Numbered from the stretch's first letter, positions 1 through 64,000 are shown. The stretch is DNA of 64,000 nt from an uncultured delta proteobacterium (GCA_963794325.1 CAWCDG010000004.1:1703972-1767971), one strand, 5' to 3'. A program made the numbers and translations. The notes: generated by a model not told the origin, from the letters alone.

Positions 1-11
1 ACTTGGGCGAG

Positions 12-698
12 ATGGGCAAGCGCTATTTCACTCCGCGATTTTTTGAATTCTTCGAAGAGCTGAGCCGCAACAACAATCGCGAGTGGTTCACAGCCAACAA
101 GCCGCGCTATGAGCGCGACGTGCGGGAGCCGATGCTCGCGTTTATCGCGGACTTCGCGCCGCGGCTCAGAAAGATCAATCCATGCTACGTCGCCGACCCG
201 CGCCCGTCTGGCGGATCGATGATGCGCATCTATCGCAATCTGCGCTTCTCGCGCGACAAGACGCCCTATCACACAAATGCGAGCGCAGCATTCGGCCATC
301 GCGACGGCGCGCATTTCAACTCGCCGTCGTTCTACCTGTCGCTCTCGCCGGCGGAGGCTTTCGCGGGCGTCGGCGTGTGGCATCCGCAGGCGGACACCAT
401 CGCGAAGATCCGCGATGCGATCGTCGCACATCCCGCGAAGTGGAAGAGCGCGATCAACGATAAAAAATTCAAGGCGCGCTTCGACATGATGGGCGACATG
501 CTGTCGCGCCCACCAAAGGGCTACGACGCCAGCTATCCGATGATCGAGGACCTCAAGCGCAAGGATTTCGTCGGTGGCACTCAATTCACCCGCAAGGAAG
601 TCTGCTCGCCAGAGTTCATGGATCTGTTCTCCAAAGCGTGCGCGACGTCGGCCCCATTCATGAAGTTCCTGACCGAAGCGATGGGCCTGAAGTGGTAA
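12..698 (+). CDS. DUF2461 (TIGR02453-like) family protein
   Basis: ORF 3..698. The N-terminal FTPRFFEFFEELSRNNNREWF signature is typical of the DUF2461 family. The start is probably the ATG at 12. Confidence 0.7.
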   Translation: MGKRYFTPRFFEFFEELSRNNNREWFTANKPRYERDVREPMLAFIADFAPRLRKINPCYVADPRPSGGSMMRIYRNLRFSRDKTPYHTNASAAFGHRDGAHFNSPSFYLSLSPAEAFAGVGVWHPQADTIAKIRDAIVAHPAKWKSAINDKKFKARFDMMGDMLSRPPKGYDASYPMIEDLKRKDFVGGTQFTRKEVCSPEFMDLFSKACATSAPFMKFLTEAMGLKW

Positions 699-701
699 CT
701 G

Positions 702-732
702 GATCCTAACCTCTTCTTGTCCGAGGAGAGGT
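702..732. repeat. Short REP-like hairpin repeat (GGATCCTAACCTCTYCT..GAGGAGAGGT family), copy 1
   Basis: Sequence ggatcctaacctcttcttgtccgaggagaggt lies immediately after the DUF2461 stop. Related copies are at 915-946 and 18701-18740. Confidence 0.5.
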
Positions 733-914
733 CGGCGCGAGCCGAAGGCGAGCGACGGGAGAGGTGCAACGCCAGACTGTCGCAACAGTGCCCGTTGTGC
801 TGCTGTCGAGCGGCGAACCCTTGTCTGTTCATTGAGATTAAACGAGTCGGGGTTGGTGGGCTGTCGAGCGTTGCACCTCACCCGGCGACACCGCCTTTCA
901 CGCGGCTTACGCCG

Positions 915-946
915 ACCTCCCCTCGGACAAGGAGAGGTTAGGATTT
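915..946. repeat. Short REP-like hairpin repeat, copy 2 (inverted relative to copy 1)
   Basis: cctcccctcggacaaggagaggttaggattt is nearly the reverse complement of 702-732. Confidence 0.5.
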
Positions 947-1014
947 TTGGATTGTTCGCGCCGTCTGGTTTGACGGTTGGGTCTCATGGGGATGCCGGGA
1001 TAAACTCAATCGCG

Positions 1015-4000
1015 ATGAGATGTTCTGGTTGCGGCGCTGAGAATCCGGCGGGGATGAAGTTCTGTGGCAGCTGCGGAGTTGCGCTGCGGAACAAATGTCC
1101 GCGCTGCGGATTTGAAAACTCGCCAGAGTTTAAATTTTGCGGGGAATGCGGGATGGCGCTGACGGTGGCTCGGGAAGCCATCGCTGGCGCGAACTCGCCT
1201 TCGCCGGTTGTCGAGCCCGCAGTGCGCGTCAGACTGGAGCACGAGGCGGCGGATGCGGCGGGCGGGGAGCGCAAGACTGTCACGGCGCTGTTTGCGGATA
1301 TCAAAGGGTCGATGGATCTGATGGAGCGGCTCGATCCTGAAGAGGCGCGGGCGATTGTCGATCCGGCGCTGAAACTGATGATCGACGCGATGCATCGCTA
1401 CGACGGTTACATCGTGCAGTCCACTGGCGATGGAATCTTTGCGCTGTTCGGGGCGCCAGTTGCGCATGAAGATCATGCTCAGCGCGCGCTCTATGCTGCG
1501 CTGCGCGTGCAGGAGGACATGGCGAAATATTCGGCCGGGTTGCGGGCACAGGGAAGTCCGCCGGTCGAGATTCGGGTGGGCCTCAACACCGGCGAGGTGG
1601 TGGTGCGCTCGATTCGCACCGACGACGCGCACACTGAGTACACGCCGATTGGGCATTCGATGAGCCTGGCAGCGCGAATGCAAACGCTCGCGCCGACCGG
1701 CTCGATCGTAATCACGGAGCAGACGCAGAAACTCACGGCCGGTTATTTCGAGTTGAAGCCGCTCGGCCCGGCGCGAATCAAAGGCGTCAGCGATCCGATC
1801 AACGTGTACGAGGTGCTTGGAATCGGTCCGCTCAAGACGCGGCTGCAGATGTCAGCGTCGCGCGGTTTGTCGAAGTTTGTCGGGCGACGCGCGGAGCTCG
1901 AGCAGCTCGACGGGGCGCTCGAGCTGGCGCGCGGCGGGCATGGCCAGATTGTCGCGGCGATGGCCGAGGCGGGAGTCGGCAAGTCGCGCCTGTTTCACGA
2001 ATTCAAAATGCGCCGGCAGGCTGAATGCCTGGTGCTCGAAGCGTTCTCGTTCTCACACGGCAAAGCGTCGGCATATTTGCCGGTGGTCGATCTGTTGAAG
2101 ACTTATTTCCGAATTGCCGATCGCGACGACGAGCGCACGCGTCGCGAGAAGGTTACCGGCAAGGTGCTGGCGCTGGACCGCGCGCTCGAGGATACGTTGC
2201 CGCATCTGTTCGCGCTGCTCGGAATTCCGGCCGGCGACGCTGGCCTGGACGGGATGGACCCCGCGATTCGACGCCGCCGCACGCGCGAGGCGGTTAAGAG
2301 TCTGATCGTGCGCGAGAGCCTCAATCAGCCGCTGATTCTGATTTTCGAAGATCTCCATTGGGTCGATGCGGAGTCCGAAGCGCTGTTGCAGCTGATGGCC
2401 GATTCGCTTGGCACCGCGCAAATTTTGATGATGGTCAACTATCGGCCCGAGTATCGCCATAGCTGGGGCAACAAAACCTACTACACGCAGTTGCGGCTCG
2501 ATCCGCTGGGGCCCGACAACGCGGCCGAGCTGCTGACGGCGATGATTGGCGACGCGTCCGCGCTGGCGCCGTTGAAGACGACGATAATCGAACGCACCCA
2601 GGGCAATCCATTTTTCATGGAGGAGATGGTTCAGGTGCTGTTCGACCAGGGAGTGCTGGTGCGCGACGGCGAGGTGTCGATTGCCAAGCCACTCACTTCG
2701 ATTGCGATACCGTCGACGGTCAAGGGTATCCTTGCGGCGCGAATCGACAAGCTCGCTCCCGCGGACAAGGACCTGCTGCAATCGCTCGCGGTGATCGGCA
2801 AGGAATTTCCGATCGGCCTCGTGCGCCGCGTGGTCGGAAAGGCCGATGAAGAGCTGGCGCCGATGCTATCCAACCTGCAAGCGTCCGAGTTTATCTACGA
2901 ACAACCGGCCTTTCCTGAAAACGAATACACCTTCAAGCACGCGCTGACCCAGGAAGTCGCGTACGACTCGGTTTTGATGCAACGGCGCAGGGCGATCCAT
3001 GAGCGCGCGGCGACGGCGCTCGAGGAGATGTTCGCATCGACGCTGGACGATCACGTGGCCGAACTGGCGCATCACTACGGCCGCAGTGCGAACGCGCCGA
3101 AGGCGATAGAATATCTGCGCCGCGCGGCCGAGCAGGCGGGGGCGCGGTCGGCGTACAATGACGCGATCGGTTATGTGCGCGAGGGGTTGCGGCTCCTCGC
3201 GACGATGCCGGAATCGCGCGAGCGCGATCACAGTGAGCTGAAGATCCAGATGATGATGGGGCCGCTGATCGTTGCGGTCCAGGGATTTTCGTCGGCGGAG
3301 TTGGCGACCAACGTCAAGCGCGCGCAGGAACTATGCCGCAGCGCGGGCGAGACACCGGAAGTCTTCGCTGTGCTGGCGGGGCTGTGGAGCTTCGACCACG
3401 CGAACGGACAGCTGCGCGAAAGCCGCGAGCTCGCGGACAAATTGCTCACGATGGCCGAGCGCATGCAGACCGATCTGGCGACGGGAGTCGCGCATAACGC
3501 GATGGGAACGTCGTGTCTCTGGATGGGCGAATTTGCGGCGGCGCGCGAACATCTGGAGATTGCCGGCAAAGCCTTCGACCGCGATCTGCCGCGCTTCGTG
3601 CCGATGATGCAGACGCCGGTCACGCCGTCACGCTGCAATCTTGCGTGGGCGCTTCATATGTCCGGATTTCCCGATCAGGCGCAACGCCGGATGGACGAAG
3701 CGACTGAAATGGCGCTGCAGATTCGCCGTCCGTTCAGCGTCGCGTTCGCCAATCTGTACGCGATCGTGCTGATGCACTTCCGGCGTGAATATGCGGACAT
3801 ACGGCCACGCTCGGAAGCCTTGATCGAACTGTCTCGCGAAAATGGACTTCCCTTTTGGCTGGCGGCGGGAGAGATGTGCCTGGCGCGCACGATTGCCGGC
3901 GAGGGCGAGTTTAGCGGCGACGAAGCGGCGATGACGTCCGGGCTCGCGATGCTGAAAAAAGCCGTCGAGAGCCTGGCCGCCAGCGGCGCCGACCTGATCT

Positions 4001-4404
4001 ACACGTTCTCATTCATCATGCTTGCGGAAGTCTATCTGACGATGAAACGAGTGGACGAATGCCTGCGCGCGCTCGACCAGATTGCGGAAAGGATCGAACA
4101 GAAGGATCATCGCCTGCTCGAGGTCGAAGTTCACCGGATCCGCGGCGAGGCTATTCTGCTGCGTCCCGACGGCGCCCTCGAAGCCGAGCGATGCTTCCGG
4201 CGCGCAATCGAGATTGGGGTGCGTCAGGGAGCGCGCTCATGGAAACTGCGCGCCGCGACGAGCCTGGCGCGGCTGTTAATGAAGACGGCCAGGCGCGACG
4301 AGGCGCGCGCAACCTTGACGCCGGCGTTCGCGGAGTTCACCGAGGGCTTCGATACGACCGATCTGCGCGAGGCGAAAGCGATACTCGAAGAATTAAAATC
4401 GTAG
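1015..4404 (+). CDS. Class III adenylate/guanylate cyclase fused to an AAA/STAND ATPase and C-terminal TPR-like helical repeats, with an N-terminal double zinc ribbon
   Basis: ORF 832..4404; internal ATG at 1015 (MRCSGCG). Two CxxC..CxxC zinc ribbons are followed by the cyclase catalytic motifs (TVTALFADIKGSMDL and IVQSTGDGIFALFGAP). A P-loop follows (AMAEAGVGKSRL). The C-terminus is a long helical, TPR-like region. Confidence 0.85.
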   Translation: MRCSGCGAENPAGMKFCGSCGVALRNKCPRCGFENSPEFKFCGECGMALTVAREAIAGANSPSPVVEPAVRVRLEHEAADAAGGERKTVTALFADIKGSMDLMERLDPEEARAIVDPALKLMIDAMHRYDGYIVQSTGDGIFALFGAPVAHEDHAQRALYAALRVQEDMAKYSAGLRAQGSPPVEIRVGLNTGEVVVRSIRTDDAHTEYTPIGHSMSLAARMQTLAPTGSIVITEQTQKLTAGYFELKPLGPARIKGVSDPINVYEVLGIGPLKTRLQMSASRGLSKFVGRRAELEQLDGALELARGGHGQIVAAMAEAGVGKSRLFHEFKMRRQAECLVLEAFSFSHGKASAYLPVVDLLKTYFRIADRDDERTRREKVTGKVLALDRALEDTLPHLFALLGIPAGDAGLDGMDPAIRRRRTREAVKSLIVRESLNQPLILIFEDLHWVDAESEALLQLMADSLGTAQILMMVNYRPEYRHSWGNKTYYTQLRLDPLGPDNAAELLTAMIGDASALAPLKTTIIERTQGNPFFMEEMVQVLFDQGVLVRDGEVSIAKPLTSIAIPSTVKGILAARIDKLAPADKDLLQSLAVIGKEFPIGLVRRVVGKADEELAPMLSNLQASEFIYEQPAFPENEYTFKHALTQEVAYDSVLMQRRRAIHERAATALEEMFASTLDDHVAELAHHYGRSANAPKAIEYLRRAAEQAGARSAYNDAIGYVREGLRLLATMPESRERDHSELKIQMMMGPLIVAVQGFSSAELATNVKRAQELCRSAGETPEVFAVLAGLWSFDHANGQLRESRELADKLLTMAERMQTDLATGVAHNAMGTSCLWMGEFAAAREHLEIAGKAFDRDLPRFVPMMQTPVTPSRCNLAWALHMSGFPDQAQRRMDEATEMALQIRRPFSVAFANLYAIVLMHFRREYADIRPRSEALIELSRENGLPFWLAAGEMCLARTIAGEGEFSGDEAAMTSGLAMLKKAVESLAASGADLIYTFSFIMLAEVYLTMKRVDECLRALDQIAERIEQKDHRLLEVEVHRIRGEAILLRPDGALEAERCFRRAIEIGVRQGARSWKLRAATSLARLLMKTARRDEARATLTPAFAEFTEGFDTTDLREAKAILEELKS

Positions 4405-4414
4405 CGCGATGCGC

Positions 4415-5734
4415 TTAGAGCATGCGGCCTATCTTCTGGCGCAGGCGGCCGAAGAATCCGGCGCGAGCGACTTCACGTTTAGCCACGATCGGAATCGTCG
4501 CTTCAGGCTTGCCATTAAACAGGACCGTCAGATTGCCGACCGAGACTCCCGGTTGAACCGGCGCCTCGAGGTACCGCACTGACGGCTCGAACTGAACCGT
4601 CGCCTTGGTCTCCTCGCCGCGCCCGAGCGTAAACACCGCATCGCCATTAGGCCCGATCGCGACAGTTTCATCGACACCGTCGTGCACTGGTATCGTCCTG
4701 GGCAGCGTCTTTCTCAGATCAGGCCGGTAGCTGACGAAAGTGCGAAACGCCCAATCGATCAATTTCTCGGATTCGGTAACGCGCCGCGCCTCGCTCGGCG
4801 CGCCCAGCACCGCCGACAGCAGATTCATCCCGTTGGAGGTCGCCGACGCGACCAGATGATAGCCGGCTTCGTCGACGTGGCCGGTCTTGATTCCGTTCAC
4901 GCGCGGGTCGTGGAGCAGCAGCTTGTTGAAGTTTGGCTGCGAGATTTTGTCGAAGGTGAATTCCTTGGCCGAGGTGTATTTGATCGCTTCAGGATGATGC
5001 GTGACGAGCGAGTGTGCCAGCGCGACCATGTCGGCCGCGGTGGTGAACTCGCCTTCTTCGGGCAGGCCGTCGGGATTGTCGAAGTGAGTCTCCTTGAGGC
5101 CGATTTCCGCGGCCTTGTCGTTCATCATCTTGGTGAACGCATCGGTGCTTCCTCCGAGGTATTCAGCGAGCGCGACGGCGGCATCGTTGCCCGAGGAGAC
5201 CATCAGACCAAAAAGGAGATCGTTCACCGCGACTTTCTGCCCGACGCCCAGGAACATCCGCGAGACGGTATCGTTCATGGAGAGCCGCCAGGCATTTTCG
5301 CTGATCGTGATGTCGGTCGAAGGCGAGATCTTGCCCGCCTTGAGCGCGTCGAGAGTGAGATAGAACGTCATGATCTTCGCGAGGCTCGCGGGCTGCATCT
5401 TCTCGTGCTCGTTGTAGGCGTACAGCACCGCACCGGTGTCGGCGTCGATCATCATGGCGGCCCTCGCGTCGAGGGCGAACGGCGCCGGCCGATCTCCGAG
5501 CACGTGAATCGAGCTCAGCGCAACGGCTGGGGCCTCTTCGTGCGGCTTCGGTGCGACGGGATGCCGGTGAATGACCTTCGCAAACGCAGCAGTGGAACTC
5601 GCCGCCACCACAGCGATCGCTGCAAGCACAATTATTTTCGAGATTGGTTTTATCCGCACGCCCGTCCTCAGCCGCCTGAACAGATTACTACGCGAGCGCC
5701 CGACGCGCGACGTTCGCCAATCGTCATATTCCAT
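4415..5734 (-). CDS. D-alanyl-D-alanine carboxypeptidase (serine peptidase S11, PBP5/DacC-like)
   Basis: ORF 4415..5794. Active-site motifs SLAKIM (SxxK), SGN and KTG are present, with a signal peptide. The exact start is uncertain. Confidence 0.85.
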   Translation of the reverse strand: MEYDDWRTSRVGRSRSNLFRRLRTGVRIKPISKIIVLAAIAVVAASSTAAFAKVIHRHPVAPKPHEEAPAVALSSIHVLGDRPAPFALDARAAMMIDADTGAVLYAYNEHEKMQPASLAKIMTFYLTLDALKAGKISPSTDITISENAWRLSMNDTVSRMFLGVGQKVAVNDLLFGLMVSSGNDAAVALAEYLGGSTDAFTKMMNDKAAEIGLKETHFDNPDGLPEEGEFTTAADMVALAHSLVTHHPEAIKYTSAKEFTFDKISQPNFNKLLLHDPRVNGIKTGHVDEAGYHLVASATSNGMNLLSAVLGAPSEARRVTESEKLIDWAFRTFVSYRPDLRKTLPRTIPVHDGVDETVAIGPNGDAVFTLGRGEETKATVQFEPSVRYLEAPVQPGVSVGNLTVLFNGKPEATIPIVAKREVARAGFFGRLRQKIGRML

Positions 5735-5762
5735 TTTGTCGAAGCATAAAGGAAACTGAACC

Positions 5763-7076
5763 TTGGTGGATATCTCCGTAATTTTACCGGTCATGAACGA
5801 GGCCGAAAACCTGCGGGTGCTGATCCCCAGGCTGACCGCGTTGCTGGACCGCGAGCGGATCAGTCACGAGATCGTCGTGATCGACGGCCCCTCCACCGAC
5901 GGCACTCGTGAAGTATCGCAGGAACTCGGCGCGCGGGTGGTTGAAGAACGCCGGCACGGATTCGCAGGCGCGTTGGAGACGGGTATTGCCGAGGCGCGCG
6001 GCGACTACGTGCTGACGCTCGACGCCGACCAATCGCACGACCCGGATTTCGTCGTCAAGATGTGGCGCGCTCGGACGCGCGCGGACATCGTAGTTGCGTC
6101 GCGCTACGTGCTGGGCGGCGTCGCTTACTCGGATTTTATCCGCCGATCGACCAGCTGGTTTCTGAACCAGGCATTGCGGCGGATGCTCTCGATACCGGTG
6201 CTCGACATGTCCAGCGGATATCGCCTGTACCGGCGCGAGGTGTTTGCCGAGCTGGAACTCACCTCCTCGAACTTCGAGGTGCAGGAGGAAATCCTGGTCA
6301 AGGCCTACGCCAGCGGATTCAGCGTGGTGGAAGTTCCGTTCACCTATTTTCCGCGCGGCGCGGGACGCTCGCACGCGAAGCTATTCAGCTTCGGCTGGAA
6401 GATTTTCCGCTCTTCGCTGTCACTGTGGAAAATCCGCAACTCGCTCATGTCCGCCGACTATGACGAGCGCGCCTTCTACAGCCGGATTCCGCCGCAACGC
6501 TATTGGCAGCGCCGGCGCCACCGCATCACTGTGCTATGGGCGCGCGGCGCAGACCGGGTACTCGACGCGGGATGCGGCTCCAGCTTGATCGTGCAGAGCC
6601 TCAACAACGTGGTCGGCATGGACTTCAACTACGCGAAGCTCCGCTTCTTACGCCGCTACGGGATTCCGCTGATCAACGGATCGGCCTTCGCGCTGCCATT
6701 CAAGGACGGCTCCTTCGATTGCGTAATGAGCTCGCAGGTCATTGAGCATATTCGATACGACGAGTCGATTTTCAGCGAGATGCATCGGGTGCTCCGCGCG
6801 GGCGGCACGTTGGTACTCGGCACACCCGACTACGCGACTATTGGCTGGCGGATGATCGAGCCGATTTATGGATTTCTGATGCCGGGCGGATACAAGGACC
6901 AGCACATTACGCATTACACGCTCGACCAGCTGCGCGAGATCCTGACGCGCTACGGAATCGTGATCGAGGAGGTTGCTTACATCGCGCGCAGCGAAGTGAT
7001 CCTCAAGTGCCGCAAGACTGGAATTGAGAATCGTGCGCGGGCTGAGGCCGCCGCGGTCGCATCGACGGCGGCATGA
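5763..7076 (+). CDS. Family 2 glycosyltransferase fused to a class I SAM-dependent methyltransferase domain
   Basis: N-terminal GT2 motifs (ISVILPVMNEAENL, VIDGPSTDGT, DADQSHDP). C-terminal methyltransferase motif I (VLDAGCGSS) and a type-11-like domain. Confidence 0.8.
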   Translation: MVDISVILPVMNEAENLRVLIPRLTALLDRERISHEIVVIDGPSTDGTREVSQELGARVVEERRHGFAGALETGIAEARGDYVLTLDADQSHDPDFVVKMWRARTRADIVVASRYVLGGVAYSDFIRRSTSWFLNQALRRMLSIPVLDMSSGYRLYRREVFAELELTSSNFEVQEEILVKAYASGFSVVEVPFTYFPRGAGRSHAKLFSFGWKIFRSSLSLWKIRNSLMSADYDERAFYSRIPPQRYWQRRRHRITVLWARGADRVLDAGCGSSLIVQSLNNVVGMDFNYAKLRFLRRYGIPLINGSAFALPFKDGSFDCVMSSQVIEHIRYDESIFSEMHRVLRAGGTLVLGTPDYATIGWRMIEPIYGFLMPGGYKDQHITHYTLDQLREILTRYGIVIEEVAYIARSEVILKCRKTGIENRARAEAAAVASTAA

Positions 7077-7504
7077 AGGCTGAGCGAGTCGTGCCGCTGA
7101 GAAGATCAGCCGGTGCGCTGTCTATTCTGCTGGCGATCGCGACTTGCACCGCCTCGTGCTCGAGCAATGAGGAGCAGGCGCCCGAGATGAATCTGCCCAG
7201 CATGCAAATCTCGCCCGCTGCGCCCGGCAGTTGCCGGATCGATGCAATCAAGATGTGCCAGGCGGAGGGCGGCGGGAGCGCGGCGCCGCAGGAGGAGCAG
7301 AAGGCGACGATGCCGATGCCTACCTACGGACCTCCCAATCTTCCTGACTCAATCGAATTTCAAATTCCCGCGGGCCAGGCAATCAAGCTGACGTGCTATT
7401 ACGATCCCCAGCACAAATCGGTTTACAAGGCCGACGCCACCCCGGACGCCGCGCTTACGGCGAACTCGGTCGAGTACATGACAAAACAGGGCTTCTGCGA
7501 GTAG
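7073..7504 (+). CDS. Hypothetical lipoprotein
   Basis: Signal peptide with lipobox (LAIATC). No recognisable domain. Confidence 0.45.
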   Translation: MKAERVVPLRRSAGALSILLAIATCTASCSSNEEQAPEMNLPSMQISPAAPGSCRIDAIKMCQAEGGGSAAPQEEQKATMPMPTYGPPNLPDSIEFQIPAGQAIKLTCYYDPQHKSVYKADATPDAALTANSVEYMTKQGFCE

Positions 7505-7514
7505 AGGCCCTCGG

Positions 7515-8099
7515 CTACTGGCCCGCGCGGTCGGCGGCTTTCTGCGCGGCGGCTGCTGCCGCTGCCGCGGCGGCGTGGGTCTGAGCAGTCTTTTCCATGG
7601 CGGCTTTGCGCTGCTCGCCGCGCGCGAGATTCTGTCTCATCTGAGCCCCGCCTGCGGCGCCCAGATCTTGCGATTCCCACTTGGGCTTCGCGACCGAGAC
7701 CCATCGGCCACCATCGAGCGCGTAGGTGAAAACCAGGTACTTGAGCTTGCCGGTCGCGAAACCTTTGGGGGTGCCGCCCTTCTTGCTCGGATCGTACTCG
7801 ACCCCGCCGAGCTTGCAGCTTACGACGAGATGGTTGTGCGGGCCGTAGGTTGGCAGATACTCGAACTTCTGCATCAGGTCGATGTACACTTGGCCCTTGC
7901 CTTTCTTTTCATCCTGCTCGTCGAAGTAGGGCCCGGACACATCGGAGAGTTTGTCCTGGAGCGACTGCTCCAGGGCGGGCGTCAGATCCTTTTGCGCGCG
8001 CGCATGTTGCAAGTCATATGCATTTGCGAGCGACGCATTCAGCGGAAAAAAGAGCGCGGCCGCAAGGGCGACCGCGCTGAGGATCTTGAGGTTCTTCAT
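7515..8099 (-). CDS. Hypothetical secreted protein with C-terminal poly-Ala tract
   Basis: N-terminal signal peptide (MKNLKILSAVALAAALFFPLNASLANA). No recognisable domain. Confidence 0.45.
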   Translation of the reverse strand: MKNLKILSAVALAAALFFPLNASLANAYDLQHARAQKDLTPALEQSLQDKLSDVSGPYFDEQDEKKGKGQVYIDLMQKFEYLPTYGPHNHLVVSCKLGGVEYDPSKKGGTPKGFATGKLKYLVFTYALDGGRWVSVAKPKWESQDLGAAGGAQMRQNLARGEQRKAAMEKTAQTHAAAAAAAAAAQKAADRAGQ

Positions 8100-8145
8100 A
8101 ACGTCCCAGCCATCGTCTTACTAGACGACTGGCTCGCGCAAATAT

Positions 8146-9369
8146 TTACTGACTCCCGCTGCCGCCGCTATTCAGCCCGCGGCCGAAAGCAGACACTTGC
8201 GACTGCCACTGGTCGCCGAAGGCGAGGATCAGGACCTGCTGGTTGATATGGGCGTCCTTGGTCAGCGACTTCATCGAGCCGCCACCCGCTGCCGCGAGCA
8301 CTTTGTACGCCGCTTGAGTCTGCCGATAGAACGCCGGCAACGGCGAGATCTTCGGCGGCTCCTCGCGATGCACCTTCAGCCAGAACTCGCGCTCGAACCG
8401 CTCGTGCTCTTCAGCCGCGACGTCCACCGTGTTGAAAGTCCCGTTGTTGGATTTGAATTGGCGTATCAGCGCAAGCAGCGGTGCGAAGTCCTCGGTGCGC
8501 GGGGGCGAATCGCCGACCAGCACCACGACCTTCTTGGCGTACGGCTTCCAGTCCATCTTGTTGATTCCGGTCTGGACCGCGCCCAGCGTGTCCTCTTCCC
8601 ATTCGCCGCCGCCCATCGCCTGGATGCCGTTAAGGAATTCGCTGAGCTTCTGCGGCGACAGCGTCAGCGGCTGGATATTCATCTTCTCGCCCTTGCCGCC
8701 GAACACGATTATTCCGATTCGCGCAATCGGCACCAGCCGGTGAATCGACTGAACGAGTTGCTCCATCTTGGCTTTGACGTCGTCGATGATCAGTTTCATC
8801 GAGCCGGTGCCGTCGATTACCAGCACCACGTCGAGGCCTTTACGTCGCAGCTCGCCGATGAAGCCGCCGAAGCCCGAGCCGATGCCGTGGCCGTAGCCTG
8901 AGCCCATGCCGCCGCCACGGCCGATACCGATACCGCCGCCGCCGGCTGCGCGCACGTAGTCATTGGCGAGACCGACTGCCTGCGAGGTGTCGACCGCGGT
9001 CGGCTGTTCCATCTGTTGCGGCGCCGAGTCGGGCATCGGCACTTCGGGCATGTCGAGATCCTGCATCTCGTTGCCGCCGCCACCGCCGCCGCCCGCCTCG
9101 AGGTTCACCATGATCAATTCGCGGCCACGCTGCTCGTGGACCGTGATGATCAGGAAAAGCAGGGCGAGAACGTGAAGGGCGACCGATAGAGGAAAAGGCC
9201 CGATCAACAGACCAAGCGCATCTTTTATCTTCTGCAGGCGGGTCGCATCCGCCTCGTCATCGTCGCGATTGGCCTCGGCGAGGGCCTCTCGCTTGCCGAT
9301 AATTCGGTAGAAGATAAAAGCGACGACGAACGTCGAGAGGACCAGTAAAGCGATGATTACTGCGATCAT
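8146..9369 (-). CDS. von Willebrand factor A (vWA) domain membrane protein occupying the TonB position of an ExbBD cluster
   Basis: N-terminal TM helix, acidic region and second TM, then a Gly-rich linker and a vWA domain with a MIDAS-like DGTGS motif (LVIDGTGSM). Confidence 0.75.
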   Translation of the reverse strand: MIAVIIALLVLSTFVVAFIFYRIIGKREALAEANRDDDEADATRLQKIKDALGLLIGPFPLSVALHVLALLFLIITVHEQRGRELIMVNLEAGGGGGGGNEMQDLDMPEVPMPDSAPQQMEQPTAVDTSQAVGLANDYVRAAGGGGIGIGRGGGMGSGYGHGIGSGFGGFIGELRRKGLDVVLVIDGTGSMKLIIDDVKAKMEQLVQSIHRLVPIARIGIIVFGGKGEKMNIQPLTLSPQKLSEFLNGIQAMGGGEWEEDTLGAVQTGINKMDWKPYAKKVVVLVGDSPPRTEDFAPLLALIRQFKSNNGTFNTVDVAAEEHERFEREFWLKVHREEPPKISPLPAFYRQTQAAYKVLAAAGGGSMKSLTKDAHINQQVLILAFGDQWQSQVSAFGRGLNSGGSGSQ

Positions 9370-9379
9370 ATGTAAATTC

Positions 9380-9847
9380 CTACGCTCCGCCTCCGGGGGC
9401 CGGCGCGCCGCCGCCTCCTGGAGGTAGCGAAGAGACTGCTATTGCGATTGCTTCGGCACCTGCCGACTTTGCAAGGTCAAGGATACGAACCATATCTCCC
9501 AGTATAACCTTTGGGTCGCCCTGGAAAATCACAATCTTGTCGGTCGAATTCTGCAAGGCATCATGAAGCTGCGGCACCAGCTCGGCCTCAGTGACCTGCT
9601 TGTCGTTGAGGTACACCAGATGCTCCGCCGTATACGTGACGATGATGCCCTTGGGCTTGTCGGTGGTCGTAGTTTGATCATTGGCTTTCGGTAAATCGAC
9701 GTGCGCCGCCGATTCGATCGTCACTGCCGTGGTCACCATGAAGATGATCAGCAGGACGAGAAAAATATCGGTCAGCGGGGTGATATTGATATCGGCAAAT
9801 ACCCCGCCGCCTTTGTTCTTAGTCATTTTTCCTTTTGCCATGCGCAA
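9380..9847 (-). CDS. exbD: Biopolymer transport protein ExbD/TolR
   Basis: ExbD/TolR signature FADINITPLTDIFLVLLIIFMV. Paralogous to the adjacent gene. Confidence 0.85.
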   Translation of the reverse strand: MRMAKGKMTKNKGGGVFADINITPLTDIFLVLLIIFMVTTAVTIESAAHVDLPKANDQTTTTDKPKGIIVTYTAEHLVYLNDKQVTEAELVPQLHDALQNSTDKIVIFQGDPKVILGDMVRILDLAKSAGAEAIAIAVSSLPPGGGGAPAPGGGA

Positions 9848-9865
9848 TACCTCAGCGGATGCCGA

Positions 9866-10315
9866 TCAACTTCCACCACCGGAGGGGTTGTTGGCTAATT
9901 GCGCGCCGGTCACCCGCTTGGCCGCGATTGCAATTTGTTCGGCGCCGGCTTGTTTGGCGATTCCGAGAATCCGCACCATGTCGCCGAGCAGCACTTTGCG
10001 ATCGCCCTGGAAGACGACGATCTTCTGATCGACCTTGGCCAGCGCCTCGCTCAAGGCGGACTTGAGTTCGCGCTCGGGCACGTCCTTCGAGTTCACGAAC
10101 AGCTCGTGCTGTGCGGTGTAGGTTACGATGACGCCCTTGTTTTCGGGCGCGGTGTTGGTTGCGTTAGGCAGATCGACGTGTGCGGCGGACTCGATGGTGA
10201 CGGAAGTCGTCACCATGAAGATGATCAGCAGAACCAGGAAGATGTCGGTCAGCGGCGTGATATTGATGTCGGCGAATACCCCGCCTTCGCTGCCATGAGG
10301 TCCGCTAATTGCCAC
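9866..10315 (-). CDS. exbD: Biopolymer transport protein ExbD/TolR
   Basis: Same ExbD signature (GGVFADINITPLTDIFLVLLIIFMV). Confidence 0.85.
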   Translation of the reverse strand: MAISGPHGSEGGVFADINITPLTDIFLVLLIIFMVTTSVTIESAAHVDLPNATNTAPENKGVIVTYTAQHELFVNSKDVPERELKSALSEALAKVDQKIVVFQGDRKVLLGDMVRILGIAKQAGAEQIAIAAKRVTGAQLANNPSGGGS

Positions 10316-10946
10316 GCGCTTGTCTCCCTTGGAGTGCGGCGTCGATCAGACGGTCGTCGTTGATGTGCTGGATCGCGCTGATGTTCTCAACCTTGACCGA
10401 AAAATAGTTGTAGAAAATAACCGCGACGATCGCGACCGCGAGTCCGAGCGCAGTCGAAATCAATGCTTCCGAAATACCGGCCGCGACGACCGAGAAACCG
10501 CCGGTACCCATGATTGCCATCGACTGGAACGCCACCAGAATACCGACGACCGTGCCGAACAGCCCGATGAACGGTGCCGATGCGCCCGCAGTCGCGAGTA
10601 CCCAGATGTAGCGCTTGAACTCGAGGCCTTCCTGATAGCGCCGCTCGTCGTCGAGCTCGAGCAGATGGTCGCGGTCCATCGTCTGCGCGCCCGAAATCAG
10701 CGTGTGGAAGATACGCTCGGCCGCCGTCGCGCGAGCCTGCGTCGCTTGCAGTGCTTCGTTGAACTTGCCCTGACGCAGTTGCGGGATCAGGCCGTCGGCC
10801 AGCTTGGCCGTTCTCGGTCCTACGCCCCATAGCGCCCACACGCGCTCGAAAATGATTGCGAGGCATACGACCGAAATGAAGAGCAGGGGATACGTCGCAT
10901 AGTATCCCTGCTGGATCATACCCAGAATTCCGAATTGGCTTTGCAT
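10305..10946 (-). CDS. exbB: MotA/TolQ/ExbB proton channel protein
   Basis: Three-TM MotA/TolQ/ExbB family motifs (GLFGTVVGILVAFQSMA ... GISEALISTALGLAVAIVAVIFYNYF). Confidence 0.85.
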   Translation of the reverse strand: MQSQFGILGMIQQGYYATYPLLFISVVCLAIIFERVWALWGVGPRTAKLADGLIPQLRQGKFNEALQATQARATAAERIFHTLISGAQTMDRDHLLELDDERRYQEGLEFKRYIWVLATAGASAPFIGLFGTVVGILVAFQSMAIMGTGGFSVVAAGISEALISTALGLAVAIVAVIFYNYFSVKVENISAIQHINDDRLIDAALQGRQARGN

Positions 10947-11449
10947 CTCTTATCCTCTCAAGATTGATATAGATTGAGCGGCGAAAATTTGGCCCCGCCC
11001 GAACCGTTGCGATAACTGCCCCAAAATGCCTCTACGGTCGTCCCTGACCCGGTCGCTAGTCCAATTTTTACGAAATTGGATTCCCACCAGCCGGTCAAAG
11101 CTACCGATGGCGCGGAAAGTCTGAATGCAACAATGGAAAGTATTTGTCAAGAGTCGCTGCGCGGAAGCAAAAATTTTGACCCCTCGGTCCACGATTGCGA
11201 ATGGCATTTGGCGGCTTCCCACGCCGTGCCACGTTGCAATCCTCGCGCCCCCTCGGCTAGCGAGGTCGGGCTACCATTTAAATCTAGTCTTGTTGCCATG
11301 CTTGCGACTAGCCTAAACGGGGTGGCCGGCGGTACGACGCGCACTGCTCCTCGCCTTGACTACTCGCCCACTCTCGTCTATCCAGAAGCTTGCCACAGCA
11401 TGCTTGCAGCAGGGTTTGACCGCGATGCGGTCTTTGTTTTTTTGGGCGA

Positions 11450-12070
11450 TTGAAGCTTTTGAGAAATCTGCAGCCACTACCTAATCAGACGTTGAACAGG
11501 CCCGCTCTCTTCATATGTGCGGCGCTGCTAGGCGCGTGCTTACTAGGATTCGCAGCCTGCAAAGCGACGCCAGTAGCGGCTCCCATCGCGCCCCCGCCTG
11601 TGCAAGCCGCCACCGGCCCCACCGACGAGGCCAGCCAGGCGTTGCCGAAAGATCTGTACCCCTCTATGCCCATCTATCCGGGCGCCAAGATCGAGCACGT
11701 CCGCAAGCCCAAGGGTGCGATGCGCGAAATCATGTTCAGCTCGGACGCCCAGATGCAGCAGATGGTCGCCTACTACAAGGAGCAGCTGAAGAAGAACGAC
11801 TTTCACATCACGTCGTCGCTCATCATGCCGGCACGCAAAACGTGGTCATGCGACTTCCATTACAACGGGCGCCCCGGCAGCATCATGCTCTATCCGAGCG
11901 ATCAGGATAAGACGAAAATGACGATCGATCTCATCTACGAGCTGCCCGCGCACGTGGATGAATCGCTGATGGAACCCAAGGAAGAATTCGATATAGAAGG
12001 ACCGGGCGAACTGGCCCAGCAGGCACCGAGTACAAATCCAAATCCAAGCGAGAAGGCAAAGAGGAACTAG
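11450..12070 (+). CDS. Hypothetical lipoprotein
   Basis: Signal peptide with lipobox (LLGFAAC). No recognisable domain. The start codon is uncertain (TTG at 11450). Confidence 0.45.
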   Translation: MKLLRNLQPLPNQTLNRPALFICAALLGACLLGFAACKATPVAAPIAPPPVQAATGPTDEASQALPKDLYPSMPIYPGAKIEHVRKPKGAMREIMFSSDAQMQQMVAYYKEQLKKNDFHITSSLIMPARKTWSCDFHYNGRPGSIMLYPSDQDKTKMTIDLIYELPAHVDESLMEPKEEFDIEGPGELAQQAPSTNPNPSEKAKRN

Positions 12071-12074
12071 TTAG

Positions 12075-13007
12075 ATGGCACTACTGACAGGCAAAGTTGC
12101 GGTAATCACCGGCGCCGGCCGCGGCATCGGGCGCGAAGAGGCGTTGTTGCTGGCGAAGCACGGCGCCAAGGTCGTCGTGAACGATCTCGGCGGACACTTC
12201 GACGGCACCGGGCAATCGCGCTCCCCGGCCGAGGACGTCGTCAAGGAAATCCGCTCGGCGGGCGGCGAGGCGGTCGCCAACTTCGAGAGCGTCACCGATT
12301 TCAAGGCGGCCAAGCGCATCATCGATTGCGCAATCGATAACTTCGGCAAGCTCAACATCGTGGTGAACAACGCCGGCATCCTGCGCGACCGCATGATCTT
12401 CAACATGAGCGAAGAGGACTGGGACGCCGTCGTCACCGTCCATCTGAAGGGATCGTTCAACGTCGCGCGCCACGCGACCGCGTACTGGCGCGAGCAGCAC
12501 AAGGCCGGCAACGTGCTCAACGGCCGGCTCATCAACACCAGCTCCGACTCGGGCATCCTGGGCAATGCGGGACAGAGCAACTACGGCGCTGCGAAAGCGG
12601 CAGTGGCTGCGATGGCGATAATCGTGGACCGCGAGATGAGCCGCTACGGCGTCACCGCCAATGCGATCGCGCCGGTCGCGCGCACTCGGCTGACAGTCGA
12701 TGCGACTCCGCAGACCGCCGCCGGCATGGCGAAGAAAGAAGGTGAGTGGGACGCGTTCACGCCTGCGCACGTCGCGCCGCTGGTTGCGTGGCTCGGCAGC
12801 GACGACGCCAAAGACGTTCACGGCGAAGTCTTCCGCGTCGGCCTGGGCAACGTGTGGCTGATGCGCGGATGGCACACCGGCGCCAAGGTATCGAAGAAGG
12901 GCTCGATGTGGGAGCCGGCCGAACTTGGCACGAAGCTCAAGGAAGAGCTCGCCAAGGGCGTGACCAAGAAGGAGAGCATGGGCGAGGTGATGGGCGGGGG
13001 CGTGTAG
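12075..13007 (+). CDS. SDR family NAD(P)-dependent oxidoreductase (3-hydroxyacyl-CoA dehydrogenase / MFE-2-like SDR)
   Basis: TGAGRGIG Rossmann motif, NNAG motif, catalytic Ser and YxxxK pattern. Confidence 0.85.
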   Translation: MALLTGKVAVITGAGRGIGREEALLLAKHGAKVVVNDLGGHFDGTGQSRSPAEDVVKEIRSAGGEAVANFESVTDFKAAKRIIDCAIDNFGKLNIVVNNAGILRDRMIFNMSEEDWDAVVTVHLKGSFNVARHATAYWREQHKAGNVLNGRLINTSSDSGILGNAGQSNYGAAKAAVAAMAIIVDREMSRYGVTANAIAPVARTRLTVDATPQTAAGMAKKEGEWDAFTPAHVAPLVAWLGSDDAKDVHGEVFRVGLGNVWLMRGWHTGAKVSKKGSMWEPAELGTKLKEELAKGVTKKESMGEVMGGGV

Positions 13008-13011
13008 ATTT

Positions 13012-13533
13012 TTGACCGCTGGGAAGAAAGCCAAAAGCGCGGCTCCTCGTGAGCCGCGCTTTCGTTCCATCCTGTTTATCTGCGCCGCCAACACCGCGCG
13101 CAGCGTGATGGCCGAGCATATCCTGCGTCGCGAACTCGACGCGCTCGGCTTCGACCACAAGATCGTGATCACGTCCGCGGGCATCGCGCCGTACGCGCGC
13201 GACGGTGCGCTGGTCTCGCTCGATACGCGGATGGCGCTGCGCGAAGTCGGCATCGACATCGGCGACGAAGCGACCTCCACCGATTTGAAGCGTCATCCCG
13301 AGATGCTTGAGCAGACTGATCTCATCATCGCCATGACCGAGCAGCAGGCGCGCGAGCTGGTCGAGCGATTCCCCGGCGCGAAAGAGCGGCCGGTATTCAC
13401 GCTGCGCTCGTTCGCCGGCGAGCAGGGCGATATCGAAGACCCTTACGAGAAGGGCGACCTGGTATTCGCCGAATGCCGCGATGAAATCCACCGACTGGCC
13501 CCGACCATCATCGATCGGCTCTTTCACAACTAG
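13012..13533 (+). CDS. Low-molecular-weight protein tyrosine phosphatase
   Basis: CX5R P-loop (CAANTARS) and a DPY general-acid motif. Confidence 0.85.
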   Translation: MTAGKKAKSAAPREPRFRSILFICAANTARSVMAEHILRRELDALGFDHKIVITSAGIAPYARDGALVSLDTRMALREVGIDIGDEATSTDLKRHPEMLEQTDLIIAMTEQQARELVERFPGAKERPVFTLRSFAGEQGDIEDPYEKGDLVFAECRDEIHRLAPTIIDRLFHN

Positions 13534-13565
13534 CCTCGGCGCACGTCGCGCGCGATTATGCGACT

Positions 13566-13994
13566 ATGGAATTCACCAATCCGCCTGACGCCGAAATTCG
13601 CGCGATCTTGTCGAAGCCGACCACAGTCGCTGTCATCGGATGCTCCGACAATCCGGCGCGCGACTCACTTCGAATCGCGAAATTGCTGAAGGGCCGCGGT
13701 TTCAAGGTGATCCCCGTAAATCCGCAGCTCGACGCCAACGCACTGCGCGCCGCTCTCGGCGAAAAATGCTACCCCGACCTCGCATCGATTCCCGAGTCTG
13801 TCGAGATCGTGGACGTGTTCCGCCGCTCGGAGTTCGTCCCGCAAATCGTCGAGGACGCGATCGCGAAAGGCGCCCGCGTTCTGTGGTGCCAGCTCGGCGT
13901 AATCCACCTCGACGCCGCCCGCCGCGCTAAACAGGCCGGCATGACAGTCTTGATGGACCGATGCCCGGCAATCGAATACGCGCGCCTGTTCTGA
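13566..13994 (+). CDS. CoA-binding domain protein (YccU-like)
   Basis: CoA_binding_2 family pattern (VAVIGCSDNPARDS ... KGRGFKVIPVNP). Confidence 0.8.
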   Translation: MEFTNPPDAEIRAILSKPTTVAVIGCSDNPARDSLRIAKLLKGRGFKVIPVNPQLDANALRAALGEKCYPDLASIPESVEIVDVFRRSEFVPQIVEDAIAKGARVLWCQLGVIHLDAARRAKQAGMTVLMDRCPAIEYARLF

Positions 13995-14012
13995 GGTGCT
14001 TGGGGGAATATT

Positions 14013-14339
14013 ATGACGCGCTGGGAGAGCAGAACCTTCTACGTGTACATCATGGGCAGCAAGTTTGGTGTTCTGTATATCGGGGTCACAAATAATTTGG
14101 AGCGGCGCGTGAGTGAGCATCGCAAAGGACTGATTCCCGGATTTACGAAGAAGTATCGTGTCCGGCGGCTCTTATATTTCGAACAGTTCGAAAGAGCGGT
14201 GGATGCAATCACTCGTGAGAAACAGCTCAAAGGATGGAAGCGGGCAAGAAAGCTCGATCTGATCCATTCGATGAACCTTGAGATGGTCGATCTTAGCGCG
14301 TGCTGGAGCACGCGAGATTCTTCGCTGCGCTCAGAATGA
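14013..14339 (+). CDS. GIY-YIG nuclease family protein (small, stand-alone)
   Basis: FYVYIMGSKFGVLYIGVTNNLERRVSEH GIY-YIG motif. The C-terminal residues are encoded by the left arm of a MITE-like hairpin repeat. Confidence 0.8.
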   Translation: MTRWESRTFYVYIMGSKFGVLYIGVTNNLERRVSEHRKGLIPGFTKKYRVRRLLYFEQFERAVDAITREKQLKGWKRARKLDLIHSMNLEMVDLSACWSTRDSSLRSE

Positions 14340-14426
14340 CGGAAGTTATGATGTTCCACGAAATTTCTTTTTTCTGTCTTCGTTTTATCCGTCATCCTGA
14401 GCGGAGTCTGCGCAGCGAAGGATCTC
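14314..14426. repeat. MITE-like hairpin element (GTCATCCTGAGCG..GCGAAGGATCTC family), copy 1
   Basis: Left arm gagattcttcgctgcgctcagaatgac (14314-14340) and right arm gtcatcctgagcggagtctgcgcagcgaaggatctc (14391-14426) form an inverted repeat around a ~50-nt spacer. Confidence 0.6.
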
Positions 14427-14490
14427 GTCCGCCGCGCAGCGGCGGCGCCGTTGGATTCAACCGACGAGCTGGAATCGGCGGAGGTCGCAC

Positions 14491-15672
14491 ATGCGAATAA
14501 TCGTGATCGGCGCCGGAATCGGCGGACTCGCCGCGGCACTCACGCTTCGACGCGCTGGTCTCGATGTTCAGGTCTTCGAGCAGGCCGCCGAATTGCGCGA
14601 GGTCGGCGCCGGCATCCAGATAAGTCCCAACGCGTCGCGAATCCTACATCGTCTCGGACTCGAGGAGCCGATGAGCCGCATGGGAGTGAGGCCGCACGCG
14701 GTTGTCGTCCGGCGATGGGACGACGGGCGCGAGCTAACCCGGCAGCCTCTCGCCGACGCATACGAACGTAACTTTGGCGCGCCCTACTACAACTTCCATC
14801 GCGCCGATCTGCTCGATCTTCTATCAGCGGCCGTGCCCAAAGCGATGCTGCACCTGGACCATCGATGCGTCGGACTGACCCAGCGTGCGGACCGCGTCGA
14901 GGTGCAATTCCATAACGGCGCGACCGCTGATGCCGACGTTGTCGTCGGCGCCGACGGCATTCACTCGACGGTGCGCAAAGCCATCATGGGCCCGGAGTCG
15001 CCGCGATTTTCGGGACACGTGGCGTATCGCGGGCTGGTTCCCGCGGATCGGATAGCGCACCTGGGGATGGAGCTTGCGGTCGCCGCATGGTGGGGGCCGG
15101 AGCATCATTTCGTCCACTACTATGTCGGCGCCGGCGCCCGTTACCACAATTGGGTCGCGGTCACTCCCGGCGAATGGCGCGTCGAGTCGTGGACGGCCAA
15201 AGGCGAGGTGGCAGACGCGCTCAAGGAGTTTGATGGATGGCATCCGCGGGTCCGCGAGATCATCGGCGCGGTCGAGACCACCAATCGTTGGGCGCTCTAC
15301 GACCGCGACCCCCTTCCGCGATGGACCGTCGGGCGTGTCACGCTGATGGGCGATGCGGCGCATCCGATGCTCCCCTACATGGCGCAAGGCGCGGTGCAAT
15401 CGATCGAGGACGCCGCGGTGCTGGCGAAATGTCTCGAGCGCGCCGATGCGCACGATGTGGACGCGGCGCTCCAGCGCTACGAACAGACGCGCAAGCCGCG
15501 CGCATCGCGATGCCAGGAGGGATCGCGCCGCAACGGCATCATGAACCACCTCGCCGACGGCGAAGAGCAACGAAAGCGCGATGCCAACCTGGCCTCGGCC
15601 GCCACCGCTCCGCTGCCTCAGAACGCGTGGCTTTACGGTCACGACGTCGAAGCCGAATTCGAGCAAAAGTGA
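14491..15672 (+). CDS. FAD-dependent monooxygenase (salicylate/3-hydroxybenzoate hydroxylase-like)
   Basis: GxGxxG FAD motif (MRIIVIGAGIGGLAAAL), the GADGIHS motif and a DAAH C-terminal motif. Confidence 0.85.
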   Translation: MRIIVIGAGIGGLAAALTLRRAGLDVQVFEQAAELREVGAGIQISPNASRILHRLGLEEPMSRMGVRPHAVVVRRWDDGRELTRQPLADAYERNFGAPYYNFHRADLLDLLSAAVPKAMLHLDHRCVGLTQRADRVEVQFHNGATADADVVVGADGIHSTVRKAIMGPESPRFSGHVAYRGLVPADRIAHLGMELAVAAWWGPEHHFVHYYVGAGARYHNWVAVTPGEWRVESWTAKGEVADALKEFDGWHPRVREIIGAVETTNRWALYDRDPLPRWTVGRVTLMGDAAHPMLPYMAQGAVQSIEDAAVLAKCLERADAHDVDAALQRYEQTRKPRASRCQEGSRRNGIMNHLADGEEQRKRDANLASAATAPLPQNAWLYGHDVEAEFEQK

Positions 15673-15694
15673 AATCCGTGGGCGTCGCTGTCAG

Positions 15695-16261
15695 ATGAAG
15701 CCGCGCAAATGGAAGACGCTCAGGAGCGACGTCGCGTACAGCACGCCGATTTTCGATTTGCATCGGCGGCGCTCGACGCACGCGCGGCGCGGCGAGCGCG
15801 ACTTCTTCATCCTCGATGCGCCCAACTGGGTGAATATCATCCCGCTGGCGAAAAACGGCGACGTCGTGATGATTCGGCAATGGCGTCACGGCATCTCGGA
15901 GTTCACGCTCGAGGTGCCGGGCGGAATGGTCGATCCCGAGGATTCGTCGCCATTGCATGCCGCGCGTCGCGAGATGGTCGAGGAGACCGGCTTCGATTCA
16001 GACAAGATCGTCGCACTCGGCAAGGTGCATCCGAATCCCGCAATCCAGGGCAACATCTGCTTCTCCTTCCTCGCCGAGAACGTGCACGAAGTTTCGCGTG
16101 TGGTGTCGCAAGGCGACGAAGAGACCGAGGTCGTGATGGTCCCGATGCGCGAAATACCCATCCTGATTGCGTCGGGCGATATAATGCATGCGCTGACGAT
16201 CGCCGCATTTTCATTCCTGCACGTCTATAACCCCCCGCCAAAGCGCCGCCGCAAAAAGTAG
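15695..16261 (+). CDS. NUDIX hydrolase
   Basis: ORF 15581..16261; internal ATG at 15695. Nudix box GGMVDPEDSSPLHAARREMVEETG. Confidence 0.8.
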   Translation: MKPRKWKTLRSDVAYSTPIFDLHRRRSTHARRGERDFFILDAPNWVNIIPLAKNGDVVMIRQWRHGISEFTLEVPGGMVDPEDSSPLHAARREMVEETGFDSDKIVALGKVHPNPAIQGNICFSFLAENVHEVSRVVSQGDEETEVVMVPMREIPILIASGDIMHALTIAAFSFLHVYNPPPKRRRKK

Positions 16262-16276
16262 TTTTCCAATAACTCT

Positions 16277-16320
16277 GGTTCCCCTTCCCGCTCGGGAAGG
16301 GGTTAGGGGTTAGGTTCCCC
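16277..16320. repeat. Intergenic hairpin repeat (GGTTCCCCTTCCCGCTCGGGAAGGGGTTAGGGGTTAGG family)
   Basis: Exact or near-exact copies at 26596-26645, 32688-32730 and 57058-57100. Confidence 0.6.
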
Positions 16321-16413
16321 GATTCCACCACCGCGCGAATGATTGCCGTCGCATAAGAAACCTCTGCAAGAAAATTCGGCGGCCGCGTTCAAAGAGTCGA
16401 GAGGGACGACTCG

Positions 16414-17318
16414 ATGGACGCATTCAGCTCGAAGCTCAAGCACTGGACTGGCTCATTCGCCGATCCCCGCCTGTTTCAGATTTTCTCGCTGGGCATCTTG
16501 CTCGCCGCCGGTGCGTACTTCCGCGATTTCAGCATCCGTCCATCGCAAGTCTTCCTGACCTTCGCCGCCGGCCTGCTGACGCAGACCGCGTGTTGGACGC
16601 TTACCCCGTCGAAGCCGCGCACACTGCGGAGCGTGTCATCACCTGCCTCAGCCTCACTCTGCTGCTGCGCGCTGATAATCTGATCGCGCATCCGATCGCT
16701 GCCGCCGCCGCGATTTTGTCGAAGTCGCTTTTCCGATTTCGCGGCAAGCACCTCTTCAATCCCGCGACCTTCGGCATCATTTTCGCGATCATCTTTCTCC
16801 CCGGCACGTGGGTGTCTCCCGGTCAGTGGGGCCAGGACTTCGCGATTGCTGGATGGGTCGTGATGCTCGGCATGCTGGTGACGAGTCGCGCGCGCCGCGG
16901 CGACATTAGCTGGACGTTCCTCGCGTTCTATCTCGGCGCGCTCGCGCTTCGCGTCGAATACCTCGGACAGCGATTCTATGTCTGGACGCATCAGCTCGAG
17001 AGCGGCGCGTTGCTGCTGTTCGCATTCTTTATGATTTCCGATCCGATGACCGGCCCCGACGATCGCCGCGGCAGAATCGCGCACGCCGCTCTGGTCGCCG
17101 CGATCGCGTACGCGTGGCAGTTCAGGCTCTACCACACCAACGGACTCATCTGGGCTCTGTTTATCGCGGCAGTATGCGTTCCGCTTTGGGACGCGATTTG
17201 GCCCGCGCGCAAATTCGAATGGACACAAAATGGAGGTGGCCATGTTTTATCGACGAATGCGGATTCTCGTTTCGGTGACGTTGACGATCGTCGCGCTTCT
17301 GCTCGCCGCGCCGCATGA
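16414..17318 (+). pseudogene. NqrB/RnfD-like polytopic membrane protein, split by a single-base frameshift near 16588
   Basis: ORFs 16414..16683 and 16590..17318 are in different frames and read as one membrane protein. It carries a C-terminal LLFAFFMISDPMTGP motif resembling the NqrB/RnfD family. The shift is within a short base run, so a sequencing indel is possible. Confidence 0.5.
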
Positions 17319-18642
17319 TGCGCGCGCGTTCTGCGGGTTCTACGTCGGCAAGGCTGACGGCGCGCTGGTCAATCACGCGTCGCAAGTCGTGATCGCGCAT
17401 CATGACGACAAGACCGTCATCAGCCTGATGAACGACTACCAGGGCGAGCCGTCGAATTTCGCGCTGGTGGTGCCGGTCCCGGTCGTGCTGCAGAAGGGAC
17501 AGGTGCATATCGGCGATCGCGAATTGTTCCAGAAGATCGACGCATACAGTTCGCCGCGCCTGGTCGAGTACTACGATCCTGATCCGTGCCAGCTGATGAT
17601 GCCGATGGCGGCGGCCGGCGGCGCGATGATGATGCATAGAGAGGCGAACGAATCGAGTCAGCCCGAAGCCAAGACTCTCGGCGTCAAGATCGAGGCGGAA
17701 TACACCGTCGGCGAATACGACATCGTGATTCTGTCGGCCAGGGAATCGACGGGCCTGCAGACCTGGCTGCAGCTTAACGGTTACAAGGTTCCGCTCGGCG
17801 CCGACCGGGCGCTCGAGCCGTACATTCGCAGCGATATGAAGTTCTTCGTCGCGAAGGTCAATATTGCCGAGCACAATCGCACTGGGCTGACCTACCTGCG
17901 GCCGCTGCAGTTCGCCTTCGAATCGCCAAAGTTCATGCTGCCGATTCGCCTCGGGATGATTAACTCGCAAGGCCCGCAGGACCTCGTCATCTACATGCTC
18001 ACCGAAAACGGCCGGGTCGAGACCACCAACTATCGCACCGTGAAATTGCCGACCGGCATGGACCTCCCCGAGTACGTGCGTGGCGAGTTCGGCGACTTTT
18101 ACAAGGCGATGTTCGAAGAGCAGGTCAAGCGCAACGACATGCGCGCCGTGTTCACCGAATACGTTTGGAACATGGGATGGTGCGATCCGTGCGCGGGGCC
18201 GCCGTTGTCGCGCGACGAGTTGAAAAGTCTCGGCGTGTTCTGGCTTGACGATCAGCCGGGCGGAGCGGCCCCGATGTACCGGCGTCCCGGCGGAGCGATG
18301 ATGCCGTATCCGCAGCCGATGAATGGTGCGACGCCGGTGACGCTCACGCGCCTCCATGTCCGCTACAGCGCCGACACATTCCCCGAAGATTTGATTTTTC
18401 AGGAGACGCAGGATCAGGAGAATTTCCAGGCGCGCTACGTGCTGCATCGTCCATGGGACGGCTCGCCCACCGCATGCGAGGGCGCCCGCAACTATTTCGA
18501 AGAATTGAACAAGCGCAAAGCGCAGGAGGCCGAAACCTTGGCCGATCTGACGGGATGGAATCTGCAGGATGTAATCAGGAAGGCGGGCCTGCCGCCGGAA
18601 TCGCAGCCAAAGCCATGGTGGCAGGGCATCTGGGGCTCGTGA
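17242..18642 (+). CDS. Secreted DUF2330-like protein
   Basis: Signal peptide followed by FCGFYVGKADGALVNHASQVVIAHHDDKTVISLMNDYQGEP and the internal NWGWCDPCAGPP motif. Family assignment from memory only. Confidence 0.5.
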   Translation: MFYRRMRILVSVTLTIVALLLAAPHDARAFCGFYVGKADGALVNHASQVVIAHHDDKTVISLMNDYQGEPSNFALVVPVPVVLQKGQVHIGDRELFQKIDAYSSPRLVEYYDPDPCQLMMPMAAAGGAMMMHREANESSQPEAKTLGVKIEAEYTVGEYDIVILSARESTGLQTWLQLNGYKVPLGADRALEPYIRSDMKFFVAKVNIAEHNRTGLTYLRPLQFAFESPKFMLPIRLGMINSQGPQDLVIYMLTENGRVETTNYRTVKLPTGMDLPEYVRGEFGDFYKAMFEEQVKRNDMRAVFTEYVWNMGWCDPCAGPPLSRDELKSLGVFWLDDQPGGAAPMYRRPGGAMMPYPQPMNGATPVTLTRLHVRYSADTFPEDLIFQETQDQENFQARYVLHRPWDGSPTACEGARNYFEELNKRKAQEAETLADLTGWNLQDVIRKAGLPPESQPKPWWQGIWGS

Positions 18643-18663
18643 GGATGCGGATGGTGTGGATGG

Positions 18664-18689
18664 CGCGGGGTCGTCATCGACCCCGCGCG
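18664..18689 (+). terminator. GC-rich hairpin 22 nt downstream of the DUF2330-like gene (no U-tract)
   Basis: gcgcggggtcg-tcat-cgaccccgcgc: an 11-bp perfect stem with a 4-nt loop. Confidence 0.3.
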
Positions 18690-18700
18690 CCCGTGGTATC

Positions 18701-18740
18701 GATCCTAACCTCTCCTCGGACAAGAAGAGATTAGGATTCC
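18701..18740. repeat. Short REP-like hairpin repeat, copy 3
   Basis: gatcctaacctctcctcggacaagaagagattaggattcc. Same family as 702-732 and 915-946. Confidence 0.5.
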
Positions 18741-18755
18741 GTCGGCCTGCGTGTC

Positions 18756-18962
18756 TCAGCGCTTCTCGAGCAGCCTGATCAGATTTTCAGTGTACGCCAC
18801 CAAATCTCCGCAGTTCGCGCACTTGACGTTCTGAACTCCGTTCTCCTCGATGTAGATCAGCATCGACTTCCCGCCGCATTTTGAACAAGCCAGGACGTCA
18901 TCAGCGGGATCGATCGGCCTCCGCCGCATCCATCGAGAGATCCGATTTCTGAATTTGTTCAA
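18756..18962 (-). CDS. Small zinc-ribbon protein (68 aa)
   Basis: CSKCGG...CANCGD paired CxxC motifs. No family assigned. Confidence 0.45.
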   Translation of the reverse strand: MNKFRNRISRWMRRRPIDPADDVLACSKCGGKSMLIYIEENGVQNVKCANCGDLVAYTENLIRLLEKR

Positions 18963-19074
18963 GTATGAGAGAATTGTAACATATAGAACAATTCCTCGAA
19001 CCGCCTCGAAACCTGCCGAAATGGTGAATCTGACACAATTGAAGATTAGGCATGAGCTCGCTGACGCCGCTGCA

Positions 19075-19121
19075 TTGACAGATGCCCGAGTGTGCCCTAG
19101 CCTTGCCGGTTTGCTATATTA
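19075..19121 (+). promoter_or_regulatory. Candidate sigma70-type promoter upstream of ffh
   Basis: TTGACA at 19075-19080. An extended -10-like TGcTATATT lies at 19112-19120, about 64 nt upstream of the ffh ATG. The spacing is not ideal, so this is tentative. Confidence 0.25.
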
Positions 19122-19183
19122 TCTAACTCAGCCGGCTGGGCCGAAACTGCTTTCCTCGACCTGCAATACCCGAGTTTTTATTC

Positions 19184-20524
19184 ATGTTTGATACGCTCAG
19201 CGACCGCCTCGAAGGAGTTTTCAAAAAACTCAAGGGTCAGGGACGCATCACCGAGCGCAATATCGAGGATGCGCTCCGCGAAGTCCGCCTCGCGCTGCTC
19301 GAAGCCGACGTCAATATCAAAGTCGTCCGCGATTTTATCGAGCACGTCAAATCCAAGGCGCTCGGCGCCGAAGTGCTGCGCTCGCTCTCGCCCGAGCAGC
19401 ATCTGATCAAGTTCGTCGCCACCGAGTTGCAGAACGCGATGGGCGGTACGGCGCGCGAGCTCGATCTCAAGGTTAAGCCGCCGGTCAAAATCATGGTGGT
19501 GGGCCTGCAGGGCGCGGGCAAAACCACTTCGATTGCCAAGCTCGCGCGATGGCTCAAATCCGAGCGCAAGCGCCATCCGCTTCTGGCCTCCACCGACGTT
19601 TATCGCCCGGCCGCGATGGAGCAACTCCGCGTGCTCGGTGCGCAGGCGCAAATTCCGGTCCTCGACAGCAACGAGCAGCAGGATCCAATCGAGATCGCGT
19701 CGCGCGCGATGGCCCGCGCCGAGACCGGCGGGCATGACGCGATTCTGATCGATACCGCCGGCCGCCTGCAGATCGACGAAGAGCTGATGGACGAGCTCAC
19801 GCGCCTGAAGGCGGCGCTCAATCCGCATCACATCCTTTTCGTCGCCGACGCGATGACCGGCCAGGAGGCCGCCAACGTCGCGGCCGGCTTCCACGAGCGG
19901 CTGGGAATCTCAGGCGTCATTCTGACCAAGCTCGACTCCGATGCGCGCGGTGGCGCGGCGCTTTCCGTGCGCACGATAACCGGCGCTCCGATTCTGTTCG
20001 CGGCGACCAGCGAGAAGCTCGACGGGTTCGAAGTTTTCTACCCGGATCGGCTGACCTCGCGCATCCTCGGGATGGGCGACGTGCTGACGCTGATCGAAAA
20101 GGCGCAACAGAACTACGATCAGACCAAGGCCAAGGAGCTCGAGCGCAAGTTCAAGAAGAACGAGTTCACCATCACGGATTTCGCCGAGCAGATTCGCGCG
20201 ATCAAAAAGATGGGATCGCTCGGTGAGCTGATGGGCATGATACCGGGGCTTAAGAAATTCGCGGGCGCGGCGGATTCCGAAGGCGCCAAGCTCGAGCTCG
20301 GGCGCATCGAGGCGATTATCGACTCGATGACGTTGCAGGAGCGCGGCAATCATCTGATTATCAACGGGCGCCGGCGCGCGCGAATCGCCGGCGGCAGCGG
20401 GACCTCGGTGCAGGACGTGAATCGTTTTCTCAAACAGTTCGAACAGACGCGCAAAATGATGAAGAAAATCACCCGTATGGGCGCGGGAAAAATGATGATG
20501 CGCGGACTAGGGCTCGGCAGCTAG
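19184..20524 (+). CDS. ffh: Signal recognition particle protein Ffh
   Basis: N-domain, GTPase G-domain (GLQGAGKTTS, DTAGR, TKLD) and a Met-rich M-domain. Confidence 0.95.
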   Translation: MFDTLSDRLEGVFKKLKGQGRITERNIEDALREVRLALLEADVNIKVVRDFIEHVKSKALGAEVLRSLSPEQHLIKFVATELQNAMGGTARELDLKVKPPVKIMVVGLQGAGKTTSIAKLARWLKSERKRHPLLASTDVYRPAAMEQLRVLGAQAQIPVLDSNEQQDPIEIASRAMARAETGGHDAILIDTAGRLQIDEELMDELTRLKAALNPHHILFVADAMTGQEAANVAAGFHERLGISGVILTKLDSDARGGAALSVRTITGAPILFAATSEKLDGFEVFYPDRLTSRILGMGDVLTLIEKAQQNYDQTKAKELERKFKKNEFTITDFAEQIRAIKKMGSLGELMGMIPGLKKFAGAADSEGAKLELGRIEAIIDSMTLQERGNHLIINGRRRARIAGGSGTSVQDVNRFLKQFEQTRKMMKKITRMGAGKMMMRGLGLGS

Positions 20525-20544
20525 AATATTAACAGGAGAACTGA

Positions 20545-20799
20545 ATGGCACTTGTAATCCGATTGCGCCGCCATGGCGCGCGCAAGAAACCTTTCTACCG
20601 CATCGTGGTGGCTGACTCGCGATCGCCCCGTGACGGACGCTTCGTCGCACAGGTCGGAACCTACGATCCGGCGTTCGATCCGCCGCGCGTCACGATCAAA
20701 AAGGACTTGGCCGACCAATGGCTCAAGGCTGGCGCCAAGCCGAGCGACACAGTAAGAAAGTTAATTAAACGGGCTGAAACAGCAACGGCCTCCGCCTGA
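20545..20799 (+). CDS. rpsP: 30S ribosomal protein S16
   Basis: [33 protein letters not shown] is canonical S16. Confidence 0.95.
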
Positions 20800-20826
20800 T
20801 GCGACCCGCTGCAACGGAGCCATCCT

Positions 20827-21063
20827 ATGAAGGAGCTCGTCGTATTTCTCGCGCAACAACTGGTGAACGACGCTAACGCAGTGGACGTTAAGGAGACCCA
20901 GGGCGATACCGCCTCGGTACTTGAACTGCGGGTGGCGAAGGAAGATTTAGGACGCGTGATCGGCAAGCAGGGCCGAACCGCAAAGTCGATCCGCACGATC
21001 CTGAACGCCGTCGCCTCGCGCACCAACCGCAAGGTTGTTCTCGAAATCGTCGAAGACCGATGA
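20827..21063 (+). CDS. KH domain RNA-binding protein (YlqC-like)
   Basis: GRVIGKQGRTAKSIRTIL KH motif. Conserved position between rpsP and rimM. Confidence 0.85.
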   Translation: MKELVVFLAQQLVNDANAVDVKETQGDTASVLELRVAKEDLGRVIGKQGRTAKSIRTILNAVASRTNRKVVLEIVEDR

Positions 21064-21112
21064 TCGCGCGGGCCTCGGCAACACATTTTTACCGTCCCGC
21101 TTGACAGCCTCA

Positions 21113-21613
21113 ATGCTGCGTGTCGGCCGCATAAGCGGCGCCCATGGCCTCAAGGGTGCGCTGAGATTTCGGCCCGACAATCCCGATTCCGACATATTGC
21201 AACAGGTTAAGCGGATTTTCCTGGAGCGTTCGGGGGAATCACGCGAGTTCCACGTGACCGGAGTGGCGCCGCTCAACGCGACGACCGATCGAATCACGCT
21301 CGAGGGCGTCGCGGACATCGACGCGGCCGAATCGCTCAAGGGCGCGGTCGTGATGCTCGCGACAGAGGACGTCCCGCCTGCCAAGCCGGGCGAGTTCTAC
21401 TATTACGAAGCGATCGGATGCGAGGTTTTTCTCACCGACGGCAGCCGCCTCGGTGCGATCGAAGAAGTTTTCTCCAACGGCGCGCAGGACATCTGGATTG
21501 TCCGGGACGGCGAGCGCGAGGTGCTGATTCCGGTTATTGAAAATGTCGTGAAGTCGATGGATCTTCCGGGACGTCGCGTCACCATCGATCCGATTCCCGG
21601 CCTGCTCGACTGA
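21113..21613 (+). CDS. rimM: 16S rRNA processing protein RimM
   Basis: ORF 21035..21613; ATG at 21113 (MLRVGRISGAHGLKGALR). Carries a PRC-barrel C-terminus. Confidence 0.9.
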   Translation: MLRVGRISGAHGLKGALRFRPDNPDSDILQQVKRIFLERSGESREFHVTGVAPLNATTDRITLEGVADIDAAESLKGAVVMLATEDVPPAKPGEFYYYEAIGCEVFLTDGSRLGAIEEVFSNGAQDIWIVRDGEREVLIPVIENVVKSMDLPGRRVTIDPIPGLLD

Positions 21614-21648
21614 CCATCCGGCAGCCGGATAGATTTAGACTCGCATCG

Positions 21649-22335
21649 ATGGAGTTTCACGTAATCACATTGTTCCCCGAAATGTTCGAGTCGCCGTTTC
21701 GCGGCGGCATGATCGGACGCGCGGTCGAGAATGGACTGATCGCGATCAAGGCGCATCCGTTGCGCGAGCACGGTCTCGGCAACTACCGGCAAGTCGACGA
21801 CGCTCCGTACGGCGGCGGCAGCGGGATGGTGATGCGGCCGGAGCCAATCGGAGCTGCGATCGACGCAGTCAACGCACAGCATCCCGGTCTTTGGCGCATC
21901 CTGATGACGCCTCAGGGCGAAGTGTTCGACAACTCGATGGCGCGCGACCTCGCCAAGCGCGCACCCGGCCTGATGATCGTCGCGGGCCGCTACGAAGGAA
22001 TCGACGAGCGCGTGCGCTCGCTGGTCGATCAGGAAATCTCTATCGGCGACTACGTGCTGAGCGGCGGTGAGATCCCCGCGATGGCGGTGATCGAGGCGGT
22101 GGGCAGGATGATACCCGGCGTGCTCGGCAATCCCGAATCGCTCGACGAGGAATCGTTCGCCGCCGGGATGCTCGAATATCCGCAATACACCCGGCCCGAG
22201 GAGTTCCGCGGCATGACGGTGCCCAACATTCTGCTCAGCGGCGACCACGCCAAAATTCGCGCATGGCGCGAGGCCGAAGCAAAAAAGCGCACGGCGCGCC
22301 GGCGTCCCGATCTGATCGAACGCCGCAAATTCTGA
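21649..22335 (+). CDS. trmD: tRNA (guanine37-N1)-methyltransferase TrmD
   Basis: MEFHVITLFPEMF, DDAPYGGGSGMVM and SGGEIPAMAVIEAV TrmD/SPOUT motifs. Confidence 0.95.
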   Translation: MEFHVITLFPEMFESPFRGGMIGRAVENGLIAIKAHPLREHGLGNYRQVDDAPYGGGSGMVMRPEPIGAAIDAVNAQHPGLWRILMTPQGEVFDNSMARDLAKRAPGLMIVAGRYEGIDERVRSLVDQEISIGDYVLSGGEIPAMAVIEAVGRMIPGVLGNPESLDEESFAAGMLEYPQYTRPEEFRGMTVPNILLSGDHAKIRAWREAEAKKRTARRRPDLIERRKF

Positions 22336-22337
22336 AA

Positions 22338-22895
22338 GTGTCCGACCTTTTTGTAGCGCTGATTCATCATCCGGTCGTCAATCGCAACGGAGAAACCGTA
22401 ACCTCGGCAATCACCAGCCTCGACATCCACGATATCGCGCGCGCGTCGCGAACCTACGACGTGCGCGGAGTGTTCATCGTCCATCCGATTCCCGAGCAGC
22501 GGAAATTCGCGGCGAGCATAATCGATCATTGGCGCTTCGACTTCGGCCGCGCCCACGATTCACGCCGTCGCGAAGCGCTCGAACGGGTGCAGATCGTCGT
22601 CGAACTCGACGACGCAATCGCTGAGGCATCGCGAATCTCGGGCATCCGCCCGTTAATCGTACACACCTCCGCCCGCACCGAAGGCGGCACCAGCTATACA
22701 GATCTGCGCGCGCGCCTCGAAGCACCGGACGCCCCACCAATGATGATCCTGCTAGGCACCGGTTTCGGCATGTCCCCCGAAGTCGCCGAGCGCGCCGACA
22801 TCATACTCGCGCCAATAATCGGCCCCACCGACTACAACCACCTGTCAGTCCGCTCCGCCGCCGGAATTATTTTAGATCGCCTCCGCGGCAAGTAA
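22338..22895 (+). CDS. Probable SPOUT-class RNA methyltransferase of the TM1570/DUF2168 (PF09936-like) family
   Basis: GTG at 22338, immediately after the trmD stop. N-terminal LIHHPVVNRNGETVTSAITSLDIHDIARASRTY resembles the trmD-linked TM1570-like family. Assignment from memory. Confidence 0.5.
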   Translation: MSDLFVALIHHPVVNRNGETVTSAITSLDIHDIARASRTYDVRGVFIVHPIPEQRKFAASIIDHWRFDFGRAHDSRRREALERVQIVVELDDAIAEASRISGIRPLIVHTSARTEGGTSYTDLRARLEAPDAPPMMILLGTGFGMSPEVAERADIILAPIIGPTDYNHLSVRSAAGIILDRLRGK

Positions 22896-22944
22896 CCTCA
22901 GCGCCGATCACGAGAACTGTGCGCGCAAAGCGCCGGCCGCAGTA

Positions 22945-23037
22945 GCGTCCATCGAGGTTCTTCGCTACAGCAGCTTTCGCTCAGAATGACACCTAAAGGC
23001 GGCTCGCTTTTTTGTGTCATCCTGAGCGCAGCGAAGG
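22945..23037. repeat. MITE-like hairpin element (GTCATCCTGAGCGCAGCGAAGGATCTC family), copy 2
   Basis: Arms gaggttcttcgctacagcagctttcgctcagaatgacac and gtgtcatcctgagcgcagcgaaggatctc lie between the SPOUT gene and the convergent NUDIX gene. Confidence 0.6.
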
Positions 23038-23090
23038 ATCTCGCGCTTCCGGCGCGTACCGCCTCACCACCAAGGCCCACACTTGGAAGA

Positions 23091-23696
23091 CTAGTGGTCA
23101 AGGAGGACGAGCGCCCGCAACTTCTCCACGAAGCGCCGCATATGCGGATCGGACCGCTCGAACGGGATCTCGTCGAATCCAAACCATCGCACGTCATGAA
23201 ACTCGCCACGATCGAATTCAATCGCTCGAGAGCTGTCGCCTCGCAGCAAATACCAAAGCGACACGTCGGTATGCCCTCCGTCTTTGCCGACCGTCCGCGT
23301 CACTGTGATGAACATGGGTTCCGGCCGTATGAACTCCGCCGCGAGGTTCAGTTCCTCCGACAACTCCCTGACCACGGTTGCGGTCGGATCTTCGTCCGGC
23401 TCGACATGACCTCCGCTAGGCAGCCACAACCCAGCCAGCTTGTGATCGACCAGCAGCACCTTTCCGCGCTGCTCATCGACGAGGGCGAAATAACTCACCA
23501 GATGCATGGGCGGAACATCTGGTTTCTTAGTCCTGAAGATGGGCGCACCCGAACGAATCCATTCGATCGTCGAGTCGCGATGCGCCCGCTCGAGGTCGTC
23601 AAGAGGTTCAATAGCGGCGACTATTTCGGTGATCCTGGCGCGCATTTGGTCCACAGCCTGCGAGGATACCGTCCGTGAAATCTGCGAACCACCCAT
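23091..23696 (-). CDS. NUDIX hydrolase
   Basis: Nudix box GGHVEPDEDPTATVVRELSEELNL. The overlapping plus-strand ORF 22986..23678 is judged spurious. Confidence 0.8.
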   Translation of the reverse strand: MGGSQISRTVSSQAVDQMRARITEIVAAIEPLDDLERAHRDSTIEWIRSGAPIFRTKKPDVPPMHLVSYFALVDEQRGKVLLVDHKLAGLWLPSGGHVEPDEDPTATVVRELSEELNLAAEFIRPEPMFITVTRTVGKDGGHTDVSLWYLLRGDSSRAIEFDRGEFHDVRWFGFDEIPFERSDPHMRRFVEKLRALVLLDH

Positions 23697-23753
23697 TGAG
23701 TGGGCTCGCGCATTTGGATAAATTTACTGGCTCGACTCGAGGTCTTTTCTCCC

Positions 23754-24098
23754 ATGAATACCGTTATCCAGAAGCTCGAAGAGCGGGGCCTGCGCAAGGA
23801 CCTGCCTGAATTTCGCGTCGGCGACTCGGTTCGCGTTCACGTCAAGGTCGTCGAAGGCGAGAAAGAGCGCATCCAGTCCTTCGAAGGCATCGTGATCAAA
23901 ATGAACCGCGGCGCCAATCGCGCCACCTTCACCGTGCGCAAGGTTTCGTACGGCGTCGGCGTTGAGCGAATCTTCCCGATGCATTCGCCGCGAATCGACA
24001 AGCTGCAAGTGCTGACGCGAAACCGCGTGCGCCGCGCCCGTCTCTACTATCTGCGCGGACTGTCCGGCAAAGCGGCAAGGCTCGACACCGCGACCTGA
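23754..24098 (+). CDS. rplS: 50S ribosomal protein L19
   Basis: ORF 23700..24098; ATG at 23754. [10 protein letters not shown]...[22 protein letters not shown] is canonical L19. Confidence 0.95.
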
Positions 24099-24117
24099 GC
24101 GTCAAGCGCGTCCTCGT

Positions 24118-24519
24118 TCATCGGTTGTTGGAGGCTGCGGTCTGCTCGACGCGAATTCCGGTCATGCGAACGTCGCCTTCCAGGTAGGCGCCTTCGGATA
24201 TCGCCAGGTTGCGTGTCTCGATATTTCCGAAAACTTTGGCGCGCGGCCCGAGCACCACGCGATCGCATCCGACCAGGTCTCCGCGCAACTCGCCCATTAT
24301 CAGTAGTCGCGGCGCGAAGACTTTGCCCTCGATCATTCCTTCTTCGCCGACCACCACCAGATCGACCGAGCGGACCTCGCCGCGGAACCGTCCCTCGATT
24401 CTCACCGGCTCGTGAAAGATCAGTTTGCCCGAGACGTTGACGTTGCGGCCGACTGCGACGCGGGTGCGCGCCTCGGCCCACGCCGCGCCTGCGTCCTGCG
24501 GTATCTGTGTTGATTCCAT
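24118..24519 (-). CDS. Bactofilin (DUF583/CcmA family polymer-forming cytoskeletal protein)
   Basis: Beta-helical repeat pattern (VSGKLIFHEPVRIEGRFRGEV ... GDVRMTG). It lies 4 bp downstream of the oppF-like gene on the same strand. Confidence 0.75.
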   Translation of the reverse strand: MESTQIPQDAGAAWAEARTRVAVGRNVNVSGKLIFHEPVRIEGRFRGEVRSVDLVVVGEEGMIEGKVFAPRLLIMGELRGDLVGCDRVVLGPRAKVFGNIETRNLAISEGAYLEGDVRMTGIRVEQTAASNNR

Positions 24520-24523
24520 GAAA

Positions 24524-25549
24524 CTACGGGGCCGGGAATACGTGGCACGACACGGCGTGTCCACCGCGCCCGGTTTCTAATTTCGGTTCGACGTTTGTAC
24601 AAACATCTTTCGCATAAGGGCATCTTGGATGGAAGGCACAGCCGGTCGGCGGGTTCATCGGGCTCGGCATCTCACCGGGCAGCTTGATGCGATCGGGCTT
24701 GTGCGCGGTGTCGATGGTCGGAATCGCTGAGAGCAGCGCGCGCGTGTAGGGATGCCGCGGGTTCAGATAGATCTCGTCGCGCGATGCGATCTCGACAATC
24801 TTGCCGAGGTACATGATCGCGACGCGATTGCTGATGTGCTCGACCACGCGCAAGTCGTGCGCGATGAACAGGTACGTCAGCTTCAGCTTGTCCTGCAGGT
24901 CCTGCAGCAGGTTGATTATCTGCGCCTGGATCGAGACGTCGAGCGCCGAGACCGGCTCGTCGAGCACCAGGAAGCGCGGGTTCACCGCGAGCGCCCGCGC
25001 GATTCCGATTCGCTGACGCTGCCCGCCGGAAAATTCGTGCGGCAGTCGATCCATCGCGTCGGCGCTCATCCCGACCATCGCGAGCAGCTCGGCGATTCGC
25101 CGCTCCTTTTCCACTCCGCGCGCGAGTTTGTGAATCTCGATTCCCTCGCCGACGATCGACCGCACCCGCATCCGCGGATTCAACGACGCGTACGGATCCT
25201 GGAACACCAGCTGCATCTGCTGGCGCAGCGTGCGAAGTTCCGCGCGGCCCAGCGTCGAGAGATCGCGGCCGTCGAAATAGACTTTGCCTTCGGTCGGCTC
25301 GAGCAGTTTCAGAATCAGTCGCCCCAGCGTCGATTTGCCCGAGCCCGATTCTCCGACCAATCCCAACGTTTCGCCCGGCTGGATCTCCAGGTTGACGCCC
25401 GCGACTGCTTTCACCGAAAGCTTTTTCCCGCCGATGATGCTCGTCGATCCCGCCGGAAACTCCTTGCTGAGATTCACGACGCGAACCAGCGGCGCGGTGG
25501 ACGCGCTCGCGACAGGCGCGATCGGGTTAGGCGCGGATGCAGGCGACAT
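24524..25549 (-). CDS. Oligopeptide/dipeptide ABC transporter ATP-binding protein (OppF/DppF-like)
   Basis: Walker A (GESGSGKST), ABC signature (LSGGQRQR) and Walker B ([11 protein letters not shown]). Has the C-terminal oligopeptide-ABC extension. Confidence 0.9.
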
Positions 25550-26489
25550 AGTGATTGGGGGCCTTTTGTTCGAGCGGTGGATCGGCTTCGGAGCATTTGG
25601 GGATTGCGCGCGGGCATCGCGGATGGAATCGGCAGCCTGACGGCGGACGCAACGAGCTCGGAATCGAGCCGGGGATCGCCTGCAAGCGATGGTGTCGAGT
25701 GCCGTCGATGCCCGGAATCGATCCGAGCAAACCGAGCGTGTACGGGTTGAGCGGATTTTGAAACAGATCGGCAGTCGGCGCCTGCTCCATCACGCGCGCC
25801 GCGTAGAGAATCGTCACGTCGTCGGCATACTCGGCGACGATTCCGAGATCGTGGGTGACGAGTATCACGGCGAGGCCGAGCCGGACCTGCAGTTCGCGGA
25901 TCAGGTCGAGAATCTGCGCCTGGATGGTGACGTCGAGCGCGGTGGTCGGCTCGTCGGCAATCAGCAGGCGCGGATTGCACGACAGCGCCATCGCGATCAT
26001 CACGCGCTGACGCATCCCGCCGGACAACTGATGCGGGTAGTCGTCGATGCGATGCTCGGGGTCGGCAATCCCGACCATCCGGAGCGCCTCGATCGTGCGA
26101 TTACGGGTCTCGGCGCGATTGGTGTGCTGATGCAGCCGGACCGCCTCGCCAATCTGGCTGCCGATGGTGAAGACGGGATTCAGCGAGGTCATCGGCTCCT
26201 GGAAGATCATTGCGATGCGCGCGCCGCGAACGTGGCGCATCTCGGGCTCGCTCAGCTTCAGCAGATCCTGATCCTCGAAAATCACTTCGCCGCCGACGAT
26301 GCGCGCCGACTCCGGCAGCAGCCGCATGATCGAGAGCATCGACGCCGACTTGCCCGAGCCCGACTCGCCAACGATTCCCAGCAGCTTCCCCGGCTCGACC
26401 GAAAAACTAACGCCGTCGACCGCGCGCACCTCTCCCGCGTCGGTAAAAAACGAAGTGCGCAGCGATTTAACTTCGAGCAGAGGCTTCAC
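25527..26489 (-). CDS. Oligopeptide/dipeptide ABC transporter ATP-binding protein (OppD/DppD-like)
   Basis: Walker A ([10 protein letters not shown]), LSGGMRQR and [11 protein letters not shown], plus the C-terminal oligopeptide-ABC extension. Confidence 0.9.
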
Positions 26490-26509
26490 GTGAGGTTCAG
26501 CGTATCATC

Positions 26510-26765
26510 GCCGCGCCGCAGCCATCCAGACGGATGCGACGTGGGGGAGTGGGGAAGGGGAAATCACTTTATCAAATGTGAAACCCGCGTACCGACGCGC
26601 GTCCGGTTCCCCTTCCCGCTCGGGAAGGGGTCAGGGGTTAGGTTCTTCGGCAGGGGTGACCCCTGCACCCAGTGATAAAGTGAAAAGTGAAAAGTGAGAA
26701 GCGCGAAATGTTGAGGACAACCGCTTCTGTTCCCCTTTCCCGCAGGAAAGGGGGAACAGAAGCCA
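26510..26765. repeat. Mosaic intergenic repeat block (several hairpin modules)
   Basis: Contains the modules CATCCAGACGGATGCGACGTGGGGGAGTGGGGAAGGGGAAATCACTTTATCAAATGTGAAACCC, GGTTCCCCTTCCCGCTCGGGAAGGGG, GGCAGGGGTGACCCCTGCACC and GTTCCCCTTTCCCGCAGGAAAGGGGGAAC. Each recurs elsewhere, for example at 32558-32730, 50668-50757, 53786-53845 and 56750-57100. Confidence 0.65.
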
Positions 26766-26800
26766 CACGGTCGCGACCGAGTAAAATCCGCTGGCGATAA

Positions 26801-28066
26801 CTATTGAACCTGGTGGACGATAGAGCTCACGAGGAAAATTGCGAGCGTGTTGGAACCGAATTCCGTCAGATAGAGCAATCGGTGGTCGGGCGATTCGGCC
26901 CATTGGCGCGGGAACACACCCGCATCGAAAGTGCCCACCGTCGCCGCGGCGCCGCCGCTTTTCAGCGCCGTTTCGAAATCGAGAATGCTGACCGTGCCGC
27001 CGGCCCCGACACACATATCGAATCGGTTCGTATTCGCCACCGCCATCAAACGCTTACTGAAAAAAGGCTGAGCGCCATCGGGTTCGATTCCTACCGGCGT
27101 GGTCGACAAGAGCGCATTGGTGGGATCGCTGATGAACTTGCTGGTGTCGAAAGCGAGCAGACTGTCAGAGTCACGCGCGGAAACCCATGCTACCGTATCG
27201 TTGTTCGTCAGAATGACCCGCGTCGGGGAGCATCCGGCCGGAATAGTCGCCATTACCTTGCCACTGTGGATATCCACCACCGACAATGTCCCGGGGGGAC
27301 CGGGATTCATGACCGGGAGACAGCCGTCACTGGCAATCTCGCAAGAGTTCTCGCCCGATAGCGCTTTCTCATTGGTGACGTAGAGACTACGGCCGTTGGC
27401 GGAGACCGCGAGTCCGACCGGCGCGCGGTCAACCAGGATTGTGCCGACGATCGGTTTTGGGCCCTTGCCGGAGGCGAAGGCGAGCGCCTGCTTGAAATCG
27501 ATCGCACTGACGGTATCGGGATCGCTATCCTTCTTGCCGGCAAACTCATTGGCTACGAAGATAATTCCGTTTTCGCCGGTTCTCTTGTCGACCGAAATTG
27601 CCACCTCGATCGCACTGGAATCGGTATGTATCGTTCCCATCGCGGCCTTGGAATCGTCGGCAATCGCCTTTCGCACATCGATAAACTGCACTCCGTCGGA
27701 AGTTCCGCCGGAAGGACACGATTTGCCTTGCTGGACCGTAACCAGCAGATAGCGCCCACCCTTGCTCATCGCCATGCCATGGGCAGAGCCGCAAGTCGAG
27801 ATGATGCCTTTGATGGTCGCGGAATTTTTCCTCTGCCGGATTACCTCGACGCCGCCGGTGGTTGTCGTAATGACCATCGAGACAAAGACGTAGCGCCCAT
27901 CTGCGGTTGTGACCGCCGCGAATGGAGAGCCCGGCAAGGGAATTTGCTGCTGGACCGGATTGATAGTTTGAGCGGACGAAGGATCCGAAATGCCTGGAAT
28001 CGCCGCGCACAAAATGATGGCGCTCAATACCACGCGGGACCACTTGAATTTATTTGATGATGACAT
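26801..28066 (-). CDS. Secreted YVTN-family beta-propeller repeat protein
   Basis: Signal peptide, then repeated YVTN-type blades (RYVFVSM, RSLYVTNEKA, RLLYLTEFGSNTLAIF). Confidence 0.7.
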   Translation of the reverse strand: MSSSNKFKWSRVVLSAIILCAAIPGISDPSSAQTINPVQQQIPLPGSPFAAVTTADGRYVFVSMVITTTTGGVEVIRQRKNSATIKGIISTCGSAHGMAMSKGGRYLLVTVQQGKSCPSGGTSDGVQFIDVRKAIADDSKAAMGTIHTDSSAIEVAISVDKRTGENGIIFVANEFAGKKDSDPDTVSAIDFKQALAFASGKGPKPIVGTILVDRAPVGLAVSANGRSLYVTNEKALSGENSCEIASDGCLPVMNPGPPGTLSVVDIHSGKVMATIPAGCSPTRVILTNNDTVAWVSARDSDSLLAFDTSKFISDPTNALLSTTPVGIEPDGAQPFFSKRLMAVANTNRFDMCVGAGGTVSILDFETALKSGGAAATVGTFDAGVFPRQWAESPDHRLLYLTEFGSNTLAIFLVSSIVHQVQ

Positions 28067-28295
28067 TCCCTCTTTGCGGCGAATTTTCGTTTCTGAGATT
28101 CGATCCTGCGATATGTAGCCGTTGGGGCAGTTGCGGCGGTCCCTCTACGGCAGGCAGACCGTCGCGGGCGGAGTTTGCTGGAGGCAGGCGACTATCGGCG
28201 TCAGGCCCGGAGCCGCCACTCCGACCAGTTCGGTTACGTTGGCGCCCTCGGAGTTCGGCACCCAGACGTTGCCCGAGCCAGCAGGTCGCGGGCCG

Positions 28296-29066
28296 TTAAT
28301 TCTTGGCGGTCGGCCCCTGCTTTAGCAACTCCTGGATCTTGGCGTCGAATTGCTGGTAAGGCATCGCACCGACGATGCGGACCCCGTTGAGGTTGCCATT
28401 CTGTACGTGCCCCAAGACGAACGAAGGGGTTCCCGTAATGCCCGCAGCTGTCCCTTCGGCGATGTCTTTGTCGATCACTGCCTTGTACTTGTCCGAATCG
28501 ACACAGGCCTTGAACTTGGTGACATCGAGCGACGACTTCCCGGCGTCATCGAGTATTTTGTCGGCTTGTAGCTGGCCCGAATTGGCGAATATCGTCTGGC
28601 GCATTTCCCAATATTTTCCCTGCTCGGCGGCACACCGACCGGCAACCGCGGCGCGCCGCGCATTCTCGTGGAATTCGAGCGGGAAGTCGCGGCTCACGAA
28701 TCGGAGCTTGCCGGTGTCGATGTAGTTGGTCTTGATCTGCGCGAACGCGCCGCTCTGAAAGCGCTGGCAGAACGGGCACTGGTAGTCGGTGTATTCGACC
28801 AGGACCAGCGGCGCGTTATCGCTGCCGACCGATAATCCGCCAGCGGGAAATGCATAGCTCACTTTGCTGTCTACGGGGCCACCCGGCGCGGGCGCGGTCG
28901 GCACCAAGGGGCGCTGCTCGAGGTCTTTGCGAATCGCCTTGAGCTCCTCGATTATTTGCTGCGCCTGCTCCGACGTAATGCTGTCAGCGGCCGCAGGTAG
29001 CGCACAAAAAAACAGCGCCACTACCGCAGCGAGTCCAATTACGCGTCGCCAGGTCTCGTTCATCAT
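28296..29066 (-). CDS. DsbA-like thiol:disulfide oxidoreductase (thioredoxin fold), secreted
   Basis: Signal peptide. CPFC active site (DYQCPFCQRF) and a DsbA-like helical insertion. Confidence 0.85.
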   Translation of the reverse strand: MMNETWRRVIGLAAVVALFFCALPAAADSITSEQAQQIIEELKAIRKDLEQRPLVPTAPAPGGPVDSKVSYAFPAGGLSVGSDNAPLVLVEYTDYQCPFCQRFQSGAFAQIKTNYIDTGKLRFVSRDFPLEFHENARRAAVAGRCAAEQGKYWEMRQTIFANSGQLQADKILDDAGKSSLDVTKFKACVDSDKYKAVIDKDIAEGTAAGITGTPSFVLGHVQNGNLNGVRIVGAMPYQQFDAKIQELLKQGPTAKN

Positions 29067-29403
29067 TGTCCATCCGTTTTGGTTGGTGATTCACTCCGCC
29101 GCTCCTCGCGAACCGGCGGAGCCGCCGGGTGACATACACATTTAAGGCGCGGCCTGACCCACCATTACTCCACCTTACACATAGCGACGGGTCGCTGCAC
29201 TCACGATTGGGAGATAACAGTATTTTGTTTGTCATAACAGCACCCTTTTGCTAAAGCAACTGTCGAAACCTCAAGACGTAGGAATCGAGTCCTAAAACGT
29301 CTGCGGCTCGCGCGGGAAGCACGACGGCTTCGCCTCCCCCAAACGCACCAGCCCTCACCTCATCACCTGCAGCAAGTGAGGTAGTGCCTTTTCGGAGGGA
29401 GCT

Positions 29404-32400
29404 ATGACTCGCATCGGAATCGTCGTGACTCGCTTGTTCGCGTTCACCTGCCTATTCTTCGCCGCGCTGTTGCTCATCACCGCTTGCACGGCGCTCGCAG
29501 AAAGCGACTGCAAGCCCGCGGCTCCGCTGCCGCAATCGAAGTGCAACAAGGATGCGCAATGTTGCACGGGCCTGGTTTGCGGGCCGGCTGGCAGTTCTCA
29601 AAATAATGCGACGACCCAATGCCAGCCAGGCTGCCGCATCGACGGCGTGTTCTATGCGAGCGGCGCCGTCAACGCCACACAGTGCCAGAGCTGCCAGCCC
29701 GCAGTGAGCACGAAGGCATGGAGTGATCTGGGCAACGGCACGAGCTGTAACGACCACAACGCCTGTACCCAGACCGACACATGCCAAGCTGGAGCGTGCG
29801 TCGGCAGCAAACCAATCGTCTGCACCGCCTCCGACCAGTGCCACACCGCCGGGACGTGTAATCCCAGTACGGGCGTGTGCTCGAACCCCGACAAGACCAA
29901 CGGCACGACCTGTAACGACGGCAACGCCTGCACCCAGACCGACACCTGCCAGAGCGGCACGTGCGCAGGCAGCAACCCGGTCGTCTGCACCGCCTCCGAC
30001 CAGTGCCACGTCGCGGGAACCTGTAACTCCAGCACGGGGGTGTGCTCGAACCCCAACAAGACCGACGGCACCGCTTGCAACGACAACAACGCCTGCACGA
30101 GCAACGACGTGTGCACCGGCGGCAGCTGCGCCGGTACCGCCGTCACCTGTACGGCATCTGACCAGTGCCACGGCGCGGGCACGTGCAATCCGCAGACCGG
30201 GTGCTCGAACCCGCCGCTAGCCAACGGCACAGCATGCAACGACGGCAACGCCTGCACGAGCAACGACGTCTGCACCGGCGGCAGCTGCGCCGGCGCCGCC
30301 GTCACCTGTACGGCATCTGACCAGTGCCACGGCGCGGGCACGTGCAATCCGCAGACCGGGTGCTCGAACCCGCCGCTAGCCAACGGCACGGCATGCAACG
30401 ACAACAACGCCTGCACGAGCAACGACGTGTGCACCGGCGGCAGCTGCGCCGGCACCGCCGTCACCTGTACGGCGTCTGACCAGTGCCACACGGCCGGGAC
30501 GTGTGACCCCAGCACCGGCGCGTGCTCGAACCCAGTGGCGGCCAGCGGCACGACCTGCGTCAACGCCAACGATTGCGTTTCGGGCACCGCCACCTGCAAC
30601 GGATCGGGACAGTGTATCGGGGGCACCAATGTCGCAAACGGCACTTCCTGCAATGGCGGTAACCTTTGTTTGACAGGCGGAAAGTGCTCGACGGGAACGT
30701 GCAGCGGCGGCACCCCTACGATTTGCTCCGGTCAAGACGCATGCCACACGGCTGCCACTTGTAATCCAGCTGATGGAACCTGTGCTGCCGCCACCCCGAT
30801 AGCAGATGGCCAGACCTGCAATAGCGTCGCTTGTCAGGTAGGCGGAACATGCACGGCCGGTGCGTGCAGCGGCGATAAGGCGGCGGCAGGGGGCAAGAAG
30901 GTCCTTTGTCGCCCGGCTGCAGTTGGGGCAGACGGCACGACCTGTGATGTTCCTGAATATTGCGATGGTACGAATGTAACCTGTCCGGCAGATGGTTACG
31001 TACCTGCGGGCACGCTTTGCCGAGCCATTGGGACTAATCCATCTTTTTCTACATACAATCTTTGTGACCAGGCAGAATATTGTACCGGGACGTCGAACGC
31101 TTGCCCGGCCGATACCGGCCTCGCGCTTGGTGTAGCGTGCGGAGGCGTGGGCTGCACTTCGACGGGATTTTGCCAAGGACGTTGCGGTGGAGTTAACGGG
31201 ATTGGTACCATTGCATGCAGCAGCGATAATGATTGCATGGGTCAGCCCGCAACCCGAACCCAATGTCTCCCGAGTACATTTGACCACGGCCTGCTGAAAT
31301 GTAGCGGCGGATTCAGCGAGCCCAACGGCCATACATGCACCGACAGCAATAGCGACGCTGGGACATGCGCAGATGGTCTTTGCAAAACGAGCTTTTGCAG
31401 CTACGACATCATGTGCCCTGATGGATACGTCTGTGACTCAAACCATGGTTGCGTCCTAGCTACTGCTGGTGGTTTGGGCGTCTCATGCACCGGTGACCCC
31501 ACCGGCGCCACCGTCTCCGGTACCTGCGGCTTTGATCCTGAGATCGGTACGAAAGACGACTGCTGCGCCGGGATGCAGGGAACCGGCCAAGGTGCCGCCG
31601 CAGGCCCTAACGTGTCTGGGCGCTGCGAGCAGTGCTGCAATAGCAGTACGTCAGTTAGTAGTGTTGTGAGTTGTGGTACTGACGATGTAACCCAGTGCTG
31701 TAACGGCAGATGCGCCGACACCGCCCACGACATCGACAACTGCGGCGGCTGTGCATATACCCCCCCCAGCCTCGGCGGCGGCACCAATTGCAATGAACTC
31801 CTCAGTGCTTGCTCCCCGAGTGCGACATGCAACCCGGATAATGGCGGCTGCATTTTGTCGGACGCTTGTGGCAGCACCACGGACGGGGGCCCGAATATTT
31901 GCCAAATCCCGACAGTGACGGTTACGAACTCCGCTTGTAGCGAATGCTACGCGACGAGCCTCACCGAGGTCGCAGCACTTGGAGTGACTTTTGGCAGGAA
32001 TTGTAGCACGGATGCTGATTGCCAGGGCGTTGCTGGGGCGTGCCGATTCTTCACGAGCTTCTGTGATGCAAACAGCGTGTCACCTGGCTTGGGCTGCTCC
32101 TCGAGCACTGGTTGCAGGAATGCGACTTTTAGCCAAGGTGCATGCAATGTCAATTTCACGTGCCTAACCACACTCGGGGTTACAACTTCTATCGCACCTG
32201 AGTGCACCACTTCGCCTTACACGTCCTGCGGGCTGATTTGTGCTACTGGAACTTTAAGCCAGGGGAACATCGGGACCCAATGTAGCGTAGATTCCGATTG
32301 CACCAGTGGACCGGACGGGTACCCCGGAGAGCGGTGTGAACTGACCAGCTGTCCAATTTCCCCTGGCGCGGCGCTGGCCACGTCCGGCGGCCCAGTGGCA

Positions 32401-32469
32401 GCTCAGTGCTTAATTAATGCCACCTACACCTGCCAGATACCTCTAGGAGGCGATCAATTCCAGCAGTGA
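29404..32469 (+). CDS. Secreted hyper-cysteine tandem-repeat protein (1021 aa; resembles myxobacterial-type Cys-rich repeat surface proteins)
   Basis: Signal peptide. At least six tandem 53-55-aa units of the form CNDxNACTxxDxCxxGxCxGxxxxCTASDQCHxAGTCNPxTGxCSNP. The rest is Cys/Gly/Thr-rich low-complexity sequence. There are far more than 100 cysteines in total. Confidence 0.8.
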   Translation: MTRIGIVVTRLFAFTCLFFAALLLITACTALAESDCKPAAPLPQSKCNKDAQCCTGLVCGPAGSSQNNATTQCQPGCRIDGVFYASGAVNATQCQSCQPAVSTKAWSDLGNGTSCNDHNACTQTDTCQAGACVGSKPIVCTASDQCHTAGTCNPSTGVCSNPDKTNGTTCNDGNACTQTDTCQSGTCAGSNPVVCTASDQCHVAGTCNSSTGVCSNPNKTDGTACNDNNACTSNDVCTGGSCAGTAVTCTASDQCHGAGTCNPQTGCSNPPLANGTACNDGNACTSNDVCTGGSCAGAAVTCTASDQCHGAGTCNPQTGCSNPPLANGTACNDNNACTSNDVCTGGSCAGTAVTCTASDQCHTAGTCDPSTGACSNPVAASGTTCVNANDCVSGTATCNGSGQCIGGTNVANGTSCNGGNLCLTGGKCSTGTCSGGTPTICSGQDACHTAATCNPADGTCAAATPIADGQTCNSVACQVGGTCTAGACSGDKAAAGGKKVLCRPAAVGADGTTCDVPEYCDGTNVTCPADGYVPAGTLCRAIGTNPSFSTYNLCDQAEYCTGTSNACPADTGLALGVACGGVGCTSTGFCQGRCGGVNGIGTIACSSDNDCMGQPATRTQCLPSTFDHGLLKCSGGFSEPNGHTCTDSNSDAGTCADGLCKTSFCSYDIMCPDGYVCDSNHGCVLATAGGLGVSCTGDPTGATVSGTCGFDPEIGTKDDCCAGMQGTGQGAAAGPNVSGRCEQCCNSSTSVSSVVSCGTDDVTQCCNGRCADTAHDIDNCGGCAYTPPSLGGGTNCNELLSACSPSATCNPDNGGCILSDACGSTTDGGPNICQIPTVTVTNSACSECYATSLTEVAALGVTFGRNCSTDADCQGVAGACRFFTSFCDANSVSPGLGCSSSTGCRNATFSQGACNVNFTCLTTLGVTTSIAPECTTSPYTSCGLICATGTLSQGNIGTQCSVDSDCTSGPDGYPGERCELTSCPISPGAALATSGGPVAAQCLINATYTCQIPLGGDQFQQ
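29745..30560 (+). repeat. Coding tandem DNA repeat (period ~159-165 bp, about 5 units) inside the Cys-rich gene
   Basis: Near-identical units starting gc(a/t)tgcaacgac at 30074, 30233 and 30392; more diverged units lie upstream. Confidence 0.7.
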
Positions 32470-32500
32470 GTGACTAATTCAGACAAGCGGTCGTGCATTA

Positions 32501-32545
32501 CCAGGTTGACTCTTACGCGACAAGAACGCGTAAGAGTCAACCTGG
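32501..32545 (+). terminator. Perfect 19-bp stem hairpin 32 nt downstream of the Cys-rich gene (no U-tract)
   Basis: ccaggttgactcttacgcg-acaagaa-cgcgtaagagtcaacctgg. Confidence 0.4.
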
Positions 32546-32557
32546 TGCTCGCCGCGA

Positions 32558-32730
32558 CGCCGCCATCCAGACGGATGCGACGTGGGGGAGTGGGGAAGGG
32601 GAAATCACTTTATCAAATGTGAAACCCGCGGTGGGTTTCACACTTCCTTCGGCAGGGGTGACCCCTGCAACCAGTATCCTACAACCGGTTCCCCTTCCCG
32701 CTCGGGAAGGGGTTAGGGGTTAGGTTCTTC
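32558..32730. repeat. Mosaic intergenic repeat block (direct-repeat partner of 26510-26650)
   Basis: Repeats about 75 bp of 26513-26590 almost exactly (CCATCCAGACGGATGCGACGTGGGGGAGTGGGGAAGGGGAAATCACTTTATCAAATGTGAAACCCGCG). It also carries the GGCAGGGGTGACCCCTGCA and GGTTCCCCTTCCCGCTCGGGAAGGGGTTAGGGGTTAGG modules. Confidence 0.65.
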
Positions 32731-32840
32731 GTGCGTGCGCGCGATTCCGAATACCTCGCCCGTTACTTTACGGGAGAGGCGGCCGGCGGGCGCAGCCGCC
32801 GGTAGGTGAGGGTTCCGGGCCACATCGCAAGAGCTGGCCT

Positions 32841-32945
32841 AATGACTTTTTGTGTCATTCTTGAGCGCTTCTGGATAACTCCGCTTTCACCAGCCGAAGC
32901 CCTGAGCCCAGCCGAGCGGGGAAGAATCCCGGATTCTTCTTTGCC
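32841..32945. repeat. Degenerate MITE-like hairpin (GTGTCATTCTTGAGCG variant) plus a gaagaatcccggattcttc palindrome
   Basis: aatgactttttgtgtcattcttgagcgcttctgg and the palindrome at 32920-32940. The GC content drops to the right of this point. Confidence 0.4.
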
Positions 32946-33199
32946 TCGCTCACTGAAGGGGAGCCGTCGCGACGCGCGTCCGCGTGCGGCGAGTGAGGGA
33001 CGTTTGCGCGGCGCGATTGTCTCGCGCGTCGCGATCAGATCCCAAGCTAAATACGAACGTTTGACGTGCGAGAAGTAAAATCAAGGCAAGCAGTTGCCTC
33101 GTCACAAAATCGCTGAGGTTTCAGTGGCCGAATGTTTCAGAACCGTACATCGCACGCGGGAAGGTTGCTCAGTGTATAATTCTGAACCCTAACGCGCCT

Positions 33200-33796
33200 A
33201 TGCCAAAGAAGAGAAATATACGGACGCAACGGCCAGACGATGCGTTTTCGATGGGGCCAATCTCGTTCGCTCGCTTCGGAAAAAATCTTGTCTGGAAGAG
33301 CGATTGGCCTGAAGGCGCCTTTAATGAAATGCAAGAGCAGCGAATCCAACACTATCCCAAAACCGTAGAGAAGATTGACAAGCTCATATCTGAGATCACA
33401 AGCCTCATCGGCGAGCTGCCGCCTGATAGGCTTCTACATCGAGCTTGGTGGGAAATGACCCATCTGCACAGGAAAGTTGCCAACGAAACCAGCGTCGCGT
33501 CAGACGAGAGCGCTTCGGTTCGAATGATCGACTACGTTCAAAGCGTTATCGCTGCTGCGCCGCGAGAGCATAGTCCACGAGAAGAGTTAACAGAAGAAGA
33601 GTGGGCAACGCTACGAGAAAAGGTCGACGAGCTTTTCCGAACGGTCTCCTTTGACTATCAATTCTGCCGTACCGCAAAGAACAAAGCCGAAGATCCGAAT
33701 TTCGACAAAGACTTCGAAGAATTCCGATTGCGGCTGAGATCTACTGGTGCAACGTCAGGGGTAAGAGATATCAGGTCCATGAAACCGCCTACCTGA
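33200..33796 (+). CDS. Hypothetical protein, fragment 1 of a probable single ~815-aa ORF; low-GC region
   Basis: No recognisable domain. The downstream frame is already open from 33655. Adding one base in the aaa run near 33781 fuses this ORF to the next. Confidence 0.4.
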   Translation: MPKKRNIRTQRPDDAFSMGPISFARFGKNLVWKSDWPEGAFNEMQEQRIQHYPKTVEKIDKLISEITSLIGELPPDRLLHRAWWEMTHLHRKVANETSVASDESASVRMIDYVQSVIAAAPREHSPREELTEEEWATLREKVDELFRTVSFDYQFCRTAKNKAEDPNFDKDFEEFRLRLRSTGATSGVRDIRSMKPPT

Positions 33797-33801
33797 AGGA
33801 T

Positions 33802-34608
33802 ATGTTCCTTCCACATTCTGACGTGTTGCAGGAACTATTTGGCATCTCTGGCGAGCAGTTCGTCGATGAGATTACTAAAATCTGGCATGTACTATCGTTT
33901 GGCATCAGCGATGCGGCCGAGTCATTCGGTCGATTTCAGGACGATGTAATGGACGCGCTCGACAGGAAGAGGATCGGCTTACCACCGCCGACTGAAGATG
34001 AAATGTTAGCCTTGACGTCTGAGGTCGTGAAGGAACACGGATGGGAAGATCGCCAAGATGACGTTTTAGGCCGCTTCTTTGGTATGGATCTTTTCGATCT
34101 TCAAAAAACCACAACACTCCCGCGTCGCTTACTGGACGAGTTATCTTGGTCGCCCGGAGAGGAAGTGGAATTCTTTGCAGAAGGTGCGTATAGCGGTTGG
34201 CCTCTTCGTGTCTGGCCGATCTTCAAGCGTCCTTTCATCCGATTGGACGGCCGATACTATTGTTTCGATCTCTATAGCCTTCTCGACAATCTTTACCGCG
34301 TCATGCAGCGCCTGATCCGAAATCTTAAGCCATCCTATGAGCAAACTTGGAACCGCATTCAGCAGAAAGCATCGGAAGACCTTCCTTTCAAATACTTAGA
34401 GACCTTGCTGCCAGGGGCAGATGTATGGAGGCAGGTTTACTATCGCGGTAAAACAGTCACGGGCGCCAGCGAATGGTGCGAGACTGACGGACTCCTCATT
34501 TATGATGACCACCTGTTCGTCATCGAGCGAGAGGTGGGGCCTTCACGTACACGCCTCCTGCGATCGATTTTCCTGCCTATGTTGCATCACTTAGGAACCT
34601 CGTCTTAA
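33802..34608 (+). CDS. Hypothetical protein, fragment 2 of the probable single ORF
   Basis: No recognisable domain. Contains the acidic segment DGLLIYDDHLFVIEREVG. A one-base change in the tttt run near 34567 would fuse it to the 34644 ORF. Confidence 0.4.
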   Translation: MFLPHSDVLQELFGISGEQFVDEITKIWHVLSFGISDAAESFGRFQDDVMDALDRKRIGLPPPTEDEMLALTSEVVKEHGWEDRQDDVLGRFFGMDLFDLQKTTTLPRRLLDELSWSPGEEVEFFAEGAYSGWPLRVWPIFKRPFIRLDGRYYCFDLYSLLDNLYRVMQRLIRNLKPSYEQTWNRIQQKASEDLPFKYLETLLPGADVWRQVYYRGKTVTGASEWCETDGLLIYDDHLFVIEREVGPSRTRLLRSIFLPMLHHLGTSS

Positions 34609-34643
34609 AGCCCGCAACGCAGGGCAAGCGATTCGTTGAGTAT

Positions 34644-34955
34644 TTGAAAAGTGCCGACGCGGTTCCTTTGTTCGACAGAGATCACAAGCAGGTCGGTGAG
34701 CTACGCAAGAAGAACTTTCGCCACATCACAATATGCCCGGTAACCCTCGACCCATTCACCGAAATAGCCGCTCAGGTACAACATCTCCGTAAGATTGGTG
34801 TCGACGTTGGTTCCGAGCCCATTTGGGTCGTATCTCTAGACGATCTCCGCGTGTACGCGGACATTTTCGAAAATCCCCTGCTTTTCCTGACACTACGTGG
34901 AGCAGAGAATGCAAGGTTTCCGGTCGAACGTTATCAGGTCCGACGACGAGCTTGA
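34644..34955 (+). CDS. Hypothetical protein, fragment 3 of the probable single ORF
   Basis: TTG start. Its frame is open from 34509. It overlaps the next ORF by 59 nt in another frame; a one-base change at the ttt run near 34916 would fuse them. Confidence 0.35.
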   Translation: MKSADAVPLFDRDHKQVGELRKKNFRHITICPVTLDPFTEIAAQVQHLRKIGVDVGSEPIWVVSLDDLRVYADIFENPLLFLTLRGAENARFPVERYQVRRRA

Positions 34956-35652
34956 TCATCTGGGCCTCTACCTAAAGCACAACCATTTCACTACCTATGC
35001 TCAGGAAATTCACGGTGACTCCGATGCCAGAATCAGGTTCGTCGGATACCGGGCGAGTATCGACAAATTTTTTAGTGAGCGCATGCTTGACCCAACCACA
35101 CCCTGCCCTTTAAAGCAGGAAATCCCACCACGCATTCTGGAGATTGTCGAGTTCCTATCGCGCAGCAACAAACCGGGCCGCGCGGAAATCGCTGCCTTTC
35201 TGCTGGATATTGACGCCGTAAGGCGTACGCCGGTCGCGAGGAACATCGATGAGGAATTGTTGAGGCAGCCCACCACTAAGCGACCGATGCCATTCTCGAT
35301 GCATGCTGGCGTGAATCTGACAGTCTTCTGCTGGACCAACGCTTGGGCCCAGAGACGAGCTCCCCTTGCGCTTTACCACACGCGGACAGTGTTCCTGATC
35401 CACGAAGAGTCGCGTCGCCTTTTGCTTGAACTAAGTTACACAGACTCCGGCGTTCTCAAAGACATCGACTGGAATTGGGTAGACTCAGCCAGCATACCTT
35501 CGCATGAGTTGCCAAGCTTGCGCGCCAACGCAGACGGGTTGCGTCGCGAAAGGATCACCAAGGCGAAGGGCGCAAAGGGGAAAATCGAAAGAAACGATCC
35601 GTGTCCTTGCGGCAGCGGCAGGAAGTACAAGCGATGCTGCCTGGGGCGATAG
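34897..35652 (+). CDS. Hypothetical protein with C-terminal SEC-C zinc-binding motif, fragment 4 of the probable single ORF
   Basis: GTG start. The C-terminus DPCPCGSGRKYKRCCLGR matches the SecA C-terminal (SEC-C) metal-binding motif. Nothing else is recognisable. Confidence 0.45.
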   Translation: MEQRMQGFRSNVIRSDDELDHLGLYLKHNHFTTYAQEIHGDSDARIRFVGYRASIDKFFSERMLDPTTPCPLKQEIPPRILEIVEFLSRSNKPGRAEIAAFLLDIDAVRRTPVARNIDEELLRQPTTKRPMPFSMHAGVNLTVFCWTNAWAQRRAPLALYHTRTVFLIHEESRRLLLELSYTDSGVLKDIDWNWVDSASIPSHELPSLRANADGLRRERITKAKGAKGKIERNDPCPCGSGRKYKRCCLGR

Positions 35653-35699
35653 CAAGCCAATGAAAGGGATAGAGTTCTCTCGTTGCTCTCTCTGCGCGA

Positions 35700-35966
35700 T
35701 ATGCATCGCATCAAGCAATCCTGCTTTAGTTGTCCCTCACCCGCGCCGGAGGCGCGGCCTCTCCCCACGAACGGGCGAGGCTAAGAACCCAGGGTCCCTC
35801 TGCGGAGCCTGCCCTGAGCGAAGTCGAAGGGGTCGGGATGACACAAGGACTCAGGAGTGGCTGCGCAGGATCCGGATGCGCACCTTGAATCGCGCGCGAA
35901 AAAAATCGCGCGCTGAACAAGGTCCCTCTCCTTAAATCCTCTCCCGTCGGGAGAGGGGAAGATAAG
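35700..35966. repeat. Cluster of short hairpin repeats (CTCTCCCGN6CGGGAGAGG..ATAAG family and a GTGTCATCCCGACCCCTTCGACTTCGCTCAGG variant)
   Basis: ctctcccgtcgggagaggggaagataag at 35937-35966 recurs at 47264-47300. The interval 35812-35845 is a variant of the MITE-like family. Confidence 0.45.
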
Positions 35967-36016
35967 AAAAACACATCGCCTGCTCAGTTTCGGTATCAAC
36001 GCCAAGCCGGAAAACT

Positions 36017-36044
36017 ATTCGTGTTTCGTTCTCCTGAACTTTAT
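36017..36044. repeat. 28-bp direct repeat (left copy) flanking the IS1595-family transposon-like unit
   Basis: attcgtgtttcgttctcctgaactttat is identical to 38828-38855. Confidence 0.7.
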
Positions 36045-36224
36045 GGGGATTAGTAGTTTGTTGACACCATTCCTGCTAATCTGGCGTCGGCGTGACAGGC
36101 CGACGACAACCGTTGACATTCGCACCTGCTATATTCGCTGTCTGATCGCCTTGCGTTTTTAAGTGCGGTCTATAACCAAGGACGTTCTCCGCTTCGTCGG
36201 AGTTCGTGTTATAAGGTCAGCGTC

Positions 36225-37070
36225 ATGGCAAGATTGCGGTTTCGGTTTGAATTGAGGCGGGACGCCAAGGGCGTCCAATTGCAGAAGCTCGCCAAGATCG
36301 CCGAGGAGACGCAACGTTTCTTGCGAATGATGGCGAAGGACGTAGAGAACGACCGGCTTCAGGAAGATTGGGTTGCCGTTAATTTCTTGGACCACTCGAT
36401 CGGTTACGACTTAGAATTCATCGGTGACGCCGACGAAGACGAAGCACGAATCTTCCGCCGCGCTGTTCTCCATGTTGCAAATTGGACTACGAACGGTCAC
36501 TCGCGCGAGGGTGTGCAAGGTGTTCGGAAGGAAACGCTTCTCCAATTCGCAAAGATCGCAGAGCCGCTCGAATCTACAGAGAAAATAGATTGGGGGTTTT
36601 TTAACGGAACCGATCCCGATCTTCCTACCGACGCTCCCTTGGACTGGCGTTCCTTAACTAAGAGCCAGGCTCTCGCTGTCTCTGAGCGATTGAGCCAAAT
36701 AATTGAATACCGAGGAATGATTCAGGGAATCATTCACTCTCTGTACAAAGAATCGTCGCCTCCGTACTTCGACGCTAGGCAGTTATCTACTCAAGATATA
36801 GTTAAGTGCTTGTATAAACAGGAAGACTACAGACTTGTAGTTAACTTGTTGCAACGGCGGGACGCCGTAGTAATAGTCTCTGGACTCATTAAGGCACGTC
36901 GCCTAGATCGCAAAATCACAGAGATTCGTATCGAACGAATGCGTTCCACAGAACCATTGTCCGATGCGGAGTTTGCGAAGTTGCAGGGCGCTGCACCGGA
37001 GTTGACAGGACGACTAAGCACTGACGATTTCATTGAGCGCCAGCGCCGTAGAGACAATGGCGACGAATAA
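36225..37070 (+). CDS. Hypothetical protein (281 aa), transposon cargo gene 1
   Basis: ATG at 36225. No recognisable domain or HTH. It overlaps the downstream PIN gene by 14 nt, so the two are probably co-transcribed. Confidence 0.45.
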   Translation: MARLRFRFELRRDAKGVQLQKLAKIAEETQRFLRMMAKDVENDRLQEDWVAVNFLDHSIGYDLEFIGDADEDEARIFRRAVLHVANWTTNGHSREGVQGVRKETLLQFAKIAEPLESTEKIDWGFFNGTDPDLPTDAPLDWRSLTKSQALAVSERLSQIIEYRGMIQGIIHSLYKESSPPYFDARQLSTQDIVKCLYKQEDYRLVVNLLQRRDAVVIVSGLIKARRLDRKITEIRIERMRSTEPLSDAEFAKLQGAAPELTGRLSTDDFIERQRRRDNGDE

Positions 37071-37629
37071 ACAACAAGCGTACATGGATTCTTGCTGCTT
37101 TATCGAATACGTAAAGCACAAGGTGGGCATTCCATTAAGTACCGAGCGCGACAACGAAGCTTGGTATATTGGCCAATTGCTACAAGCATCGGCTGACCGA
37201 GACATTGAAATATACACTTCTACGTTAACCGTCGCCGAATGCACTCACGCTGAAGGCGATATAAGTGATGAAGTTCAGGATTGGTTTATTCGGCTTCTAA
37301 CGTCGGGGAAGCACGTAATATTAGTAGAGCCAGATATTTTCGTCGCAGAACTCGCTAGAGACCTACGATGGAGACATAACATTCGCCTAGGGGGTGCGGA
37401 TGGCTTGCACGTCGCTTCAGGTATCGATAGGGCTTGCGTCGAATTCTTGACGTTGGAAGGCGAGAAAAAGAATAACGCGATTCTCAGAAACAAGGGTGAG
37501 ATCGTAAAGCTGGGCATGACTCCTCGGCATCCCTCCGATACAACCTGTCTTAGCGAGGAGTACCGACAACAGGTCGTGCCTGGTGTGCCTCCAGCGCCAC
37601 GAAAAAGGAAGATGGGAAAGAAGAAGTAA
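37057..37629 (+). CDS. PIN-domain (VapC-like) putative ribonuclease, transposon cargo gene 2
   Basis: Acidic residues sit in PIN-like positions: AYMDSCCFIEY (Asp 1), STLTVAEC (Glu) and GGADGLHVASGIDRAC (Asp 3 and 4). The C-terminal tail is basic. The start could be ATG 37057 or 37084. Confidence 0.5.
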   Translation: MATNKQQAYMDSCCFIEYVKHKVGIPLSTERDNEAWYIGQLLQASADRDIEIYTSTLTVAECTHAEGDISDEVQDWFIRLLTSGKHVILVEPDIFVAELARDLRWRHNIRLGGADGLHVASGIDRACVEFLTLEGEKKNNAILRNKGEIVKLGMTPRHPSDTTCLSEEYRQQVVPGVPPAPRKRKMGKKK

Positions 37630-37838
37630 GGCGCTATCTAGCGCTTCTGCTTTTGCGCCTTATCGATTTTTTCTTTCGGGACGTTCACCAGGTGCCGCAT
37701 CATCCGGTCGAATTCTGACATGTCCGCGTTTTTCAGTGCTTCGCGGAGTTCTTTTGTCTTCGCGCGGATTGACGGGGAATCTGAAGTCGCCTTGGGCACG
37801 TCGCCACTTTAGCGAATTCACAGGCACGCGGCTACGGA

Positions 37839-38774
37839 CTAGACGTTTGATATGAGTTCAGCAAACGGATCGTCGTCGTGACGCCGATTGTGCCGATACG
37901 TGAACTCCGACAGATAAAGCGGTAAGTAGTCTTTCGATACTTTATGATAGCTGCCCATGATGCCGCGCCGGAGCAACGACCAGAACGATTCAATCGTCTG
38001 CGTATGCACACGACCGCGCACGTACTCATCGTTCTTGTGCGTAACGAAATCGTGCTTGAAGCCCATCCGATCCAGATTCCGGTAACGGAAGCTCTCATCA
38101 GTCGCGATCAGATCGACCTTACTCGAAACCGTCTTTTTGACGAAATCATCATACGTTCGGAAATCGGCATCTTCGACCATCTGGCAGACTACGTTGCCTT
38201 TGCGGGCAATGGCTCCGATGACTTCGGTCTTTCCGACAGGGCCGCGCCGATTGGCGCGTTGGCTCTTGTGCTTGTTGCGCTCCAAGCCGCCAAGGTAAAC
38301 CTCATCGATCTCGACCACGCCCATCAGTTGTTCCCACTGCGAATCTTTCATCGCGGCGCGCAGTCTCATGCACTGATACCAAGTCGTGTGATAGTTGTTC
38401 AGGTGCTTCGAGCCGTACATCATCCGGTGAAGCTGGAGCGCACTGATTCCCTTCTTCGACGTGAGCATCAAGTATCCGATTTTGAACCACGATTTGAGCG
38501 GGCGTTTCGTGTTCTCAAAAATCGTGTGCGTGATCACGCTGAACCTGTAGCCGTTCTGCTTGCCGCACGTGAGCACTTCGCCAGTCTCTTTGTTGACCGA
38601 CTCTTTGCCGCTCTTGCAGACCCAATTGAATGGACGCGCCTTGAGTTCGTAAACCTTTTCGTTCCCGCATCGCGGACAGGTAACCTTGCCATCCGGCCAG
38701 CGCATATCCTTGACGTACTGGCGACAAGCTTCTTCGGTCGGGAACCGTTGATCGAAAGCATCTAGCGTTTGCAT
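37839..38774 (-). CDS. IS1595-family transposase (ISXO2-like DDE transposase with N-terminal zinc ribbon)
   Basis: N-terminal CPRCGN...C zinc ribbon and a DDE_Tnp_IS1595 core (VEIDEVYLGG ... IATDESFRY ... HTQTIESFWSLLRRGIMGSYHKVSKDYLPLYLSEFTYRHNRR). Confidence 0.9.
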   Translation of the reverse strand: MQTLDAFDQRFPTEEACRQYVKDMRWPDGKVTCPRCGNEKVYELKARPFNWVCKSGKESVNKETGEVLTCGKQNGYRFSVITHTIFENTKRPLKSWFKIGYLMLTSKKGISALQLHRMMYGSKHLNNYHTTWYQCMRLRAAMKDSQWEQLMGVVEIDEVYLGGLERNKHKSQRANRRGPVGKTEVIGAIARKGNVVCQMVEDADFRTYDDFVKKTVSSKVDLIATDESFRYRNLDRMGFKHDFVTHKNDEYVRGRVHTQTIESFWSLLRRGIMGSYHKVSKDYLPLYLSEFTYRHNRRHDDDPFAELISNV

Positions 38775-38827
38775 ACTGATCAGAATAGCGGATTAGCGAG
38801 TCGGTGTCAACAGCCTACTAATCCCCG

Positions 38828-38855
38828 ATTCGTGTTTCGTTCTCCTGAACTTTAT
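38828..38855. repeat. 28-bp direct repeat (right copy) flanking the transposon-like unit
   Basis: attcgtgtttcgttctcctgaactttat is identical to 36017-36044. Confidence 0.7.
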
Positions 38856-38858
38856 TGC

Positions 38859-38886
38859 CAAAAACGTTTCACGTGAAACGTTTTTG
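38859..38886. repeat. Perfect 28-bp palindrome CAAAAACGTTTCACGTGAAACGTTTTTG
   Basis: Self-complementary with a CACGTG core. A second copy of the 24-bp core lies 135 bp away. Confidence 0.7.
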
Positions 38887-38995
38887 CACAAAAAGCGAAC
38901 AAAATCAGGCGCTTGTGAAATCTGAAACCCGGGAATCGCACCAATTTAATGTGACGATCGGTCGGCGCCGATCAACTCGATGTTATCGGCGTCCG

Positions 38996-39019
38996 AAAAC
39001 GTTTCACGTGAAACGTTTT
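38996..39019. repeat. Second copy of the perfect palindrome AAAACGTTTCACGTGAAACGTTTT
   Basis: Identical 24-bp core, 20 nt downstream of the oppC stop. Confidence 0.7.
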
Positions 39020-39038
39020 GCTCCTGGACGCCGGTTAA

Positions 39039-40122
39039 TCAGGTGGCGTTAGCGGGGTCCAGGCGGTCTCTTAGGTGGTCGCCCAGGAAGTTAAACGACA
39101 TTACGGCCAGGAAGATGAAGATTCCCGGGATTAAGATCCAGGGGTAGCGGGCCAGGTTTTGGACGTCCTGGGCTTGGGCCAGGAGGTTGCCCCAGCTGGC
39201 GGCGGGTTCCTGGATGCCGAGGCCCAACAGCGACAGGGCGCTTTCGCCTAAGATGAAGCCGGGGATTGAGAGGGTGGCGGCGACGATTGCGTAGCCCATC
39301 ACCGACGGGATGATGTGGCGGGTGATGATGCGCCATCGCGAGGCGCCGAGCGCGCGGGCTGCTTCGACGTACGGCCGCGAGCGCACCGAGGACGCCATCC
39401 CGCGGATGATTCGCGCGAAGCCGGCCCAACTGATGAAGCTCATGATCGCGACGATCATGAAAAACGTCGCGACCGCGCCAAGTCCCGACGGAATCACCGC
39501 CGCGAGCGCCAGTAAAAAATAGAATGACGGCAGCGACATCTCGATTTCGGACCATCGCATGATCAGGAAATCGACTGTGCCGCCGATGTATCCCGACAGC
39601 GCGCCGACCGTGATGCCCAGTGAAAAAGTGATCAGCACGCCGATCAGCCCGACGCACATGCTCACGCGCGAGCCGTAAACGATTCGCGACCAAAGGTCGC
39701 GGCCCAAGGCCGTCGCTGCCGAGCATGAAGTACGGCACGCGCTCGCTGTCAGTGGTGAACAGGTGCCAGTGCGAGAACAGGTGGATGTCGAGCCGCTGCG
39801 AATTGTCGGCGGCGAAGGTGCGCGCACTGCTGTCCTGCATATGCATCGGATGCGTATAGAAAATACTGCGCGACCATTCGGACGGCGCGCTCAGGTGAAG
39901 CGACATCGGCGGACAATCGGGCATCTCGCGATTCTGATACGCGGGATCGTAGCTCGCGAAGAACGGCGACGCAGCGGCGAGCAGGTAGAATACGGCGAGG
40001 CAGATTGCGGAAAAGCGCACCGTCCGCGACGCGAGACGCCACTCGCGCGCGATGCTCAATGTTCTCGGCGCGGATACCTCAGCGCCTTGTAGATTTGCCT
40101 GCAATGCGGGAACGGCGTTCAT
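39039..40122 (-). pseudogene. Oligopeptide/dipeptide ABC transporter permease (OppC/DppC-like) with a single-base frameshift near 39700
   Basis: The N-terminal part is in ORF 39091..40122 and the C-terminal part in ORF 39039..39827. The conserved GSDGLGRDLWSRIVYGSRVS motif is split by one extra base in a gggcc run. This may be a real pseudogene or a homopolymer sequencing indel. Confidence 0.7.
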
Positions 40123-40123
40123 A

Positions 40124-41104
40124 TCATTCGGCCGCCACCGACGAAAAATCGACGCGCGGATCGACCGCGACCAGCGCGATGTCGGCGAGCAGGTTGCCGA
40201 CCAGCAGCAGGATCGTGCCCATCAGCACCGATCCCATGACCAGGTAGATGTCGAGCGAGCGGACCGCGTCGAGCATCAAGAGCCCGAGCCCCTGCAGGTT
40301 CATCACGGCCTCGACCAGGGCGGCGCCGCCGAGCAGGTCGCCCAGCGAGTATCCCGCCATCGTGACGAACGGGTTCATCGCGTTGCGCAGCACGTGCTTG
40401 TAGATCACGACGCGCTCGGAAAGTCCCTTGGCGCGCGCGGTGCGCACGAATTCGGAATTTTTAATTTCGAGAATCTGCGATCGCATCAGGCGCATCAGTC
40501 CGGCGGTTCCCGAAATGCCCAGCACCAACACGGGCAGTATGAGATGGTTGATGCGATCGGCGACCTGGTTCAGCGGAGAGAGCGTCGCATAGTCGGGCGA
40601 GTAAGTGCCGCCGATTGGAAACCATCCGGTCTCCAGCGCGAAGTACATCGTGAGGAAGGCGAGAAAGAAACTCGGCACCGACATCCCGAAGAACGCGAGG
40701 AAGGACAGAAAGCGATCCCAGATCGAGTTCTGATTCACCGCGACGATAATTCCGATCGGTATCGCGATCAGCCACGATAAAAGCATGCTGCTCGCCGCCA
40801 GGATGATCGTGTTGAAGGCGCGCGACGCGATAAGGCCGGTGACGCTCACCCGGTACTGCAGCGAGAAGCCGAAATTGAGATGCAGCACGCCCCACAGCCA
40901 CTTGAAGTATCGGACCATCAGGGGCTGGTCGAGCCCGAACTGCGCTTCGAGCTGATGAATCACTTCGGGCGTCATAGTCGGGTTGAGCTTGAGATTGGAG
41001 ACGAAGTCGCCCGGCACCATCGACATCGCAAGAAACGAAATGAAGGTGATCCCGAGAATCAGCGGGATCATATTGAGCAGGCGACGGATCAGGAAGCGGG
41101 TCAT
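40124..41104 (-). CDS. Oligopeptide/dipeptide ABC transporter permease (OppB/DppB-like)
   Basis: MTRFLIRRLLNMIPLILGITFISF N-terminus. Typical 6-TM permease with the EAA-like region TARAKGLSERVVIYKHVLRNA. Confidence 0.9.
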   Translation of the reverse strand: MTRFLIRRLLNMIPLILGITFISFLAMSMVPGDFVSNLKLNPTMTPEVIHQLEAQFGLDQPLMVRYFKWLWGVLHLNFGFSLQYRVSVTGLIASRAFNTIILAASSMLLSWLIAIPIGIIVAVNQNSIWDRFLSFLAFFGMSVPSFFLAFLTMYFALETGWFPIGGTYSPDYATLSPLNQVADRINHLILPVLVLGISGTAGLMRLMRSQILEIKNSEFVRTARAKGLSERVVIYKHVLRNAMNPFVTMAGYSLGDLLGGAALVEAVMNLQGLGLLMLDAVRSLDIYLVMGSVLMGTILLLVGNLLADIALVAVDPRVDFSSVAAE

Positions 41105-41158
41105 CGTGTCATCGGGGTGTCGGGCCTGATATTTCGACGTGGGTGATGCGCGGGATGT

Positions 41159-42907
41159 TCAGTCGGCCTTGAATTCCATCCACTCCGGTTTGTAGAGGCC
41201 CCAAACTTTCGGTTGATAGTTTTCGAGAGAGTTTTTCCACGAGGCATAGCGCTGCCCGCGCACAGTTTCGATTATCGGCAGCTGGTCGTGCAGAATTTGC
41301 TGGATTTTCCAGTAGTACGGCGCGCGCTTGTTGGGATCCATCTCGGACGCTCCCTGGTCGAGCAGCGTGTCGATCTCGGCTTCCCACGGCGTGGCCGGCG
41401 TCGGCTGATTGGGATTCCAGATATGAAGATTGCCCGACGAGCGATAGAAATTCGCGCCATCGTTCGGCTCGACGCCGCCGGTGAATCCCATCAGTATGCA
41501 ATCCCAATCGAACGATGAATCGAGCTTATCCACCAGCGTGGTGAACTCGAGCGGCCGATAGTTCACCTTGATGCCGAGGCGCTCGAGGTCCTGTTTGAAG
41601 ATGGTGCACATCTCGTTGCGCTCGGGGTTGCCGGTGTTGGTAGTGAGATCGAATTCGAGGCGATTGCCTTTCGGATCGGTTCGCACGCCGGGTTTGACCA
41701 GATGATAACCGGCGCCTTCGAGCATGTCGGCGGCGAGTTTCGGATCGTACTCGTAGTCCTTCAGATTCGGATTGGAGAAAATTTTGTTCTCGGGAGAGAT
41801 ATCCGCGACCGCCGACTCCGCGAGACCATGAAAGACAAGATCGATCATCGATTTCTTATCGACCATGTGCGCCATCGCCTGCAGGAACTTCAGATCGGTA
41901 AACCAGGTGAGCTTCGGATTAGTGACTCCGCCTTTTACGAAACGCCGCGGATTGCGATTGAAGCTGAAGAAGAGCGTGCCGGTATCGACGCCCATTTTCT
42001 GAATCGAGATGTCGAGTTCGTGATTCTTCGCCTTCTGCTCCAGCGGATAGACCTCCTCAGCTCGTGGACTGTAAACGTCGATTTGTCCGGATAGATAGCG
42101 CAGATACTCAGCGTTCGCGTCGGGCACGATTGTGAAGTTCTGCCCGTGCAGGCGCGGCAACTGGCCGCCATGCTCGTCTTTCATCCAGAAGCTGTCGTTG
42201 CGCACGTAATTGACCACCTGGCTTTGCGAGTAACGCACCATCTTGTAAATCCCGTTGCCGATAATCTGGCCGGGCGGTGTGTTGATACCCCAGGCGTGGT
42301 TGAAATCGCCGGCTTTCCAAACTGGCTCGAGGATATGGGCTGGAAGGACTTGCAGACCCTCCAGCGCAGCGATCAGCGGCGCAAAGGGCTTGGGCAGATG
42401 CAGCACTACGGTGTAATCGTCAGGTGCCTCGGCTTCGATTCGCTTTTTGTCGACCAGAAGCACCGGACGCGAGCTGTTCGGCACCTTAGGATCGTAGATA
42501 ACGTCCAGCGTGAACAATACGTCGTGTGCGGTGAAAGGCTGCCCATCAAACCACTTCACGTCCCGGCGCAGATGAAGCGTGATCGACTTGTTATCGGGCG
42601 CGAGGTCCCATTTCTCGGCCAAGCGAGGTTCCGGAAGAGTCGTGACGGGATTGAGTTGGAGCAGCGTTTCGAACAGGTCGCCGGTGAGCTGACCCGAGCT
42701 GGCATCGGTGATCAGAATCGGATTGAAGGTGCGCGGATCGCTGCCGATAACGGTGTAGAGGATTTGTTCCTTTTCGTGTTCGTTGCCGGGACGATTCACG
42801 CGGCATCCGGAGAAGATCGCGATCGAGAGCAGCGCGATCACGCAGGTGACGGCCGGTAAAATTCGCTCGTGCCGGTTATCAGCTTTTGTTTGGAAACGGG
42901 CTGCCAT
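41159..42907 (-). CDS. ABC transporter substrate-binding protein, family 5 (OppA/DppA-like)
   Basis: 582 aa. Signal or lipoprotein N-terminus and SBP_bac_5-like layout. Sits directly upstream of the permease genes. Confidence 0.85.
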   Translation of the reverse strand: MAARFQTKADNRHERILPAVTCVIALLSIAIFSGCRVNRPGNEHEKEQILYTVIGSDPRTFNPILITDASSGQLTGDLFETLLQLNPVTTLPEPRLAEKWDLAPDNKSITLHLRRDVKWFDGQPFTAHDVLFTLDVIYDPKVPNSSRPVLLVDKKRIEAEAPDDYTVVLHLPKPFAPLIAALEGLQVLPAHILEPVWKAGDFNHAWGINTPPGQIIGNGIYKMVRYSQSQVVNYVRNDSFWMKDEHGGQLPRLHGQNFTIVPDANAEYLRYLSGQIDVYSPRAEEVYPLEQKAKNHELDISIQKMGVDTGTLFFSFNRNPRRFVKGGVTNPKLTWFTDLKFLQAMAHMVDKKSMIDLVFHGLAESAVADISPENKIFSNPNLKDYEYDPKLAADMLEGAGYHLVKPGVRTDPKGNRLEFDLTTNTGNPERNEMCTIFKQDLERLGIKVNYRPLEFTTLVDKLDSSFDWDCILMGFTGGVEPNDGANFYRSSGNLHIWNPNQPTPATPWEAEIDTLLDQGASEMDPNKRAPYYWKIQQILHDQLPIIETVRGQRYASWKNSLENYQPKVWGLYKPEWMEFKAD

Positions 42908-43766
42908 CGTCGAGGCTCAAGTTTATTACATTGGCTCCTGGAGCCGGGGTCAACACGAAAGTCGAATCGGGGATGACGCCATTGACGATCGGCCGGAGAT
43001 AGCGAAAGGTCACGCGGCTGCCGGCCTCTGGAAAAGTCGCATCGACGACGTACGGGAAGGTCACTCCGCCGATATCATGATAGTCGCTGTACCGCACTTC
43101 GTAACTGACGCGGCCGTCGGCGCCCGTCTCGCGCACCATCGCGAGATTGCCGTCGGTGAATCCAAGCTCGCGAGTTCCCGCCGAGCTGTTGCCGTACGTC
43201 GCGATAATCATATCGCCGTCTTTCGATACCAGATCCGGAGGTGTGCTTAGCGGGAAATCAGGCGGCGCGAGGCCCATCAGCAGGCCGACGGCGTCAGTGG
43301 GCGCCATCGGGATTCGCACATATTTGTAGAGCGTGTCGGCGTTCGCCTGCCCGCGCATGAAGCGATTCTGCGCGGGCTCGAAGATGGCGAGGTCCGTGCC
43401 CTGCGCTGCGAGCAACAATGCGACGCCGAACGGCGACATCGCCTCGACGCGGAGATTACCCGGCCGCTTGGCGACGATTTCCTCTTTCGCCTTCACATGC
43501 TGAGTGCCCGCCGTATATTCCATCACGGCAGGACTCTGCACGCACGCGAGTTTTCGGTCGCGATCTACCAGCGCCGCCGTCATTTTCCCGGCCTGGTATT
43601 TGTCCTCGGTCCAGCCCGGGATTGGCGTCGCGTCATCCGGAACGGCGGGAGTGTGAATGATGATGCAGGCGGACGTTCCAACCATCGCCAGCAGCAGCAT
43701 GGATGCGACCGCCAGCGAGATTGTTTTTCGGCGCCGGGCGCGTTCAGTGGCCCGCGCTGGCGGCAT
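42879..43766 (-). CDS. Hypothetical lipoprotein (possibly DUF4292/LolB-like)
   Basis: ORF 42879..43892; likely start at the ATG at 43766 (MPPARA...). Lipobox LAMVGTSAC. Family assignment is weak. Confidence 0.4.
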   Translation of the reverse strand: MPPARATERARRRKTISLAVASMLLLAMVGTSACIIIHTPAVPDDATPIPGWTEDKYQAGKMTAALVDRDRKLACVQSPAVMEYTAGTQHVKAKEEIVAKRPGNLRVEAMSPFGVALLLAAQGTDLAIFEPAQNRFMRGQANADTLYKYVRIPMAPTDAVGLLMGLAPPDFPLSTPPDLVSKDGDMIIATYGNSSAGTRELGFTDGNLAMVRETGADGRVSYEVRYSDYHDIGGVTFPYVVDATFPEAGSRVTFRYLRPIVNGVIPDSTFVLTPAPGANVINLSLDDGSPFPNKS

Positions 43767-45513
43767 TCTGCAGAACCTGAATCTTGTCCTTGAGTCGAGC
43801 GACCTGGTCGGTCTCCTGCGCCTTCTTGAGCGCGTCGGTGTACTCGTGGCCCGCTTCCTTGGTTTTGCCCAGCTTCCGATAGGCGTCGCCAAGATGCTCG
43901 GTAATCGTCGGATCGCTGCCGGTCAGGTTGACCGCTCGCTCCAACTGCTCGACTGCTTTTTTGTAATCGCCCTTCTGATAGTAAACCCATCCGAGGCTGT
44001 CGACGTAAAATCCGTCTTCGGGTTCGATATCGAGCGCGCGCTTGATGAGCTTTTCGGCCTCGACCAGATTTACGCCCTGCTCGGCGTAACTGTAGCCGAG
44101 GTAGTTCAGCGCCTGCGCGTTGGCGGGATTCAGCTCGATGGCCTTCTTCATCTCGGCCATGCCCTCATCGCGCTGCTTGTTCTGATCGAGCGCGGCGCCG
44201 AGCGTGAAGTGGAACTTGTCACTCTTGGGATCGGCCGCGACCATCTTGCGCGCGAGCTCGATCGCCGCCGGGTAATCTTTCTTTTCCTGATAAACGCCGA
44301 CCATGAAGCCGATGATTTCCGGATCGTTGGGCTTCTTGGCGAGCGCGTCCTTCAACGCTCCCAGCGCCTCATCGTATTTGTTCTGCTTGTCGTACAGGTA
44401 CGCGAGCTGGAGGCGCGACTCGATGTAGTGCTCGTTGTCGGTGGGAATCTTGTTGAACTCGGCGATCGCCTTGTCGCTCTCGGACAGCTCCGTGTATACG
44501 GTGCCGAGGTAGTAGTGGACTCGATAATTCTTCGGCTCTGATCCGAGCACGAGGTTGAACTCGGTCGCGGCGTCGTCGAAATTTCCCTGCTCGACGTACA
44601 GCAGGCCAATCTTGGTGCGGGTGTCGGCGGGATTGGTCTCGACCTGCTCGGCGCGCTTCAGCTCGTCGAGCGCTTCGTTGTATTTCTTCTGGCCGACGAG
44701 GATTTCGGCCTTGCGCTTGCGGACCAGCTCGTTGTTCGGATTGATTTGAGTGATCTTGTTGTAATAGACCAGCGCATCCTGCGGGCGTTCCTGCCGTTCG
44801 CGAAGCAGCGCAAAATCAAGCAGCACCAGCTCCGACTGCGGATTGAGGTCGAGCGCTTTCTGATACTCTTTTTCGGCGCCAGCGTAATCCTTCGACGCCA
44901 CCATCACCTTGCCGGCGTAGTAGTAGCCAAGGAATGACGTGGGATCGAGCTTGATCAGCTCTTCGAAGGTCTTCTCGGCTTCGGGGTAGTCGCCGCGCTT
45001 GGCGTATAGAGTTCCGAGATAGAGGTAGGCTTCCTGATTCTTGGGATTGAGGCGCAGCACCTCGCGGTAATCTTTTTCCGCCGTCGTATCGTCGCCGAGC
45101 GCCGAACTGATTCCCGCGCCGAGCAGACGCGCGTCGGCCGAGTCGGGATTGATCGCGAGCGCCTGGTTTACCTGCTCGAGGGCCTCCTTCAGCCGTCCGT
45201 CGCGGACGTAGAGCTTGGCGAGCTGGACCTTCAGCGCGGCGTTGCCGGGATCGTACTGGACCGCCTCGGCGTAGTCCTTCATCGCTTCTTCGCGGTCGCC
45301 GTCATTGGTGGCGACCTCGGCCCGCAGGAACGCGCTCATCGCGCGCGCATCCGATGGCACGTCGACCGCCGGCGCTCCGCCGAAGGGATTGTCGCCGCCG
45401 ACGCTGGCGCTGCGGAGCAGTTCAGGCTTGGTACGAGTGACCGAGGTGCAGCCGATAAACGCTAAGGATACGACGCCTAGCGCGATGGCCGCGCGTGTTC
45501 TGAAACATATCAT
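43744..45513 (-). CDS. TPR-repeat lipoprotein
   Basis: About 15 tandem TPR units (AxxxYxxAlxxxP pattern). Probable lipoprotein start MICFRTRAAIALGVVSLAFIGCTS. Confidence 0.8.
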   Translation of the reverse strand: MICFRTRAAIALGVVSLAFIGCTSVTRTKPELLRSASVGGDNPFGGAPAVDVPSDARAMSAFLRAEVATNDGDREEAMKDYAEAVQYDPGNAALKVQLAKLYVRDGRLKEALEQVNQALAINPDSADARLLGAGISSALGDDTTAEKDYREVLRLNPKNQEAYLYLGTLYAKRGDYPEAEKTFEELIKLDPTSFLGYYYAGKVMVASKDYAGAEKEYQKALDLNPQSELVLLDFALLRERQERPQDALVYYNKITQINPNNELVRKRKAEILVGQKKYNEALDELKRAEQVETNPADTRTKIGLLYVEQGNFDDAATEFNLVLGSEPKNYRVHYYLGTVYTELSESDKAIAEFNKIPTDNEHYIESRLQLAYLYDKQNKYDEALGALKDALAKKPNDPEIIGFMVGVYQEKKDYPAAIELARKMVAADPKSDKFHFTLGAALDQNKQRDEGMAEMKKAIELNPANAQALNYLGYSYAEQGVNLVEAEKLIKRALDIEPEDGFYVDSLGWVYYQKGDYKKAVEQLERAVNLTGSDPTITEHLGDAYRKLGKTKEAGHEYTDALKKAQETDQVARLKDKIQVLQNAASAGH

Positions 45514-45746
45514 CGCTAAAAAAGATTCCCGGGAGAGCTTCTCAATTGACGCTCGTACCAACACTACTATAACGATCGTGAGCGCAAAGGTGTACCGCAT
45601 CCTCGAAACCGATCGGGACCGATGCGCTCTTAAATACACTACAAGATTTCCGCCACCGGATGCGACCGCGCAAGCCTCTTTTGATTTTCCCGATGCTTGC
45701 CACCGCCCATCGCCTCGGCTAGGCAGGAGCCGGAGCCGCCTCTCAA

Positions 45747-47147
45747 TTGCCGCATCTCACTACCGAAAATCCGCAACCAGCCGCCGTGCCGAGCGCGCCG
45801 GCGATCACTCTGCGTACTCCGCGCAAGCTCGGCCTGATCCCGCTGGCGTGCGTGATGTACCTGGTGGTGAGCGGGGGCGCGTACGGCCTCGAAGATGCGG
45901 TCAAGATGGCGGGTCCGCGCCTGACGCTCCTGCTATGCCTGGTCGTGCCGCTGACGCTCAGCATCCCGACCGCCCTGATGGCGGCTGAGCTGACGGCGCT
46001 GATGCCGGTCGAGGGCGGCTTCTACTTTTGGGTCAAGGAAGCGATTGGCCCGTTCGCGGGCTTCGCCGAGGCGTACCTGACAATTTTATACACCGCCTTC
46101 GACATGGCGATTTATCCGGTACTGTTTGCCAGCTATCTTTCGTTCATTGTGCCACTCGGCCCGATTGGGCAAATCGCGATCGGAGTGGCGCTGGTCTGGG
46201 CGGCGGGCGGACTGAATTTTCTCGGGGTCAGGCCGGTCGGGATGGCGTCGGTAATACTCGCCGCAATTCTCGTCTCGCCGTTCGCGATCCTGGTGATCGC
46301 CGGCCTCCCGCGGCTGGTTCATTTCACGATGCCGACGCCGCCGCTGTTCGGCACAGACCCGTGGGGTGCGCTCGCGGCCGGACTGACAGTCGTCATCTGG
46401 AATTTCAGCGGATGGGAAAATCTGAGCGTGGTGTCCGCGGAAATCGAAAATCCGCGGCGCAACTACCTGCGCGCGATTATGATCGCGATGCCGATAATCG
46501 TCGCCGGTTACGTTCTCCCGCTCGCGGTTTCCGTCTCGGGCGCGACCACCGCCGCCGATTGGGGCACCGGCTACTTCTCGCAAATCGGCAAACTGATCGG
46601 CGGTCCCGCACTCGGCGGCGCGCTGGCGATAGGCGGCGCCGTGATGTCATTCGCAGTGTTCGAAGCCGCGATGCTGTGGGTGTCGCGCATGCCGTTCGTC
46701 CTCGCGCGCGAGCGCTACCTGTCACCGCCGCTGGCACAACTGTGGTCCACGACTGCAACGCCGGGCAAATCGATCCTGCTCTGCTGCATCGTGTTCACGC
46801 TGCTGGTGCCAGTGGGATTCGTCGCGCTGGTAGTGCTCGACGTCTTCTTCTACATGGCAGCGCTGGCATTGGAGTTGTTCGCACTATTGAGACTGCGCAA
46901 ACTGATGCCTCATCGCACCGGCATGTTCACAATCGGCGGCGGCCGGGTCGGCCTCGCGATAGTCGTAACGCTCCCGATTCTAACGTGGGCCGCAACCTTC
47001 GGCTTGGCAATCTCAGCCGGCGTCGCAAAAAGAGATTTCATACTGGCGATCGCCCTCGGCGCCCTGGTCTGGCCCGCGTACCGGTTTTGTCAGCGCCACT
47101 ATGGCGGCCCGCCCGCAATCGATCCCGCACCCACGAGCATCAGTTGA
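45747..47147 (+). CDS. APC-family amino acid permease
   Basis: 12-TM layout and an N-terminal APC consensus region (LGLIPLACVMYLVVSGGAYGLEDAV). Confidence 0.8.
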   Translation: MPHLTTENPQPAAVPSAPAITLRTPRKLGLIPLACVMYLVVSGGAYGLEDAVKMAGPRLTLLLCLVVPLTLSIPTALMAAELTALMPVEGGFYFWVKEAIGPFAGFAEAYLTILYTAFDMAIYPVLFASYLSFIVPLGPIGQIAIGVALVWAAGGLNFLGVRPVGMASVILAAILVSPFAILVIAGLPRLVHFTMPTPPLFGTDPWGALAAGLTVVIWNFSGWENLSVVSAEIENPRRNYLRAIMIAMPIIVAGYVLPLAVSVSGATTAADWGTGYFSQIGKLIGGPALGGALAIGGAVMSFAVFEAAMLWVSRMPFVLARERYLSPPLAQLWSTTATPGKSILLCCIVFTLLVPVGFVALVVLDVFFYMAALALELFALLRLRKLMPHRTGMFTIGGGRVGLAIVVTLPILTWAATFGLAISAGVAKRDFILAIALGALVWPAYRFCQRHYGGPPAIDPAPTSIS

Positions 47148-47235
47148 AGCTTTTCACCCCTGATGACATAGAGACTATGCACGCGCCGCAGCACCCTCAC
47201 CTACCGGCCGCGATGCGGCCGGCCTCCTCTCCCGT

Positions 47236-47300
47236 AAAGCTCCCCTCACCCGCGCCAAGGGCGCGACCTCTCCCGCAACTCAGCGGGAGAGGCGAATAAG
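47236..47300. repeat. Hairpin repeat (CCCCTCACCCGCGCC..GGCGCG and CTCTCCCGCAACTCAGCGGGAGAGG modules)
   Basis: Shares modules with 35740-35966. Confidence 0.4.
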
Positions 47301-47349
47301 ATGTCGCGTGGAACGCAACATCCTAACTGGGGCGAGGTATTTCGGAGCG

Positions 47350-49128
47350 TCACTTGCGCGCGGTCAGGCGGTACACGGCGAGTGCTTCGTTCTCCGAGAC
47401 CGGCTCAATCGCGAACTTTCCTTGCAGAGCATCGAGCTCGCCCTTTAACACATCGGCGTATTGCTGTGACTCGGGCGGCGCGATCAGGAGAAAGACCGGC
47501 GTCTTCGCATCAATCGCCGATGCGAGCGAATCCGCCACCGCCGCAGACATCTGATCGCCATCAAAGACGACCGGGGGCACCGGACCGGTCCATCCATTCG
47601 CACGCTTCTCGTACAGGCGATGCAGATGGTAGTCGGTGAACCGTTCGCCCGGATCGAGCGAGTTCAATCCCACGAATCGGCGACTCCCCGCGGGCAGATA
47701 CAATTCGAGAAACTGCAGCGAGATGTTGCTGACGACGGTCGCGTCGGGAGGCATCGTCGAATCCATATCTTCCAGCGTCGAAACCATCACGGAATTGACA
47801 ATGGAAGGCTGCACGGACAATCTCGCCATCACCTCCGACGCCAGCGACACGACCATCAGCACGTCGAGCACGATCACCGCAGCCGCGGTCGCGATCTGAC
47901 TCGCGCTCAGGGTTTTATTGCGCAGCACGTTGCGCATCCAGCGATTCGCCTGCGCCGCTCCCGCACCGGCCGCGATGAACAGTACGAAGGCCGCTGGAAG
48001 AATGAACGCCACGTCGGTGAATAAATAGAAACAATAGAGCCCGGTCAGCGCTGCCAGATATCCGATCCCGAACCACAACAATCGGCGAGCCGCAGTTCTT
48101 TCAGGAGCGCGAAGGATCGCGACGAATCCGACAATCGCGAACGCCGCCGCCGCGAACGGGTAGAGGAAGTAGCGCGCATCACCGCGATCACCGAGCATCC
48201 CGTCGAGCCCGAGCAGCGTGGTGGCGTACACGATCAAATTGCCATGCGGATTTCGCGGCAGCGTAGGACCAAACAGGTACGCGATGCTGAACGTCTTCCC
48301 GCCCGCGCCATAGACTTCAGGCACCCACCACGAGTATCCACTCGCGAACGCGCTTCCGAGATTGAGCTCATTCTGATGCAACTGCCACGCGACCGGAATC
48401 GAGAAACCAATTGCAATCGCGATTCCCGCTTTGAGCAGGCTGGAGAGATCTTGACGCTCCAACGGCACCATCAAAACGCACACCGCGAGACCGACGAGGA
48501 TGGTGGCGTTGGTGGGGCGGATTATCGTCGAGAACCCGGCCAAGATACCGAATATCAACCATGCGCACACTCGCATCCAGCTCGGCAGCCGGCTCACGTA
48601 GCCCGACGTCGCAACCATCATCATCACCGCAGCGCAAATCGTCACGAACAACGTGGGCACGTCGCTCATCACCAGCGACGAATAGGTGATGAACACCGGG
48701 GAGAGCGTGAGCAGCAGCGCCGCAATCGTCGCCGCTAGCCCCCGGAACAGGCCGCGCGTCAGCATGAAAACGCCGAGCACCGAGAGCATCCCGAGAACCA
48801 TCGAAGTGTAAGGCCGGAAATCCGCGCCATTCAATCGGTAGAAAAATTCCAGAATCAGCGGGTAGCCGCCGGTATAGCGCGACGGGTAAGTATATCCACC
48901 GAAATGCAGCACCGCACCGCGACCCTTCGCCAGGTTCACCGCCGACGCGGCGTACTCGAGCCCGTCCGGCCACGGCATCAGCTCCAACCCCCGCCGCCAG
49001 CCGGCAAACAAAGTCGTCAGGGCCATCAGCAACATGATTGCCAAGAGGACTGCGAAGCTCAGAAAGTCGCGGCGGGATATCGCCAGACCGGACGCGGCGG
49101 ACGGCTCCGATGACTTCGCGCGACTCAT
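47350..49128 (-). CDS. Glycosyltransferase family 39-like (ArnT/PMT-type) polytopic membrane protein
   Basis: Multi-TM N-terminal half with an ArnT/PMT_2-like signature region (YGAGGKTFSIAYLFGP / GYPLILEFFY). Confidence 0.7.
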   Translation of the reverse strand: MSRAKSSEPSAASGLAISRRDFLSFAVLLAIMLLMALTTLFAGWRRGLELMPWPDGLEYAASAVNLAKGRGAVLHFGGYTYPSRYTGGYPLILEFFYRLNGADFRPYTSMVLGMLSVLGVFMLTRGLFRGLAATIAALLLTLSPVFITYSSLVMSDVPTLFVTICAAVMMMVATSGYVSRLPSWMRVCAWLIFGILAGFSTIIRPTNATILVGLAVCVLMVPLERQDLSSLLKAGIAIAIGFSIPVAWQLHQNELNLGSAFASGYSWWVPEVYGAGGKTFSIAYLFGPTLPRNPHGNLIVYATTLLGLDGMLGDRGDARYFLYPFAAAAFAIVGFVAILRAPERTAARRLLWFGIGYLAALTGLYCFYLFTDVAFILPAAFVLFIAAGAGAAQANRWMRNVLRNKTLSASQIATAAAVIVLDVLMVVSLASEVMARLSVQPSIVNSVMVSTLEDMDSTMPPDATVVSNISLQFLELYLPAGSRRFVGLNSLDPGERFTDYHLHRLYEKRANGWTGPVPPVVFDGDQMSAAVADSLASAIDAKTPVFLLIAPPESQQYADVLKGELDALQGKFAIEPVSENEALAVYRLTARK

Positions 49129-50654
49129 CGCGAGACGACTCCGCGCGCGTCGGCGCGTGGCTCATCGTCGTACTGCTCATCCCGCGCGTCGCGCGGATGC
49201 TCTACCCAACAATATGGGTCGAGGACGATTTCTACCTCGAGAGCGCGTGGCTGGTGAGCGTTGGGATGCGCCCGTACCTGGATTTCGTTCAACCGCATAT
49301 GCCGCTGCTCGAATGGATCGCGGCAGGTTACCTCAAGTTGTTCGGCGCAAGCTATCTGTCGATCGAAATCCTGAACGAGGCCGCGATCTTCGCAACCAGC
49401 CTGCTGACCTACGCGCTCGCGCGCCGAGTCGCCGGCCGTCCGACCGCGATCGCCGCGTCGATTCTGTACGCCTACAGCTCGCTGGTCTTTCGCTACCACG
49501 CGTACGAGCGCGAGAGCTTCGTCGCGCCGCTGCTTGTCCTCGCCGCGATCGTCACGCTCGACGATACGATGCCCGCGATACGCCAGGCCGTTTTGGTTGC
49601 TCTCATTTTCTTCGTCGCGTGCGCAATCAAGCTGACCGCCGGGATTGCGTTCCCGGTGATGCTGATTTTCATCGCATACCCACAGGCTAAAGCCCGTGCC
49701 ACTGGCGCGATCGTATCGGGCTTAGTCTTCACCCTCGCGCTCGGCGCATTCAGCGCGATCCTCTATTCGCTCTACGGCAACGAGTTCATCTTTCAGACTT
49801 TCGCGTTTCACTTCCTGAAAGGGCGCGACCTTGCGCTCGACACCGCACTTTTCCCGCGCATGATTCTCGACGTGCTGGTACCGATGTTCATCCTCGGATG
49901 CTGGCACGTCTTCGCCGATCGCATTTTCAATCGCGGGACGATTCTGGTGATCGCGATCGTCGCCGCCGAGTACGCGTTTTACGGCGTGCTGAGTCCGACC
50001 GCATGGGCCCACAACTATCTCGAGGTGCTGCCATTCATCGCAATCGTCGCGGGAATCGGCGCATCGGCTCTCGCACACGCGGCCGCGATATCGCCACGAC
50101 GATGGCAGTCGATTGTAGGCGGTGCGGCGTTGATCCTGATTTCTCTCATCTGGATCGCGCCGATTATCAACGAGAACTGGCTGCATGGCAGCGTCTATGG
50201 ATTCGGCTTCGTGCCGCGCGCCGAAATCTCCAAGGTCGCGGACGCGTTGCGCGCCGCCAGCAAACCGGACGACGACGTGATCGCGCCGTCGTTCCTGTGC
50301 TTCGAAGCCAACCGCCGCGAATTGATCCGCTATCCCGAAACCTACGGCGTCTATCGCGAAGCAGAAGTGGAATACGATCGCGACGGTTTCTTCGCCGCCC
50401 GCCGCCACATGGGCGCCGCCGATTTCTTCCAGCTGATCTCGGACACGCGTCACTTCTGGACCGATCAGATGCGCGCCGCAATCGTCGGCGGGAAAGTCTC
50501 AGCGGTCATCAGCGACTCACCGATCCAACTGTTCCCGCTGGTGCTGGTCCCCGAAGATTTCCTGACAAGCAACGGCTTCCGCCCGATGCTGATTACCGAT
50601 CACTTCACGCTGTGGACCCGAACCCCCGCGCCGCCGGCGACGCCAAATCAGTAG
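49110..50654 (+). CDS. Glycosyltransferase family 39-like (ArnT/PMT-type) polytopic membrane protein
   Basis: ORF 49038..50654; probable start at 49110 (MTSRDSS). Multi-TM protein of the same GT-C style as its neighbour; the two genes diverge with overlapping 5' ends. Confidence 0.7.
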   Translation: MTSRDSSRDDSARVGAWLIVVLLIPRVARMLYPTIWVEDDFYLESAWLVSVGMRPYLDFVQPHMPLLEWIAAGYLKLFGASYLSIEILNEAAIFATSLLTYALARRVAGRPTAIAASILYAYSSLVFRYHAYERESFVAPLLVLAAIVTLDDTMPAIRQAVLVALIFFVACAIKLTAGIAFPVMLIFIAYPQAKARATGAIVSGLVFTLALGAFSAILYSLYGNEFIFQTFAFHFLKGRDLALDTALFPRMILDVLVPMFILGCWHVFADRIFNRGTILVIAIVAAEYAFYGVLSPTAWAHNYLEVLPFIAIVAGIGASALAHAAAISPRRWQSIVGGAALILISLIWIAPIINENWLHGSVYGFGFVPRAEISKVADALRAASKPDDDVIAPSFLCFEANRRELIRYPETYGVYREAEVEYDRDGFFAARRHMGAADFFQLISDTRHFWTDQMRAAIVGGKVSAVISDSPIQLFPLVLVPEDFLTSNGFRPMLITDHFTLWTRTPAPPATPNQ

Positions 50655-50667
50655 GGAGAGGAACGTA

Positions 50668-50757
50668 ATTGAATGTGAAACCCTCCGCGGGTTTCACGCT
50701 TCCGCGGCAGGGGTGACCCCTGCACCCGGTGCTAATCGCGAAATGTTGAGGACAACC
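50668..50757. repeat. Mosaic hairpin repeat (ATGTGAAACCCTCCGCGGGTTTCAC + GGCAGGGGTGACCCCTGCACC + GCGAAATGTTGAGGACAACC modules)
   Basis: Near-identical module copies at 53786-53845, 56775-56845, 32616-32680 and 26644-26720. Confidence 0.65.
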
Positions 50758-50780
50758 TTTCGCTCTGAGGTTCCTGATAT

Positions 50781-50858
50781 TAGTGGCACAGGCTTTAGCC
50801 TGTGATTTTCTGGTCCATGCAGATCAGGAAAGAATCACAGGCTAAAGCCTGTGCCACT
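50781..50858. repeat. Perfect 27-bp inverted repeat with a 24-nt loop abutting the anti-sigma gene stop
   Basis: tagtggcacaggctttagcctgtgatt (50781-50807) is the exact reverse complement of 50832-50858. Confidence 0.7.
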
Positions 50859-51885
50859 ATTTCGAATGCCAGGTCGCGCCGCCGTCGGAAGTCGCGAAAC
50901 TCTTTCCGCGCTCCGTTGTGATAGTTGCGTCCTTCGCGCTGCTCGCCAACACCCGCGTAAGATTGTCGCTGATGGGCGCTGTGATGCGCACCCAATGATC
51001 GCCACCGTCTGTCGTGCGGATGATCGTCCCGCTAAGACCCACGACCCAACACACAGTCGCCGACGGCGCCGATCCCGCAACGAGATCATTGCTCACACCG
51101 CTCTGCTGCAGCCTCAACCCGGAATTGCTCGCGTCGCGTCGCCGCACGAATCCATTCTTACCCACGATCCACGTGACAGATCGGTCGGGCGACATGATCG
51201 TGACGAGCACTTCACCACCGATCGCTCCACCCGCGCCAGCGCCAGCCGGGGCCGCCTGCGCGACCATCGCGCGTGGGCCTGGAACCTGCGCGCTCTCCAT
51301 TCGATGGAGACGCGCGCCGCCGCTCATCGCTTCCGCGCGAGGCGCCAGCTGCGTCTTCGCTTCATTCATCGCGAGCTCGTTCGAGGCTGGCGGCGCAGAT
51401 GCGGGAGCGGGCGCGGCAGGTGCGGACGCTGATTCGGCGGCTGGCGATGCGGGCGCAGGTGCGGGCGCCCTTTCCGCAAGTTCGACGGCCGGAGCTTCAT
51501 GCTTCGCCATCGCGACGAGCTGATCGCTTTGCGGCTGCTCATTCACGGACTGCCGTATCGCGACGAAAACGAGCAGCGCAGCGACGGCAGCGAGCGCGGG
51601 AATCGCGATTCGCCATCTTCGATACCACGGGACTTCAGATGCCGACTCCAAGCTGCGCGCACTCTCGCCGGCGCGAGCGATATCGGCCAACAGCAGCTGG
51701 CATCGCATGCAATCGGCGAAGTGCGTTTCCAGACGATCGCGTTCCGCCGCCGCCAATGACCGATCGCTGTACGCTGCGAGCGATTCCGCGTCGGCGCATT
51801 CGGGCGTAGCCGGACCGGCTTGCGCGCGCATCGCACGGCGCAGAATCGGGTCGAGCTGATCGTTATTTCGATTGGCCGGCGTCAC
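50857..51885 (-). CDS. Anti-sigma factor with N-terminal zinc-finger (HxxxCxxC) and C-terminal BNR/Asp-box beta-propeller-like domain
   Basis: HFADCMRCQ motif, a central TM helix and an Ala/Pro-rich linker. C-terminal Asp-box repeats (TTDGGDHW, TSDGGATW). Sits immediately downstream of a sigma-70 family gene. Confidence 0.6.
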   Translation of the reverse strand: MTPANRNNDQLDPILRRAMRAQAGPATPECADAESLAAYSDRSLAAAERDRLETHFADCMRCQLLLADIARAGESARSLESASEVPWYRRWRIAIPALAAVAALLVFVAIRQSVNEQPQSDQLVAMAKHEAPAVELAERAPAPAPASPAAESASAPAAPAPASAPPASNELAMNEAKTQLAPRAEAMSGGARLHRMESAQVPGPRAMVAQAAPAGAGAGGAIGGEVLVTIMSPDRSVTWIVGKNGFVRRRDASNSGLRLQQSGVSNDLVAGSAPSATVCWVVGLSGTIIRTTDGGDHWVRITAPISDNLTRVLASSAKDATITTERGKSFATSDGGATWHSK

Positions 51886-51949
51886 GTCGTCACTATCCTT
51901 CTACACTTTGAACGTGCGGCCGCCCGAAAATTGCACTGTGATTGTTGCC

Positions 51950-52813
51950 TCATTTGGGGTCCGGGAGCGCGCGCGACAGATCGATCTGCAAATCGCCCGC
52001 AGCCCAATCATAACACAGCAGGATCTGCTCGCGGCTGAGCTGGTTGCCCTCGCGCAGCGCGCGCTCGATCTCGCGTTTGAGTCCATCGCGCGTGCGTGCC
52101 AACCGGCGCGACACCGTGGATTCATGCTCGTCCATCACGCGGCCAATCTCCTTGAGCGACAGGTCGTGCCGGTAGTAGTACGCCATCCGCATCCGGTCCC
52201 GCGGCGCGAGCGACTTGAGCGCATTGTCGAGCGCTTCGCCCAGCATCGCGACGTAGCGGGCGCGCTCACCGGATTCCTCGCCATGGTCGTCGCTCGATGC
52301 AGCAGCCTGATCGGCGTGATCGTCCAGCGGCGCGATACGGCTCTGAGAGCGGATGTAATCGACGTGGCGCTGCGCCAGCACCGCTCGCATCCAGGTGAGA
52401 AGAGAGCTGCGGCCGTGAAAGTAGCTGAGGATCGAGCGGCGGCGACCGTCGCGAACTTCCATCCCGTACATCTCGGCCCACAAAGAATCCGCGAGATCGC
52501 GGCCGCGGGCCTCATCGCCGGCAATCGCGCGCGCCGCGGCATAGAGCTGCGGCCTGAAACCCGTGATGAAATGCTCCCACGGCGCGGATTCGCCGTGCTG
52601 ACACGCGAGCGCGAGGCTCAGGTCTTCGGCGTGGATAGCGTCGATGAACGAATCGATGCCGGCCTCGAGCACGCCGGTCGCGCACGCGCCGCGATAGGCC
52701 GTATCGCGGAGCGACTCGTCGCTGACACCCCATCGAGCGCCGCCCGCGCGTTTGCAAAGCCGCTCCAGTGCGCGAGCATGTCGCGCGACGAACTCTGGCG
52801 GCGCTTCGCTCAC
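51950..52813 (-). CDS. Sigma-70 family RNA polymerase sigma factor (ECF-like with N-terminal extension)
   Basis: Region 2 (LTWMRAVLAQRHVDYIRS) and region 4 HTH (LSLKEIGRVMDEHESTVSRRLARTRDGLKREI). Confidence 0.8.
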   Translation of the reverse strand: MSEAPPEFVARHARALERLCKRAGGARWGVSDESLRDTAYRGACATGVLEAGIDSFIDAIHAEDLSLALACQHGESAPWEHFITGFRPQLYAAARAIAGDEARGRDLADSLWAEMYGMEVRDGRRRSILSYFHGRSSLLTWMRAVLAQRHVDYIRSQSRIAPLDDHADQAAASSDDHGEESGERARYVAMLGEALDNALKSLAPRDRMRMAYYYRHDLSLKEIGRVMDEHESTVSRRLARTRDGLKREIERALREGNQLSREQILLCYDWAAGDLQIDLSRALPDPK

Positions 52814-53276
52814 GTTGGTCGCCGACTTACCACGCGATCGAGGATAGACAAGAGGACGCGCATTCGGAATCGTGCGCGCAAAGAATCTGCGTGCGGCTTC
52901 GACGAGCCGTTCTTAAAGGAGAACAGTACGGGAACCCAGTCCGCGCGTATCGCGCGTCTGAGTCTAGCGGTCCGCCCCCGCGGATTAGCCGGCGGTGGTG
53001 GAGAGGTAACTCGCCAGCATCAGGGCCCCGACCGTCAATGCGGAACCCATGACCACGAATACCGCCATACGCGCCATGCTGCTCATCGCAGATTCTCCTG
53101 GCGAAAAGCCCCCTGAAAGGCTGGCTTTCCGCAACTTCGGACATTACCACGCCTTATCTGACAAATCAGTTAGCGCGATGCTCCACAGTCGTCAAGAGGG
53201 GCGATAGCGGGGTGCAAATTCAGTCAAACGTCGCTGAATTTGCTTGTTGCTTCGGGATAGGAGAGAACTCGGAACG

Positions 53277-53771
53277 ATGAAGATGATGCGCAGATGGGTT
53301 GGACTGATCGGGGCCGGGGTGCTCGCGATGCTCTTGTTAGCGGCGTACGCGCAAGCGGCGGATGACGACTCGGCAGCGGTGCAGAATCAGATTCGTATCG
53401 CGCTCGAGAAGTGGAAACTCGATTTCAACGCCCGCGACGCGTCGCAAGTCTGCGCGCTATTCGCTCCGGACTTAATTTCCAATTTTCGCGGCGAGCCCGA
53501 AGACACCTACAACTCTCTATGCGCCAATATGCAGGCCGCGCTGACTGACCCGGCCAAGACTTATCACTACGAGCTGGAAATCAAGGAGATCCTGGTCTCG
53601 GGCGACCTCGCCGTCGTAAGGCTGGTGTGGACGCTCCACGTGCACCCAAAAGACAACACCGCATCTGGAACGACGACTCGCGAGCCCGGCATGGACATCT
53701 TCCGGCGCCAGCCCGACGGCAGTTGGAAGATATCGAGATATATGGCGTATGAGTCGCCGGGTCCGACGTAG
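53277..53771 (+). CDS. Secreted SnoaL-like/NTF2-fold (DUF4440-like) protein
   Basis: ORF 53244..53771. Signal peptide, then an NTF2-like pattern (IRIALEKWKLDFNARDASQVCALFAPDLIS ... DIFRRQPDGSWKI). Confidence 0.5.
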   Translation: MKMMRRWVGLIGAGVLAMLLLAAYAQAADDDSAAVQNQIRIALEKWKLDFNARDASQVCALFAPDLISNFRGEPEDTYNSLCANMQAALTDPAKTYHYELEIKEILVSGDLAVVRLVWTLHVHPKDNTASGTTTREPGMDIFRRQPDGSWKISRYMAYESPGPT

Positions 53772-53785
53772 AGAGAGGAACTGAT

Positions 53786-53845
53786 TGTATGTGAAACCCT
53801 CCGCGGGTTTCACGCTTCCGCGGCAGGGGTAACCCCTGCACCTTG
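53786..53845. repeat. Mosaic hairpin repeat (ATGTGAAACCCTCCGCGGGTTTCAC + GGCAGGGGTAACCCCTGCACC)
   Basis: Same modules as 50668-50757. Confidence 0.65.
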
Positions 53846-53902
53846 GAATTAAGAAAGATGCGGGGCTTCGCCCCTGTTAGAAGGGGCTAAGGGGAAGTGT
53901 CG

Positions 53903-53946
53903 GGCGCCGAGCGATCCTTTGTGATCGCTCGGCGCCTTTATCTTTG
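53903..53946 (+). terminator. Rho-independent terminator candidate between convergent genes
   Basis: 14-bp perfect stem ggcgccgagcgatc / gatcgctcggcgcc with loop ctttgt, followed by TTTATCTTTG. Confidence 0.5.
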
Positions 53947-53949
53947 TGG

Positions 53950-54462
53950 CTAGTGCTTCTGATCGTAGTGGCGCTCGGAGGCCATATAGCGGTATGGGTG
54001 CGACTTCCAGTCGTGGCGCGCTATTGGATGATTCTCGAGGTACTCGTGCAGTCCCGGGTGACTGTCGAGGTAGCCATGATTGTCGACGAGTGCCGGGTCC
54101 TTCTCGAGCTGCCGCGACACCTCGGGATGCGAGTCCATGTAGCGATCAGTGGTTGCCAGCGGATGTCCGCCGTTCCATTCGCGATGGTCGTGACGCCATT
54201 CGTCGCTCATGAAGCGGTACGGATGCTGCTGCAGGTCGCGTCTTACTTCCGGATGCGCCGACATGTAGGCGTCGAGACCCGGATGAGTCGCGAGGAATTG
54301 CGGGTTATCCGCCAGCGAAGGATTGGCTCCCAATTGATGCGCGACTTCGGGATGCTCGTCGAGGTAGCGGTTGTCGAAGTGGCCGACCGGGCCGGCGAAG
54401 GCGGTCGCGCTAATCGCGCCGGCGAAGGCTATCGCCGCTAAAATTGTGATGGATTTTTTCAT
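53950..54462 (-). CDS. Secreted protein with internal HPE/HPG repeats
   Basis: Signal peptide. Repeated HPEV..L..DP.L.DN..YL..HPGL..YL..HP..R.D...HPYR.M..E units. No family assigned. Confidence 0.45.
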   Translation of the reverse strand: MKKSITILAAIAFAGAISATAFAGPVGHFDNRYLDEHPEVAHQLGANPSLADNPQFLATHPGLDAYMSAHPEVRRDLQQHPYRFMSDEWRHDHREWNGGHPLATTDRYMDSHPEVSRQLEKDPALVDNHGYLDSHPGLHEYLENHPIARHDWKSHPYRYMASERHYDQKH

Positions 54463-54684
54463 GATTGATCTCCTGTTCTAGCAACGCGCGTTTTGCGCTG
54501 TTGTTGGTTGCTGCGATGAGAGTGAGACGGGGTGTATCGCGGATTCGTTTACATCGCGTCGGTGGAATTTTGATCGGAGCGTGTAAACGAACATTAAGGT
54601 TGTTTCGTCAAATGGGTCGGGAATTTGTAATATCGGTCGCGGGCCGATTTGTTTCAGTTTTGACGCGTCCCGGGACTGATTACG

Positions 54685-55254
54685 GTGGAGCTTTCCGATG
54701 AGGACCTGTGCAGGAGAATCGCCGAGCGCGATGCGGACGCATTCGAGCTCATGGTCGACCGCCATCAGGCGCGTGCGTACCGGCTCGCGGCGTCAATCCT
54801 CGGCAACGAGGCCGACGCGCGCGACGTCTCGCAGGACGCGTTCATTCGCTTGTACGAGTCGGCGGCGCAGTTCGATAGGCGATCGCGCTTTTCGACCTGG
54901 TTCTACCGGATCCTGGTCAATTTGTGCATCGACCATCAGCGCAAGAATCGATGGTGGAAGCGGCTGTCGCCGCTTGCGACTCCCGGAATCGACGACCCCG
55001 ACGAACGCGCTTTCGATCCGCCGTCGAGCGAGGCCGGTCCCGAAGAAGACGTGATGTTGAAACAATCGATAAGCCGGCTTCGTCCGGCGCTCGCGAAGCT
55101 GTCGCCGCAACAGCGTGCCGCCGTCTTGCTGCAGACGCAGGAGGGGCTCTCCAGCCGCGAGATTGGCGAGGTGCTCAAGTGCTCGGAAGCGACCGCGCGC
55201 GTGCATGTGCATCGCGGGATCGCGCAGCTGCGCAAATTGATTTCGAACGACTGA
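54685..55254 (+). CDS. ECF-subfamily RNA polymerase sigma factor
   Basis: Region 2 (FELMVDRHQARAYRLAASILGNEADARDVSQDAFIRLY...WFYRILVNLCID) and region 4 (LSSREIGEVLKCSEATARVHVHRGIAQLR). Confidence 0.9.
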   Translation: MELSDEDLCRRIAERDADAFELMVDRHQARAYRLAASILGNEADARDVSQDAFIRLYESAAQFDRRSRFSTWFYRILVNLCIDHQRKNRWWKRLSPLATPGIDDPDERAFDPPSSEAGPEEDVMLKQSISRLRPALAKLSPQQRAAVLLQTQEGLSSREIGEVLKCSEATARVHVHRGIAQLRKLISND

Positions 55255-55259
55255 CCACG

Positions 55260-55817
55260 ATGGCTACTACTCATCCAGAGACCGAACTAATCCCGTATCT
55301 GCGCAATGAGTTGAGCGCGGATGAACGCGAGCGGGTCGGGGCGCATCTGGCGCGATGTGCGCAGTGTCGCGAGTCGGCCGAGGCGTCGTCGGCGATGCTG
55401 TCGAATCTCGCGCGTGTGGTCGATGACGTCAGTGAGCCGGATTGGGCGGCGTACCGCGGCGAGCTAAGACGCAAGCTGCGCGCGAGCCAGTCACCGAGCG
55501 CAAGCGTTCGCGGCCGGTGGCGATGGCGGCGAGAGGACCTTCGATTGCCGGTCTTCGGCTGGCCGTCGATGGCGATGGGCGCGGCGGCGGTCGCCGTGCT
55601 CGCGATCGCAATCGTGATGCATCGTGGGGCAGGAAGTTCGCAAGCACCCGGCGTCGATCAGCTCGAACTGCAACAGGAGCTGAGCAGCACGGATGTCGGC
55701 CTGCTGGCGAATTATCACGTCGTCGAGCATCTCGATTTGCTCGAGAACTACGACGTGATCGAGCATCTGGATGAGCTGGGGCCCGGGAATCGCCAGAACA
55801 ATGAAACGCCTTCGTAA
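55260..55817 (+). CDS. Anti-sigma factor (zf-HC2 type, single TM)
   Basis: ATG 6 nt after the sigma stop. HLARCAQCRE zinc-finger motif and a TM helix (MAMGAAAVAVLAIAIVM). Confidence 0.7.
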   Translation: MATTHPETELIPYLRNELSADERERVGAHLARCAQCRESAEASSAMLSNLARVVDDVSEPDWAAYRGELRRKLRASQSPSASVRGRWRWRREDLRLPVFGWPSMAMGAAAVAVLAIAIVMHRGAGSSQAPGVDQLELQQELSSTDVGLLANYHVVEHLDLLENYDVIEHLDELGPGNRQNNETPS

Positions 55818-56085
55818 AGTGGCAGCGACGACGCTCGTGGCGGTCATACTGGTGGTTTTCGAAAATGGGAGGATTTCGGCGCAGGAGGCGCCGCCGGATT
55901 TGAAAATGCTGATGAACCTCGACCTCTTCGAACCACGCCATGGTGGCATCGCAAGGCACGCCGGGGGCGGGCGCATCAGGCGACGACTCGATGCTCGATC
56001 AAATTCGCACGCTCGACGCTATGGGATACCTGGGAAATCACGACGACGTGGACGCAGAAGATCTGCCCGCTCCAAGAGCGGCTAG
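55801..56085 (+). CDS. Small hypothetical secreted protein (weak call)
   Basis: ORF 55771..56085; MKRLRKVAATTLVAVILVVF is signal-like. An alternative ORF at 55940..56182 lies in another frame, so this call is very uncertain. Confidence 0.2.
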   Translation: MKRLRKVAATTLVAVILVVFENGRISAQEAPPDLKMLMNLDLFEPRHGGIARHAGGGRIRRRLDARSNSHARRYGIPGKSRRRGRRRSARSKSG

Positions 56086-56178
56086 CGTGCCGCCCGGTGC
56101 GGAAGATGTCGCACCCCCCAAGCCGGCTCCGCGAATGCCGTCGAGCCATCCGAGCAACGACGTCGAGGGGCCGCAAGA

Positions 56179-56748
56179 ATGACGCGAGGCAGGCATATCG
56201 CGAGTGCGTTGATCGTCGCGGCGTTGATCCTGTTCGGAATTGCGCCGGCGACTTCCGCCCATGCGCAATCGTCACCGCCGGCGGGATCGTCGATGCCCGC
56301 GAGCGACGCCGAGCGCGCGCTCGCCGCGCAGCATCCGAAGGAGTGGGCAAACCTGACGCCCGATCAGCGTGAGCGCGTGCTCGAGAATTACCGGCGATGG
56401 CAATCGATGCGCCCCGAAGATCGGCAGCGCGTCCAGCAGAACTTTCAGACGTTCCGCAATCTGCCGCCTGAAGAGCGCAAGCGAGTGCTCGAAGGATTGC
56501 GGAGGTGGCGCCAGCTTCCGCAGGCACGTCGCGATGAATTGCAGCACGACTATGCGCGCTGGCGCGGTCTGCCGCCGGATCAGCGCGACCGGATGATGAA
56601 GCGATATCAGCAATTCGAACAACTGCCGCCGGCGCAGCGCCAACGAATGATGGCCAACTGGCATCGATGGCAACAGATGACCCCCGAGCAGCGCCGCGAA
56701 GCACGTCGCCGCCTGGGATTGTGGCGCCGACATCCGCAGCAGCCGTAG
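56179..56748 (+). CDS. DUF3106-like periplasmic repeat protein
   Basis: Signal peptide. At least five repeats of the form RW..LPP(E/D)(E/Q)R.R(V/M) that are typical of DUF3106. Its position after an ECF sigma/anti-sigma pair fits known context. Confidence 0.6.
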   Translation: MTRGRHIASALIVAALILFGIAPATSAHAQSSPPAGSSMPASDAERALAAQHPKEWANLTPDQRERVLENYRRWQSMRPEDRQRVQQNFQTFRNLPPEERKRVLEGLRRWRQLPQARRDELQHDYARWRGLPPDQRDRMMKRYQQFEQLPPAQRQRMMANWHRWQQMTPEQRREARRRLGLWRRHPQQP

Positions 56749-56749
56749 C

Positions 56750-57100
56750 GGGGATGGGAAGGGGAAATCACTTGATTAAATGTGAAACCCTCCGCGGGTT
56801 TCATTTTTCACTGCTTCCGCGGCAGGGGTGACCCCTGCACCCAGTGATAATCGCAAAACGGCGAGGACGCCATTTTCCTCTCAAGTTCTTTTCTTGGGTC
56901 ATTCTAGTGTCGCGTCCCACAAATATCTTTAAAAGTGATCTGGATCGTTCTGGACGGCCACCCAGGAGGCTTTCAAGTCTCGGCCATCCTTTCTGTTCCC
57001 CCTTTCCCACGGGAAAGGGGGTGAAGGGGATAGGACGGGTGGAATAGTTGCCTCATATCCGGTTCCCCTTCCCTCGAGGGAAGGGGTTAGGGGTTAGGTT
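56750..57100. repeat. Mosaic intergenic repeat block; its right half is the inverted partner of 58510-58625
   Basis: Modules: GGGAAGGGGAAATCACTTGATTAAATGTGAAACCCTCCGCGGGTTTCA, GGCAGGGGTGACCCCTGCACC, CCCACAAATATCTTTAAAAG, CTGTTCCCCCTTTCCCACGGGAAAGGGGG...GGTTCCCCTTCCCTCGAGGGAAGGGGTTAGGGGTTAGG. Confidence 0.65.
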
Positions 57101-57262
57101 TTTTACATCGACTGCCATGCGTGCACATTCACTTTTTGTGTCACGACTTTTTCCCTGCGCCAGCTGTAAACGATCCTTTCGCCCGCTGCGTCTTACATTC
57201 GATTCGCAAATTCATTAATCCGATTGCTCTGCAATCGACGTACAGGCAGGAGGAGTATCTGT

Positions 57263-58420
57263 ATGTTTCTATCTCTACGAAAATGGCCGGCAGCTTTCCT
57301 CGCCGCGCCACTTGCGCTTGGTCTCGCATCGGGATTGGCCTGCGCTGAAACCTTCGACGCACCGCTGGTTCAATGCAAATCGGTCATTGCGCCATCCATG
57401 CTTACAACCTGCGCGGCGGTCCAGGATCCGCTCAAGCGCGGCGGTGCGACGATCAACGATCAAGGCGACGTGACGGTGATAGTCGCCGGCGCCGCGACCA
57501 ATACTACGTATGCCGTCAGTCTCGTCTCGAACGACGGCACTCAGACAACGTCGATTGGCAATCTGAAGACCGGTGTCGCGGGAGACGGCGCGTTTCGCAA
57601 GGACGCGTTCTTCAAATTCGGGACGGTCGGCGCCGGCAACGTGGTGCTGAGCAGCGGCGGCGAGCAATTCGTCACCGGGCTGTCGATCTCGAGCAACGGC
57701 CTCGAATCGGCGCGCGATTTCCAGCCGGCGCTGGTGCGATGCACCGACGTGACGGCGCCGGGAGGTCTTTCAGGTTGCGGCAGCGATTCTTTGACCAGGG
57801 GCCGGGTCGATATTGAGAACGCCGACGGCGCACTATCGATCCATGTGATCGGCGCGCGGCCCAGTACTAGCTACACGGCTATCCTGCGAGCGCCGGGCGG
57901 CGGGACGACTCCACTAGGAACCGTTGGGCCGACAGATAAGGCGGGCAACGGCATGCTGATTGTCTCGAATGCGTTCGCGGCCGGCACGATTGGATCGGGA
58001 TCGGTCGTGTTGCAGAGCAGCAGCACGGATGAGTTCGTCTCGGGATTCAAAGTGGATCAGAAATTCGTGCGTCCGGAAGTTTCAGCGTCGAACCTGGTGC
58101 CGTGCGGAAGCGTGACCGATCCGATACTTGCGAACTGCGGCAGCGATCCGCTCGACAGGGGCGCATACGAAGTGAACGCGGCAGGCAGAGTCAACGTGAG
58201 GTTGACGGGCGCGAATCCAAGCACGAATTACGAGTTGTTCTTCCGACCGCTCGACGATTCGGGTGACGTGGACACAGGCATTGCGATACCGACGAACGCG
58301 CTAGGCAATGCCGAGACGGGCCTGAAGAAGTTCTTCACGCCGAATACCGTCGCCTCGGGAACGTTCGTGGTGAAGTCCGGGACCTTTGACGAGTTCGTGG
58401 CGGGGTTCGAGCTGCACTGA
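57263..58420 (+). CDS. Secreted protein with three ~130-aa internal repeats
   Basis: Signal peptide (MFLSLRKWPAAFLAAPLALGLASGLACA). Three units of the form C..V.AP..L..CG.DPL.RG...N..G.V.V...GA.P.T.Y. No family assigned. Confidence 0.5.
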   Translation: MFLSLRKWPAAFLAAPLALGLASGLACAETFDAPLVQCKSVIAPSMLTTCAAVQDPLKRGGATINDQGDVTVIVAGAATNTTYAVSLVSNDGTQTTSIGNLKTGVAGDGAFRKDAFFKFGTVGAGNVVLSSGGEQFVTGLSISSNGLESARDFQPALVRCTDVTAPGGLSGCGSDSLTRGRVDIENADGALSIHVIGARPSTSYTAILRAPGGGTTPLGTVGPTDKAGNGMLIVSNAFAAGTIGSGSVVLQSSSTDEFVSGFKVDQKFVRPEVSASNLVPCGSVTDPILANCGSDPLDRGAYEVNAAGRVNVRLTGANPSTNYELFFRPLDDSGDVDTGIAIPTNALGNAETGLKKFFTPNTVASGTFVVKSGTFDEFVAGFELH

Positions 58421-58479
58421 ATCTAAAATCGCGCAGACTGGCGGGCGGCTCGAGCGAATCGAGTCGCCCGCTTCGTTTC

Positions 58480-58625
58480 CAGCGTGCTGTCCCGCAAATA
58501 TCTTTAAGAACAGAGCCCTAACCCCTGGCCCCTTCCCCAACAAAGGGGAAGGGGATTTGAGGCAACAATTCCGTCCCGTCCTATCCCCCTCACCCCCTTT
58601 CCCGCGAGAAAGGGGGAACAGAAGG
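58480..58625. repeat. Mosaic repeat block, inverted copy of 56900-57100
   Basis: The reverse complement of 56990-57100 aligns to 58510-58625 at roughly 85% identity (CCCTAACCCCTGGCCCCTTCCCC...AAAGGGGGAACAGAAG). CCCGCAAATATCTTTAAGAAC also recurs. Confidence 0.6.
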
Positions 58626-58631
58626 TCTCTT

Positions 58632-60164
58632 CTAAGGAGTGGATCGGTCGAGCGATCGATACTGAATCGCCTCGCTCACGTGATGCGCGGCGATCGCGGC
58701 GGAACCGTCGAGATCGGCAATCGTGCGCGAGACTTTCAGGATGCGCGTGTAGGCGCGCGCGCTCAGGCCGAGGCGGTTGATCGCCAGCTCGAGCAGACGC
58801 TCGCCGCCGGCCTCGATTTGGCAGTGCACGCGAAGATCGCTCGCGCGCATCTGCGCGTTGCAGAAAAACGGCATCCCCTTGAAGCGCGACAGTTGCGCCT
58901 CGCGCGCACGATTCACGCGATCGCGAATTGCTATCGACGGTTCTCGCGCGACGCGGTCGGTCAGGTCCTTGTACTTCACCGCGGGCACCTCGATGTGGAT
59001 GTCGATGCGATCGAGCAGCGGTCCTGAGATGCGCGAGCGATAACGCTGAATCGCGATCGGCGAGCATGAGCATTCGTGCTGCGGGTCGGTGTAAAAACCG
59101 CACGGACACGGGTTCATCGCAGCTACGAGCATCACCGAGGCCGGGAAGGTCAGCGTGCCCATCACGCGCGAGATGGTGATGCGCGCATCTTCGAGCGGCT
59201 GGCGCAGGACCTCGAGCACGTTCTTGCGGAACTCCGGCAGCTCGTCGAGGAACAGGACACCGTGATGCGCGAGGCTGACTTCGCCGGGGCGCGGAATCGA
59301 TCCGCCGCCGATAAGACCGGCGTCCGAGATCGTATGATGAGGGCTGCGAAACGGACGCGTCGTGATCAGCGCGCGACCGTCGAGCAGGCCCATCACCGAG
59401 TGCACCTTGGTGGTCTCGATCGCCTCCTCGAAGGTCATCGTCGGCAAGATCGACGGCAGCCGCTTCGCGAGCATCGTCTTGCCCGAGCCGGGCGGCCCGA
59501 TCATCAGGACGTTGTGACCGCCGGCCGCCGCGACTTCGAGCGCGCGCTTGGCCTGCTCCTGTCCTTTGACCTCGCTGAAATCGACGTCGTAAACGTTCGC
59601 CTCGCCGAACGCCGCGGTGAGATCGACCGGAATCGATTGCAGCGGGCGCAAGCCCTCGAAGAATTCGAAAGCCTCGCGCAGGCTCTCGACTCCGAGCACC
59701 GCGGTACCCTCGCCGACGACGGCGGCCTCGGAGGCATTCTCGCGCGGCAAGATCACGCCCTCGAACTTTGCGGATCGCGCGAGCAACGCAGTCGGCAGCG
59801 CACCCTTGATCCCCTTGATACGGCCGTCGAGCGCGAGTTCGCCGAGAATGAGATAGCCGCGCAGACGCGCGCGATCCTTGAGCACGTTTTGTGCGGCGAG
59901 AATTCCGAGCGCGAGTGGAAGGTCGAACGCCGAGCCCTCCTTGCGCGTGTCGGCGGGCGCGAGATTAATCGTCATCTTGCGCGTGGGAAATTCGAAGCCG
60001 GAATTTTTGATCGCCGACTTGACCCGATCGAGCGCCTCCTTGACCGCGCCTTCGGCCAGCCCGACCAATCGATGCGGCGGTATGCCGGCGCCGATGTCGA
60101 TTTCGACTTCGACGGGGAACGCGTCAACCCCGACCAGCGCGCTCGATATTACGCTTGCGTGCAA
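58632..60164 (-). CDS. YifB/ComM-family Mg-chelatase-like AAA+ ATPase
   Basis: N-terminal Lon-protease-like domain, Walker A ([15 protein letters not shown]), Walker B ([10 protein letters not shown]) and a C-terminal Mg_chelatase_C domain. Confidence 0.9.
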
Positions 60165-60261
60165 AAATGACCTTCGCTGCTAACAGCCAGTTGACACTAG
60201 CGCAACGAGCGCCCCTGCGCGATGCATGTTATCTGGGGTACATTGTTACTTCGGTGACTGT

Positions 60262-60356
60262 TCCGAATGTCATTCTGAAGGCCGAAGGCCGTAGAATCCC
60301 GGACTCTGTGGGCTGCGGGACCCTACCGCTTCGCTTCAGGGTGACAGAAAAAGGGC
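60262..60356. repeat. MITE-like hairpin element variant (GTCATTCTGAAGGCCGAAGG ... CCGCTTCGCTTCAGGGTGAC)
   Basis: Imperfect inverted arms at 60269-60288 and 60336-60355. Located between the comM start and the paaX-like stop. Confidence 0.45.
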
Positions 60357-61183
60357 TACTCGCGCGGAGCGTGCGCGCGCATGAAGCGGCGCCAGATCTG
60401 CCGCGCATTCTGATCGTAGTCGGACATCACATTTATCAAATTACTCAGCGCGCGCTGCGGCATCAGCTCTTCGGGCAGCACCGGGTCCAGATTGATATGC
60501 CGAATCACGTCGCGCCCGAGCACCATCGATTCTGCTGCGGCAGTATCCAGTGGCAGGCGCTCGAGCTTGCTCTTGCTGGCGATCAATTCATCGGCGAGCG
60601 CGCGATACGTCGCGAGCATCGATGCGATGTCCCACAGTTCGGTCGCCTTCGCGCGCGCCTCGTCGTCGAGATCCTGCAAGCCCACCACCAGCGCCGCAGG
60701 ATGAAGCCCCAGCGCGCGCAATTGATCGCGCAGTCCCGCCACCGAATCGCGCAGATTGTCGGGGCGAATCCACAGACCGCTTTGAAGTTCGCGAAATCCT
60801 CGCAGGCGCATCGCGCGTTCGTGACGGCGTAGCGCGGCGCGATCGCTGCGCGGGATTGCGGCGTCGAAAACGCCAATCCACGCGCCCGACCACGGCTTGG
60901 CGAGGTTGTCGAGATGCCGCCACTTGCGCACTTCCTCGCGCATCGCCTCGCCCGACGGACTCAGCCGATAGCGCCCGCGACCGGTGTTCGCCGCGACCGA
61001 TTGCTCGACCAGCCGCGTCAGTGCCATCCGCAAACTCTGCTCCGAGAATCCCAGCGCAATTCCAACGCCCGCAATTTCCTGCACCGACATCTCGCGTGGA
61101 TATCGATTCGACAGGAAATCGATCACCAGCTCGCGCGCGGTGAGGTGCCGGGGTACATAACGAGGATTTGCAATCGTTGCCAT
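60356..61183 (-). CDS. PaaX-family transcriptional regulator
   Basis: N-terminal wHTH (LTARELVIDFLSNRY...MSVQEIAGVGIALGFSEQSLRMALTRLVEQS) and a PaaX_C-like C-terminal domain. Confidence 0.75.
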   Translation of the reverse strand: MATIANPRYVPRHLTARELVIDFLSNRYPREMSVQEIAGVGIALGFSEQSLRMALTRLVEQSVAANTGRGRYRLSPSGEAMREEVRKWRHLDNLAKPWSGAWIGVFDAAIPRSDRAALRRHERAMRLRGFRELQSGLWIRPDNLRDSVAGLRDQLRALGLHPAALVVGLQDLDDEARAKATELWDIASMLATYRALADELIASKSKLERLPLDTAAAESMVLGRDVIRHINLDPVLPEELMPQRALSNLINVMSDYDQNARQIWRRFMRAHAPRE

Positions 61184-61255
61184 TCTCTGTTACATACAGC
61201 TTCGTGAGGCAAAGATTAAACGCCCCGATACTTCAATGGAAGATTGGAGGATAGC

Positions 61256-62206
61256 ATGTTCCAGGCGCGTAGCGTTTTCTCCGACGACGAACTGCTGATG
61301 CTCAAGCGCAAGTCGCAGTGGCGCGCGGCGTGGATGATCTTTCACGCGTGGGCGGTGATCGCCGGTGCGATGGCGCTGTTCGTATGGTGGCCGAATCCGC
61401 TGACCTTCATCGCGGCGACGTTGATAATCGGCGCGCGGCAACTCGGGCTCGCGATTTTGTCGCATGACGCGTCGCACGGCCTGCTGTTCAGCAATATGAA
61501 GCTGAACGATTTCGCCGGCACGTGGCTGACCGACTACGCGCTGTTCGGCGACATGTACGCGTACCGGCCCTACCACGTCGCCGGGCACCATCGGTTCACG
61601 CAACAGAAAAACGATCCGGACCTCGGGCTGACGGCGCCGTTTCCGATCACGCGGAGCAGCATGCGGCGCAAGGTCATTCGCGATCTCACCGGGCAGACCG
61701 CCTACAAGCAGAAGAGGGCGCTGATCCGTCGCGCGTTCGGAAGCGCGGATATGACGGCCTCGCAGCGGCTCGCGATGGGCTGGAAGCGGCTGCACGGCGC
61801 GATCGTCAGCAACGCAATTATTTTCGCGATACTCGCGGCGACCGGACACTGGTGGCTATTCCCCGCGCTGTGGGTGTTCCCGTACATGACGTTCCACGAG
61901 CTGGTCGTGCGCATTCGAAGCATCGCCGAGCATTCGATGGCGCCCGACAACGACGACCCGATGCGCAACACGCGCACCACGCACGCGAACTGGCTGATGC
62001 GCGCATTCGTCGCCCCGTACTTCGTGAACTACCACCTCGAGCATCACCTGCTGATGGCGGTCCCGTGCTACAACCTCCCGCGCGCGCATCAAATCCTGTT
62101 GGCGAAGGGCTACGGACCGCGGATGGAGAAACAACCGGGCTACGCCGCGGTGCTCGCGCTGGCAACGTCGAAGGAGGAGCTATCGCAAATCCAGGCCGCC
62201 GCGTAA
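61256..62206 (+). CDS. Fatty acid desaturase family membrane protein
   Basis: Three histidine boxes: HDASHG, HVAGHH and EHHL. Confidence 0.85.
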   Translation: MFQARSVFSDDELLMLKRKSQWRAAWMIFHAWAVIAGAMALFVWWPNPLTFIAATLIIGARQLGLAILSHDASHGLLFSNMKLNDFAGTWLTDYALFGDMYAYRPYHVAGHHRFTQQKNDPDLGLTAPFPITRSSMRRKVIRDLTGQTAYKQKRALIRRAFGSADMTASQRLAMGWKRLHGAIVSNAIIFAILAATGHWWLFPALWVFPYMTFHELVVRIRSIAEHSMAPDNDDPMRNTRTTHANWLMRAFVAPYFVNYHLEHHLLMAVPCYNLPRAHQILLAKGYGPRMEKQPGYAAVLALATSKEELSQIQAAA

Positions 62207-62261
62207 TCCGCAAAATTTCAGAATCAAAGGTCCTCCACCCGCCGCTCGAAGACGAGCGTCG

Positions 62262-62285
62262 GCCTCCCCCCACTAAAGGGGGAGG
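62262..62285 (+). terminator. Hairpin between convergent desaturase and CoA-transferase genes (weak terminator candidate)
   Basis: gcctccccc-cactaaa-gggggaggc: a 9-bp stem followed by AATTTCAG. Confidence 0.3.
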
Positions 62286-62298
62286 CAATTTCAGAAAA

Positions 62299-63501
62299 TC
62301 AGGGCCAGACGGCGCCGTCCGCAACTAACTGCTCGCGGGCTGATTTGCCGAGGCCTAGTAGCTCGCCGAGGACGTAATCGAAATCTTCGCCGACTTCGGG
62401 GGCGATCCTGGTGACTTTTCCTGAGCCGTTGGAGAGCTTGAAGGGGATTCCGGTGACGTGCGTCGTCGCACCTTTATTGGTCGAGACTGCGGGCCAGAAG
62501 CCGCGCTCCTTCAGTTGCGGATCGCGGGCACAGAGATCGATGCCGTTCTCGACGACGCCCGCTGCGATGCCGGCGCGTTGCATATCGCCATCGCGTCTTC
62601 GGCGCTGTGTTCGGCGGTCCATCGCGAGACGTTGGCGTCGAGCTCGGCGCTGTTTTGCATCCGCAGATAGAGCGTGCGGAATTTTGGGTCATGAGCCCAG
62701 TCCGGGGAGCCGATTGCGGTGACGAAACGACGCCATTCGGGGCCGGTGCGGACGCTGATCGCGACCCATCGATCGTCGTCAGTGTCGAGTGGGCGGCATT
62801 TGTAAACGCCGTGCGGCGCTGCGGGACCTTCCTGCGAATTGTAGCCGGGCACCGACTGCGTGCGGCCGTTAGCCGAGATGTCGAGCAGCGCGGGGCCGAT
62901 TACGCTCGCGACGGCCTCGAACTGCGACAGATCGACGAACTGTCCGTGGCCCGTGCGGCGTCGATGCCATAGCGCGACCAGCGCCGCGAGTGCGCCCGAG
63001 TATCCACCGACCATGTCGGCGTACGAGTAGCCGTAGCCGGCCGGCGTGCCGTCGGGCTCGGCCATCAAGTGCGTGTATCCCGTGAGCGCCTGCAGCGTCG
63101 GGCCGTAACTGACGTAGCTCGAGCGCGGGCCGGTGTGGCCGAGACCGGACATGCTGATGCAGATGATGTCGGGCTTCACCTGCTTTGAGACTTTCGTAAT
63201 CCATCCCCCACATCCGCATCACGCGCGCGGAAAAATTATCCATCACGATGTCGCTCATCGCGGCGAGGCGGCGCGCCAGCTCGACGCCGCGCGGATGCTG
63301 CATGTTGAGCGCGACCGAAAGTTTGCTGCGATGCAGGTCGCATTGCAGGCCGAGCTTGCGATTGCCCATCGGCGGCGGATCCTTGCGCTCGACCTTGACG
63401 ACCTGCGCGCCATGGTCGCCGAGGATGCGCGTCGCGACCGGCCCGGCGACGACCCAGGTGAAGTCGAGGATGCGCACGCCGTCGAGCGGCATCGCGCACA
63501 T
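62299..63501 (-). pseudogene. CoA-transferase family III (CaiB/BaiF-like) gene interrupted by two single-base frameshifts (~63185 and ~62620)
   Basis: Three consecutive minus-strand ORFs cover the N-terminal (MPLDGVRILDFTWVVAGP), middle (KPDIICISMSGLGHTGP) and C-terminal thirds of the family. The first shift falls in a GG run (gcaggtgaag). Confidence 0.7.
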
Positions 63502-63503
63502 GG

Positions 63504-64000
63504 TCAGATCACTCCTTCGGCCGCGAGCACGGCGATCGCTTCAGGAGCCATCGCGAGCTCGTCGCGCAGAATCTCGCCGGTATGCTCGCCGACCAGCGGC
63601 GGGCGTCGCGTCACGCGCCACGGCGTGCCGTTGAAAAGATACGGCGCGCCCGGGTAGCGGAATTTGCGGCCGAGCTCGGGATGATCGACCTCGACAAAGT
63701 AGCCGCGCTCGATGAGCTGATCGTCGTCGAACAGCGCCTCGGGCGGACGCACTGTCGCGTAGGGCTGGCGCAAAAGCTGCGCGCGTTCGAGCAGCTCGTC
63801 GCGCGGATAATCCTTGACCCAATCGTCGAGCACGTCGAAGACATGCTCGGCCATCAGGTAGCGATACATCGGCTGCTGGTAGTTGGGATCGTCGAGGTCG
63901 GCCGCTTTGCCGTCGGACTTGACCCATTCGATCAGCGACGTCCAGTCGCCGAGCGTGCAATGCATGATGTAACCGTCGCGGCATTTGCCGACGCGAAAAA
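63504..64000 (-). CDS. CoA-transferase family III (CaiB/BaiF-like), C-terminal part; gene runs off the window end
   Basis: FVEVDHPELGRKFRYPGAPYLFNGTP...PLVGEHTGEIL C-terminal signature. The reading frame is open to position 64000. Confidence 0.75.
   Translation of the reverse strand, partial: FRVGKCRDGYIMHCTLGDWTSLIEWVKSDGKAADLDDPNYQQPMYRYLMAEHVFDVLDDWVKDYPRDELLERAQLLRQPYATVRPPEALFDDDQLIERGYFVEVDHPELGRKFRYPGAPYLFNGTPWRVTRRPPLVGEHTGEILRDELAMAPEAIAVLAAEGVI

Follow-up and report, generated by a model that had tools for sequence, protein, structure and literature searches.

What does a small insertion sequence gain from carrying a PIN-domain nuclease and a large partner protein, and why should it be flanked by direct repeats of 28 bp when its relatives duplicate 8 bp? 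Both questions are raised by a locus in the window analysed here, a 64,000-nucleotide stretch of DNA from an uncultured delta proteobacterium. IS-like elements with passenger genes between their inverted repeats (tIS) are a recognised category in the IS1595 family (bioRxiv 10.1101/2021.05.26.445724).

Results

Structure of the element and its sisters

The sequence from 36045 to 38826 is a 2,782-bp passenger-carrying insertion sequence of the IS1595 family (tIS), as an earlier note on this DNA had proposed, and the transposase domains are clear in both Pfam and NCBIfam. The 311-aa transposase (37839-38774, minus strand) covers the whole DDE_Tnp_IS1595 profile (PF12762, E = 1e-36, positions 1-153 of 153), has an N-terminal Zn ribbon at residues 12-55 (Zn_ribbon_IS1595, PF12760, E = 2.7e-13) and scores 169.9 bits against the NCBIfam model transpos_IS1595 (NF033547, E = 7e-50, cut-off 75). 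The short terminal inverted repeats that also characterise the family are IRL on the cargo side (GGGGATTAGTAGTTTGTTGACACC, 36045-36068, plus strand) and IRR on the transposase side (38803-38826, minus strand), within which a −35-like TTGACA points toward the transposase gene. They agree at 22 of 24 positions, and the 64-kb window has no further copy of either. The backbone of the element consists of IRR, the transposase gene, a conserved 53-aa ORF and IRL, and the cargo slot, here filled by two genes (36225-37629), lies between the 53-aa ORF and IRL. This ORF (37638-37799, minus strand; motif KTKELRExLxNADMxEFDRMMRHLxNVPKxKID) lies downstream of the transposase gene and belongs to the conserved backbone of the whole clade; it had been overlooked earlier, the three other ORFs being as claimed. 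A terminator-like hairpin (37629-37646) separates the cargo operon from the small-ORF/transposase unit that runs toward it.

Six sister elements have the same inverted repeats and transposases 65-89% identical to that of the window, which confirms that the 24-bp repeats are the element ends. Their 8-bp target duplications start exactly outside GGGGATTAG and read AACTAAAG in L007 (4949-8508) and L009 (4770-7877), AACTAAAA in L008 (4705-7654), TTCGCGAA in L010 (4950-8605), TTTGTTTT in L011 (4949-10180) and AACAAAAA in L013 (4949-8191). Homology between the window element and its sisters is confined to 37641-38833 and the 24-nt IRL, ending directly inside IRL. The sister cargoes include a SocA/Panacea antitoxin-domain protein, a protein that is RHH-like, a PIN protein whose partner has 268 aa (L008), a DUF4325 and HATPase-like pair, and a DUF3800 protein. 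The slot in this clade takes different modules, which are mostly toxin-antitoxin (TA)-like or have no assigned function.

Target motif

The 28-nt direct repeat ATTCGTGTTTCGTTCTCCTGAACTTTAT is perfect and occurs exactly twice in the window, as DR-L (36017-36044, plus strand) and DR-R (38828-38855, plus strand); no comparable 28-nt match was found in 100 shuffles, even with 3 mismatches allowed. It forms the left arm of an intergenic motif of about 50 nt, conserved and low in copy number: ATTCGYGTTTY-GTTCTCCTGAAC-spacer-ACGTTTCACGTGAAACGT. The right arm is present in the window as the palindrome CCAAAAACGTTTCACGTGAAACGTTTT (38858-38884), and DR-R together with 38856-38884 makes one full uninterrupted copy. 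A scan for the uninterrupted motif gave at least 120 copies or contigs from soil and peat metagenomes, and none of the contigs listed appeared twice, including contigs of 160-468 kb. A second copy of the palindrome lies 135 nt downstream, outside the element (38993-39019); such a second palindrome less than 200 nt away was also seen in 12 of 110 metagenomic motif copies. The Rfam 15 covariance models gave no match at E<=1 over 35600-39300, no tRNA or tmRNA gene was found in the 64-kb window, and the motif had no structured-RNA signal beyond the two hairpins already fixed by the search pattern.

Five relatives, found in Binatia MAGs, have their insertions in this motif as well; the genome of the window element is itself probably from Binatia. 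The complete elements L007, L008, L009 and L013 have the same motif offset as the window element, in both orientations and with 8-bp duplications, and L014 is a partial element with a motif-like flank. Since both orientations were seen and the flanking genes are non-homologous between loci, these insertions are independent. The transposase prefers a fixed position in the motif, 5 nt beyond the small hairpin GTTC-TCCT-GAAC and shortly before the palindrome ACGTTTCACGTGAAACGT, and the left junction of the window element falls exactly at this canonical position.

The 28-bp flanking repeat

The window copy departs from the family in its flanks: in place of an 8-bp duplication abutting both ends, it has the 28-nt repeats and one additional nucleotide. 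The repeats had been described as lying directly outside both inverted repeats, which holds for DR-L and IRL but not for the right side, where a single G (38827, plus strand) parts IRR from DR-R. The nine other complete elements all have 8 bp, and the 28-bp duplication is without parallel among them; the 8-bp trait is therefore valid for the clade, with the window copy as the exception. The final 8 nt of DR-L (AACTTTAT, 36037-36044) occupy the place of the 8-bp duplication in relatives, and the repeat is a duplicated left arm of the motif, made of the 20 nt upstream of the usual duplication plus AACTTTAT. As the 28-mer is 20 nt plus this 8-mer, the right end of the window element is joined 20 nt (and one G) further upstream than in its relatives.

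Three explanations had been put forward in the earlier note: insertion into a pre-existing repeat, recombination, or longer true element ends. The last is excluded for the 28-mer, because relatives end exactly at GGGGATTAG and the side on which the 28-mer lies varies with orientation. Insertion into a pre-existing repeat came closest, the 28-mer being part of a conserved dispersed motif that is the preferred target of the clade. A search for the 28-bp repeat at other copies, which the same note had called for, found 8-bp duplications in its place, while these copies uphold the inverted repeats as true ends.

The two junctions are not equally documented. The left one (DR-L plus IRL) is present in two independent assemblies, L001 and L137, and the right one (IRR, G, DR-R) in a single assembly, that of the window. 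L001 ends within the transposase gene, short of the right junction; L137, a diverged sister contig, stops 2 nt beyond the IS terminus with AA and not GA, which weakly suggests a canonical AACTTTAT junction there. We tentatively regard an abnormally long target duplication at insertion as the single likeliest cause of the 28-bp repeat, although a simple long stagger would leave the extra G unexplained and the right junction comes from one assembly. If real, the repeat would be a rare record of aberrant strand-transfer geometry.

It is possible, if rather doubtful, that an 8-bp AACTTTAT duplication was formed first and that the extra 21 nt beside IRR (G plus ATTCGTGTTTCGTTCTCCTG) were acquired later. 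An empty allele or a second motif copy could have supplied them by recombination or gene conversion; alternatively, an IS-mediated intramolecular rearrangement (adjacent deletion or inversion) may have brought IRR up against the upstream edge of a further motif copy. Adjacent deletions are a known property of IS1, which is related to IS1595. Such an origin would fit the right flank well, in that DR-R and the palindrome form a complete and intact motif copy that includes the consensus G before ATTCG (the commonest base there, in 51% of 99 motif copies), where DR-L is preceded by T (36016). It would also fit L137, which has the same left junction and then the IS end with the AA expected of a canonical junction; and such genomes contain further copies of the motif, as it is dispersed and repeated. 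Nevertheless, the second copy would have to be identical over 28 nt, including the locus-specific spacer variant TTTAT, and motif copies usually differ at several positions. A transposase-driven rearrangement, moreover, should strike the canonical position of the second motif and not its upstream edge, and gene conversion would require an illegitimate junction exactly at the IS terminus.

The fact that L001 and L137 both stop before or at the right junction, leaving it to the window alone, also bears on a third explanation, namely that assembly or polishing produced this junction artificially, in a long-read MAG with both filled and empty alleles, and that the real duplication has 8 bp. The relatives of the element do stem from long-read MAG projects, and nine of nine other complete elements have 8 bp. 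We nonetheless hold an artefact to be quite unlikely: the 28 nt are duplicated without a mismatch, a chimeric consensus should have T and not G before ATTCG, a clean 21-nt insertion is not a normal product of polishers, and the remainder of the element consists of intact ORFs.

The cargo pair

The cargo genes, encoding a 281-aa protein (36225-37070, plus strand) and a 190-aa protein (37057-37629, plus strand), are co-oriented and overlap by 14 nt, as had been described. The identification of the second as a PIN nuclease was borne out by its AF2 model (pLDDT 92.6), which has a VapC-type PIN fold with a conserved acidic quartet (D11, E61, D115 and E134) and whose nearest structural matches are VapC toxins and not FEN-type nucleases; the sequence itself lies below the Pfam PIN threshold (19.1 vs 23.6 bits). 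A PIN fold with conserved acidic active-site residues is what the toxin of a VapBC pair has.

The 281-aa partner has no match in Pfam or NCBIfam. Its AF2 model (pLDDT 84.8) predicts an N-terminal alpha/beta domain for which no structural match was found, an OB fold at about residues 159-242, and a C-terminal tail of low pLDDT with conserved G255, P258 and R274. The predicted OB fold resembles those of SSB, RPA and PriB and is of the class IIb aminoacyl-tRNA synthetase anticodon-binding/SSB type, and one member of the partner family matches Pfam tRNA_anti-codon. Hence the earlier statement that the protein has no recognisable domain stands for sequence families and fails for predicted structure, and the view that it is no VapB-type antitoxin is strengthened, with 281 aa and an OB fold instead of a known antitoxin DNA-binding domain (RHH, AbrB, Phd or HTH). 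The family comprises 626 clusters at 50% identity, uniformly of about 270 aa (265-283 aa), and has no Pfam or PADLOC entry. Profiles of the partner and PIN families, searched against PDB sequences, found none.

In each of the nine independent contexts with a PIN gene, the partner gene lies directly upstream of it and the two overlap by 1-14 nt; only in the tenth context (L002) does the partner gene stand without a PIN gene. The overlapping upstream gene, conserved as a pair with the toxin-like gene, is the arrangement of VapBC. In four of the ten contexts (the window, L138, L141 and L142) the pair is inside IS1595 elements, whose transposases belong to at least three distant clades; a one-off capture of the pair is ruled out by this recurrence. 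L138, L141 and L142 are complete elements with 8-bp duplications. In L138 and L141 the transposases have 34-35% identity to that of the window, the partners are 36% identical (E 1e-54 to 1e-67) and the PIN proteins about 47-48%; the L142 PIN protein is 45% identical. All three elements have the transposase, partner and PIN genes and a small ORF in this order on a single strand, with gaps between transposase and partner genes of 8, -19 and 32 nt, so that cotranscription with the transposase is possible, as is translational coupling in L141, where the pair overlaps the transposase gene by 19 nt. Sequence comparison further makes the 268-aa cargo protein of L008 a remote homologue of the partner (hhalign probability 84%, E 7e-6).

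Five of the ten contexts have the pair without any transposase (L003, L004, L145, L146 and L147). The non-tIS contexts are defence or mobile islands, among them type I R-M loci and a resolvase/AcrVA2-like island, and AAA_15, nSTAND-WD40 and other defence-type genes are further neighbours. Neither the window pair nor the L008 pair has a match at E<=1 in PADLOC-DB v2, and the phage and plasmid collections hold no homologues. In keeping with the earlier suggestion that the pair is undescribed, we found no description of it in Pfam, NCBIfam, PADLOC, PDB sequences, the plasmid and phage collections or the literature searched.

Discussion

We then asked what such a pair would do within a transposon. 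The best reading, and one that we consider fairly probable, is that site-specific tIS elements here carry a hitherto undescribed addiction or defence module of a VapBC-like kind. The 190-aa protein would be the toxin, a VapC-type PIN ribonuclease, and the 281-aa protein, translationally coupled upstream of it, a putative antitoxin or regulator. We infer that the partner probably neutralises or gates a toxic nuclease through its conserved C-terminal tail (G255-x2-P258...R274), and that its OB fold probably binds nucleic acid, whether single-stranded DNA, RNA or the operator of the module itself. The module would most likely serve addiction or abortive defence and so favour retention of the element, as proposed for the TA pairs of the Tn3 family. 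Some observations sit less easily with this reading: the partner is about three times the size of VapB and lacks an RHH, AbrB or HTH DNA-binding domain, PADLOC has no match, and in three tIS the pair is directly downstream of the transposase gene on the same strand, which could mean a role in transposition. Moreover, an OB fold would be equally fitting for a substrate-recruiting subunit.

The two proteins could be the subunits of an RNA-targeting enzyme or of an anti-phage effector, with the OB-fold protein as a sensor or substrate adaptor, for example for phage single-stranded DNA or tRNA anticodon loops, and not as a classical labile antitoxin. The anticodon-binding/SSB type of the OB domain agrees with this, as does the vicinity of type I R-M, AAA_15, nSTAND-WD40 and other defence-type genes, and a uniform length of ~270 aa over 626 clusters argues for more than simple neutralisation. 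We consider it unlikely all the same, given that PADLOC has no match, that phage and plasmid collections lack homologues, and that tight upstream coupling with a conserved disordered C-terminal tail bearing an invariant Arg is a classical type II antitoxin signature. This reading overlaps the best explanation rather than excluding it.

A role in transposition would make the OB-fold and PIN proteins accessory factors of an IS1595 sub-lineage and not a TA pair. The former would bind single-stranded DNA at transposon ends or gapped intermediates, and the latter, which has a fold akin to that of flap endonucleases, would act on the non-transferred strand or on flaps to process them. The pair is indeed inside IS1595 elements of at least three distant transposase clades in 4 of 10 contexts, follows the transposase gene on one strand together with a small ORF in L138, L141 and L142, and has an OB fold like that of SSB, RPA and PriB. 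Such a role is nevertheless very unlikely. The pair lacks a transposase in half of the contexts and the partner is alone in L002; sisters with 82-89% identical transposases carry unrelated cargo and have clean 8-bp duplications; the window pair is convergent with the transposase gene across a terminator-like hairpin; and the PIN model is closest to VapC toxins and not to FEN-type nucleases. Furthermore, relatives of the IS1595 transposase number 4,717 at E<=1e-20, and the large majority of IS1595 transposases are, as far as known, ordinary single-gene IS.

One could also speculate, with considerable doubt, that the pair is a dedicated IS1595 companion, expressed together with the transposase (with translational coupling in some elements) and tied to transposition or enforced retention. 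The Binatia clade would then be a site-specific cargo shuttle bringing interchangeable TA or defence modules to a conserved landing-pad motif, and the partner a new class of nucleic-acid-sensing VapC antitoxins.

If the VapBC-like reading is true, the ~270-aa OB-fold family would represent a novel partner type for PIN toxins like VapC and a testable candidate for coupling such toxins to nucleic-acid sensing. The idea of TA pairs in transposons, so far argued for the Tn3 family, would reach the IS1595 tIS, with the same module captured independently by distant transposase lineages. A DDE clade with a one-motif preference and a swappable slot would also be a natural system for studies of target-site selection and could point the way to tools for programmable or safe-site insertion in soil phyla that have been little studied.

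How does the element compare with known systems? Like other IS1595 tIS, it has one DDE transposase bearing a Zn ribbon at the N-terminus, passengers enclosed by short inverted repeats, and relatives with 8-bp duplications; it differs in the 28 bp that flank the window copy, in the strong preference of its clade for one motif, and in a slot that holds mainly TA-like or unassigned modules. IS1595 members are not known for marked target specificity. The passenger-carrying IS1595 subgroups in ISfinder are ISNwi1+ and ISPna2+, and the ISNwi1 subgroup has ends of type ggnnatTAT and a DDEK-type catalytic motif. The ends GGGGATTAG (window), GGGAATTAT (L138) and GGCGATTAT (L142), of the form GGnnATTA..., appear to resemble the ISNwi1 consensus; database names of the transposase relatives give "IS1595 family transposase" with no subgroup.

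Fixed targets are known from the IS3 and IS110 families, in which IS1397 and ISKpn1 target BIMEs and ISPpu9 and ISPpu10 target REPs. The window clade likewise inserts at a fixed position in a short, conserved, palindrome-bearing intergenic repeat in either orientation, but its motif is not related to theirs in sequence and is low-copy, contigs of up to 468 kb showing no more than one exact copy each. As for the flanks, target duplications usually measure 2-14 bp; long or variable ones are the rule in the IS1634/IS1549 group, and IS1 has occasional longer ones. The window element shares with the IS1634/IS1549 group a duplication far beyond 2-14 bp, but it is the single exception among ten complete related elements, and it has an extra G.

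The cargo resembles VapBC in the VapC-type PIN fold and conserved acidic residues of its downstream product, in the overlap between the two genes, and in the partner tail, which is conserved, probably disordered and has an invariant Arg, as in the toxin-binding C-termini of VapB. By contrast, the partner family is 265-283 aa long, against roughly 70-90 aa for VapB, and combines an OB fold with an unmatched N-terminal domain and no antitoxin DNA-binding domain. For the Tn3 family it has been proposed that TA pairs, some of them with PIN toxins, belong integrally to the transposon, having been repeatedly acquired and swapped between elements, and that they stabilise the transposon or host replicon (Lima-Mendez et al. 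2020, PMC7157771); IS1595 has no occurrence in that paper. The window element similarly has a type II-like TA pair within a transposon, beside the transposition genes. It is, however, a small IS1595 tIS with another mechanism and without a resolvase or res site, and its toxin-like PIN protein is paired with an uncharacterised ~270-aa OB-fold protein and not with an RHH, AbrB, Phd or HTH antitoxin.

The cargo-bearing element and its ends

The element at 36045-38826 of the window (2,782 bp) belongs, as a new member, to an established category, the IS1595-family transporter insertion sequences (tIS). Its 24-nt inverted repeats, IRL (36045-36068) and IRR (38803-38826), begin with GGGGATTAG... (inverted-repeat sequence GGGGATTAGTAGNNTGTTGACACC); they agree in 22 of their 24 positions and have no other copy in the window. 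The transposase (311 aa, 37839-38774, minus strand) is, by its domain matches, unambiguously an IS1595-family enzyme (PF12762, 1e-36; PF12760, 3e-13; NF033547, 7e-50), and an exact look-up of the protein returned no record. A −35-like TTGACA directed toward its gene lies within IRR. The cargo consists of a gene for a 281-aa protein, hereafter the partner (36225-37070, plus strand), and one for a 190-aa VapC-like PIN protein (37057-37629, plus strand). It is convergent with the transposase gene and a 53-aa small ORF (37638-37799, minus strand), and between these units lies a terminator-like hairpin (37629-37646). ORFs and domain matches thus agree with the earlier note, which had described an IS1595 transposase with a two-gene cargo overlapping by 14 nt, and both the inverted repeats and the perfect 28-bp direct repeats are present as it reported. 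The 28-mer, ATTCGTGTTTCGTTCTCCTGAACTTTAT, occurs at 36017-36044 (DR-L) and 38828-38855 (DR-R), with no third copy in the window even at 3 mismatches, and shuffled sequence gave no comparable match. Its placement immediately outside both inverted repeats holds on the left only, since one additional G (38827) intervenes between IRR and DR-R.

Among the species-representative genomes scanned, MAGs of Candidatus Binatus/Binataceae encode transposases related to that of the window (65-89% identity). Six of the sister elements are complete and have the terminal sequence of the window element, GGGGATTAGTAG..TGTTGACACC. In all six, a clean 8-bp duplication begins directly outside GGGGATTAG: AACTAAAG in both L007 and L009, AACTAAAA in L008, AACAAAAA in L013, TTCGCGAA in L010 and TTTGTTTT in L011. 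This establishes the inverted repeats as the genuine ends and 8 bp as the usual duplication length in the clade; at these other copies the 28-bp direct repeat is replaced by 8-bp duplications. The suggestion that the 28-mer belongs to longer true ends has to be abandoned, because the sisters stop exactly at GGGGATTAG and the side of the 28-mer varies with orientation: a 28-mer-like flank is transposase-proximal in L007, L008, L013 and the partial element L014, and on the cargo side in L009 and the window. An integrase-type att site was also rejected, as there is no integrase and the relatives carry plain 8-bp duplications.

A variable cargo slot

Elements of the clade range from 2.8 to 5.2 kb, and homology of the sisters to the window is limited to 37641-38833 (transposase gene and small ORF) and the 24-nt IRL, the remainder between them being different. 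This backbone with a variable interior is the tIS structure, which the TnCentral preprint (bioRxiv 10.1101/2021.05.26.445724) describes as confined to two families, IS1595 and IS66. The slot holds a SocA/Panacea antitoxin-domain protein (1e-20) in L009, an RHH-like small protein and a membrane protein with further ORFs of no assigned function in L007 and L010, a DUF4325 (STAS-like) and HATPase-like pair in L011, and DUF3800 in L013. In L008 it holds, in the same orientation as in the window, a PIN protein (Pfam, 2e-9) and a 268-aa protein. BLASTP between the window and L008 cargos gave no match for the partner; profile comparison aligned the OB fold and tail of the 281-aa family with the 268-aa protein (84% probability, E 7e-6), and on this profile match we read it as a remote homologue. 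Given these contents, the slot is used mainly for toxin-antitoxin-like modules or modules of unassigned function, and swappable cargo in this clade is a new observation. L011 (5,232 bp) also bears an apparent nested IS21-like element, recognized by eye at 6946-8792, in which two ORFs (354 and 298 aa) look istA- and istB-like, respectively.

The small ORF of about 50 aa is found directly 3' of the transposase gene throughout the clade (at about 5930-6140 in L007-L013). It carries the motif KTKELRExLxNADMxEFDRMMRHLxNVPKxKID, matches no known family, and may be a hitherto unnoticed component of these IS1595 elements.

A conserved intergenic target sequence

In the window, L007, L008, L009 and L013, the element lies inside one common short sequence, ATTCGYGTTTYGTTCTCCTGAAC-TAAAR, IS, ...AACGTTTCACGTGAAACGTT, and L014 shows a diverged form of the same flank. 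The flanking genes are non-homologous by tblastx and both orientations are represented. These are therefore independent insertions into the same target, and a single insertion inherited vertically by the relatives was rejected on the same grounds. Uninterrupted copies of the site (GTTCTCCTGAAC, 1-25 nt, CGTTTCACGTGAAAC) were present on at least 120 soil and peat contigs in the metagenomes we searched. Among the matches listed, the spacer is mostly 6-7 nt, with a window-like 14-nt variant also found. On the left, about 11 nt before GTTCTCC are conserved (ATTCGYGWTTY), and on the right about 70 nt after the palindrome; beyond these limits, flanks, neighbouring genes and gene orientations vary between loci. 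The motif has the appearance of a low-copy dispersed intergenic repeat, since no contig among the matches listed carries it more than once, even those of 160-468 kb. Insertion of this clade into a specific motif is a new observation.

The conserved intergenic element spans about 120 nt: ATTCGYGTTTY, GTTCTCCTGAAC, spacer, palindrome AAAACGTTTCACGTGAAACGTTTT and a semi-conserved stretch of about 70 nt, often with ...TTGACTGCCATTGCGC at its end. It occupies 38828-38884 in the window, with a further copy of the palindrome at 38993-39019. The motif gave no Rfam match at E<=1 and its region no tRNA with ARAGORN. RNAalifold on 85 copies returned only two hairpins, with no evidence of covariation; as both were fixed beforehand by the search pattern, we draw nothing from them about RNA structure. 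The only consensus structures are a hairpin, GTTC-TCCT-GAAC, and an A-tract/palindrome/T-tract, the latter looking like a weak bidirectional terminator. The motif may act as a bidirectional terminator or bind a regulator, or it may be a small mobile repeat. That it serves a single conserved gene as promoter or leader was rejected, because the neighbours (mutS, gpmI-like, trpS, acs and others) vary, as does their orientation.

L010 lies outside the motif, in the middle of a perfect-looking palindrome (GGGTCGTYCGCGAA, IS, TTCGCGAACGACCC; 4930-4949 and 8606-8625), and its duplication TTCGCGAA is itself palindromic, a hint that the target preference partly involves DNA prone to form hairpins. Other short repeats lie in the intergenic sequence near the window element, namely the inverted pair ATCTGAAACCCGGGAATC / GATTCCCGGGATTAAGAT (38920-38937 / 39120-39137) and tandem AATCGCGCGC units (35888-35919).

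The 28-bp repeat

The left junction of the window element is canonical: IRL follows ...CTGAACTTTAT, 5 nt past GAAC, as in the relatives. On the right, the canonical junction would read IRR, then AACTTTAT-TGCC..., and the actual one reads IRR, then G-ATTCGTGTTTCGTTCTCCTG-AACTTTAT-TGCC..., that is, 21 nt extra. DR-R and the palindrome at 38858-38884 together constitute one full copy of the motif, whose left arm is present a second time as DR-L. Leaving its cause aside, the 28-bp repeat is thus explained in content as a duplicated left arm of the target motif. Of the earlier note's suggestions, insertion into a pre-existing repeat comes closest, the 28-mer being an arm of a dispersed target motif.

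Duplication of 28 bp in one aberrant step at insertion ranks first among three possible causes, if short of probable: the length equals 8 bp plus about two helical turns, but the extra G is left unaccounted for. The base before ATTCG in motif copies is most commonly G (51%), followed by T (25%). A later rearrangement or conversion involving an unoccupied allele or another copy of the motif seems rather doubtful. The window flanks are absent from all 120 motif loci listed; nor do these loci include a second window-like arrangement, with an IS beside an intact motif, and their sole IR-like match, in L112, is unrelated. An assembly artefact at the right junction is unlikely. That junction is known from the window only, contig L001 terminating within the transposase gene. 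A truly diverged sister contig, L137, has the same left junction as the window; past the IS terminus it has just 2 nt, AA instead of GA, as for a canonical junction, a weak hint that its right junction may be canonical.

L137 (ENA ERZ25039590 contig_93633) spans window 32922-38826 at 94.7% identity. Its PIN protein is identical to that of the window, the 5' region of its transposase gene is clearly diverged and its partner gene call is fragmented; strains may be polymorphic for the element or its surroundings, or may recombine there. Immediately to the left of the element, 33000-35700 has a low GC content (about 0.50 vs 0.58-0.63 in the flanks) and four consecutive same-strand ORFs of 198, 268, 103 and 251 aa, the final one with a SEC-C motif (1.4e-9) at its end. 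The stretch resembles a single large gene split by frameshifts, through pseudogene formation or sequencing errors, and is possibly a separate island.

The PIN-partner pair

The partner protein gave no Pfam, NCBIfam, PADLOC or PDB-sequence match, in line with the earlier note, which had found no recognisable domain in it. One member of its family matches Pfam tRNA_anti-codon. A word-indexed search found 23 relatives, and an exhaustive profile search 626 clusters at 50% identity (207 with E<=1e-30), the best 150 of which are nearly all 245-295 aa. In the structural model (pLDDT 84.8), an alpha/beta domain without structural match forms the N-terminal part, and the C-terminal helical tail, in which G255, P258 and R274 are conserved, is of low confidence. 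Plasmid and phage collections yielded no homologue of this protein, and PDB sequences no relative of either cargo family.

Wherever a PIN gene is present (nine contexts), it directly follows the partner gene, with an overlap of 1-14 nt. Four of the 10 contexts examined are inside complete IS1595 elements: the window element and three others, each with an 8-bp duplication. These are L138 (2,788 bp; IR GGGAATTAT..., duplication AAATTTAG; transposase, 269 aa, PIN, 58 aa, 73 aa), L141 from Nitrospinae (2,765 bp; GGCGTTTGTATAC..., GTTCTTTT; transposase, 270 aa, PIN, 50 aa) and L142 (2,906 bp; GGCGATTAT..., TATTATTT; transposase, 269 aa, PIN, small ORF, Rap1a-like ORF). In L138 and L141, the two compared, transposase identity to the window is just 34-35%, with 36% for the partner and about 47-48% for PIN; the L142 PIN protein is 45% identical. 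The transposase and partner genes of L141 overlap by 19 nt. Such tight transposase-partner-PIN operons in three elements would suit transposition factors, acting for example in ssDNA binding and flap processing. We rate this role low, because the pair is also found without any transposase, sister elements with unrelated cargo transpose cleanly, and the modelled PIN fold is closest to VapC toxins.

In L138, L141 and L142, short ORFs come after the PIN gene; their basic, proline-rich C-terminus is loosely like that of the clade small ORF. The Rap1a-like ORF of L142 (5215-5544; PF18602, a type VI immunity-protein family) is inside the inverted repeats of an element located downstream of lpxB. This element is abundant across samples, as 85 collection blocks have its PIN protein in their index.

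Elsewhere the pair occupies an integrative-element-like island (L003), a resolvase/AcrVA2-like/methylase island (L004), a type I R-M neighbourhood (L146) and plain chromosomal sites (L145, L147); in L002, also a type I R-M neighbourhood, the partner stands without a PIN gene. A link between the SEC-C protein adjacent to the L146 pair and the SEC-C ORF beside the window element was rejected, just the 20-aa SEC-C motif being common to them.

The most economical reading takes the pair for a VapBC-like module whose partner is of a new kind. The PIN protein would be an RNase toxin, which the 281-aa protein would neutralise or gate via its C-terminal tail, the OB fold contributing nucleic-acid binding; carried on a tIS, such a module could favour element retention or host defence. 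The partner is large and has no classical antitoxin DNA-binding domain, which, with the operons of three elements noted above, calls for caution over this reading. The earlier note's proposal of an undescribed toxin-antitoxin or abortive-infection module is supported in part: the resources searched contain no description of the pair, and we infer a PIN toxin-antitoxin-like module of new form, with toxicity, neutralisation and stabilisation as presumed properties. A literature search combining PIN, OB-fold, antitoxin and VapC gave nothing relevant. Toxin-antitoxin pairs, PIN toxins included, have been described as integral to Tn3-family transposons (PMC7157771); IS1595 is absent from that paper and from a 2025 review of toxin-antitoxin systems on mobile elements. 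The pair carried by the window tIS would parallel these Tn3-family pairs, as a toxin-antitoxin module with a PIN toxin aboard a transposon.
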